DNA from: an uncultured Pseudomonadota bacterium
GTDB lineage: Bacteria; Babelota; Babeliae; Babelales; UBA12411
DNA length: 64,000 bases
Assembly: GCA_964491895.1 (NCBI GenBank)
Contig: CAZBHK010000001.1
Location: 91,280 to 155,279, forward strand
Direction: 5' to 3'
Shown: positions 1 through 64,000 of the stretch, piece after piece
How positions within the stretch are numbered: the first letter of the stretch is position 1
Layout of the letters: each line of letters starts with the position of its first letter
Program-made: the position numbers and the translations under genes
The notes under the pieces: generated by a model
Seen by the model: only the letters and a program-made list of their open reading frames with translations
What the model was told of the DNA's origin: nothing
The model's database searches: none

Positions 1-108
1 AGAAAATACATGCTTTCTAAAAGTATAAAAATCGGAAAATTTGATTAGAAAAATGATACGGTGAATAGCCGTTACTATCGTTAGTTTTGGATTTTAAGGT
101 GGAAAAAT

Positions 109-486
109 ATGCCTACAATTAACCAGTTGCTACATTCACCGCGTTCGGTGGCCAGTAGTAAGTCAAAGTCTCCAGCATTGAATAGATGCCCTCAAAGAAG
201 GGGCGTTTGTTTGCGTGTTTATACAATGACACCTGTTAAACCTAACTCAGCATTGCGTAAGGTTGCCCGTGTAAAGCTTACCTCTGGGAAAGAGATAACT
301 GCTTACATTCAAGGAGAAGGCCACAATTTACAAGAGCACTCAGTAGTGTTAGTTCGTGGTGGTAAGGTTAAAGATTTGCCTGGAGTAAAGTACCATATTG
401 TTAGAGGTACTTTGGATACAGGTGGAGTTGAAGCTAGAAAGCAAAGTCGTTCATTGTATGGTGCTAAGAAGAAGAAGGGTGCCTAA
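109..486 (+). CDS. rpsL: 30S ribosomal protein S12
   Basis: [29 protein letters not shown] and VKDLPGV motifs; first gene of str operon. Confidence 0.99.
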
Positions 487-959
487 TGCCAAGACGTAAA
501 AAAGTTGGATTAATAAGAGAAATAGGCTTAGATATTAAATATAAGTCAAAGTTAGTGCAGCGATTGATTAACTGTATTATGGAGCAAGGTAAGAAGAACG
601 TTGCTAGAACTATAGTATATGAAGCTTTAGATGTTGTTTCTCAGAAGACTGGTAATAAGGGATTTGCTACTTTTGAAAGAGCAATAGATCAACTTAGGCC
701 AGCTGTTGAAGTTAAGTCACGTCGTGTTGGTGGTGGTGTATATCAAATACCTACGGAAGTTAGACCTGCTAGAGCAACAGCTTTAGCTCTAAGATGGCTT
801 ATTGGGTCTGCTGCTGAACGTAAAGATAAGACTATGGGAAAACGCCTTGCAGCTGAAATAATGGAAGCTGTTGAAGGTAGGGGCAATGCTTATAAGAAGA
901 AAGTTGATGTTATAAGGATGGCAGAAGCTAATAGAGCTTTCTCTCATTACGCATGGTAA
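486..959 (+). CDS. rpsG: 30S ribosomal protein S7
   Basis: [21 protein letters not shown]; follows rpsL. Confidence 0.99.
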
Positions 960-963
960 TATA

Positions 964-3033
964 ATGAGCACTGACTACTTAAAGAAATATAGAAATATAG
1001 GAATAATGGCTCATATCGATGCTGGGAAAACAACTGTTACAGAACGTATATTGTTTTATACAGGAATATCTCACAAGATAGGAGAAGTTCATTCTGGTGA
1101 AGCTATTATGGACTGGATGGAGCAAGAAAGGGAGCGCGGAATTACTATTACTTCTGCTGCTACAACATGTTCTTGGAATGATCATCATATTAATATTATT
1201 GATACTCCTGGTCACGTAGATTTTACTATAGAAGTTGAGAGATCGCTCCGAGTTTTAGACGGAGCGGTTGCTGTTTTTTGCGGGGTTGGTGGGGTACAGC
1301 CTCAGTCTGAAACTGTATGGAGACAGGCTGATAGGTATCATGTTCCACGTATAGGATTTGTTAATAAATTAGATAGAATAGGTGCTAACTATTTCAATGT
1401 GGTTTCTGAGGTAGAGGAAAAGCTTAATGGCAATGCTTTGGCTATGCAGATACCTGTTGGAAAGTCAGAAGATTTTTCTGGTGTTATTGATGTTTTGACA
1501 AAGAGATTGGCTGTTTTTGATGATAGTACTCAAGGAGCCACTGTTATTTGGCAGGATGTTCCAGCTGAGTATAAAGATCAAGTTGAAGCGGCTTATATAA
1601 CAATACTTGAGCGTGCTTGTGATTTTGATGATGCTCTTGCAGAAAAATATTTAGATGGTAAACCGATTGCTATTTCTGAAATTAAGTCAGCATTAAGAAA
1701 AGGTACAAGGGACATTAAGGTAACTCTTATGTTTTGTGGCTCTGCTTTCAAAAACAAGGGTGTTCAGTTGGTATTAGATGCTGTTGTTGATTATTTACCT
1801 TCACCGTTAGAAGTTCCTTCTATAGAGGGAATAAATCCTAATACTAAGGAAAAAGATACAAGGCCATCTGATCCTGAAGCACCATTTGCAGCTCTAGCAT
1901 TTAAAATTATGACAGATCCTTTTGTTGGATCATTAGCGTTTACTCGTTTATATTCTGGTAAAATAGAAGCTGGTTCTTATGTATATAATATTACCAAGGA
2001 TAGAAAAGAGCGTGTTACTAGATTAGTGAAAATGCATGCTAATAAACGAGAAGAAATTCCCTCAGCTTCAGCTGGTGATATTGTTGCAGTAGTTGGATTA
2101 AAAGATACTTTTACTGGAGATACACTTTGTGATGAAAAGCATCCAATTTTGCTTGAAACAATACAGACACCAGAACCAGTTGTCAGTGTAGCCATAGAAC
2201 CTTCTGAAAAAGGTGGTTATGAAAAGATGGTTCTTGCATTACGTAAGATGGCGCAAGAAGATCCTTCTTTTAGGTTTACATATAATGAAGAAACTGGGCA
2301 AACAGTTATTTCTGGAATGGGCGAGCTTCATTTAGAGATTATTGTTGATAGATTAAAAAGAGAACACAAGGTAAATTCTGTTGTTGGTGCACCACAGGTT
2401 GCATACAAAGAAACTGTTCAAAGTTTTGTTCAAGCCGAAGGTAAATTTATTCGTCAATCTGGTGGACGCGGTCAATATGGACACGTATGGATTGAGGTGT
2501 CGCCAAAAGAACGAGGAACCGGTTTTGAGTTTGAAAACAAAATTTCTGGTGGTAGTATTCCAAGAGAATTTATACCTGGTATCCAGAAGGGAGTAGAAGA
2601 AGCAATTGTTTCAGGTATCTTAGCTGGATATCCAGTGGTGGATGTTAAGGTTGCTGTTTATGATGGTTCTTACCATGATGTTGATTCTTCAGAAATGGCA
2701 TTTAAGATTGCAGCATCAATGGCATTTAAGGAAGGTATGGCAAAGGCATCACCTGTAATACTTGAGCCTATTATGAAGGTTGAAGCATTGACTCCTGATG
2801 ATTACATGGGTGATGTTATGGGAGATTTAAACTCTCGTAGGGGAAGGATCCTTGGTATGGAGTCTCGAAAAGGAATTCAAGTTATTACAGCAGAGGTTCC
2901 TTTATCAGAGATGTTTGGATACGCAACGGATTTGCGTTCCATGTCAAAGGGACGAGCAAATTACTCTATGGAATTTGAGGTTTACCGAGAAGTTCCAAAA
3001 AGTGTTCAAGAAAACATAATTAATAAGAAGTAA
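964..3033 (+). CDS. fusA: Elongation factor G
   Basis: [37 protein letters not shown]; 689 aa. Confidence 0.99.
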
Positions 3034-3042
3034 GGGAAGGCT

Positions 3043-4233
3043 ATGGCAAAGGGTAAATTTGAAAGAACGAAACCGCACGTTAACGTTGGTACTATAGGTC
3101 ACGTTGATCATGGTAAAACAACTTTAACCGCTGCAATTACAAAGGTTTTGTCAAAAAGTGGTGGAGCAGAAGCTATTGCATATGATCAAATAGATAAAGC
3201 TCCAGAAGAAAAAGAACGTGGTATTACTATTTCTGCATCACACGTAGAATATGAAACACCTAATAGACACTATGCACACGTAGATTGTCCTGGACACGCT
3301 GATTATATTAAAAACATGATCACTGGTGCTGCTCAAATGGACGGTGCAATATTGGTTGTTTCTGCATATGATGGACCTATGCCTCAAACAAGAGAGCATA
3401 TTCTTTTAGCTCACCAAGTAGGTGTTCCTAAGATAGTTGTTTTCTTGAATAAGGTTGATATGGTTGATGATCCAGATATGATTGACCTTGTTGAAGAAGA
3501 AGTACGCGATCTTCTTGCAAAATACGGCTATCCTGGAAAAGAAGTTCCAGTTATTAGAGGTTCTGCATTAAAGGCTTTAGAAGGCGATACATCAGAAATA
3601 GGTGAAGGCGCAATATTGAAGCTTATGAATGCATTAGATACATATATTCCAGTGCCAGAGCGTGCTATCGACAAACCATTCTTAATGCCTATAGAAGACG
3701 TATTCTCTATAGCTGGTCGTGGTACAGTAGTAACAGGCCGTATAGAAGAAGGTAAGGTCAAAGTTGGAGAAGAAGTCGCACTTATCGGTTTAGGTTCTAT
3801 ACTCAAATCAACTGTTACAGGTGTTGAGATGTTTAGAAAAGAGCTTGACTATGGTGAAGCTGGCGATAACGTAGGTTTATTGCTTCGTGGTCTTAAAAAA
3901 GAAGATGCAGCACGTGGAATGGTTGTTGCTAAGCCAGGAAGTATTACACCACACAAGAAATTTAAAGCACAAGTTGTTGTTCTTACTAAAGAAGAAGGTG
4001 GAAGACACAGTCCATTTTTCTCTGGATATCGTCCACAGTTCTATTTTAGAACAACAGACGTAACAGGTGTTGTCACTTTACCAGCAGGTAGAGAGATGGT
4101 TATGCCTGGAGATACGGTAGAGTTGACAATTGAACTTCTCACTACTATAGCAATGGAAGAGAACTTAAAGTTTGCTATACGTGAAGGTGGAAGTACAGTT
4201 GGTGCTGGTACAGTAACATCTATTATTGAGTAA
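3043..4233 (+). CDS. tuf: Elongation factor Tu
   Basis: [37 protein letters not shown]; 396 aa. Confidence 0.99.
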
Positions 4234-4245
4234 GAAGATCGGGCT

Positions 4246-4551
4246 ATGAAGAAACATAAAATACGTTTAACTCTTAAGTCATATGATCATCAGCTTTTAG
4301 ATAAAGCAGTAAAACAAATTGTATTAACTGTTAAGAGAACAGGGTCTCAGGTATTGGGACCTGTTCCTCTTCCAAACAGAACGCAAGTGTTTACTGTGCT
4401 TAGGTCTCCCCATGTTGATAAAAAATCTCGTGAGCAGTTTGAATTGATTACTCACAAAAGGATTTTGTATATAGTGGCGCCATCCGAACAAACCATGGAT
4501 GCGTTAGGGAAGCTTAATATATCCGCTGGTGTTGATGTAGAAGTTCGATAG
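4246..4551 (+). CDS. rpsJ: 30S ribosomal protein S10
   Basis: [21 protein letters not shown]. Confidence 0.99.
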
Positions 4552-4556
4552 GAATC

Positions 4557-5183
4557 ATGATGTTAGCAAGAGTATTAGGAAATAAAATTGGAATGACTCA
4601 GGTTCTTGATAAGGACAAGGGAGTAATCCCTGTTACTGTAGTTGATGTTTCTGATTGGCTAATTACACAAGTTAAAGTAAAAGAGCATGATGGATATGAT
4701 GCTTTACAACTTGGTAAGATTAAGAAGAAATATCAAGATAAAGAATTTGAAGATGATTGGATTTCTCATAAGCAAATTTACTTTTCTCATATAAAAGAGA
4801 TAAGACTTGCTGAGAAAAAAGAAGTATCTATAGGACAGAGATTTTCTTATGATCTTATGGGCATAGAGGTTGGAGATACGGTTGATGTTGCAGGTACTTC
4901 AACAGGTCTTGGCTTTCAGGGTGTTGTTAAGAGATGGGGATTTGCTGGTGGACCTGGAGCCCATGGATCAACATTTCATAGAGCTCCTGGATCTTCAAGT
5001 CATATGAGAAGACAGGGTGAAGTTATTAAGGGAAAGAAATTTCCTGGTCATTGTGGTGTAGATCGTGTAACAGTACAGGGTCTAAAGATTGTTGGTTTTG
5101 ACAAGAATGCTGGTTACCTTTTAATTAAAGGTGCAATTCCAGGAAAGAAAAATTCTCTTGTTTACATAGGTAAGCGAAAGTAA
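4557..5183 (+). CDS. rplC: 50S ribosomal protein L3
   Basis: KIGMTQV, GFQGVVKRWGF, GAIPG; S10 operon position. Confidence 0.98.
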   Translation: MMLARVLGNKIGMTQVLDKDKGVIPVTVVDVSDWLITQVKVKEHDGYDALQLGKIKKKYQDKEFEDDWISHKQIYFSHIKEIRLAEKKEVSIGQRFSYDLMGIEVGDTVDVAGTSTGLGFQGVVKRWGFAGGPGAHGSTFHRAPGSSSHMRRQGEVIKGKKFPGHCGVDRVTVQGLKIVGFDKNAGYLLIKGAIPGKKNSLVYIGKRK

Positions 5184-5188
5184 TCACA

Positions 5189-5809
5189 ATGCAAGTATAT
5201 GATTTAAACGGCAAAGCCGAAAACATTAATTTAGATTTTGGACTTGAGAAAAAAGAAGTAAGTCCATTAGCATATTCTTGTGCTATTCAAGTTTTACGTC
5301 AAAACTGGCGTCAAGGTACTGTTGCATGTAAGGATCGTGGAGAGGTTGCCTTTTCTACAAAGAAGCCTTGGAAGCAAAAAGGAACTGGACGAGCACGAGC
5401 TGGAATGAAAAGTTCTCCTTTATGGAGAAAAGGTGGTGTTGTTTTTGGACCTCAAGAACGAGTACGCACTTTAAAAATACATAAAAAGATGCGCTCAGCT
5501 ATTCTAAATAATATTTTTCATGTTATGAATGAAAAAGAAAATATAAGTTGTTTAGATTTTACTCCAGAAAAGCCAACAACTAAGGTAGCTTTTAATGCGT
5601 TAACTGCTATCGGATTAAGTGGAAAGAAATTGAATTTATTTTTAAATCCTTCTGATTGGACATCAATGTTGTGTTTTCAAAATATTCCAAATGTTAATAT
5701 TTTGTTATTTGATGAGCCAAACGTATATGCATTAACCAATTGTGAACATTGGTTATTTCTTAAGAAGGATATGGCCTCATTTAAAGATATGGTTTCAAAA
5801 TGGAACTAG
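5189..5809 (+). CDS. rplD: 50S ribosomal protein L4
   Basis: KPWKQKGTGRAR, SPLWRKGGVVFGP. Confidence 0.98.
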   Translation: MQVYDLNGKAENINLDFGLEKKEVSPLAYSCAIQVLRQNWRQGTVACKDRGEVAFSTKKPWKQKGTGRARAGMKSSPLWRKGGVVFGPQERVRTLKIHKKMRSAILNNIFHVMNEKENISCLDFTPEKPTTKVAFNALTAIGLSGKKLNLFLNPSDWTSMLCFQNIPNVNILLFDEPNVYALTNCEHWLFLKKDMASFKDMVSKWN

Positions 5810-6135
5810 GTATTTACGATATAATTAAAGGCACTATATCTACACCAAAAAGTATTTTGCTTAGAAAAAAATTAGGGACTATTACTCTAAGAGTTAATAA
5901 GCTTGCTAATAAGGTTATGATACGTGGAGCCGTTGAAAAAATTTGGAATGTTAAAGTTAAAAATGTTCGTATTATAAATCTGCCTGGTAAATCTAAGATG
6001 GTTGGAAGAATACAGCATTATAGAGCAGATACAAAGAAAGCACTTGTTTCTTTGATGCCGGGCTATAAAATTGATCTTCCAGATCAATTTGAGTCTATGG
6101 GTATAAATGAGACAGAACATAAGGGGGATGAATAA
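5800..6135 (+). CDS. rplW: 50S ribosomal protein L23 with acidic C-terminal extension
   Basis: Between rplD and rplB; ANK..IR.AVEKIWNVKV and KKALVSL. Confidence 0.96.
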   Translation: MELGIYDIIKGTISTPKSILLRKKLGTITLRVNKLANKVMIRGAVEKIWNVKVKNVRIINLPGKSKMVGRIQHYRADTKKALVSLMPGYKIDLPDQFESMGINETEHKGDE

Positions 6136-6137
6136 CT

Positions 6138-6956
6138 ATGGCTATAGTAACTCGAAGACCTAGAAATTCATCTTTACGAGGTCAACAATTTATTTCAACT
6201 AAGCATCTAACAAAGAAGGCTCCAGAAAAATCTTTATTAGCACCGATGACCCAAAAAGGTGGTCGTAATGCTTATGGAAGAATTACTGTTCGTCATCAAG
6301 GTGGTGGAGCTAAGAGAAAGTATAGAATAGTTGATTTTAAGCGTCTTAATAGAGAGATTCCTGCTATAGTTACTGCGGTAGAGTATGATCCAAATAGGAA
6401 CGTTCCTTTGGCTTTGCTTGTTTACAAAAATGGAGCAAAGAGTTATATTTTATGTCCAGAAGGCGTAATTGTGGGGAATGAAATAATTGCTGGTGAAGCA
6501 GTTGAAGCTAAGCCTGGTAATTCTTTAAAATTAAGAAATACTCCAGTTGGTTTTTTAATACATAACATTGAGTTATGGCCTGGACGTGGTGGTGCAATTT
6601 CAAGAAGTGCAGGTACGTCTGCTCAATTGATGGCAAAAGAAGGCGATTTTGCCATTCTTAAGATGCCATCAAGTGAGATTCGAAAAGTTTCTTTAGATTG
6701 TTTTGCAACAGTTGGTGTTCTTTCAAATGCTGATCATAGAAATATAGTCCTCGGAAAAGCAGGAAGAACTCGTCATAGAGGTGTTAGACCTACTGTAAGA
6801 GGTATGGCTATGAATCCTGTTGATCACCCGCATGGAGGAGGAGAAGGTCGCTCCAAATCTGGTTCTCATCCTACTACACCATGGGGTAAGAATTGTAAGG
6901 GTATGCGAACAAGGAAGAGAAAGAGTGATTTTATTGTTAGAAGAAGAAGTAAGTAG
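6138..6956 (+). CDS. rplB: 50S ribosomal protein L2
   Basis: GRITVRHQGGG, EYDPNR, RGMAMNPVDHPHGGGEG. Confidence 0.99.
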   Translation: MAIVTRRPRNSSLRGQQFISTKHLTKKAPEKSLLAPMTQKGGRNAYGRITVRHQGGGAKRKYRIVDFKRLNREIPAIVTAVEYDPNRNVPLALLVYKNGAKSYILCPEGVIVGNEIIAGEAVEAKPGNSLKLRNTPVGFLIHNIELWPGRGGAISRSAGTSAQLMAKEGDFAILKMPSSEIRKVSLDCFATVGVLSNADHRNIVLGKAGRTRHRGVRPTVRGMAMNPVDHPHGGGEGRSKSGSHPTTPWGKNCKGMRTRKRKSDFIVRRRSK

Positions 6957-6978
6957 GTGTACATAAGGAATTTGCGAT

Positions 6979-7344
6979 ATGACAAGATCGATTAAAAAAG
7001 GACCATACGTAGCTTCTTGTCTTGCAAAAAAGCTGAAGCAAGTTAAGAGTTCCGGGAAAAAAGAAGTTCTTAAGACCTGGAAAAGAGCTAGTATGATTAC
7101 ACCAGATTTTGTAGGAATAACCTTTGCTGTTCATGATGGCAAAAAGTTTCAATCTGTTTTTGTTACAGAAGATATGGTTGGTCATGCATTGGGCGAATTT
7201 GCACCTACAAGAACTTTTCGTATGCATAGTGGTCAAAGACAATCAGGTGCAGCATCAGCGGCCAAGACTCCAGCTCCAGCTTCAGCTCCAGTAGCAGCAG
7301 CGGCAAAAGCTCCAGCGGCAAAAGCTCCAGCAAAGAAGAAATAG
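6979..7344 (+). CDS. rpsS: 30S ribosomal protein S19 with Ala/Pro/Lys-rich C-terminal tail
   Basis: [27 protein letters not shown]. Confidence 0.98.
7300..7329 (+). repeat. Tandem 15-nt coding repeat (gcggcaaaagctcca x2) in rpsS tail
   Basis: Exact direct repeat at 7300-7314 and 7315-7329 encoding [10 protein letters not shown]. Confidence 0.85.
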
Positions 7345-7352
7345 GGTAAGAT

Positions 7353-7715
7353 ATGTTTAAAGCAAAAAGTAAATTTATAAGAGTATCGCCTTACAAGATG
7401 AGGCCTCTCGCGGATGTAATTCGTGGGTATAATGTTGAGAGAGCTTTAGCTTGGCTTAAAACTTATGCAGGAACCAAGAGAGTTAGTCCGTTAGAAAAGG
7501 TTATTTTTTCTGCTTATTCAAATGCTAAGCACGCAGAAGAGAATTTGACTATGAGAGACCTTAGGATCAAAATTTTAAAGGTTGATCAAGGCCCATCCTT
7601 TAGTTACTTTAAGCCATCTGCAATGGGAAGAGCGGCTGTTTTGAGAAAAAGGTTGAGTCATTTAGAAATTGGTTTAGAAAAAATAATAAAAGTCGATACA
7701 AAGAAGAAAAGCTAG
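7353..7715 (+). CDS. rplV: 50S ribosomal protein L22
   Basis: IRVSPYKMR, SAYSNA, VDQGP, RKRLSHL. Confidence 0.97.
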   Translation: MFKAKSKFIRVSPYKMRPLADVIRGYNVERALAWLKTYAGTKRVSPLEKVIFSAYSNAKHAEENLTMRDLRIKILKVDQGPSFSYFKPSAMGRAAVLRKRLSHLEIGLEKIIKVDTKKKS

Positions 7716-7724
7716 AGGTGTCTT

Positions 7725-8360
7725 GTGGGACAAAAAGTTAATCCATTTGGATTTAGATTAGGAATTTTCGAAGACTGGAAGGCTCAATGGTTTGCTAAGA
7801 GATCATATGGCAAAGAATTGTCTGAGGATTTAAGTATTAGAAAGTATTTAAACAGTGCTTTAGAGCAATCAGAAGTTTCTAAGATGGTTATTCAAAAAGC
7901 TGGTGAGAATATTCGTGTAATTGTTTATTCTGGAAAACCAGGCTTAGTTATAGGTAAAAAAGGTGCTGGTATAGACAAATTGAGAGCAGATCTTTTTGCA
8001 AAGTTTAAAAAGAACATTGACGTTTCAGTTCAAGAGATTCGTGTTCCTGAATTGGATGCTAAGTTAGTTGCAGAAGATATAGCTCAACAAATTGTTAGAC
8101 GTGCTCATTTTAAGAAACTTATGAAGAGAGCGGGTCTTTCTGCTATGAAAGCAGGAGCCAAGGGTATAAAAGTTTGTTGTTCTGGTCGTTTGGGTGGGGC
8201 TGAAATAGCACGACAAGAATGGATACGTCTTGGTTGCGTACCTTTGCATACATTACGTTCTAATGTTGATTATGCTACAGCAAGAGCAAAAACAACTTAT
8301 GGAATAGTTGGTGTTAAGGTTTGGATTTGCAAGGGTGATTACTCTAATTTAAACAAGTAA
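7725..8360 (+). CDS. rpsC: 30S ribosomal protein S3
   Basis: GTG start; GQKVNPFGFRLG, SGRLGGAEIAR, VPLHTLR. Confidence 0.99.
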   Translation: MGQKVNPFGFRLGIFEDWKAQWFAKRSYGKELSEDLSIRKYLNSALEQSEVSKMVIQKAGENIRVIVYSGKPGLVIGKKGAGIDKLRADLFAKFKKNIDVSVQEIRVPELDAKLVAEDIAQQIVRRAHFKKLMKRAGLSAMKAGAKGIKVCCSGRLGGAEIARQEWIRLGCVPLHTLRSNVDYATARAKTTYGIVGVKVWICKGDYSNLNK

Positions 8361-8372
8361 AGAGATTATGCC

Positions 8373-8783
8373 ATGTTGATGCCGAAAAAAACAAAATTTA
8401 GAAAATCGCAAAGAGGTCGTATGTCTGGCCTATCCAAAGGAGCAAGAACTGTAGCTTTTGGAGAATATGGATTGATGGCAACGGAGCCTATTTGGCTAAC
8501 CTCTAAGCAAATTGAGTCTATGCGTATAACAATTGCTCGAAGAATTAAAAAGATCGGCAAATTATATTTAAGGGTTTTTCCAGATAAGCCAATATCTAAG
8601 AAGCCTGCAGAAACTCGTATGGGTAAGGGTAAAGGTGCTCCAGAGTTTTGGGCAGCTGTTGTTAAAAGAGGTCGTGTTTTGTGTGAGTTGGGAGATTTAT
8701 CAGAAGCAGAAGCTAAAGTAATTTTTAAGGTAGCTGCATCTAAACTTCCAATAAAAACTAAGTTCGTTAGAAAAGAAAAATAG
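8373..8783 (+). CDS. rplP: 50S ribosomal protein L16
   Basis: [16 protein letters not shown]. Confidence 0.99.
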
Positions 8784-8787
8784 CAAA

Positions 8788-8967
8788 ATGGAAAACAAAA
8801 GTTCTAAAGATACGTTAAAACAGGAAGTTCTTGAACTTAAAAAAGAGCTTTTTAATTTAAAACTTAATGCTTCAACAATGCATGTTAAAGATTACTCTCA
8901 ATTTAAAAAATTGAGGCAGAGAATTGCTCGTGCATTAACAAGCTTCAGGGAGCAAGCTAATGGTTAA
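8788..8967 (+). CDS. rpmC: 50S ribosomal protein L29 (59 aa; not in the ORF track)
   Basis: Hand-translated MENKSSKDTLKQEVLELKKELFNLKLNASTMHVKDYSQFKKLRQRIARALTSFREQANG; ELFNL..RQRIAR motif between rplP and rpsQ. Confidence 0.95.
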   Translation: MENKSSKDTLKQEVLELKKELFNLKLNASTMHVKDYSQFKKLRQRIARALTSFREQANG

Positions 8968-9226
8968 TGAAATAAAGAAAACAACTTCAGAGCGTATTTT
9001 AGAGGGAGAAGTTGTTTCCGATAAAATGCACAAAACAGTCGTAATCAAGGTTACACGTACTTTTAAGCATCCTAAGCTTGGAAAGATTGTGAAAAGATTT
9101 AAGAAATATAAAGTGCATGACGAAAAAGAAATAGCTAAGATTGGCGATTTAGTTGAAGCTAAGGAATGTCGTCCTCTGTCTAAGACAAAGCACATGGTAT
9201 TGCATAAGGTGCTTAGAACAGCTTAG
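8960..9226 (+). CDS. rpsQ: 30S ribosomal protein S17
   Basis: GEVVSDKMHKTVV, KYKVHDE, ECRPLSKTK. Confidence 0.98.
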   Translation: MVNEIKKTTSERILEGEVVSDKMHKTVVIKVTRTFKHPKLGKIVKRFKKYKVHDEKEIAKIGDLVEAKECRPLSKTKHMVLHKVLRTA

Positions 9227-9235
9227 GAGAAAGTT

Positions 9236-9607
9236 ATGATACAAAAACGAACAATGTTAATAGTTGCAGATAACTCTGGTGCAAAAAGTTTACAAGTAAT
9301 AGGTATTCCTGGTGGTACTAAAAAAGATAAGGCTATTCTAGGTGATATTGTTAAGGTTACTGTTAAACGAGCTATTCCTGGTGGCAAGGTAAAAAAGAGT
9401 GATGTTCTAGATGCTGTGATTGTTAGAACAAGAAAAGAAACAAGAAGATCTGATGGCAGCTATATTCGCTTTGATGATAATGCAGCTGTAATTATAGATT
9501 TAAAGACGAAGCAACCAATAGGCTCACGTATTTTTGGACCTATTGCCCGTGAGATTAAGGCTAAGGGTTATGCTGATATAATTTCTTTGGCTCCAGAAGT
9601 TTTATAA
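9236..9607 (+). CDS. rplN: 50S ribosomal protein L14
   Basis: [28 protein letters not shown]. Confidence 0.99.
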
Positions 9608-9621
9608 CGGAAGTAATAACA

Positions 9622-9936
9622 ATGTTAAGTAATATAAGAAAAAACGATAAAGTTTATGTTATCTCTGGTAGAGATAAGGGAAAAGAAGGCAAGGTAATAG
9701 AAGTTGATAGCAAGAACAATCGAGTTCTTGTTAAAGGTATTAGCATTGTCTCCAAGCATAAAAAAGCAAAAAAACATGGAGAACAAAGTAGCATAGTTCA
9801 AAAAGAAAGTTATATTCCACAAGATAAGATTATGCCTATTTGTTCTACATGTAAGAAAGCCTGCCGTGTTCGTGCTAAAGCAGAAGATGGTAAGAAGAAG
9901 ATTAGAGTTTGTCATCGTTGTAATAAAGAGTTATAA
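9622..9936 (+). CDS. rplX: 50S ribosomal protein L24
   Basis: KOW motif [13 protein letters not shown]; spc operon position. Confidence 0.98.
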
Positions 9937-9955
9937 GCTGCTAGGTGATAATAAA

Positions 9956-10498
9956 ATGAGTTCGCGTTTAAAAGAAATTTATAAAGAAAAAATTTGCAAA
10001 GAGCTTTTAACTGAGTTGGATTATAAGAATATTATGGAAGTTCCTAAGCTTTCTAAAATAGTTCTTAATGTTGGTGTTAAAGAAGCTGTTGCTGATAGTA
10101 AAGTTTTGGGTGGTATAAAAGAGCTAATTAGTGCGGTTGCGGGACAGGCATCAGTAATTACTAAGGCTAAAAAGTCTATTGCTGGATTTAAGGTTCGTAC
10201 AGGTATGCCATTAGGTGTTATGGTTACACTTAGAGGTGATAATATGTACAACTTTTTAGATAAATTAATTAACATATCTTTACCACGAGTGAGAGATTTT
10301 CAGGGTGTAAATACAAAATTTGATGGTCGCGGAAATTACAATCTAGGTATCAAAGATTGGTTAATTTTCCCTGAAATTGATTATGAAAAAGTTGATAAAA
10401 TTCGTGGTATTAATATTACCATTGAAACGACAGCTAAAAACGATAAAGAAGCATTGGCTTTGCTCAAGAATTTTGGCATGCCATTCAGAGCAAGCTAG
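9956..10498 (+). CDS. rplE: 50S ribosomal protein L5
   Basis: Start moved to ATG at 9956 (MSSRLKE) so it no longer overlaps rplX; [27 protein letters not shown]. Confidence 0.98.
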
Positions 10499-10510
10499 AG
10501 GATTAAGTGT

Positions 10511-10696
10511 ATGGCAAGAAAATGTTTGATAGAAAAATCTAAAAAAACTCCAAAGTTTTTGACTAGACAACGTAACCGTTGTGAACAATGTGGTCGTCCT
10601 AGGAGTTTTATTAGGATGTTTATGTTATGTAGAATGTGTTTTAGAAAATTTGCACTTAAAGGAATGCTTCCTGGTGTAAAGAAGTGTAGCTGGTAG
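10511..10696 (+). CDS. rpsN: 30S ribosomal protein S14, Zn-binding type Z
   Basis: 61 aa; [16 protein letters not shown]; LPGVKK. Confidence 0.98.
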
Positions 10697-10707
10697 AGAG
10701 GCTAAAT

Positions 10708-11103
10708 ATGTCAATCGATGTTATAGGAAATTTTTTGACAATAATTCGTAACGGCATACATGCTCGTAAGAGAAGTGTTGTTGCACCTTTTTCTAATGAA
10801 AAACTTAATATTGCTAAAGTTTTGAAGGAAGAGGGTTTTATAAAAGAATATGCAAAAGTAGAAGATGCTAATGGCAAACCAGTAATAACAATAACTTTGA
10901 AATATGTGACTGGCGAGTCAACAATTCATGAAATTACAAGAGTAAGTAAACCAGGATGTAGGCGATACGAGAGTCTCAGAAATATGACTTCAGTTATTGG
11001 TGGTTTAGGAATATCTGTTTTATCTACTAATGTTGGTATTTTGAGTGATAAAAAAGCTCGAGAATTATCAGTTGGTGGCGAGGTTATTTGTCATGTTTGG
11101 TAA
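10708..11103 (+). CDS. rpsH: 30S ribosomal protein S8
   Basis: LTIIRNG, LKEEGFI, VSKPGCRRY, GGEVIC. Confidence 0.98.
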   Translation: MSIDVIGNFLTIIRNGIHARKRSVVAPFSNEKLNIAKVLKEEGFIKEYAKVEDANGKPVITITLKYVTGESTIHEITRVSKPGCRRYESLRNMTSVIGGLGISVLSTNVGILSDKKARELSVGGEVICHVW

Positions 11104-11115
11104 AGGGGTTACAAC

Positions 11116-11664
11116 ATGTCTAAGATAGGAAGAAGAGCTATAACATTAACCTCAGCAACAGCTGAAGTTAAAAATGGTATAGTAACTTTAAAAGGCCCAA
11201 AAGGCACATTAACTCATACTGTACCAAGTTTTTTATCTGTAAATTTAAAAGATAAAAAATTGACAGTAACATTGAGTAATAATGATTCATCAGAACACAA
11301 TGTTGACTGGGGTTTGCATCGTGCTCTTTTAGCTAATAACGTTAAAGGCGTTGAAGAAGGTTTTTCTACAGGAATAAAAATTGTAGGTTTGGGTTATAAA
11401 GCACAGATTGCTGGTTCAGTTATGACATTTACTTTAGGTTATAGTCATAAAAAGACTCTTAATTTACCTAAAGGTGTTGAAGCTTTAGTTGATAAAACTG
11501 GACAACTTTTAACTATAAAATCTATAGATAAATTTTTATTAGGTAATACTTGTGATGTAATAAGAAGTTTACGTCCACCAGAACCGTATAAAGGTACAGG
11601 TATTATTGTTGGTAATGAAGTTGTAAGACGTAAATCTGGTAAAGCTAAAGTTTCTGCTGCTTAA
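11116..11664 (+). CDS. rplF: 50S ribosomal protein L6
   Basis: MSKIG, KGPKG, GLGYKA, RPPEPYKGTG. Confidence 0.98.
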   Translation: MSKIGRRAITLTSATAEVKNGIVTLKGPKGTLTHTVPSFLSVNLKDKKLTVTLSNNDSSEHNVDWGLHRALLANNVKGVEEGFSTGIKIVGLGYKAQIAGSVMTFTLGYSHKKTLNLPKGVEALVDKTGQLLTIKSIDKFLLGNTCDVIRSLRPPEPYKGTGIIVGNEVVRRKSGKAKVSAA

Positions 11665-11681
11665 TTTGAGGATATAACAAG

Positions 11682-12035
11682 GTGGTAAATAAAAAAATAA
11701 AACGACGAGCATTGGCTAGAGCTTCTAGAACTAGAAATAAACTAGTAAGTAAGGGTGTATTGCCAAGACTTACAGTATTTAGAAGTTTGAGTAATATTTA
11801 TGCTCAAATTATTGATGATGCAACTCACTCAACATTGGTAAGTGCTTCATCTTTGTTGATTGAAGATAAAAAAGGTGACAAGAAAGCTATTGCAAAACAG
11901 GTTGGTCTTAAGTTGGGTAAGATGGCAATGGATAAGTCAGTTGCAACTATATTTTTTGATCGTGGTAGATATAGATATCACGGAAGAGTTTCTGCTTTGG
12001 CAGAAGGTTTAAGAGAAGCAGGGCTGAAGTTCTAA
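11682..12035 (+). CDS. rplR: 50S ribosomal protein L18
   Basis: PRLTVFRS..NIYAQIIDD, FDRGRYRYHGRV, REAGL. Confidence 0.98.
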   Translation: MVNKKIKRRALARASRTRNKLVSKGVLPRLTVFRSLSNIYAQIIDDATHSTLVSASSLLIEDKKGDKKAIAKQVGLKLGKMAMDKSVATIFFDRGRYRYHGRVSALAEGLREAGLKF

Positions 12036-12044
12036 AGGAAACTT

Positions 12045-12623
12045 ATGATAAAAGACACTGTCGACAATAAAGAAAAGATAAAAAAATCAGATAGAGTGGA
12101 AATATTAACCAGAAATTCCTCTTCAGAAAATTTTGTAGAAAAAGTTTTATCTGTACGTCGAGTTGCTAAAGTAATTCGAGGTGGTCGTCGTTTTGCATTT
12201 TCTGCAACCGTTGTTGTTGGAGATAAGAATGGCAATGTTGGTATAGCATTAGGTAAGTCTAGAGATGTTGCTTCAGCTATTACTAAGGCATCTAGACATG
12301 CTAAAGCACACATGGTATCTATTCCTAGGTATAAAACTACTATACCATATACTGTTTCTGCTAAGCATGGATCAAGCAAGGTTTTAATTAGATCTGCAAT
12401 GAAGGGAACAGGAGTTATAGCTGGTGGTGCTATTCGTGCTGTTATTGAAGCTGCTGGTATTCAGGATGTTCTTGCAAAGTCTTTGGGATCTAGTAATTCT
12501 CAAAACGTAGTTAAAGCAACAATGAAAGCTTTATCTAAGTTAAGAACAGCAAAACAAATTGCAACACTAAGAGGAAAAACAATTAAAGATGTTATTGGGG
12601 TTGAAAATGCTAAATCTGAATAA
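12045..12623 (+). CDS. rpsE: 30S ribosomal protein S5
   Basis: RVAKVIRGGRRF, GTGVIAGG, KSLGSSN. Confidence 0.98.
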   Translation: MIKDTVDNKEKIKKSDRVEILTRNSSSENFVEKVLSVRRVAKVIRGGRRFAFSATVVVGDKNGNVGIALGKSRDVASAITKASRHAKAHMVSIPRYKTTIPYTVSAKHGSSKVLIRSAMKGTGVIAGGAIRAVIEAAGIQDVLAKSLGSSNSQNVVKATMKALSKLRTAKQIATLRGKTIKDVIGVENAKSE

Positions 12624-13053
12624 CCTAGAAAAATTACATAAGGCTAGAAAACGTGTTGGCCGAGGCGGAGATTTGGGAGGTACATCTGGAAAGGGTCATA
12701 AGGGACAAAAGGCTCGTTCAGGTGGTTATGTTGGTAGGGCGTTTGAAGGTGGACAAATGTCACTTAGTAGACGACTTCCTAAGAGGGGTTTTAATAACAG
12801 CTTTCAAAAGAGAGTAGTTAAAGTTATAAATCTTTCAGAGTTAGATCTTAAGTTTGAAAAAGATGAGATTGTTAATTTAGAAACCTTACGTAATAAAGGT
12901 ATTATTAAAGGTAATACTAATTTATACGTGAAAATTTTAGGTAAGGGTGTTCTTACTAAGAGCTTGGACGTGCATGCTAATAATTTTAGTCAAGCAGCAG
13001 CAGAAGCTATAAAAGCTGCTGGCGGAAAGGTTAATGTAATCCAGGAGAGATAG
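12607..13053 (+). CDS. rplO: 50S ribosomal protein L15
   Basis: Probable start ATG 12607 (MLNLNNL); RVGRG..GTSGKGHKGQKARSG, FEGGQM. Confidence 0.98.
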   Translation: MLNLNNLEKLHKARKRVGRGGDLGGTSGKGHKGQKARSGGYVGRAFEGGQMSLSRRLPKRGFNNSFQKRVVKVINLSELDLKFEKDEIVNLETLRNKGIIKGNTNLYVKILGKGVLTKSLDVHANNFSQAAAEAIKAAGGKVNVIQER

Positions 13054-14369
13054 TGATAGTTTTACTTCATAATCTAATAAATATTTTTATTGTTTCTGAA
13101 CTTCGTAAAAAAGTTCTTTTTACTTTATTTGTTTTGGGAGTGTATAGATTAGGTGTTCACATACCTATTCCTGGAATAGATACAATAAAGTTAGCAGCTT
13201 TGATGAAAAGCGTGGCTACAAGTGGCGGCTTAATAGGATGGCTTGACCTTGTTTCTGGTGGAGCTCTTAGAAAGTTAGCTATATTTGCTTTAGGTATTCA
13301 GCCTTATATATCTGCTTCTATTATGATGGCTATTTTGGCTGGTATCGTACCGACTTTAGAAAAGTTGGCAAAAGAGGGCGAGTATGGTCGCAGGATCATT
13401 AATCAGTACACAAGGTATCTTACTTTGATTTTGAGTATTGCTCAAGGATATGGAGTGGTGTTTTGGGCTGAGGCTAAAGGACTTGTAGTTTCTCCAGGTT
13501 GGGGATTTAGAATATTAGCGATCTTTATTTTATGCGTTGGCTCATTATTTGTTATGTGGCTAGGCGAACAGATTACATCCCAGGGCATAGGTAATGGTAG
13601 TTCTATTATAATCTTCAGTAGTATTGTGGCGCGACTTCCAGAAGCGATATTTAAGACGTTTCAAGATATAAGCTTGGAACAGGTTTCACCGTTGGTTGTC
13701 TTAGTTATATTAGCTATGACAATATTAGTTGCTGGATGCGTTGTGTTTATGGAGCGAGGAGAGCGTAAGATACCTGTTCAGTATGCAAAAAGGGTGATAG
13801 GTAATAAGATATATGGTGGTCAGAGTTCTTATATACCCTTAAAGATTAACGTTTCAGGAATTATGCCTGTTATTTTCACTAATACAGTGATTTATTTACC
13901 ATTAATGCTTATAGGAATGTTAGCATCTAGATTTAAGTGGTTAGAGACATTATCTGAAGTTTTTGGATATGGTAGTTTTTTGTTTTATGTCTTGGAATCT
14001 TTACTTATAGTATTTTTTGCATTCTTTTATGCAACTATTCAATTAAATCCTGATGATGTAGCTGAAAATATGAGAAAATCAGGTGGTTTTATACCAGGAA
14101 TTAGACCTGGCCGTAAGACATCTGAGTTTTTGAGTTACGTGCTTAACAGGGTTACATTACCTGGTGCTATGTACTTAGCTATATTGACAATTGTTCCTGG
14201 AGTATTGGCAAGTTTGCTTAATTATAATTATTTATTTAGTGGTTTAGGCTTATTGATTGTTGTTGGTGTTGCCTTGGATACCTCTGCACAGATAGAATCT
14301 TATTTAATTGAGCGAAGATATGAAGGATTTTTATCTTCTGGTAGATTGAGGGGAAGGGTTTCTCGCTAA
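13053..14369 (+). CDS. secY: Preprotein translocase subunit SecY
   Basis: ALGIQPYISASI, GIGNGSSIII, GGFIPGIRPG; about 10 TM. Confidence 0.99.
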   Translation: MIVLLHNLINIFIVSELRKKVLFTLFVLGVYRLGVHIPIPGIDTIKLAALMKSVATSGGLIGWLDLVSGGALRKLAIFALGIQPYISASIMMAILAGIVPTLEKLAKEGEYGRRIINQYTRYLTLILSIAQGYGVVFWAEAKGLVVSPGWGFRILAIFILCVGSLFVMWLGEQITSQGIGNGSSIIIFSSIVARLPEAIFKTFQDISLEQVSPLVVLVILAMTILVAGCVVFMERGERKIPVQYAKRVIGNKIYGGQSSYIPLKINVSGIMPVIFTNTVIYLPLMLIGMLASRFKWLETLSEVFGYGSFLFYVLESLLIVFFAFFYATIQLNPDDVAENMRKSGGFIPGIRPGRKTSEFLSYVLNRVTLPGAMYLAILTIVPGVLASLLNYNYLFSGLGLLIVVGVALDTSAQIESYLIERRYEGFLSSGRLRGRVSR

Positions 14370-14371
14370 TT

Positions 14372-15052
14372 ATGCAATACGATTTAAACAACACGGTATT
14401 AGTTTTTTTTGGGGCGCCAGGATCTGGTAAGGGTACGTTGGCTAGAATGCTAGAAGAAAGACTTGGATTTAAGGTTCTTTCTACGGGTGATCTTTGCAGA
14501 AAACATATTAGAGGTAATACTGAAATAGGTCTTTGTATAAAGGATCAAATTAGTAAAGGCCAGTTGATTTCTGATGATTTGATTACTAAGATGGTTAAAG
14601 GATGGTTAGATAATAAACTTTCCTTAAAAAAGTCTATTATTTTAGATGGTTATCCTAGAACTGCTAGTCAGGCTAAGCTTTTTAATGATCTTTGTAAAAA
14701 AGAAAAATATAAGTTTAATTTTAGAGTTATTTTATTTGAAATATCTGATGAAATAGTTATAGATAGATTAAAGAGCAGGCTTATTTGTTCAAATAGACAA
14801 TGTCAGGCTATTTTTTCTACAAAAACTCAGGTTAAAGAGGGTGACAAGTGCCTTAAGTGTGACTCGATTCTATTGAGACGTGAAGATGATAAGGAATCAG
14901 TCGTAGAAGTTAGGTTTAAGTCCTTTTTAAATGATAAGCAGTTATTTGAGCAATATTATAATGGTATTAATCAGCCACTTGAGAAGCTAGAAATAGATGG
15001 AAAAACTCAAGAAGAGGTTTTTGAGGCATTTATTAAGATGCTAAATGAATAA
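14372..15052 (+). CDS. adk: Adenylate kinase (Cys-containing lid)
   Basis: GAPGSGKGT P-loop, STGDL, LDGYPRT, RREDD. Confidence 0.96.
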   Translation: MQYDLNNTVLVFFGAPGSGKGTLARMLEERLGFKVLSTGDLCRKHIRGNTEIGLCIKDQISKGQLISDDLITKMVKGWLDNKLSLKKSIILDGYPRTASQAKLFNDLCKKEKYKFNFRVILFEISDEIVIDRLKSRLICSNRQCQAIFSTKTQVKEGDKCLKCDSILLRREDDKESVVEVRFKSFLNDKQLFEQYYNGINQPLEKLEIDGKTQEEVFEAFIKMLNE

Positions 15053-15054
15053 AA

Positions 15055-15819
15055 ATGGTATACATTAAAGATAAGAGAGCCATGGATAAGATGAGAATGG
15101 CTGGAAAATTACTTGCTGGTGTGATGATAGAGATTCCAAAGATTATTAAAGAGGGCGTTTCTACATTAGAAGTAAATGATTTTATAGAGAATTGCATGAG
15201 AAAAGCCGGGTTAAAGCCTTCATGTATAGGTTATAAAGGCTATAAGCATGCTACTTGTATATCAGTTAATAGTGTTGTTGTGCATGGGGTGCCATCCGAT
15301 AAGGTTATTTTGCAGGAAGGGGATCTTGTAAAGGTTGATGTTATTGGTGCTTACAAAAATTATTGTGTTGATATGGCCCGTTGTTATTTTGTGGGTGTTC
15401 CTTCTAAAGAGGCACAACATATAGTAGATATTGCTCAAAAAGCGTTAGATGCTGGTATAAAAAAGGCTATTGTTGGTAATACGGTGGCGGATATTTCCAG
15501 GGCTATTGAAAAAGTGGTTGAATCTGAAGGCTTTGGAGTAGTGAGAGATTTTGCTGGACATGGTGTTGGAAAGCTTTTACATGAAGAACCTGAAATTCCT
15601 AATTTTGTTTCTGGAGAATCAATGGAGATTCTTAGAGCAGGTATGACATTAGCTATAGAGCCAATGATTACGGAGAAGGGTTATGCTGTTGTTCTTGATA
15701 ATGATGGCTGGACTGCTAGAACCATGGATGGTGGCTTAGCAGGTCATGTTGAAGATACTGTTTTAATCACGGAAAAGGGTACGGAAATTCTTACTCGTTT
15801 GAATGGAGTTATAGCTTAA
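15055..15819 (+). CDS. map: Methionine aminopeptidase type I
   Basis: VVHGVP, GHGVG..LHEEP, AIEPM, HVEDT. Confidence 0.98.
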
Positions 15820-15820
15820 T

Positions 15821-16042
15821 ATGGCTAATAAGGAAGATGTAATAAAAGTTGAGGGAGTGGTAGAGGAAACTTTACCGAGCACCAAGTTTAAGGTGCGTCT
15901 TGATAATGGACATTTGGTAATAGCGCATATTTCTGGTAAAATGCGTATGTATTATATAAAATTAGTGGTTGGAGATCGGGTAATTGTAGAATTATCCACG
16001 TATGATCTTACTAAAGGAAGAATAGTTTCGCGTTGCAAGTAG
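15821..16042 (+). CDS. infA: Translation initiation factor IF-1
   Basis: [16 protein letters not shown]. Confidence 0.99.
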
Positions 16043-16049
16043 GTGTATG

Positions 16050-16166
16050 ATGAAAGTTAGAACATCAGTTAAAAAGATTTGTGGAGAGTGTAAAATTATT
16101 AGACGTAGTGGCGTTGTTAGGGTGATTTGTACGAAAAGTCCTAAACATAAACAACGTCAAGGTTAA
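16050..16166 (+). CDS. rpmJ: 50S ribosomal protein L36 (38 aa; not in the ORF track)
   Basis: Hand-translated [38 protein letters not shown]. Confidence 0.98.
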
Positions 16167-16211
16167 TTGTTAGAGAGGTAGCATGGCTTTAATGTATTTA
16201 GGGAGATCCTA

Positions 16212-16601
16212 ATGGCTCGAATAGAAGGAGTTTTTCTTCCAAAAGAAAAACGTGTAGAAATAGGCCTAACATATATTTATGGTATTGGTCTTAGAACGTC
16301 ACAAGATATACTCAAGAAAAGTGGTGTAAATCCTGATGTTCGTGTCAAAGATTTGACAGGAGAGGATGTAGCATCTATTCAAAAGATTATTACCAATGAT
16401 TATCTTGTTGGTGGTGACTTGAGAAAAGAGGTTACTATGAATATTAAAAGGCTAACAGACATTGGTTCTTATAGAGGAATTCGTCATAAGCGTTCTTTAC
16501 CAGTCAGAGGACAAAGAACAAAAACGAATGCTAGAACTCGTAAGGGTCCAAAAAAAGCTGGCTCAATTGTTCCTAAGAAAAAAACGGCTACAAAGAAATA
16601 A
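16212..16601 (+). CDS. rpsM: 30S ribosomal protein S13
   Basis: [28 protein letters not shown]. Confidence 0.99.
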
Positions 16602-16612
16602 AATAGAAGATT

Positions 16613-16993
16613 ATGGCATATAAGAAAAAAGGTAAAAAAAAGCATAGTGTAGAAGTGGTTTTAGCTAACGTTAAATCTACTTTTAATAATACATTAGTTT
16701 CAATCACAACGCTTACTGGCGATGTTCTAATGCGTGCAAGTTCAGGTCTTTTAGGATTTAAAGGCTCTAGAAAAGGAACTCCTTTTGCTGCTACACAGAT
16801 TGGTAGTAAGTTAGCAAAAGATCTTATGGATTTAGGTGTACGTACAATTGAGGTTAATCTACAAGGCCCTGGTTCTGGACGCGACTCTGTTGTAAGAGCA
16901 TTCCAGTCATCCGGTCTTAACGTATCAGTGTTAAGAGATGTAACACCATTGCCTCATAATGGTGTTCGTCCAGCAAAGAAACGTAGGGTATAA
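16613..16993 (+). CDS. rpsK: 30S ribosomal protein S11
   Basis: STFNNT, GPGSGR, DVTPLPHNG. Confidence 0.99.
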   Translation: MAYKKKGKKKHSVEVVLANVKSTFNNTLVSITTLTGDVLMRASSGLLGFKGSRKGTPFAATQIGSKLAKDLMDLGVRTIEVNLQGPGSGRDSVVRAFQSSGLNVSVLRDVTPLPHNGVRPAKKRRV

Positions 16994-16996
16994 ACG

Positions 16997-17620
16997 ATGG
17001 GAAAATTAATAAAAGGCTGCAGAAAGTGCCGACAAATTGGTGAAAAACTTTGTTCTAAAGTAGCTAAATGTGCTATTGAGAAGCGTGCTACGCATCCAGG
17101 ACAGCATGGTAAAAAGCTTGGTACTAAGAAATTGTCAGAGTATGGAAAACAGCTTCAAGAGAAACAAAAAGTTAAATTTTTGTATGGTGTAGCTGAACGT
17201 CAATTTAAACGATTTTTTGAGATGGCTTCACGTAAAAAAGGTGTTACTGGAGAAGCTTTAATGAGCTTGCTTGAAAGAAGACTTGATAATGTTATGTTTA
17301 GATTGAAGATGGCTTTATCAAGGCCACAAGCTAGACAAATGGTTGCTCATGGACATGTATTTGTTAATGGTCAACGTGTTCATTCTCCTGCATACGTTGT
17401 AGCTGTTGGGGATGAGGTTACATTGTCTAACAGAACTTTATCTAGGGAGACCTATTTAAAGGATGCAGTTGAAAAGAGAATGAATATTGGCATTAAGGTT
17501 CCAGAATGGCTTGAACTTAAGAAACAAGAACATAAAGGTATTGTTCTTAGAGAACCTATGCGTTCTGAGATTAAAGTTCCAGTAGAAGAACACCTTATTG
17601 TTGAGTTGTATTCTAAGTAA
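16997..17620 (+). CDS. rpsD: 30S ribosomal protein S4
   Basis: SEYGKQLQEKQK, LERRLDNV, IVELYSK; N-terminal Cys (Zn-binding form). Confidence 0.99.
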   Translation: MGKLIKGCRKCRQIGEKLCSKVAKCAIEKRATHPGQHGKKLGTKKLSEYGKQLQEKQKVKFLYGVAERQFKRFFEMASRKKGVTGEALMSLLERRLDNVMFRLKMALSRPQARQMVAHGHVFVNGQRVHSPAYVVAVGDEVTLSNRTLSRETYLKDAVEKRMNIGIKVPEWLELKKQEHKGIVLREPMRSEIKVPVEEHLIVELYSK

Positions 17621-17662
17621 GATAGTTATAGTTAATAACCATGCGAGAACGTGGGGGTATAA

Positions 17663-18736
17663 ATGCAAAAACAGTCGATGGAATATAGACCACTTACTCT
17701 TCCTAAATTAGAATGGGAAACTTCTAAGTCATCTAATACATTTGGTGAATTAGTAGTAAGCCCTTTAGAATCGGGTTTTGGTATAACATTAGGTAACGCA
17801 ATTAGAAGAGTTCTTCTATCTTCAGTAGAAGGATCTGCAGTTACTTCTGTTATAATTAAAGGTGTTAATAATGAATTCTCTTCTCTCCCTGGAGTGATAG
17901 AAGATGTCCTACATATATTGTTGAACATCAAGGGAATAATCGTTAAAAATAAAACGGGCATGCCTGGTAAAATGTATCTTTCTGCTAAGGGCGAGGGCAT
18001 TGTTAGAGTTGGAAGCATTAAGGCAGATGAGCATCTTGAATTAGTTAATCAGGATCATGTTATAGCAAGATTGGCTAATGACGGAGAATTAGATATAGAA
18101 TTTTTTGTTGAGACTGGTCGTGGTTATCAAACAGCTAAATGGCCTCTTGGCGAAAAGTTACAGGCTGATGGACGAATTTTTATGGACGCATCCTTCTCTC
18201 CTATTAGAAGGGTTGAATATAAAATAGAAAAAACTCGTGTTGGTCAAGCTATTAATTATGATAAGTTAATTTTAGATGTTGAAACTAATGGTACATTAGC
18301 AGCACAAGATGCAATATATTATGCAACATCTGTATTACGTACACAATTAGAACATTTTTTAGCTGTACCTGAGATTCCATTTAATGAAATTTCTAAAGTT
18401 TCTATTGCAGGGGTAGATACAGGAACTGTTGAGTTGGATGTAGAAGGTCCAACTAAAGGTCTTCCTGTTGAATTATTTTTAAAACCAATAGATGAGTTAG
18501 AATTTTCTGTTCGTGCACATAACTGCTTGGTAAGTGCAGGTATTAAGCGGGTTATTGATTTAGTTAATCTTACAGATGAAGATATTCTTAAAATTAAGAA
18601 TTTTGGTAGAAAATCTTTGCGTGAGGTAAAGGAAATTTTGAAAGCTTTTGATCTTCACTTAGGCATGAATATTAAAGAATTAGATCTTAAGAAAATGATT
18701 CAAGATCAAGAGAAGAAAAATAAGGACAAACAATGA
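17663..18736 (+). CDS. rpoA: RNA polymerase alpha subunit
   Basis: GFGITLGNAIRRVLLSS, DASFSP, SVRAHNCL, NFGRKSL. Confidence 0.99.
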   Translation: MQKQSMEYRPLTLPKLEWETSKSSNTFGELVVSPLESGFGITLGNAIRRVLLSSVEGSAVTSVIIKGVNNEFSSLPGVIEDVLHILLNIKGIIVKNKTGMPGKMYLSAKGEGIVRVGSIKADEHLELVNQDHVIARLANDGELDIEFFVETGRGYQTAKWPLGEKLQADGRIFMDASFSPIRRVEYKIEKTRVGQAINYDKLILDVETNGTLAAQDAIYYATSVLRTQLEHFLAVPEIPFNEISKVSIAGVDTGTVELDVEGPTKGLPVELFLKPIDELEFSVRAHNCLVSAGIKRVIDLVNLTDEDILKIKNFGRKSLREVKEILKAFDLHLGMNIKELDLKKMIQDQEKKNKDKQ

Positions 18737-19089
18737 AGCATCAGAATGGCAGAAGAAAATTAAATAGAAAACCTGCCCATAGATTAGCTATGCTTAGAAA
18801 CCAAGTTATTCATTTTATTCAGAATGGATGTTTACAGACAACTAAGCCTCGTATTAAAGAAGTACAGCGCATGATTGAAAGAACAGTTACTGTAGCTCGT
18901 GTTGGTAAAGATTTTAATACAATACGTAGAGTCAATCAAATTCTTCCTTATGATAAGTCAGCTGCAAAGAGACTTATCGAAGATATAGCACCAAGGTATG
19001 TAGATAGACCAGGTGGATACACAAGAGTTATCCTTTTAGGTAGACGTGGAAGCGATACTGCTCCTATAGCTCGCCTAGAGTGGGTATAG
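18733..19089 (+). CDS. rplQ: 50S ribosomal protein L17
   Basis: MKHQ..RKLNR, RPGGYTRV, RRGSD. Confidence 0.98.
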   Translation: MKHQNGRRKLNRKPAHRLAMLRNQVIHFIQNGCLQTTKPRIKEVQRMIERTVTVARVGKDFNTIRRVNQILPYDKSAAKRLIEDIAPRYVDRPGGYTRVILLGRRGSDTAPIARLEWV

Positions 19090-19106
19090 TTCTTAATAAA
19101 GATATT

Positions 19107-19136
19107 AAAAGGCGGGCTTATAGCTCGCCTTTTTTT
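19107..19136 (+). terminator. Rho-independent terminator of the ribosomal superoperon
   Basis: ggcgggct-tat-agctcgcc stem (one G-U pair) followed by a T7 tract and preceded by A4. Confidence 0.85.
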
Positions 19137-19147
19137 GTTTGATGTTT

Positions 19148-19384
19148 ATGCTCAATAATGATGAACTTATTAAACAGATACAAGAAGTCTTAGAACAATT
19201 ACGTCCATATTTTCTTATGCATGGTGGTAATATAGATTTTGTTAAATTTGAGCAGGGTAATGTATATGTTCAATTATTTGGTGCTTGTGCAGGATGTGAT
19301 GCTTCTTCATATACACTTAAACTTCTTGTTGAAGATACACTTAAAAAAGAAGTTCCACAGGTACAATTTGTAATAGAAATATAA
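19148..19384 (+). CDS. NifU C-terminal/NfuA-like Fe-S carrier
   Basis: LRPYFLMHGGNI..LFGACAGC motif; start uncertain (19139, 19142 or 19148). Confidence 0.88.
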   Translation: MLNNDELIKQIQEVLEQLRPYFLMHGGNIDFVKFEQGNVYVQLFGACAGCDASSYTLKLLVEDTLKKEVPQVQFVIEI

Positions 19385-19386
19385 AA

Positions 19387-20679
19387 ATGAAAAAATTTAC
19401 ACGTTTTTTAATAATATTTTTTAGTATATGTGCGGTATCATTTACACTTTTGTTAAATACTGACCAGTTCTATATATATTTATCTAAAGTTGAACATGTT
19501 GGTCCTAATGTTGCACATAAATTTACTAATAATGACAAGGTAAAAAATATTCTTATCGTACATTTAGAAGAGAATTATGGTGGTGCTGAGATATGTAATG
19601 CTAACATGTACAAAATGTTTCTTAAGAATGGATACAATTCGTATATGTTAACATCTAGAGGTTTCGGAGTAGCACATGAATGTGATAGATTAAAATTACC
19701 TTATTATGTTTCTAATGCAGAAAAATTTTTACGGTTCCGATTTATTTATAAGCGAGTTCTTGCTGCACAAATATATTCGCTTTGTAAAAGATTTAAAAAA
19801 TGTACTATTATTGTTCATTCTGAACGAGAGGTTTTTGCGGCTAAGCTGGTAGCTAAACGTCTTCCAATTAAGGTTATTTTAGGTAGGCATGTTACATGTC
19901 CATTTGCACATGAACGTAGAACTTTATCTGGCTTAGACGGTGTTATAGCTGTAAGCAAATACATTGAGAAAGACTTGAGAGCTTTGGTTGATAAATACCA
20001 GCTACCATTAAAGCACATAGATGTAATACAACCATTTTTTGATGAGGATAAATTTTTTAATTTTAAGCCAACTGATACAAAAAAAGTTTTCTTTAAAAAA
20101 GAGTTCAACATCAATCTTAAAGATCTACCAGTAATTACTATGATAGGCAGTATGCCGCATTGGCAAGGTCCAAAGAGACATGATATTTTACTTAATGTTG
20201 TTGCAAGACTTGTTCATGAAAAGAATAAGCCTGTAGAGGTTATCTTGGTTGGTGATGGTAATGGTAAAAAAGCATTAAAAGAGTTATCTGAAAAACTTAA
20301 TATAAGTGAATATGTGCATTTTCTTGGATTTACAGATATTACACCAGCTATTCTGTATCACTCACATATTAAAGTTTTACCTAGTGAGCGTGAAGCATTT
20401 GGAATTGTTCTTTTAGAGGGAGCCCTTATGAAGAAACCGCTTATTTATTCAACAGGTAATGGTGGAGATGAGCTTGTTCTTCATGAGAAGACAGGTTTAT
20501 TATTTGAGAATAAAAATGAAGATGATTTACTAAAACAGATAGAGCGTATGCTTGATGACCCTGAATGGGCTAAGCAACTAGGTGAAAATGCCTATAAGCA
20601 TGCTAGAGAAAATTTTTCTAGTGAGATTGGCTTTGAAAAAGTTATAAAATTATGTAATAAGGTGAATGAGAATACATGA
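19387..20679 (+). CDS. Glycosyltransferase family 4 (GT-B) with N-terminal signal anchor
   Basis: GGAE, K.HDILL, EAFGIVLLEG (E-x7-E), TGLLF. Confidence 0.9.
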   Translation: MKKFTRFLIIFFSICAVSFTLLLNTDQFYIYLSKVEHVGPNVAHKFTNNDKVKNILIVHLEENYGGAEICNANMYKMFLKNGYNSYMLTSRGFGVAHECDRLKLPYYVSNAEKFLRFRFIYKRVLAAQIYSLCKRFKKCTIIVHSEREVFAAKLVAKRLPIKVILGRHVTCPFAHERRTLSGLDGVIAVSKYIEKDLRALVDKYQLPLKHIDVIQPFFDEDKFFNFKPTDTKKVFFKKEFNINLKDLPVITMIGSMPHWQGPKRHDILLNVVARLVHEKNKPVEVILVGDGNGKKALKELSEKLNISEYVHFLGFTDITPAILYHSHIKVLPSEREAFGIVLLEGALMKKPLIYSTGNGGDELVLHEKTGLLFENKNEDDLLKQIERMLDDPEWAKQLGENAYKHARENFSSEIGFEKVIKLCNKVNENT

Positions 20680-21929
20680 AAAAGTTTTTATTTATTTTAG
20701 TTATTATTTTAGTATTGCCTATGACACGAATTTTTTATAATGTTTTATCTAGTGGCGAATTTTATACTTTTGACTCTGATTTATCTAAAAAATATTTAGA
20801 TAATCAGAAACGAGAAGATAGAAAGATTTTTTTAGTACATATAGTTAAGGGTTTTGGTGGCGCAGAGATGCATACATTAAACCTTTATAGAGGATTTATT
20901 GAAAAAGGATACAATGTAAATCTTCTTGTTTCTAGAGTTTCTGGGTTAGCTGAGAAATGTAGAGAATTCAAGATGCCTTTTTATACAACGAATGCTGAAA
21001 ATTATAAACGGATTAAAGCTTTATTTAGAAGAGTTGTTAGATCGAGGATAGAAGAGTTAGCTAAGAATAAAGATGTTATACAGGTTTATACAGAAGATGA
21101 AGGATGGGCTTCAAAGGGTCTCCCTGCAAGGCTTGTTATCACTAAGCATGTGCCAACTCCATTCAAGTATGCTCAGGAAACAATGAGCAATATGGATGGT
21201 ATTATAGCTGTAAGTAAATATATTAAAGAAGATCTAGAACAAATTAATAACAAGTATAATCTTGGTGTTAAAAGTATAGATTTTATAGCACCGTTTTTTG
21301 ATGAAGAAAGATTTTTAAATTTTAAAACATCAGAGAATCGTCAAAAGTTTTTTAAAGAACATTTTAATGTAACAATTAATGAATTACCGGTTATTTGTGT
21401 TATAGCTAATATGTATAAGGATGCTTTACACAAAAATCATCGATTATTATTTAAAGTTTTGCAAACACTTGTTCATGATAAGAATAAATTTGTACAGGTT
21501 GTATTAGCTGGTGATGGTTCAGATAGAGAGAATTTAGAAAAAATTATAGCCGACTATAAATTAACTGATAATGTTCATTTCTTAGGTTTTACGGATAAAA
21601 TTGCTGATGTTCTGTATCATTCCGATATTAATATACTTCCTAGCGGCAGAGAGGCATTCGGCATTGTGCTCTTAGAAGGTGCGCTTATGAAGAAGCCTCT
21701 TATTTATTCTACAGGCAATGGTGGCGAAGCTGTTGTTATACATGAAAAGACAGGCTTATTGTTTAAGAATAATGATGAAGTAGATCTTCTTAGACAGATT
21801 GAGCGCTTATTGGATAATCCTAAATTAGCTAAGCAGCTTGGTGAGAATGCCTATACACATGTTAAACAAAATTTATCTGTTCAAGCCGGATTAGAAAAGA
21901 TGGAAGAGTTTTATAATAAAATTTGGTGA
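20676..21929 (+). CDS. Glycosyltransferase family 4, tandem paralogue with N-terminal signal anchor
   Basis: GGAEMH, EAFGIVLLEGALMKKPLIYSTGNGG identical to the preceding gene. Confidence 0.9.
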   Translation: MKKFLFILVIILVLPMTRIFYNVLSSGEFYTFDSDLSKKYLDNQKREDRKIFLVHIVKGFGGAEMHTLNLYRGFIEKGYNVNLLVSRVSGLAEKCREFKMPFYTTNAENYKRIKALFRRVVRSRIEELAKNKDVIQVYTEDEGWASKGLPARLVITKHVPTPFKYAQETMSNMDGIIAVSKYIKEDLEQINNKYNLGVKSIDFIAPFFDEERFLNFKTSENRQKFFKEHFNVTINELPVICVIANMYKDALHKNHRLLFKVLQTLVHDKNKFVQVVLAGDGSDRENLEKIIADYKLTDNVHFLGFTDKIADVLYHSDINILPSGREAFGIVLLEGALMKKPLIYSTGNGGEAVVIHEKTGLLFKNNDEVDLLRQIERLLDNPKLAKQLGENAYTHVKQNLSVQAGLEKMEEFYNKIW

Positions 21930-21998
21930 CCCCAAGGGGATTCGAACCCCTGTTCCCGCCGTGAGAGGGCGATGTCCTAACCACTAGACGATGGGGCC
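21924..21998 (-). tRNA. tRNA-Glu (anticodon CTC)
   Basis: Reverse complement folds as a cloverleaf: GGCCCCA/TGGGGTC acceptor, CT-CTC-AC anticodon loop, GGTTCGAATCC, encoded CCA. Confidence 0.96.
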
Positions 21999-22107
21999 TA
22001 GTGTCTTTATAATATACCGTTGCTTTTAAGCCTAGTAAAGGCTCATTTGAGTTAAATTAAAAACAAGTACATTTATATATCTAATTAGAGTTTTTTTTAC
22101 ACTTTTC

Positions 22108-22135
22108 TTTACATCAGGCCTTAATACTTTATATT
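22108..22135 (+). promoter_or_regulatory. Possible sigma70 promoter for the membrane protein-potABCD operon
   Basis: TTTACA-16 nt-TATATT; AT-rich background limits specificity. Confidence 0.35.
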
Positions 22136-22190
22136 AATGAAATATGGCGTTTTGGGTGGGGTTATCCCCTATATTAAAGAGGTTTATAGC

Positions 22191-22868
22191 ATGAAACATT
22201 CACATGACCATTCACATGATTTAACAGAGATGCGTATCCATGAATCTCTATGGGAAGAGTTAACAGCTCATTTTCCGTATGCAATCATTTCTGTGGCCTT
22301 GAGTATAATAACATTAAGTTTACTTACTTATGGTGCATTTACAGTAAAAGATGCCCGAAAGTTCTTTCATATTTTCCATTATTTACATCTGCTTTTTTCA
22401 GGAACGGGTGTTATTTTAATTTTTAGGAAATACTCTAAGAATGTGCCATTAGGGTTAGCTTTAGGGTTTCTGGTTCCTGCTGTTTTTTGTACATTGTCTG
22501 ATTCTATTTTGCCATTTGCTGGGGGTATATATTTAGGGCTACCAATGCATTTTCATATTTGTTTTTGGGATCACTTAAGAATCGTTTTACCATTTTTAGC
22601 TTTTGGTATTCTTAATGGTTTTGTAATGAGTAGTAATTCAGAAGGCAAGGCTTTATTTTATTCTACTGGTTCACATTTTTTACATGTATTTATTAGTTCT
22701 CTAGCATCAATATTATATTTTTTTAGTTATGGCTTTGAATCTTGGTATAGTCAAATAGGTTTTGTATTTGTTTTTTTAATAGGAGCAGTTTTGATACCAT
22801 GTTCATTAGCAGACATAGTTGTTCCCATGATTTTTGCGTATTTACATAGCAAAAGAAGTAAAAGATAA
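22191..22868 (+). CDS. Uncharacterised His-rich multi-pass membrane protein with an internal repeat
   Basis: ATG 22191 follows an agaggt RBS; HSHDHSHD N-terminus; HxxH and CxxxD motifs occur twice. Confidence 0.8.
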   Translation: MKHSHDHSHDLTEMRIHESLWEELTAHFPYAIISVALSIITLSLLTYGAFTVKDARKFFHIFHYLHLLFSGTGVILIFRKYSKNVPLGLALGFLVPAVFCTLSDSILPFAGGIYLGLPMHFHICFWDHLRIVLPFLAFGILNGFVMSSNSEGKALFYSTGSHFLHVFISSLASILYFFSYGFESWYSQIGFVFVFLIGAVLIPCSLADIVVPMIFAYLHSKRSKR

Positions 22869-22871
22869 GAT

Positions 22872-23960
22872 ATGAGAAGTATACGTATTGATAATGTTTC
22901 AAAATCACTTGATGGTGAAGTTATAATAGATAACCTTAGTTTAGAAGTTCCTTCTGGGAAGTTCTTTGTTCTTTTGGGTCCCAGTGGTTGTGGAAAAACT
23001 ACATTATTACGTTTAATAGGTGGTCTAGAAACGGTAGACTCTGGTCGTATTTTTTTGGGCGATCAAGAAATTACTAAGACGCCTATTTATAAGCGTAGTA
23101 TTAATACAGTTTTTCAGCAGTATGCGTTGTTTCCACATCTTAATGTTTTTGAGAATGTTGCATATGGTTTACGTATTAAGAAGGTGAAGGAAGATGAGAT
23201 TAAAGAGCGAGTTTTATCTTTTTTAAAGACTGTAAGACTTAGTGGGCATGAATATAAAAATATCCAAAATTTATCTGGTGGGCAACAACAACGTGTGGCA
23301 CTTGCTAGAGCAATTATTAATAAACCTGATGTCTTATTATTAGACGAGCCGCTTGCTGCATTAGATTTACGTTTACGTGAACAGATGCTTATAGAGCTTA
23401 TAGATCTTCAAGAAAGGTTTGCAACAACGTTCGTTTATGTTACTCATGATCAGACTGAGGCATTAACGGTAGCTGATAAGATGGCTATTATGAATACGGC
23501 TGGAAAGATTGATCAGATTGGAACTCCTAAGGAAATATACGAGTTTCCAGCATCAAGATTTGTTGCTAATTTTGTTGGAACTACCAATATTATTGAAGGA
23601 AAATTAATAATAGATAAAGAAGCTTTTATTTTCGATACAAGTTTTTATAAGTTTTCTGTATTTTCTCCAATTAAGAAAGCTTGGATGGTTTCTAATACAG
23701 ATTGTTATATGAGTGTTAGACCGGAAAAAATTCTAATTACTAAAAGTACAATGGAAGGTTTTTCTAACCATTTAGAGGGAACAGTAGAGAGTATTATTTA
23801 TCATGGTCAGTCCACGAAGTATAAGGTTAGATTATCTAAAGGCTCTATATTGATGGTTTTTGAACAAAATGAAGAACATTTTCCACGAGAATATATAGAT
23901 TATGATGATAAAGTTAATCTATATTTTCAGAAGGAAAACGTTGTGTTGTTGGAGCACTAA
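22872..23960 (+). CDS. potA: Spermidine/putrescine ABC transporter ATPase
   Basis: GPSGCGKTT, VFQQYALFPH, LSGGQQQRVALARA, LLLDEP. Confidence 0.93.
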   Translation: MRSIRIDNVSKSLDGEVIIDNLSLEVPSGKFFVLLGPSGCGKTTLLRLIGGLETVDSGRIFLGDQEITKTPIYKRSINTVFQQYALFPHLNVFENVAYGLRIKKVKEDEIKERVLSFLKTVRLSGHEYKNIQNLSGGQQQRVALARAIINKPDVLLLDEPLAALDLRLREQMLIELIDLQERFATTFVYVTHDQTEALTVADKMAIMNTAGKIDQIGTPKEIYEFPASRFVANFVGTTNIIEGKLIIDKEAFIFDTSFYKFSVFSPIKKAWMVSNTDCYMSVRPEKILITKSTMEGFSNHLEGTVESIIYHGQSTKYKVRLSKGSILMVFEQNEEHFPREYIDYDDKVNLYFQKENVVLLEH

Positions 23961-24856
23961 TGAAATTTTTACGTGATATCCTTAGGGAAGAGCTTCCTTT
24001 TTTCTTAGCAACGCCAGCTATTTTATGGCAGATTTTTTTTCTATATATTCCTTTTTTAATGATGATAGTATTTAGCTTTATGTCGTTTACTGATTCAGGG
24101 TTTCAGTATTCTTTAACGTTATCGCATTATTTACGTCTATTGAAGCCTGTTTATTTAAAAATTATTATATCATCATTTTCATTAGCATTATTAACATCTG
24201 GCCTGTGTTTATTGATAGGGTATCCAGTTGCATATTTTATAGCTATTAAGGTTAGAAAATGGAGAATGTTATTATTGTTGTTGATAATAATACCATCATG
24301 GGCGAATCTTATAGTCCAAGTTTATGCTTGGTTTTTTCTGCTTGATCCTAATGGGATACTTAATAATCTTTTGTTTGCTTTTGGTATGATTTCGAAGCCG
24401 CTGCGAACACTTAATACAATTTATGCAATTTTGATAGGTATGGTTTATGTATTTTTACCATTTATGATTTTACCTATATATGCGGTTGTATCGAAGATGA
24501 ATAAGCGTCTATTGGAGGCCTCTTCAGATCTTGGGGCTAGCAGAACAACAACATTTATCAAAATTATTATTCCATTATCTATGCCTGGTATATATACAGG
24601 ATTTTTATTAGTGTTTATACCAGTATTTGGAGAGTTTGCTATACCTACTTTATTAGGAGGTTCTAAGAATGCATTTTGGGGAACTGTGATAGTTGAAAAA
24701 TTCTTAGTATTAAGGGATTGGGCATCTGGCTTTGCATTTGCATGGTCAGGTATAGTTTTTATTATATTATGTTTTTTTATAATTTTTGTTTTTTCTTATT
24801 TATATAAAATATTAACGAACATCAAACACTTACAGGAGAATAATGGTAGAAACTAA
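23960..24856 (+). CDS. potB: Polyamine ABC permease
   Basis: LPFMILPIY, LLEASSDLGA (EAA), GEFAIPTLLGG. Confidence 0.9.
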   Translation: MKFLRDILREELPFFLATPAILWQIFFLYIPFLMMIVFSFMSFTDSGFQYSLTLSHYLRLLKPVYLKIIISSFSLALLTSGLCLLIGYPVAYFIAIKVRKWRMLLLLLIIIPSWANLIVQVYAWFFLLDPNGILNNLLFAFGMISKPLRTLNTIYAILIGMVYVFLPFMILPIYAVVSKMNKRLLEASSDLGASRTTTFIKIIIPLSMPGIYTGFLLVFIPVFGEFAIPTLLGGSKNAFWGTVIVEKFLVLRDWASGFAFAWSGIVFIILCFFIIFVFSYLYKILTNIKHLQENNGRN

Positions 24857-25640
24857 AAATGTTTTTGTAAGGGCGATGCATCCTTTTTTTGTTTCGATAG
24901 TGTATTTATTTTTATATATACCAATTTTTATTTTGATTTTATTTTCTTTTAATGCGTCTACTTCGACAGCATTGAAGTGGGGTGGTTTTTCATTGATATG
25001 GTATAAGAATTTGTTTATATCACCGGAAATATTATCTGCATTAAAGGTTACACTAATAGTTGCATGCTCTGCGACATTTTTGAGTATTGTGATGGGTACA
25101 AGTTTTGTATTTGCAACTAAGTGGTGGAAATCACCTTTGTTAGAAAAGATTTTTTTAAGTAACGTGATCTTTCCAGATATTATTTTGGCTGTTGGTTTAT
25201 TAAGTATTTTTTCTTTTTTTCGTGTACCACTAGGATATGTAAGTCTTATAACAGGACATACATTAATAGGATTAGGGTTTGTTGTTCCTATAGTTAAATC
25301 TAGGTTTATTGAAATAGATCCTATATTGACAGAAGCTTCTTTAGACTTAGGTGCAACACAACTTGGTACGTTTTGGAAAATTATTTTACCATTATTAGGA
25401 CCATCATTTTTAGCTGCTGGGTTACTAGTATTTACATTATCATTAGATGATTTTTTCATTGCTTTTTTCTGTTCTGGTGCAAAGATTCAAACGTTATCAG
25501 TTTATGTTTTTTCAAAGATTAAAGATTTATTAGATCCTACTATTAATGCCTTATCAGCTTGTATGTTAGCTATTAGTAGTCTTTTGGTTATTATTCTTTC
25601 TATGTTCAAAGTGGTTGATCAGGTGATAAGTAATGAATAG
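24843..25640 (+). CDS. potC: Polyamine ABC permease
   Basis: FLYIPIFILILFSFN, EASLDLGA, FTLSLDDF. Confidence 0.9.
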   Translation: MVETKNVFVRAMHPFFVSIVYLFLYIPIFILILFSFNASTSTALKWGGFSLIWYKNLFISPEILSALKVTLIVACSATFLSIVMGTSFVFATKWWKSPLLEKIFLSNVIFPDIILAVGLLSIFSFFRVPLGYVSLITGHTLIGLGFVVPIVKSRFIEIDPILTEASLDLGATQLGTFWKIILPLLGPSFLAAGLLVFTLSLDDFFIAFFCSGAKIQTLSVYVFSKIKDLLDPTINALSACMLAISSLLVIILSMFKVVDQVISNE

Positions 25641-26715
25641 GATATCCTTATTCTATAAAGGAATAATTTTAGTTTTTTGGATTACATTAATTTTATGTAT
25701 TTTGTATACACCAAAATTAATATCTAATTTTTTTAAAACAGAAAAAGAATTATCATTTTTAACATTTATTGATGCAGTATCTCCCAAAGTTGTAAAAATG
25801 TTTGAAGAAAAAACAGGTATTAAGGTTCATGTAACATACGTTGAGAATAATGATGATTTGCTTGCAAAATTAAAAATTACAAAAGGTAAGGGACAGGACT
25901 TATTTATTGTATCCGATTATGTTGTTAAACTTTTGCGTGATCAGAATTTACTTAAAGAGATAGATAATAAACGAATAGTTAGTTTTAAGGATTTAGATAC
26001 AAAGATTTTGAATCGATCTTTTGATCCTAATAATAAATATTCTATACCATTATCATGGAATATTTATGGTATAGCTTATGATAAAAATGTTTGGGAAAAT
26101 CCACCAAGTGATTCTTGGGATATTCTTTTTAAGTCTCCGGCGAGTTTGAATAAAGATTATAGAATTTGTATGGTAGAGGATCCTCGTGAAGCTATAAGTA
26201 TAGTTTCGTTATATATGTTTGGACATTTAGGTAATATAAATGAAGAACAATTAGATAAGATTAAGGATTTACTTGTTAAGCAAAAACAATGGGTAGAAAG
26301 TTATACAAATAATAGACAAGATTATTTTGTTTTAGCAGGACTTATTGCTCTTACAGTAATAGATAGTACATATTTTAGAAAAATTTCTACTGAAACTAAG
26401 AATTTTAGTTTCTTTATACCAAAAGAAGGCAGCTTACTAGTTGTTGAAAATTTGGTTGTCTCTAAATCTACTGATAAAATGGATAATATATATAAGTTTA
26501 TTAACTTTTTGCTATCAGAAGAAGTAGCATTAATTAATAGTCAAACATTTCATTATACTCCATCTAATACAAGAGTATATCCACGATTAGATATAGAAAA
26601 ATATAGGGATATTTTTTCTTTAACCGCTAAGGATTTCACTAAGATTGATACTCTTCATGATGATTTTCCACGAAGGAAAATAGAAGATTTATGGTTGGCC
26701 ATTAAGGTTGCATAA
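25633..26715 (+). CDS. potD: Polyamine ABC substrate-binding protein
   Basis: FEEKTGIKV, SDYVV, FDPNNKYSIP, PKEGS; completes potABCD. Confidence 0.85.
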   Translation: MNRISLFYKGIILVFWITLILCILYTPKLISNFFKTEKELSFLTFIDAVSPKVVKMFEEKTGIKVHVTYVENNDDLLAKLKITKGKGQDLFIVSDYVVKLLRDQNLLKEIDNKRIVSFKDLDTKILNRSFDPNNKYSIPLSWNIYGIAYDKNVWENPPSDSWDILFKSPASLNKDYRICMVEDPREAISIVSLYMFGHLGNINEEQLDKIKDLLVKQKQWVESYTNNRQDYFVLAGLIALTVIDSTYFRKISTETKNFSFFIPKEGSLLVVENLVVSKSTDKMDNIYKFINFLLSEEVALINSQTFHYTPSNTRVYPRLDIEKYRDIFSLTAKDFTKIDTLHDDFPRRKIEDLWLAIKVA

Positions 26716-26726
26716 TTAAGGTTGAT

Positions 26727-27914
26727 ATGGATAAGTTACGTAAATCCTTTGAAGGATTATATAAGAAGTTTGTTAATAAAAGTGCTCGATTCAAAAATAA
26801 AATAGAATTTTTTGATATAGAAGGTTTATCAACAAAACATAAACTAGGACATATGCTTTTGGAGCGAGCAGAGGAAACAGTTAAGCAAATTAAAGACATT
26901 TATGAGCAAGATTCAATTAAGATAGATCAATTAGATCTTCAAAAAAAGATTCAGGAATTTAAATCTATATATAAGAATCTTTTAGATCTTACAAAGCCTG
27001 AAACAATACAATGGCTTGAAGCTTTGGCCATAGCAATAGTAGTAGTACTTTTTTTGAGAAATTTTGTTGTTGGTCTAAATCATATTAATAGTGGATCAGC
27101 TGAGCCTACGTTATTAGTAGGTGATCGTATACTTGGTAATAAAATGGCATATATTTTTGGTAAAAAACCTAAAGTTAATGATTTTATTATGTTTGAAGAT
27201 CCTAAGTTTGAGTATGATCAGTATAATAAGGCTACATATTTTTTCCAAAAATATGTAGGTATAGGATTATCATTTATAGGATTAAGTAATGGGCCAGATA
27301 ATATTGTAAAAAGGATTATAGCTATTCCAGGAGAGACTATTGAAGGTAGGCTTGAAAATGGTAAGCCAGTGATATATAAGAATGGAATTAAATTAGAAGA
27401 ATCTTATATTAATAAGTATCCACTTATAGCTATAGAGAAAAAAACTGGACTCATTGATTTAGATAGTATTGGTCCAGTGCCAATTCCTAAATTTTTAAAA
27501 ACTTCTTCTAAATATCCATTGTTTTATACATATGTTCCTGGAGTTTCGTTTTCTAATCAACCATATTACAATATGTCTTCTGAAGAGGTTGGATTAAAAC
27601 CTGGTACATTACGTCCATGGATGCAAGAACCACATGAACCTTCAGTTAATGAGTATGGAAAAGTTGTTGATGTTTTTGATCCTGTAGTTATACCAGAAGG
27701 TCAGTATTGGGTTATGGGTGATAGTCGTCAAAATAGTAAGGACAGTAGATTTTGGGGCTTGCTTGATGAGAAATACATTACTGGTAAAGTGGTATTAATT
27801 CTATATTCTATAGATAGTGAAGAGCCGCTTTGGTTGTTTGAATTGGTTAAGAGTCCAATTCAATTTTGGAAAAAGTCAGTACGTTGGAATAGAATTTTGA
27901 AAACAATTAGTTAA
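26727..27914 (+). CDS. lepB: Signal peptidase I with long N-terminal extension
   Basis: SGSAEPTL (Ser), VKRIIAIPG (Lys), GDSRQNSKDSRFWG. Confidence 0.93.
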   Translation: MDKLRKSFEGLYKKFVNKSARFKNKIEFFDIEGLSTKHKLGHMLLERAEETVKQIKDIYEQDSIKIDQLDLQKKIQEFKSIYKNLLDLTKPETIQWLEALAIAIVVVLFLRNFVVGLNHINSGSAEPTLLVGDRILGNKMAYIFGKKPKVNDFIMFEDPKFEYDQYNKATYFFQKYVGIGLSFIGLSNGPDNIVKRIIAIPGETIEGRLENGKPVIYKNGIKLEESYINKYPLIAIEKKTGLIDLDSIGPVPIPKFLKTSSKYPLFYTYVPGVSFSNQPYYNMSSEEVGLKPGTLRPWMQEPHEPSVNEYGKVVDVFDPVVIPEGQYWVMGDSRQNSKDSRFWGLLDEKYITGKVVLILYSIDSEEPLWLFELVKSPIQFWKKSVRWNRILKTIS

Positions 27915-27926
27915 TGGGAGCATATA

Positions 27927-29222
27927 GTGAATAAAAGGGCAACGTTTTTTCAGCTTACACCATTTATTATATTTGTTTCTCTTTTTTTGATTTCTACAAT
28001 TTGGTTTACATCAAAAATTTCTCCTATTTTTTCTTGTTTGATAGCAGTAGTTTTTTCATTTTTTACATTTTTGGATAAAACTCCTTTTAATAAGAAGATG
28101 GATATTTTTTTAGCGGGAGCTTCTCATCCTACTGTTATAGCAATGATTTATATTTTCATATTTTCATCAGTTTTTACTTATGTTTTGGAACAGATAGGTG
28201 CAATAAGCGCAGCTGTATTTTTTAGTTTGAAGTTAATACCTTGTTCTCTTATATTGCCCGGATTTTTTACAGTAGTTGCTATTTTTGCTGTTGCAATAGG
28301 AACATCAATGGGTACCATTGTTGCTTTTCTTCCAATAGGAATTGGAATAGCGCAGAAGATAGGTGTTTCTCCAGCATTAATGTCAGGATTGGTTGTTGGT
28401 GGTGCAATGTTGGGAGATAATTTATCTATTATTTCTGATACAACTATTGCGGCAACACAGACGGTTGGCGCTAGAATGCAGGATAAGTTTTGGGAAAATT
28501 TACGTTATGTTATTCCTGCATTTTTATTAACGCTTATAGTGTTGATATTTATAAATAACAGTATTACACACGTTGATTTGGATTTAGTTGTGGAGCCTGT
28601 AGGGTTTATAGGATTAATAAAGCTTATTCCTTATATAATAATTTTGGGATTAGCATTGTTAGGTATAGATGTTATAGCAGTATTAGTTATAGGTATTTTG
28701 GCGACATTAGTTATAGGTATTTTTTTAGGATATTTTTCAGTTATAGAATCATCGTCTCTTATTTTAGATGGTTTTACTAAAACTCGTAGTATTCATGAAG
28801 TTTTGATTTTAGCTTTATTAGTAGCGGGTCTTTCTAAGATAGCAGAGTATAATGGTGGTTTAGATTATTTGTTAAAAAATCTAAGTAAGCGTGTAAAGTC
28901 TAGTATTGGAGCAGAGATTGTAATATCTATTTTGATTTTTTTAATTAATGCTGCTGTGGCTATTAATACAATAGCTATTCTTATTACTGGACCGGTTGCG
29001 AAACATATAGGTGATAAGTTTGGTGTTAGTGCAAAGCGTAATGCTGCATTACTAGATATTTTTTCTTGTATTTGCCAAGGTATACTTCCGTATGCACCTC
29101 AATTATTGTTGGCAGGTTCTATAGCTGGTATTTCAAGTGTATCTATTATTCCGCATCTTCATTATCAATTTTTCATTTTTGTTGTAACAGTCCTTTCAAT
29201 GGCAAGAACATACAGAAAGTGA
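27927..29222 (+). CDS. NhaC-family transporter (candidate methionine importer, MetT-like)
   Basis: AIGTSMGT, GGAMLGDNLSIISDTTIAA, GILPYAPQLL; about 11-12 TM. Confidence 0.85.
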   Translation: MNKRATFFQLTPFIIFVSLFLISTIWFTSKISPIFSCLIAVVFSFFTFLDKTPFNKKMDIFLAGASHPTVIAMIYIFIFSSVFTYVLEQIGAISAAVFFSLKLIPCSLILPGFFTVVAIFAVAIGTSMGTIVAFLPIGIGIAQKIGVSPALMSGLVVGGAMLGDNLSIISDTTIAATQTVGARMQDKFWENLRYVIPAFLLTLIVLIFINNSITHVDLDLVVEPVGFIGLIKLIPYIIILGLALLGIDVIAVLVIGILATLVIGIFLGYFSVIESSSLILDGFTKTRSIHEVLILALLVAGLSKIAEYNGGLDYLLKNLSKRVKSSIGAEIVISILIFLINAAVAINTIAILITGPVAKHIGDKFGVSAKRNAALLDIFSCICQGILPYAPQLLLAGSIAGISSVSIIPHLHYQFFIFVVTVLSMARTYRK

Positions 29223-29284
29223 ATAGTTTTTTTATAAAAAATTTTATACTATATTGAATATAAATTTAAAACAAAGGTGTCCTA

Positions 29285-30847
29285 GTGAAAAATAATAATT
29301 TTTATGTTACAACACCACTTTATTATGTAAATTCTAAACCACATTTAGGAACACTTTATTCTACACTTTTGGCAGATGTTATTGCTAGGTTCAAAAAGCT
29401 TATGGGTAAGGAGACTTTTTTCCTTACTGGTACTGATGAACATGGTCAAAAGATAGCGGAAAAAGCAGCATCAGAGGGTAAGAATCCAAAAGAGTTTACT
29501 GACTCGATGGTTCCCAAATTTAAAGAAGTTTGGAAGCTTTATAATATTGAATATGATAAGTTTATACGTACAACTGATCAAGAACATATAAACTCAGTTA
29601 TTAGTTTTATAAAAAATTTACAGGATAAAGGCGATATTTATAAATCAATATATTCTGGATGGTATTGTGTTCCTTGTGAAACTTTTATTAATATTACTCC
29701 AGAGGTTCCTAGGTCTGAGGATTCAAAATATTTATGTCCTAATTGCAAGAGAGCATTAAAGGAAATATCAGAAGAGAATTATTTTTTTAGGCTTTCTGCT
29801 TATACAGATCAGTTACTTAGCTTTTATGAATCTAATCCTAATTTTATAACACCAAGAGAGCGTTTGAATGAAGTCATTTCATTTGTTAAGTCTGGGTTAC
29901 AAGATTTAAGTATTTCTCGTAAATCTGTAAAGTGGGGAATCCCATTTCCTCTAGATTCAGAGCAGACTGTTTATGTTTGGGCAGATGCCTTACTCAATTA
30001 TATTAGTGCTATAGGTTATGGTTCTGATGATACATTGCTTGAAAAATGGTGGCCTGCAGATGTACAAATAATGGCTAAGGATATTGTTAGATTTCATGCA
30101 GTATACTGGCTAGCATTTTTGATGGCTATTAACCTTCCATTACCAAAAAAGTTACTTGTGCATGGTTATATCCTTACTAAAGATCAAAAAATGTCTAAAT
30201 CTTTAGGTAATGTTATAGATCCAGAAGATTTAGCAAATAGTTATAGTGTTGATGCGATACGTTATTATTTATTACGACAAATGTCGGTACATCAGGATGG
30301 AAAGTTTGATATTAATGAGTTAGAGGCTAGGATAGGAGCAGATCTTGCTAATAATCTAGGTAATCTTTTAAATAGGGTTACTGCTTTGGCAATTAATAAT
30401 GAACTAGATAATATTTCTGCACCAGCTACATTGGAGCCAGCATCTGCTGCATTGCATATTAAATGTGAAGAAGCATTTAGGTTGTATTGGGATAACATGC
30501 AACATTTTGAATATCACGTAGCTATTGCTGATTTATGGAAATTTATCTCTGAGATTAATGTTTACTTTGATACTCAGCGCCCATGGAAAGTTGTTAAGGA
30601 AAATAGAGAGCTATTTGAAGAAATTATATCTTCAGTATGTCATTGTCTAGAGATGGCTGCTATATTGGCTTGGCCGATTATGCCTACTAAAATGGAACAG
30701 TTGTTATCGTACTTAGGACATGAGTTTGATTTAAAGAATAATTATGAGGCTATTCTTCGTAAGAATGTTTGGAATAGAACCTTTAGTTTAACTAAACCAG
30801 AAACACCCTTATTTCTTAGACCGGAAAAAAAAGATGGAACAAATTAA
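29285..30847 (+). CDS. metG: Methionyl-tRNA synthetase (short form)
   Basis: YYVNSKPHLG (HIGH-like), LTGTDEHG, Zn knuckle CVPC..CPNC, KMSKS. Confidence 0.97.
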   Translation: MKNNNFYVTTPLYYVNSKPHLGTLYSTLLADVIARFKKLMGKETFFLTGTDEHGQKIAEKAASEGKNPKEFTDSMVPKFKEVWKLYNIEYDKFIRTTDQEHINSVISFIKNLQDKGDIYKSIYSGWYCVPCETFINITPEVPRSEDSKYLCPNCKRALKEISEENYFFRLSAYTDQLLSFYESNPNFITPRERLNEVISFVKSGLQDLSISRKSVKWGIPFPLDSEQTVYVWADALLNYISAIGYGSDDTLLEKWWPADVQIMAKDIVRFHAVYWLAFLMAINLPLPKKLLVHGYILTKDQKMSKSLGNVIDPEDLANSYSVDAIRYYLLRQMSVHQDGKFDINELEARIGADLANNLGNLLNRVTALAINNELDNISAPATLEPASAALHIKCEEAFRLYWDNMQHFEYHVAIADLWKFISEINVYFDTQRPWKVVKENRELFEEIISSVCHCLEMAAILAWPIMPTKMEQLLSYLGHEFDLKNNYEAILRKNVWNRTFSLTKPETPLFLRPEKKDGTN

Positions 30848-31166
30848 TTTTGATGATTTTATAAAAGTACATTTAGTTATTGGTCAAATATTGAGTTGTG
30901 AACCGGTTGAAGGCTCAGAAAAACTTTATAAACTTTCTGTTAATTTAGGCGATTATGGAATTCGTCAGATTCTATCCGGTATTGCACAGTTTTTTTCTAT
31001 TGACGATCTTGTTGGTAAACAGGGAATATATGTTGCCAATTTAGCTCCACGTAAGATGATGGGGCTTACATCAGATGGGATGATGTTATTTGCTAAGGAC
31101 TCTACAGGAAAGCTTAAAATGGTTACAGTATCAGAATTTGTAGAGAATGGAACACGAGTATCTTAA
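30834..31166 (+). CDS. tRNA-binding OB-fold domain (MetRS C-terminal domain/Trbp111/CsaA-like)
   Basis: INFDDF, RQILSGI, ANLAPRKMMG..S.GM. Confidence 0.92.
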   Translation: MEQINFDDFIKVHLVIGQILSCEPVEGSEKLYKLSVNLGDYGIRQILSGIAQFFSIDDLVGKQGIYVANLAPRKMMGLTSDGMMLFAKDSTGKLKMVTVSEFVENGTRVS

Positions 31167-31171
31167 TTATT

Positions 31172-31591
31172 TTATGGTATTGAAAACCATGAATTGTTAG
31201 CCCATTGAAAAATTCGTTTATTTTTATTATTGGGATCATTTATTGCTTTTTGTGAACTAATTTCTTTTATAGTCTTAATGTTTATTTTTTTAGGTGTATA
31301 AAATATACGCTTAGATTCATTAGATTTTAGAGTGATATTAAGTATTCTATTATCTTCTAGTTGGATTTGAAATTGATAGCTTTGTAGTGAATTATTTATT
31401 AACCATTTGGTTATTCCATTATTGTTATACCCTATATTTTCTAACTTTATACGTGTTGCTGGATTAGAGGCTAACTCCTCACTAGCGGTATTTAGTAGAT
31501 CTAAGATTTGAAGATTTTGAGCTATACAATTACATACGGACAAGGATAGTAGAAGTGTTATTGATATAAAAATTTTTTTTACTTTTAACAT
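31172..31591 (-). CDS. Hypothetical secreted protein
   Basis: ggagga RBS upstream; basic-hydrophobic signal peptide; no motif recognised. Confidence 0.7.
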   Translation of the reverse strand: MLKVKKIFISITLLLSLSVCNCIAQNLQILDLLNTASEELASNPATRIKLENIGYNNNGITKWLINNSLQSYQFQIQLEDNRILNITLKSNESKRIFYTPKKINIKTIKEISSQKAINDPNNKNKRIFQWANNSWFSIP

Positions 31592-31735
31592 GATTTCTCC
31601 TCCATTATTATTAAGTTTATAGTATCAAGGTTTCTAGAGTGAATATTTTTGTTAAAAAGGGTTATTTATGGGGCTTTATGTACATTCCATGATAAGGATA
31701 TAAACTATATAAAAACATGTTTATTGGGGCATTAA

Positions 31736-32914
31736 ATGAACAGGCAATTAGATTTTCCTATTTTGATTAAAGATAACAAAGTATATTTGGATAGTGCTGC
31801 TACATCCCAAAAACCTAGACAGGTTTTAGATACACTTATGGCATTTTATGAAGGTTACGCTTCAAATGTCCATAGGGGTATATATAAGATGGCGGAACAG
31901 GCTAGTTTTGAGTATGAAAAAGCTCGGGGAAAGGTTGCTGCGTTTATTAATGTTGATCCAGAGGAAATAGTTTTTACACAAGGAACTACAGAGGGCATTA
32001 ATTTTATTGCTTCTACTTGTGGTATTAAGGATGGTGAAATTTTGATCACTGAGGTTGAGCATCATTCTAATCTCTTACCTTGGCAGAGACTTAAATCTAC
32101 ATTAAAGTTTATCCCCTTGGATTTAAAGACTTTTAAATTAATGCCAGCTAATACAATAACCCCTAATACTAGGCTTGTTGCCATTACTACCTATTCTAAT
32201 GTAGTTGGATCTGTATGGGAAAATGATGTTGTATTAAAGCAGTTTATAAAAGAAGCACATAATGTGGGAGCCAAGGTATTACTTGATATAGCACAGGACA
32301 TTCCTCATAGAAGGTTAGATATCAGAGATTTAGACGCAGATTTTGTGGTATTTTCAGGACATAAGATGTTGGCACCATCAGGTATAGGCATTTTGTATAT
32401 TAACAAGAGATTACATGATTCTATTGAGCCATATCAGGTTGGTGGTTCAATGGTTTATTCTGTTGATTATAGTAGCTCTATTTGGAAGCAGGCACCATAT
32501 AAATTTGAAGCAGGCACCCCTCCTATTGAACAGGCTATTGCCTTAGGTTCAGCTATTGATTATTTAAATGCTATAGATTTTAATGAATTACAAAGACATG
32601 AAGCTTCTTTATGTTCGATGCTTATTAGTGGATTGGAAAAGATTGAAGGCATTAAAATTTTAGGTGACAAACAAACTCTTGGGCATTTGGTAAGCTTTGT
32701 GGTGAATGGGATACATGCACATGATATTGCTGCTTATTTGGATGAAGAGGATATCTTAGTTAGAGCAGGTCATCATTGTGCTCAACCACTACATAAACTT
32801 TTAGGTGTAGATGCCTCTGTTAGAGTAAGTTTTTATTTGTATAATACAAAAGATGATGTTAAAAAGTTATTAAATGCAATATACAAGGCTGTTACTTTTT
32901 TTAGAAAAGATTAA
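31736..32914 (+). CDS. sufS: Cysteine desulfurase, group II
   Basis: YLDSAATSQKP, EHHSN, SGHKM, RAGHHCAQP. Confidence 0.95.
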   Translation: MNRQLDFPILIKDNKVYLDSAATSQKPRQVLDTLMAFYEGYASNVHRGIYKMAEQASFEYEKARGKVAAFINVDPEEIVFTQGTTEGINFIASTCGIKDGEILITEVEHHSNLLPWQRLKSTLKFIPLDLKTFKLMPANTITPNTRLVAITTYSNVVGSVWENDVVLKQFIKEAHNVGAKVLLDIAQDIPHRRLDIRDLDADFVVFSGHKMLAPSGIGILYINKRLHDSIEPYQVGGSMVYSVDYSSSIWKQAPYKFEAGTPPIEQAIALGSAIDYLNAIDFNELQRHEASLCSMLISGLEKIEGIKILGDKQTLGHLVSFVVNGIHAHDIAAYLDEEDILVRAGHHCAQPLHKLLGVDASVRVSFYLYNTKDDVKKLLNAIYKAVTFFRKD

Positions 32915-32916
32915 GT

Positions 32917-33294
32917 ATGTATAAAGAAGAATTAATGGAACACTTTAAAAATCCTTGTAATTATGGAGTTTTGAATAGTCCTGATTTTGTTATTATGGAT
33001 GAAAATCCTTCATGTGGTGATTTTATAAGCATTTATGGCAAGGTAGAAAATGGATTACTAATAAATGTTAGCTTTACTGGAAAAGGTTGTGTCTTAAGTC
33101 AGGCTACTGCTTCTATATTAACAGAGCGATTTATTAGGACTAATTTGGATAAAATTTTGCAAATATCAAGAAATGATATTCTAGATATGCTAGGCTTAGA
33201 ATTAGGACCTGTGAGAATTAAGTGTGCGATGTTACCATTATTGGTATTGCAAGCGGGGATAAAATCTTATCAAAGAGGGTGTAAAAATGATTAA
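32917..33294 (+). CDS. sufU: SufU/IscU-type sulfur acceptor/scaffold
   Basis: NPSCGD, GKGCVLS, RIKCA; directly after sufS. Confidence 0.88.
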   Translation: MYKEELMEHFKNPCNYGVLNSPDFVIMDENPSCGDFISIYGKVENGLLINVSFTGKGCVLSQATASILTERFIRTNLDKILQISRNDILDMLGLELGPVRIKCAMLPLLVLQAGIKSYQRGCKND

Positions 33295-34777
33295 AATAGA
33301 ACTTTCCCAACAGTCTTTCTGGGATAATAATGTAGATGGCTTTTTTTTCTTATTAGAGGAAAATTTTAATTTTTCTCCTGAATTGCAAAAGATTGAGATT
33401 GAATATTATAGTAACTTAAAAGATATTTTTAAAAAGCATAAATTTACAGGGAAAGTTGGTCAGTCATTTATTTTAACACCTACACGTAATAATAAAATTA
33501 ATATGCTTTTTTTTGTAGGGCTAGGTTCGGTTAAAGAGTCTGTAGTAGACTCCTTAGAATCATTAAGAAGTTCGCTTAATAGTGTGATTTCTTTAATCAA
33601 AAGTTATTCTCTTGAAAAGAGTGTTCTTTTATTGCCTGATTCAAAAATATTCAATGTAGATGCCGAGGAGCTTGTGCGACAAGTAGTAATAAGTCTTAAT
33701 ATGGCAGATTATGAATTTATTACATTTAAGACAGATAATGTTGAAAAATTAGATGCTGTCTTATACATAGTTAATGGTTCTCATGATAAGGCGGCTAAGG
33801 AAGGTAATATTATTGGAAAGTATGTTAACAATGTTCGTCATTGGGCAGATCTACCGCCAAATATTTTGACACCTACAAAACTTAGTGAAGAGGCACAAAA
33901 GATAGCTAATGAAACTGGTTTAAAATGTATAATTTTTGGAAGAGAAAAAGCTTTAGAGTTAGGCATGGGTGGTTTTTGCGCTGTTGATTCTGGCTCTGAT
34001 CAACCTGGTAAGTTTATTATTCTCGAGTACAAGGGTTCTGCCAATGCACCAACAATTGCTTTTGTTGGTAAGGGTGTAACATTTGATAGTGGTGGAATAA
34101 GTTTGAAACCTTCTAATAGCATGACTGGCATGAAATATGATATGTCAGGAGCTGCAGCAGTTATAGGTGCAATGGGCGCAATAGCAGAGCTTAAGCTAAA
34201 TATCAATGTTATAGGTATAGCTCCAGCAGTTGAAAATATGCCTAGTGGCAAAAGTGATCGGCAAGACGATATATTAACATTTATGAATGGTAAGACAGCA
34301 GAGATTATCAGTACGGATGCTGAAGGTAGACTAATCTTGGCTGATGCTTTATGTTATGCGGAAAAATATTATAAGCCAGATGTTATTGTTGATATAGCGA
34401 CTCTTACTGGCGCATGTGTTGTAGCTTTAGGTCATGCATTTTCTGCGTTGATGACACGTAATGATAAACTTTCAAAACAGCTTATAGCTGTTGGTGAGTT
34501 TGTGGGTGATCGTCTTTGGAGGTTACCATTACATGATATTTATAAAGGCGGTAATAAATCTGTTGTTGCTGATATAGCAAACTGTGGTTCTCCCGATTAT
34601 GGAGCAGGCACTATTACAGCAGCTTTATTTTTAGAAAACTTTGTTGTTAGAACACCATGGGCGCATATAGATATAGCTGGAACTGCAGATCGAGTTCCAG
34701 GTACCAATAAGGGTGCTACTGGTGTTGGTGTGAGGTTGTTTGTAGAGTTTGCAAAAAAGTTCGATAAAAATTTCTAA
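33287..34777 (+). CDS. pepA: Leucyl aminopeptidase (M17)
   Basis: GKGVTFDSGG, MKYDMSG, TDAEGRL, DIATLTGA, WAHIDIAG. Confidence 0.96.
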   Translation: MIKIELSQQSFWDNNVDGFFFLLEENFNFSPELQKIEIEYYSNLKDIFKKHKFTGKVGQSFILTPTRNNKINMLFFVGLGSVKESVVDSLESLRSSLNSVISLIKSYSLEKSVLLLPDSKIFNVDAEELVRQVVISLNMADYEFITFKTDNVEKLDAVLYIVNGSHDKAAKEGNIIGKYVNNVRHWADLPPNILTPTKLSEEAQKIANETGLKCIIFGREKALELGMGGFCAVDSGSDQPGKFIILEYKGSANAPTIAFVGKGVTFDSGGISLKPSNSMTGMKYDMSGAAAVIGAMGAIAELKLNINVIGIAPAVENMPSGKSDRQDDILTFMNGKTAEIISTDAEGRLILADALCYAEKYYKPDVIVDIATLTGACVVALGHAFSALMTRNDKLSKQLIAVGEFVGDRLWRLPLHDIYKGGNKSVVADIANCGSPDYGAGTITAALFLENFVVRTPWAHIDIAGTADRVPGTNKGATGVGVRLFVEFAKKFDKNF

Positions 34778-34784
34778 AAAATAA

Positions 34785-35744
34785 TTAAATCGTCACTTCA
34801 GCATAAACAGAACAATTTGGACTACCTACAGGTAGTTTAGATGAGATATCTATTACGATTTTTTTTGGATCATGTAGGCCTCTTTCGTATTTTAAATAGG
34901 ATGTATTTTTGAGATTATATTGATTTTCTGATAAAATTGAGGTGATAGCAGTTTTTATATCACTAACATTTAAATTTGCTGGAAGTTCTTGATCGGGTGT
35001 AGGTTCATTATTTTCATTTGTTTGTATGTAGTGAAGAATAGGATAAGCTGTTCGTACTTCTTCTACTATATCTTTATTTAAAATCATCCATTCAATGATT
35101 ATGCCTGAGCTATGTTTACCTAGAAATCTGAATTTACAAGTACTGCTTGGATTATTGATTTTTGATTCGATAGTATGTTTTTTTTGTTCTATTATTTCGC
35201 GAATTAGAATAGCAATATTATTAGCATTCATTTCTACGGGATAGATAGTTTTATTACCCCTTCCCTTTTGTTGGAGACGGACTCCCTGTTTATTTTCATA
35301 ACCATCTCGTTTATTTGGAGTGTAATGCCCACCTCCATTTTTATCTCCATGCGTAATATGGTCAAGAGCTATAAGACTTATAGGACTTATCTCTGCTTTT
35401 ACTGCTAATTTTTTAATAAAATCTTTGTTTTCTTTATCTTGTGCAAAAGTATATTTGGCTTGTTCTTGTTTAGAAGCACTATCTTTATTTTCGCATAAAC
35501 CATTAAATGTTGCGAATAGGGCACGCCTTGCTCTTTTTTTTGGAGATTGCTGCTTGTCTAAATCAACAAAAAGTTTAGCTCGACTTTTAGGGGTAAGTAG
35601 GTGTGGTTTTTCTGGTGTTCTGAATTCTTCTTTATCAGATTCTTCATCGTATGTTGGGTCCACCAGAGATTTATTGTTAGGTGCACTAAAAAGTTGTGTA
35701 GTCAATAAGGTTATAAAAAGTGTTGATATAAATTGTTTAATCAT
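34785..35744 (-). CDS. Secreted protein with a bacterial EndoU-like ribonuclease domain
   Basis: Signal peptide; HITHGD..GGGHY (H129, H140), KTIYP (K165), G..SG.I..I.TAYP match the EndoU_bacteria pattern by eye. Confidence 0.7.
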   Translation of the reverse strand: MIKQFISTLFITLLTTQLFSAPNNKSLVDPTYDEESDKEEFRTPEKPHLLTPKSRAKLFVDLDKQQSPKKRARRALFATFNGLCENKDSASKQEQAKYTFAQDKENKDFIKKLAVKAEISPISLIALDHITHGDKNGGGHYTPNKRDGYENKQGVRLQQKGRGNKTIYPVEMNANNIAILIREIIEQKKHTIESKINNPSSTCKFRFLGKHSSGIIIEWMILNKDIVEEVRTAYPILHYIQTNENNEPTPDQELPANLNVSDIKTAITSILSENQYNLKNTSYLKYERGLHDPKKIVIDISSKLPVGSPNCSVYAEVTI

Positions 35745-35920
35745 GAATGTTCCTTTCTATTTTTTAATTATAAAATTTTTTGTAAAAGGAGTCAAAAGGT
35801 TAGTCTTGAAAAATGCAATTTTAGGGCTAAAAATCAGCTAAAACCCTAAGTTTTGTATTCTTTGTTCATAATATGGCATTATATAGATAGGGCTATTTCC
35901 CAAAAAAATTAAGGAAGATT

Positions 35921-36547
35921 ATGAATATTACGCCAGAACTATTAAGTTATATAAGTGTTTGGATAGCGAATGCTATCTATTTTTTATCGCTTTTCCCACA
36001 GATGTTATTGGATTATAAGCTTAAGACTGTAAATGGTATTAATGATTTAACCCTTTTTGGTTTAGTATTAGGTTATATTGCATATTGGTATCATATATAT
36101 TTTCAAGGATTTCCATTACCATACCAGGCATTGGTTCCATTAAGTGTTTTGGCTTCATTTATTATAGTTATACAAAGCTTTTATTATGATGGTTATGCGG
36201 GTAGACGGCAATTTATCTATTTATATCTATTTTTAATAGTTTTTTCTGGATTATTGCTACCAATAGCCTTCAAATATCCTGTTATAGCTGCTATACTATC
36301 TGGATGGCTATATTTTGTTATATGGCTGTTATATATGCTTCCACAAATATATAAGATTTATACGGAGAGGTCAGTAAGGGGCTTTAGCTATGGTTATTTA
36401 ACATTTTTAACCATAGGGTTATTAATGGAGTTTATAGCTGGTTTTTTTATAAAGCTTTCATTGCAGCTTTTTTTTAATTGTTTGAGGGGGATAGTAGGTT
36501 ATTTAATATTTAGCATATTTTTTTATATTTATAGAGATAATAGATAG
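35921..36547 (+). CDS. PQ-loop repeat transporter (two PQ motifs, about 7 TM)
   Basis: SLFPQMLLDYKLKTVNGI and MLPQIYKIYTERSVRGFS. Confidence 0.85.
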   Translation: MNITPELLSYISVWIANAIYFLSLFPQMLLDYKLKTVNGINDLTLFGLVLGYIAYWYHIYFQGFPLPYQALVPLSVLASFIIVIQSFYYDGYAGRRQFIYLYLFLIVFSGLLLPIAFKYPVIAAILSGWLYFVIWLLYMLPQIYKIYTERSVRGFSYGYLTFLTIGLLMEFIAGFFIKLSLQLFFNCLRGIVGYLIFSIFFYIYRDNR

Positions 36548-36563
36548 TTTTTTAGGGGTTGGG

Positions 36564-37184
36564 ATGTTTTCTGTAGAAAGTATGGCGTTGGGAGCCGTAT
36601 GGTTAATATGTATTATATATTTTAGTTCTATTTTGCCGCAAATATTTCTTAATTATAAATTAAGGAGTGTTACAGGTCTAAGTAATCTAATGTTATTTGG
36701 GTTACTTATTGGTTATATTGCGGAGACATATTATGTTGAATGCTTGTATTTACCTAACGGTTATCGGGTGATGTTACCCTTGGGAATTATTGCAGCGATA
36801 GTATTATGTTTTCAGAAAATTTATTTTGAAGGCTTATCTTCTAGTAAGGGTTTTTTAAATATCTTAGTAGGCATTATTGGAATAAGTTTTTTCTTTTTAC
36901 CCTTGGCATTTAAGAATTTAAGTTTAGTGGGTAATATTGCAGGGTGGATAGGTGCGTTTATTTGGTCAACTTACAAACTTCCACAGGTTGCTAAGCTTTA
37001 TAAATCAAAATCTGTTTATGGTTTTAGTTTTTTCTTTGTATTAATACTTTGGGTAGGTTCCTTTTTAGAATTTATTGCTGCTATGATATTAAAATTACCA
37101 GGACAAACTATTTTTAATGGATTATATGGAATTATTGTTAATTCTGTTTTAATGTTCCAATTTTTTCTATATCGAAATAACTAG
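36564..37184 (+). CDS. PQ-loop repeat transporter, tandem paralogue
   Basis: ILPQIFLNYKLRSVTGLS and KLPQVAKLYKSKSVYGFS. Confidence 0.85.
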   Translation: MFSVESMALGAVWLICIIYFSSILPQIFLNYKLRSVTGLSNLMLFGLLIGYIAETYYVECLYLPNGYRVMLPLGIIAAIVLCFQKIYFEGLSSSKGFLNILVGIIGISFFFLPLAFKNLSLVGNIAGWIGAFIWSTYKLPQVAKLYKSKSVYGFSFFFVLILWVGSFLEFIAAMILKLPGQTIFNGLYGIIVNSVLMFQFFLYRNN

Positions 37185-38323
37185 ATACTAATACCACGTT
37201 TTTTGATACTTTTTTGTGAATGGTGAAATTTTTTATTACTATTCATTCCTATTTTCATTATAATATTATAAAAAAAGTCTCTATCTATGCTTTTAATTAC
37301 TGCTTGTTCATGTGCTTCTGCTAAGGCAACAGGATATCCATATCCCTTTAAACTTTGATTTAATATTATTTTGCATATTTGTTCTACTAAAATATTATTT
37401 TCTGCTATCCAGGCAGGAATTTCTATACGTGCGAGTTCTTTACCTGTATTTATGTAGAAAAAATGTGGTTTTAAGTATGCTGGGTACAATGAAGATATTT
37501 TTGAATTGCTCCAAAAAATAGTAGTTCTTTGAGCTGGCTCTAAAAGTGATTTTAGTATTTGTGTATCTATAAGGTTATCAAGTTGTTTACATGGAGCGGT
37601 GCTAATGTTTCTATGTTCATTGATACAACGAGTTATGTCATTACGACATAGTCCCAATTTGATTAAGCTTATAATCTCTCGGCTTTTAGGTAGGCTTATA
37701 TACCCAGCTATGAGAATTTGATTTTCATAAAATTTATTTAAATAATTTAGATATACGTTTAAAAACAGGTTTTTAATTTCTGGTAGTTTTGATTCTAGAT
37801 GCCAAAATATTAATGAACCATCAATTAAGCATAAATTTTTTGTATTATTGAATTTATGTTCTTGTGCCATTTTGAGAGTGTAATCGAATTCTAGTTCTTC
37901 TCGTTTTAAATCTACAATATCTTTTGAGAAAGGAAACTCTTTATAGTTGAGATCATCAGGCATAAAAAGAAAAGGTTCACAGAAAAACTTTACGCTAGAT
38001 GTTTTTTGATATTGTAATAAGGTACCACCAAGATTAATAAGAAAAATGTTGCTTCCTGGCATATTACGATCAGGATAGATTTGTGAGCCATCTATTGCTA
38101 GAACAGCATACCGTTCTAGATTATTCTTTATAGTAAATAAATCGTCTAAGTTTCCATGCCATCCAGGAGTTGCTGATGTATTTATAGCAAATTTCAGGAA
38201 AGCTGAGTCTTTTAGAATTTTATTCCAGATATCTAAAGCAAGTAGTTTTTTAGATGAGGAGTCAGGAAATAAAAAATTAGAACATTTATCTATCTCTTGA
38301 AGAAGTTTGCTACGGTTTAGCAT
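37181..38323 (-). CDS. nurA: NurA-family nuclease
   Basis: AIDGSQI, LIDGSL, ARIEIPAW, GYPVALAEAHEQAVI. Confidence 0.82.
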   Translation of the reverse strand: MLNRSKLLQEIDKCSNFLFPDSSSKKLLALDIWNKILKDSAFLKFAINTSATPGWHGNLDDLFTIKNNLERYAVLAIDGSQIYPDRNMPGSNIFLINLGGTLLQYQKTSSVKFFCEPFLFMPDDLNYKEFPFSKDIVDLKREELEFDYTLKMAQEHKFNNTKNLCLIDGSLIFWHLESKLPEIKNLFLNVYLNYLNKFYENQILIAGYISLPKSREIISLIKLGLCRNDITRCINEHRNISTAPCKQLDNLIDTQILKSLLEPAQRTTIFWSNSKISSLYPAYLKPHFFYINTGKELARIEIPAWIAENNILVEQICKIILNQSLKGYGYPVALAEAHEQAVIKSIDRDFFYNIIMKIGMNSNKKFHHSQKSIKKRGISI

Positions 38324-58353: not shown

Positions 58354-59556
58354 ATGTTTGAAAACAATAACTATATCGGTATTTTGGGAATAGTTACAAT
58401 CTTGTGTGTAGCATATTTGTTCTCTAGTAATAGAAAAAAAATAAATTTTAGACTTGTTATTAATGCATTGTTAATGCAATTTTTCTTAGCTTTCTTTATT
58501 CTTAAAACACATATAGGTAAAGCATTGTTCTTAAGATTAGCTAGTGGGTTTAGGCGTATTTATGAGTTTGCATCAGAAGGTTCAGGATTTGTATTTGGAA
58601 GGTTGGCAGATCCTTCAGGTCCATGGATGATGATTTTTGCAATTAAGGTTGCATCAGTAATAATCTTTTTTGGTGCGCTTATGTCAGTACTATACCATTT
58701 AAGAATAATACAGCTTTTGGTCAAAATAGTATCTTTTATAATACGTCCTATTCTTGGAACTTCAGGAGCAGAAACATTATGTGCTGCAGCTAACAGTATG
58801 CTTGGTCAAACTGAAGCACCATTACTTATAAGAAATTATTTAGACAGAATGACTAGGTCAGAGATATTGGTTGTAATGGTAAGTGGTATGGCAACACTTA
58901 GTGGTGCTATATTAGCTGTATATGGCTCTATAGGTGTTCCTATGTTACATTTATTGACAGCAAGTGTTATGGCGATACCTGGTTCTATTCTAATTTCTAA
59001 AATATTATTACCAGAGACAGAGACACCTGAGACTATGGGGAATAAGCAAGTAGAAATGAAGAGTACAGCTACAAATATTTTAGATGCAATATCAACCGGT
59101 ACTACCGATGGTCTAGGTTTAGCAGTTAATGTTTTAGCCATGCTTATTACATTTATTAGTTTAATTTCATTAATCAATTTTTTATTGGCATATGTAGGCT
59201 TTTATACATTGAATGATATTTTTGCTAATATTTTTGGTCCATTTGCATATTTGTTAGGTATTCCAAAACTAGAAACAGAAGCAGCAGGTGCTCTTCTTGG
59301 TCAAAAATTGGTTATTAATGAGTTTGTAGCCTTTAGTAATTTTAAGGACTTTGTTATTTCTGAACGGACAAAAGCAATTTTAACATATGCCTTAGCTGGA
59401 TTTTCAAATTTTTCGTGTATTGGTATTCAAATAGGTGGTATTGGTTCATTATCTCCTAAGAAGCGTGATGTATTGGTGCAGTTAGGTATGCGAGCACTTT
59501 TGGGTGGAACACTTACAAACTTTTTGAATGCTGCAATAGCGTCACTTTTAATTTGA
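58354..59556 (+). CDS. nupC: Concentrative nucleoside transporter (NupC/CNT)
   Basis: LGQTEAPL, GQKLVINEFVAF, YALAGFSNFSCIGIQIGG. Confidence 0.92.
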   Translation: MFENNNYIGILGIVTILCVAYLFSSNRKKINFRLVINALLMQFFLAFFILKTHIGKALFLRLASGFRRIYEFASEGSGFVFGRLADPSGPWMMIFAIKVASVIIFFGALMSVLYHLRIIQLLVKIVSFIIRPILGTSGAETLCAAANSMLGQTEAPLLIRNYLDRMTRSEILVVMVSGMATLSGAILAVYGSIGVPMLHLLTASVMAIPGSILISKILLPETETPETMGNKQVEMKSTATNILDAISTGTTDGLGLAVNVLAMLITFISLISLINFLLAYVGFYTLNDIFANIFGPFAYLLGIPKLETEAAGALLGQKLVINEFVAFSNFKDFVISERTKAILTYALAGFSNFSCIGIQIGGIGSLSPKKRDVLVQLGMRALLGGTLTNFLNAAIASLLI

Positions 59557-59565
59557 TGGAAACTT

Positions 59566-59832
59566 ATGTATAACAAATTAGTTATTTCTTTTTTATTATG
59601 TACTACAATAATTTTTTCTGCGCCAAATAATATTGATTTAAATTATGATGCTTTTACATGCTTTTTATTTAAGCGATATACAGACATTAAAAACTCTAAA
59701 ACAGTTGGAGAATCTAAGCGATATTTAATTATGCGTACAATTGATTCTATATTTGTGGGTGGGAGTTTTGATAATTTGGATCCTATTGTACGAGAAGAGG
59801 CAATTAGGTTACTTAGAGAGTTTAACGCTTGA
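59566..59832 (+). CDS. Small hypothetical secreted protein (88 aa)
   Basis: Signal-like N-terminus ending FSAPNN; 9 nt after the nupC stop; co-oriented. Confidence 0.65.
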   Translation: MYNKLVISFLLCTTIIFSAPNNIDLNYDAFTCFLFKRYTDIKNSKTVGESKRYLIMRTIDSIFVGGSFDNLDPIVREEAIRLLREFNA

Positions 59833-59836
59833 TAGC

Positions 59837-60853
59837 TTAATTATTTTTTTCTGTTATATAGGCGATTGTATTATTGTGAATAATTTTTAAACCACACGCT
59901 TGGTATTCTAATAATTTTGTAGGTCGTGATACCCAATTTATAATATCATTTTCTCTAAATAAGAGACCTGCATCACATGCAGATAAATATTGATTTAATT
60001 CTTCGGGAAGAACACTTAGGAGCTTATATTTGGTTGATGGGATTTTATCGAGTAGTGTTTGAAATTTATTTATATCTTTAGAAAGTATTAGTAAAAAATT
60101 ATTAGAAGAAAGATTTTTTTCAAAAAAGTTTATGGTTTCTTCTATGCATTGCCATGGCTGTGCTGAGCCGTTATAGCAATAAACAAAAGCTGTTTTATCG
60201 ATGCCTAGTTCATTACGTATTTGTTCTCTGAAAAATTTAATTTGAGCTTTGTTTGGTTGATAAATTTCTTCTTCAGAAATTATAATTTTATTTTTATCTG
60301 CTTTAAAAGTTTTTACTAAGTATTTTTTTAAAGCAGAACTTACAGCCTCGATTATTACTCGTGGAGAGCTGTATGTTAATCGTTCTATTTTATAATAGTT
60401 TTTATAAAGAAAGAATGAGATAATTTTTTTACAAAAGTTTTCTTGTATAAATTTTTTTGTATAACGAAATTCCTCTGCACATAATCCACGTGCTTGGACT
60501 TTTATATTTTTTATTGTTGATTGTAATGTTACGTAGCCAGCAAGTGGTCCACGTGCTATTATTTCACCATCAGAGATTTTATTTAATATTTTTTTTAGTT
60601 TATAAATTGATGGAATAAAGCTTAACTGTCCGAAAAATGGATAACGTTTAATTTGAATAATTGTTAATCGGTTACTTATAGGAATATATTTTTTTATAAT
60701 ATCATTTGATAAAATTTTTTTTTCAAATGATATAAGTGTTACATTTAAGTTAGTATTCTTATTTAATTTTTCAATTAAAGGTGAAAGAACTACATTAAAG
60801 AATACAGAATTTGTAATACTATCATACATTATGAATGTTAAATGCATGTACAA
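59837..60853 (-). CDS. Glycosyltransferase (GT4-like, GT-B)
   Basis: YCYNGS, LSACDAGLLFR, SRPTKLLEYQACGL. Confidence 0.8.
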   Translation of the reverse strand: MYMHLTFIMYDSITNSVFFNVVLSPLIEKLNKNTNLNVTLISFEKKILSNDIIKKYIPISNRLTIIQIKRYPFFGQLSFIPSIYKLKKILNKISDGEIIARGPLAGYVTLQSTIKNIKVQARGLCAEEFRYTKKFIQENFCKKIISFFLYKNYYKIERLTYSSPRVIIEAVSSALKKYLVKTFKADKNKIIISEEEIYQPNKAQIKFFREQIRNELGIDKTAFVYCYNGSAQPWQCIEETINFFEKNLSSNNFLLILSKDINKFQTLLDKIPSTKYKLLSVLPEELNQYLSACDAGLLFRENDIINWVSRPTKLLEYQACGLKIIHNNTIAYITEKNN

Positions 60854-60880
60854 CCCTTTTAATGTGATTATAGATCGAAT

Positions 60881-63244
60881 ATGAAATTTATAAAATGGTT
60901 TGAAGATGTAACAATTAAGGATGTTTCTCTTGTTGGCGGTAAGAACGCCTCGCTTGGGGAGATGATCGGATCCTTGAGTTCAAAGGGTGTGATGGTGCCT
61001 GGTGGATTTGCAGTGACTGCAGATGGTTATAGATATTATTTATCTGAGAACCATTTAGATGAAAAAATTAATTCATTATTATTGAATCTTGATAAAAATA
61101 ATTTAAAAGAATTAAGTAGTATCGGTTCTTCCGTAAGAGCCTTGATTTTAAATGCTTCTTTTCCAGAGGCATTACAAAAAGAGATAACTGAGTCGTATCA
61201 AGAGTTATGTAAAAAGTATGGACAGGATTGTGATGTCGCTGTTCGCTCATCTGGTACAGCAGAAGATTTACCTGAAGCTTCGTTTGCTGGACAGCAAGAG
61301 ACTTTTTTAGGAGTTCGCGGTGTTGAGAAGCTTATCGACTCATGTAAGAAATCGTTTGCTTCATTGTTTACAGATAGGGCTATTTCATATCGTATTGATC
61401 ATAGTTTTGGTTACTTGAGTATAGCGCTTTCTATAGGTATACAAAAAATGGTACGTTCAGATAAGGCATGCGCTGGTGTTATTTTTACACTAGATACAGA
61501 GACTGGTTTTAGAAATGTAATTATGATTAATTCTTCTTATGGATTAGGAGAGAGTGTTGTATCCGGGAAGGTTAATCCTGATGAGTTTTATGTTCATAAA
61601 GAAACTCTTTTGAATGGGTATAAACCTATTTTGAAGAAAAGACTTGGTGATAAAAGTAATAAAATTGTGTATTCACAAGATGGCACAGTTACTGAAGATG
61701 TTACATTAGAAGAACAACAAAAATTTTCGTTAACAGATGATGAAATCTTACAGCTTTCTAAGTATGCATTGATTATTGAAGATCATTATTCTAAAAAATA
61801 TGATCGTTGGATGCCAATGGATATTGAATGGGCTAAGGATGGAGTAGATCAAAAATTGTATATTGTTCAGGCAAGACCTGAAACTGTGCATGCAAGACAA
61901 GAAAATAATATTTTGGAGAGTTATGAGCTTCTTGAAGAAGGTAAGGTTCTTATTGAGGGTAGGGCGGTAGGTAGGAAAATTGTATCAGGTAAAGCAAAGG
62001 TTATTGATTCTCCTGAGAATATAGGCGAAGTGAAAAAGGGCGATATTCTTGTTACAGATATGACCGATCCAGATTGGGAACCGATTATGAAATTGGCTTC
62101 TGGTATTATTACAAACCGTGGGGGTAGGACTTGTCATGCTGCAATAGTTAGCAGGGAGCTTGGGATACCAGCTATTGTTGGAACTTCAAATGTAACCTCT
62201 GTAATTAAGAGTGGTCAATCTATAACAATGGATTGTAGTGGTGGAGAGGTTGGCACAGTTTATGAAGGTGAGCTTAAGTTCAAGTTAAATAAGGTTGTAT
62301 TGGATAAGTTACCTAAGCTTAAAACTAAAATTATGATGAATGTTGGGAACCCTAATGAAGCATTTGGATTTGCTATGATTCCTAATGATGGTGTCGGACT
62401 GGCTAGGTTGGAGTTTATTATAAATAATTCTATTTATATTCATCCTATGGCATTAGTTCATCCAGAAATTGTTAAGGATGAGAAGGTTTTAGATAAAATA
62501 GAAAAACTTACCTTTGGATATACTGATAAAAAAAGATTTTTTATAGATAAATTAGCACAAGAGGCTGGAACTATAGCTGCAGCGTTCTATCCTAAGCCTG
62601 TTATTATACGTATGTCTGACTTCAAGAGTAATGAATACAGAAAACTTATAGGTGGAGAGTTTTTTGAGCCAGAAGAAGAAAATCCAATGATAGGCTTTAG
62701 AGGTGCCTCTAGGTATTATAATGATAAATATAGAGAGGCATTTGCCTTGGAATGTATTGCTGTAAGGAAAATTAGGGAAGAGATGGGATTTTCTAATGTT
62801 AAGATTATGATTCCATTTGTTCGTACAGTTACAGAAGGCGAGACAGTTATAGCTGAATTAGAGAAAAATGGGTTGAAGCGTAGCAAGGATCTAGAAATTA
62901 TAATGATGTGTGAGATTCCTTCAAATGTGATACTTTTGGATGAGTTTTGTAAGGTATTTGATGGGTTTTCTATAGGTTCTAATGATCTTACACAAATGAC
63001 ATTGGCAATCGATAGGGATTCAAATTTGGTAGCACAGCTCTTTGATGAAAGAAACGAGGCTGTGAAAAAGATGATTAAGCTTGCTATAGATGGAGCGAAA
63101 AGAAATAATAAACCTATTGGAATTTGTGGCCAGGCTCCTTCAGATTATCCCGAGATCGCTAAGTTCTTGATAAAGTGTGGTATCGATTCTATGTCACTTA
63201 ACCCTGATACTGTCTTGAGTACTATGATGATGCTTTCCAGTTGA
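60881..63244 (+). CDS. ppsA: Phosphoenolpyruvate synthase (pyruvate, water dikinase)
   Basis: VGGKNASLGEM, AVRSSGTAED, QARPET, GGRTCHAAI, NPMIGFRG, GICGQAPSD. Confidence 0.97.
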   Translation: MKFIKWFEDVTIKDVSLVGGKNASLGEMIGSLSSKGVMVPGGFAVTADGYRYYLSENHLDEKINSLLLNLDKNNLKELSSIGSSVRALILNASFPEALQKEITESYQELCKKYGQDCDVAVRSSGTAEDLPEASFAGQQETFLGVRGVEKLIDSCKKSFASLFTDRAISYRIDHSFGYLSIALSIGIQKMVRSDKACAGVIFTLDTETGFRNVIMINSSYGLGESVVSGKVNPDEFYVHKETLLNGYKPILKKRLGDKSNKIVYSQDGTVTEDVTLEEQQKFSLTDDEILQLSKYALIIEDHYSKKYDRWMPMDIEWAKDGVDQKLYIVQARPETVHARQENNILESYELLEEGKVLIEGRAVGRKIVSGKAKVIDSPENIGEVKKGDILVTDMTDPDWEPIMKLASGIITNRGGRTCHAAIVSRELGIPAIVGTSNVTSVIKSGQSITMDCSGGEVGTVYEGELKFKLNKVVLDKLPKLKTKIMMNVGNPNEAFGFAMIPNDGVGLARLEFIINNSIYIHPMALVHPEIVKDEKVLDKIEKLTFGYTDKKRFFIDKLAQEAGTIAAAFYPKPVIIRMSDFKSNEYRKLIGGEFFEPEEENPMIGFRGASRYYNDKYREAFALECIAVRKIREEMGFSNVKIMIPFVRTVTEGETVIAELEKNGLKRSKDLEIIMMCEIPSNVILLDEFCKVFDGFSIGSNDLTQMTLAIDRDSNLVAQLFDERNEAVKKMIKLAIDGAKRNNKPIGICGQAPSDYPEIAKFLIKCGIDSMSLNPDTVLSTMMMLSS

Positions 63245-63448
63245 TGGTGGTACAAGCTTAGGATTACGTATATTTCTGTAATGCCAGCAGTTACTGCACC
63301 AGCTTTTGGTATTATTCTTGTAAGAATAACAGTTACATTTACAGTTAAGATAGTTAAGATTATGGCCATTGTACTTGTAGCATTCACCTTGAACTGCATA
63401 TATAGATGTGCTTAATAACATAATGATTATAAAAAATCTCTTTTTCAT
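63194..63448 (-). CDS. Small secreted Cys-rich protein
   Basis: Strong ggaggag RBS; MKKR plus hydrophobic signal; 6 Cys (C..CxCxC..CxxCxH). Confidence 0.7.
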   Translation of the reverse strand: MKKRFFIIIMLLSTSIYAVQGECYKYNGHNLNYLNCKCNCYSYKNNTKSWCSNCWHYRNIRNPKLVPPSTGKHHHSTQDSIRVK

Positions 63449-63818
63449 ACTATTCTCCTCCTAGTTTATAATAAGATTATTTCTATTAGAAAAGCAATAG
63501 AATGAGTTTTCTAATGTTTTTTTATCAAATATTTATTTTATAACATTGTTTTTATTGGCTAAAGCTCAACGCTTTGTATAAAACATTTTGAAAGCGTTAA
63601 ATTTTATATATTAGTGTTCTTTTTTTTACTAATAGACAATAAGTGTGGTATAGGGCTGACTGAAATATGAAAAAATAATGTTAATATCAATGATGTTTTT
63701 AATAGTTTTAAATTTTCTTAAGCCTAGGTCTAGAAAATAGCTAAATAATATTGCAGCTAACTACAAATAGAGTTAAGCTATCATTTATATGGTAAAATGC
63801 TGTTAAATTTGGGATTTT

Positions 63819-64000
63819 ATGGTTGTATATATTACATTTTTTGTATTAGCAGCGATAGTAGGATTTATTTATGGGCTTTTATTCGTTAAAGCTCAAAGAA
63901 GAAAGTTTATGAGCAAGGCGGGAACTCTTGCTCATTCTTTTTTTTCTATGGCAAGATATGTAAGCTTAGCTATTGGATTATGGTATTTATATCCTTATGG
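63819..64000 (+). CDS. Partial hydrophobic ORF running off the window (possibly AtpI/AtpR-like)
   Basis: Hand-translated MVVYITFFVLAAIVGFIYGLLFVKAQRRKF..SMARYVSLAIGLWYLYPYG; open to the window end; family guess is weak. Confidence 0.45.
   Translation, partial: MVVYITFFVLAAIVGFIYGLLFVKAQRRKFMSKAGTLAHSFFSMARYVSLAIGLWYLYPY

Follow-up and report, generated by a model that had tools for sequence, protein, structure and literature searches.

The window analysed here, a stretch of 64,000 nucleotides, belongs to a metagenome-assembled Babeliales/Dependentiae genome from groundwater, a group that lives inside protists, and one of its genes raises the question of what such a bacterium would do with a toxin-type RNase domain placed behind an apparent export signal. 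The ORF list contained a complete coding sequence of 319 amino acids followed by a TAA stop at 34785-35744 (-), in a genome of 864 kb with about 89% coding, 719 ORFs, and 31% G+C DNA. A putative ribosome-binding site, AAAGGAA, was read from the sequence at 35751-35757 (-), 6 nt before the ATG, and a consensus scan revealed a promoter-like site (TTGACT-17 nt-TATAAT, 11 of 12 matches) at 35767-35795 (-), which ends 22 nt upstream of the ATG. Promoter-like sites were not enriched over the whole region (8, compared with 6.0 ± 2.2 in shuffles), and this one, for which only position and quality count, is suggestive of a promoter. The codon-usage score of the gene was 0.26 per codon in frame, compared with -0.14 and -0.21 out of frame (interquartile range of the proteome, 0.24-0.36), and all three parts of the gene showed native codon usage. 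An antisense ORF at 35425-35841 (+) was dismissed as a shadow ORF because its codon score, 0.10, was well under that of the gene. The gene sequence was identical in four groundwater runs (two samples of one study, all DNA runs), and strain variation is therefore uninformative on selection. These results showed that the ORF is an intact, natively coded gene.

The first 20 residues, MIKQFISTLFITLLTTQLFS (35685-35744, -), resemble a Sec signal peptide in their pattern of charge and hydropathy, in agreement with the signal peptide proposed in the initial annotation, and cleavage is likely before A21-P-N-N. In the N-terminus MIKQFISTLFITLLTTQLFS followed by APNN, a single lysine (K3) precedes an uncharged h-region from residue 4 to 19, with a 9-residue Kyte-Doolittle mean of up to 2.3, and a small-residue c-region (L-F-S before A21). 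This hydrophobic stretch may alternatively be an uncleaved membrane anchor. The genome encodes three secretins and two T2SSE ATPases, and one cultured Dependentiae is reported to have nucleases that are secreted and a very large proportion of proteins with signal peptides (PMC6561590). The 'FSAPNN' junction recurs in an unrelated 88-aa ORF at position 59566 of the window.

The central part of the protein, residues 118 to 239 (35028-35393, -), was identified by profile searches as a candidate bacterial EndoU (Tox-EndoU, PF14436) RNase domain. The Pfam profile matched residues 127-236 over its positions 5-128 of 129 (E = 4.2e-5), with a score of 24.3 bits that is just below the curated cut-off of 25.3 bits; in a six-frame search of the genome the same profile scored 26.4 bits, above the cut-off, and this gene was its only match. 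A profile of 75 Babeliales EndoU domains gave 28.6 bits (E = 4.6e-8 within the genome's own 719 ORFs), the runner-up scoring 7.5 bits, and hhalign in global mode gave a probability of 91% across the whole domain. Profiles of 35 and 75 domains detected the protein, in local mode initially through the C-terminal half only, and a seed profile of just 8 Babeliales domains did not detect it. The Babeliales family profile also matched the solved EndoU toxin 5HKQ_A. A PDB sequence search with the protein and the PADLOC and NCBIfam searches returned no matches, and the Pfam search of the protein reported no match to the eukaryotic EndoU family, PF09412. Judged by these scores, membership in PF14436 appears borderline at Pfam's threshold and consistent over three profiles. 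The span given in the initial annotation, 35037-35372, lies inside the domain, and its limits were found here to be wider, at about 35028-35393 (-).

Residue conservation was counted over an alignment of 72 EndoU sequences (the query and 71 relatives). An alignment made with the full-length query was dropped, as it placed the family histidines on H48 and a Gly-Leu-Cys, and the misalignment was corrected by trimming the query to start at residue 100 or 115. The catalytic-type histidines H129 (35358-35360, -) and H140 (35325-35327, -), with G138 between them (35325-35360 in all), occupy columns that are invariant in 72 of 72 sequences, as does P235. The K165-T166-I-Y-P169 motif (35238-35252, -; family consensus K-T-F-F-P) falls in columns holding T/S in 72, P in 69, and K in 43 of the 72 sequences, and the T232-A-Y-P235 motif (35040-35051, -), which marks the end of the EndoU domain in typical toxins, falls in columns holding S/T in 71/72, Y/F in 71/72, and P in 72/72. 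Besides all invariant columns, the protein retains T166, P169, T232, and Y234. The conserved active-site set of EndoU is H, H, [SNT], and [SNT] (Zhang et al. 2012, PMC3482391), and in this alignment H129, H140, T166, and T232 are all present. The motifs listed in the initial annotation (T43-P-E-K, T51-P-K, S67 to F77, D-H129-I-T-H-G-D, G-G-G-H140-Y, and K165-T-I-Y-P) were re-derived at the same positions, and its unnumbered T-A-Y-P was located at T232-P235. With a PF14436 match that spans the domain and H129 and H140 in invariant columns, its assignment to EndoU stood.

The first half of the domain is unusually compact, so that the enzyme could be impaired. The spacing between the two histidines is 11, compared with a family median of 20, and that from the second histidine to T166 is 26, compared with a family minimum of 34; the N-terminal subdomain is the shortest seen, being at least 8 residues under any of the 71 relatives between the second histidine and the K-T motif. 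The family-typical W172 is replaced by Met. Taken together, the sequence comparisons showed the central region to be a divergent bacterial EndoU homologue with its catalytic residues intact, and activity is predicted.

An AlphaFold model of residues 115-245, made with the 72-sequence alignment, reached a pLDDT of 78 and a pTM of 0.72. It consists of a helix, two strands, a helix, and four strands; H129 lies in the first of these helices and T232 in the final strand, and the predicted two helix-plus-sheet units follow the order described for EndoU (BECR-type). A Foldseek search of this model against the PDB and BFVD, run without a control EndoU model, gave no match to an EndoU entry and none that reached significance, the best E-values being 0.13 and 0.064, respectively. 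A first model, of residues 100-319, was set aside; its pLDDT was 65, with the histidine region under 50, and a fold search with it is meaningless.

The domain is followed by a C-terminal extension, residues 240-319 (34788-35027, -), which measured 80-83 aa and so fits the estimate of about 80 aa made earlier. No Pfam match and no paralogue in the genome were found for it, and in the AlphaFold model it is predicted, at low confidence, to be alpha+beta. The protein as a whole had been called an orphan, and the searches bore this out: phmmer against 1.84 billion representative proteins and a single-sequence word-index search of 5.8 billion proteins each returned only the protein itself, and searching the 5.8-billion-protein collection with an alignment profile added four EndoU fragments, none similar in architecture. 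When Babeliales genomes were searched in six frames, first 61 and later 261 of them, the only matches were weak and spurious. The best of these (L064) looks, from its sequence, like an unrelated CYTH-like ORF.

The gene lies between pepA and PQ-loop genes in a slot that varies across relatives: some have no gene there after pepA, and others have a TnpB-like gene, a UCH-type protein with a signal peptide, or an orphan. A 165-aa signal-peptide ORF in the same slot of one relative (L040) is unrelated to the protein studied here. These results showed the gene to be an insertion specific to this lineage, at a site whose content varies.

The initial annotation stated that such domains normally sit at the C-terminus of polymorphic toxins with an immunity gene downstream, and this setting was indeed seen in Babeliales. 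PF14436 domains were found in 94 of 261 genomes of the order, mostly at the ends of ORFs of 600-2000 aa with an immunity ORF directly after, and in 30 of the 35 EndoU ORFs sampled an ORF of 125-260 aa lay within 30 nt downstream. The present gene has no same-strand ORF downstream; it is followed by pepA, which runs towards it on the opposite strand, and only 7 nt separate the pepA stop (34775-34777) from the EndoU gene stop (34785-34787), which upholds the reported lack of an adjacent immunity gene. Nor is the domain at the extreme C-terminus, as it occupies residues 118-239 of 319, with only the signal and a linker of about 100 residues before it. When 31 downstream ORFs from Babeliales were compared with the genome, no homologue was found except the housekeeping enzyme Dtd; the strongly matching candidate, C3:36415-36801, is this D-Tyr-tRNA deacylase. 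Pfam CdiI_4 was absent from the genome, as were spare toxin/immunity cassettes and paralogous loci, PF14436 having its single match in this gene. An immunity gene elsewhere in the genome, which had been named as evidence that would count against the initial annotation, was thus not seen among homologues of the Babeliales immunity ORFs or CdiI_4.

In summary, we consider it somewhat likelier than the reverse that the gene product is a stand-alone EndoU-family endoribonuclease that is exported by the Sec pathway and aimed at host RNA. The domain would derive from the polymorphic EndoU toxins with Sec signals of which Babeliales have many, and it would have lost the large carrier region and the immunity partner. 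The enzyme would pass the inner membrane unfolded and fold only outside the cytoplasm, so that the producer would need no antidote. It may then leave the cell via the type II/type IV-pilus-like secretin machinery encoded in the genome, or in vesicles, and cut the RNA of the protist host in a metal-independent reaction that yields 2',3'-cyclic phosphate ends. The crossing of the outer membrane and the choice of host RNA as target are the steps that we infer. The outcome could be damage to or reprogramming of the host, or the release of nucleotides for a parasite that is unable to make its own.

It is unlikely that the protein is still an antibacterial toxin, that is, a cut-down Babeliales Sec-signal EndoU polymorphic toxin directed at competing bacteria that share the host cell, with immunity that is unlinked, of an unrecognised family, or unneeded since the producer would have no entry receptor. 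The frequency of PF14436 in the order, in 94 of 261 genomes and mostly at the ends of long ORFs with immunity partners, fits this explanation, and immunity families are so diverse that one could be missed. However, the protein has no carrier or entry domain in the approximately 100 residues between the signal and the toxin domain, which itself lies away from the C-terminus, the genome has this one EndoU with neither a downstream immunity gene nor spare cassettes, and homologues of the collected immunity ORFs and of CdiI_4 were lacking from it.

An equally improbable explanation is a periplasmic or surface housekeeping RNase, comparable to RNase I of E. coli, which would turn imported or environmental RNA into salvaged nucleotides and would not be delivered into the host as an effector. 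A Sec signal alone reaches the periplasm only, and about one-fifth of the ORFs of the genome have signal-like N-termini, so that such a signal is no mark of an effector. Dependentiae are also without nucleotide synthesis, and secreted and cytoplasmic nucleases, EndoU included, were proposed to degrade host polymers (PMC6561590). Against this, an enzyme of that kind is expected in related genomes and was found in none of 261; the slot is variable; and neither the basic repeat nor the additional C-terminal domain is explained.

This basic repeat lies in a charged, Lys-rich linker, residues 21-117 (35394-35684, -), for which no family match was found, Pfam giving none over residues 22-120. The translation contains the motif twice, as T51-P-K-S-R-A-K-L-F59 (35568-35594, -) and as S67-P-K-K-R-A-R-R-A-L-F77 (35514-35546, -), the latter comprising the nuclear localisation signal ('NLS') and 'RxLF' motif of the initial annotation. 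The common core, [S/T]-P-K-x-R-A-[K/R]..L-F, is written in different codons in the two copies, so they are not a recent DNA duplication, and the pattern [ST]P[KR][KRS][KR]A occurred in this protein only among the 719 ORFs of the genome. In the host-directed reading that we favour, the repeat would most simply be a nucleic-acid-binding or partner-binding tail.

The initial annotation instead supposed that the RNase enters the host nucleus via PKKRARR and that a cyclin-CDK docks at RRALF and phosphorylates TPEK, TPK, and SPKK, so that activity or location would track the host cell cycle. We regard this as very unlikely. The organism is an intracellular parasite of eukaryotes (PMC6561590), and one relative has, in this slot, a protein with a signal peptide and a UCH domain of eukaryote type. 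Every motif is at its stated place; the pattern matches found here are K-K-R-A-R-R at residues 69-74, [ST]-P-x-[KR] at 43, 67, and 142, and R74-A-L-F77. The combination is unique to this protein among the 719 ORFs, and the repeat of its core in different codons hints at selection on the peptide. The motifs are also rare on the basis of composition: when the linker was shuffled 20,000 times, at least three S/T-P occurred in 1.7%, [KR]3-x-[KR]2 in 2.8%, and RxLF in 2.5%, frequencies that are not probabilities of function because the motifs were chosen after reading the sequence.

This post hoc choice itself counts against the proposal, and chance alone gives matches to short linear motifs (3-7 residues) wherever a disordered stretch is rich in Lys, Pro, and Ser. 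The same basic cluster fits the SPKK nucleic-acid-binding motif and the R-x-[KR]-R convertase site equally well, copy 1 (RAKLF) departs from the RxL pattern, and S67 is only 7 residues from the RxL, closer than expected for a CDK site and its docking motif. As the protein has no homologues or strain variants, conservation of the motifs is not assessable, and delivery to the host cytosol is itself unproven. A match to the NLS, CDK, and cyclin consensuses would not by itself establish membership in those classes, and nuclear and cell-cycle targeting, being read from short sequence patterns, appears weakly founded. Its fullest form is highly improbable, namely a bacterial 'nucleomodulin' RNase in which the repeat would mimic nuclear-import and cyclin-CDK signals, cleavage of nuclear RNA would be tied to the host cell cycle, and the C-terminal domain would be a built-in regulator replacing the immunity protein.

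Finally, we see hardly any likelihood that the gene is what is left of a toxin cassette, decaying or catalytically dead and open by chance. Its extreme orphan sequence, its weak profile scores, and an N-terminal subdomain shorter than in any of 71 relatives might suggest this. Against it, chance is unlikely to keep a frame of 319 codons open in 31% G+C DNA, codon usage is native in all three parts, the gene has its own promoter-like site and ribosome-binding site and keeps all invariant family residues, and a reduced genome (864 kb, about 89% coding) has little space for non-functional sequence.

The Dependentiae are widespread parasites of protists, nearly all of them uncultured, and hardly any of their effectors have been put to the test. 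EndoU, one of the commonest bacterial-warfare domains in Babeliales, here appears freed from carrier and antidote behind a plain export signal, a change to be anticipated if a toxin is turned against the host or to feeding. Provided that it is active, the enzyme would be a compact EndoU variant of about 120 residues and would test how far the first subdomain can shrink within this fold. The advance is incremental, as the idea of a host-directed secreted EndoU dates from 2011 and the case is a single metagenome-assembled genome of an uncultured organism with no relatives of the protein.

Four known systems are comparable. The protein is similar to the eukaryotic EndoU/XendoU enzymes (PF09412; PDB 2C1W) in superfamily and in the logic of a catalytic His-His pair with Ser/Thr (PMC3482391). 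However, the eukaryotic enzymes are larger and Mn- or Ca-dependent. Some animal members also have signal peptides. The bacterial Tox-EndoU domains (PF14436; CdiA-CT of E. coli STECO31, PDB 5HKQ) contain, in the order also seen in the protein, H-I-x-x-G-[DE], G-x-H, K-[ST]-x-[FY]-P, and [ST]-A-[YF]-P, their profiles match the whole domain, and a metal-independent RNase chemistry is predicted by homology; unlike them, the protein is not the tip of a large delivery protein, carries an extra 80 residues after the domain, and has no immunity gene.

For EndoU proteins of Wolbachia and Ehrlichia that are predicted to be secreted, cleavage of host transcripts was proposed (Zhang, Iyer and Aravind 2011, PMC3113570), and because this idea was published in 2011, the ranking of the locus as the strongest novel-system candidate was too high. 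The likeness is one of concept, comprising a predicted secretion signal, an obligate intracellular bacterium, a place outside a toxin-immunity neighbourhood, and a presumed host-directed role, whereas the present protein comes from the phylum Dependentiae. The Sec-signal EndoU polymorphic toxins of Babeliales, which with their immunity genes were likened to Neisseria MafB/MafI (PMC4287609), belong to the same order and toxin family and have a Sec-type N-terminus, as is predicted for the present protein. At 600-2000 aa, they have a carrier region, the toxin domain in last place, an immunity ORF of about 125-145 aa within 30 nt, and often spare cassettes, features absent from the gene described here, and they are the probable evolutionary source of its domain.

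The EndoU gene (window 34785-35744, minus strand) runs uninterrupted for 319 codons from ATG to TAA, with a codon score of 0.26 per codon in frame, within the interquartile range of the genome's ORFs (0.24-0.36), and scores below zero in both other frames. The start codon is preceded at 6 nt by AAAGGAA and at 22 nt by the end of a TTGACT-17-TATAAT site that agrees with the consensus at 11 of 12 positions. Codon usage, the promoter-like site, AAAGGAA and the gene setting mark it as a working gene. A 138-codon ORF antisense to the linker-coding part (window 35425-35841, plus strand) had a low codon score (0.10) and was treated as a shadow ORF. pepA (Peptidase_M17) is convergent, with 7 nt between the two stop codons, and upstream lie two divergently transcribed PQ-loop genes, tandem paralogues encoding 7-TM transporters (window 35921-37184, plus strand). 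Tandem PQ-loop paralogues also follow pepA in relatives, in up to three copies (L040:6201-8539; loci L050 and L052), and the order pepA to PQ-loop is conserved and lineage-typical.

By sequence, the central domain of the protein is an EndoU domain, as the initial annotation had proposed. The sole Pfam family matched was EndoU_bacteria (PF14436; E = 4.2e-5), aligning aa 127-236 with profile positions 5-128 of 129; the score of 24.3 bits was one bit under the curated cut-off, whereas a six-frame genome search gave 26.4 bits, over the cut-off. A profile built from 75 EndoU domains of other Babeliales genomes scored 28.6 bits on the protein versus 7.5 for the runner-up among the genome's 719 ORFs, and global hhalign gave 91% probability across the whole domain. 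The EndoU family profile matches the solved toxin CdiA-CT (5HKQ_A) end to end. The only invariant columns of a 72-sequence alignment were H129, G138, H140 and P235 (query numbering); T166 (T/S in 72/72), T232 (S/T in 71/72), P169 and Y234 are also retained. H129, H140, T166 and T232 are the set corresponding to the Tox-EndoU signature H, H, [SNT], [SNT] (Zhang et al., PMC3482391). The translation carries D-H129-I-T-H-G-D, G-G-G-H140-Y and K165-T-I-Y-P at the residues first reported, and the terminal T232-A-Y-P235 is followed by about 80 residues, matching the C-terminal domain length described earlier.

The predicted domain is unusually compact. The two histidines are 11 residues apart (family range 11-26, median 20), the distance from the second to T166 is 26 residues (family minimum 34), and Met stands where the family usually has Trp after K-T-F-F-P. 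A first structure model (aa 100-319) was poor. A second (aa 115-245, 72-sequence alignment; pLDDT 78, pTM 0.72) placed H129 on a short helix and K165-T166 on a hairpin, followed by a long helix and a meander of four strands, the last bearing T232. This predicted order of elements agrees with two BECR units as published (PMC3482391). Foldseek searches of PDB and BFVD with this model returned no EndoU entry and nothing significant; the matches, all non-significant, were small RelE/BrnT/HigB-type RNase toxins and NTF2-like sheets. This negative weighs neither for nor against the fold, as a typical EndoU model might likewise fail to retrieve 5HKQ.

In the N-terminus, K3 is followed by hydrophobic, uncharged residues up to approximately position 19 and then by L-F-S|A-P-N-N. 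The exact F-S-A-P-N-N junction after a hydrophobic stretch recurs in an unrelated 88-aa ORF without a Pfam family, starting MYNKLVISFLLCTTIIFSAPNN (window 59566-59832, plus strand); no third ORF of the genome has such a junction. By a crude filter, similar signal-like N-termini occur in about 22% of the genome's ORFs and are therefore not by themselves the mark of an effector. Three secretins and two T2SSE-family ATPases (C3:84887-85372, C8:33065-33541, C8:37470-37940, C5:85448-86587 and C4:107289-108407, on contigs of the same genome) make a route across the outer membrane plausible, and we infer that the protein is secreted. Such machinery, for outer-membrane export or pili, is a big outlay for this genome of 864 kb (about 31.5% G+C, 9 contigs, estimated 97.6% complete).

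PF14436 is strikingly frequent in Babeliales: 94 of 261 genomes carry it, at up to 10 copies per genome, and most copies terminate ORFs of 600-2000 aa, often with fragments after them. Downstream ORFs were counted in 30 loci fetched from the EndoU loci of other Babeliales genomes (L003-L032, L069-L108). An ORF of about 125-260 aa lay at most 30 nt downstream on the same strand of 30 of the 35 EndoU-bearing ORFs; 21 of these grouped by similarity into a single cluster that has no Pfam family, and one other matched CdiI_4, a CDI immunity family. Against this background the query gene is an exception. It is the sole EndoU gene of its genome and is short with an internal toxin domain, unlike the order's usual EndoU ORFs. 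The reported absence of an immunity gene was borne out, as no ORF lies downstream at the locus and the genome holds no homologue of any collected Babeliales immunity ORF or of CdiI_4. Only one strong match emerged; it was a housekeeping D-Tyr-tRNA deacylase and was rejected.

The initial annotation also read nuclear-localization, CDK and cyclin-docking motifs in the linker, and T43-P-E-K, T51-P-K and S67-P-K-K-R-A-R-R-A-L-F77 are indeed present. When the linker (97 aa) was shuffled 20,000 times, with patterns picked after the sequence had been read, at least three S/T-P occurred in 1.7%, at least two [ST]Px[KR] in 0.8%, [KR]3-x-[KR]2 in 2.8% and RxLF in 2.5%. On composition alone each motif would be infrequent, and of 719 ORFs this one alone combines them all. 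More telling than these frequencies is a longer motif that occurs twice, T51-P-K-S-R-A-K-L-F and S67-P-K-K-R-A-R-R-A-L-F; this pattern is found in no other protein of the genome and its copies are encoded by different codons, which hints that the linker peptide matters, whatever its role. The first copy does not match RxL, and the basic residues also form what we take to be a literal SPKK nucleic-acid-binding motif and, presumably, an R-x-R-R convertase-type site. Neither strain variants of the protein (four groundwater runs, two samples of one study) nor homologues were found. A nuclear, cell-cycle role is possible but unsupported.

The protein proved an orphan, as first described: nothing but the query itself came back from phmmer on 1.84 billion representative proteins or from a word search of 5.8 billion proteins, and a six-frame search of 261 Babeliales genomes found no relative. 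The top six-frame match was dismissed as CYTH-like and unrelated, judged by eye from its sequence. The linker, EndoU domain and C-terminal extension have no paralogue in their own genome. The exact protein was found only on groundwater metagenome contigs; the nearest pepA genes (at most 61% identity) come from MAGs labelled Candidatus Babeliales or Dependentiae. Relatives keep the NifU-pepA-PQ-loop-NurA neighbourhood but differ in the slot behind pepA. This slot is empty in L043 and L049-L052, and in the closest relative it holds a TnpB-type gene (L037:5974-6537; HTH_OrfB_IS605, 69.8 bits). Elsewhere it holds a 165-aa signal-peptide orphan (L040:5601-6095), a signal-peptide protein whose UCH (deubiquitinase-type) domain is borderline, together with a DUF5829 protein (L053:5524-7547), or begins with a 310-aa ORF resembling the latter by eye (L042:3609-4538). 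The EndoU gene is thus specific to its lineage and sits in a variable slot where exported proteins tend to be found; native codon usage speaks against recent acquisition from a foreign source.

The protein is most economically read as an EndoU endoribonuclease that stands alone and is exported by Sec. Such an enzyme would have been drawn from the Babeliales toxin pool and would act outside the bacterial cytoplasm, with host RNA the most likely target; an antidote would be unneeded because the protein would fold only after export and would not be aimed at kin. Dependentiae are obligate intracellular protist parasites with Sec export, numerous signal-peptide proteins and secreted nucleases (PMC6561590). 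Particular to this protein are its architecture, a signal, a repeated basic motif, a minimal EndoU and an extra C-terminal domain, and its complete lack of relatives among the proteins and genomes searched. Its earlier rating as the strongest novel-system candidate overstates its novelty, since a secreted host-directed EndoU is a kind already known, having been proposed in 2011 for Wolbachia and Ehrlichia (PMC3113570).
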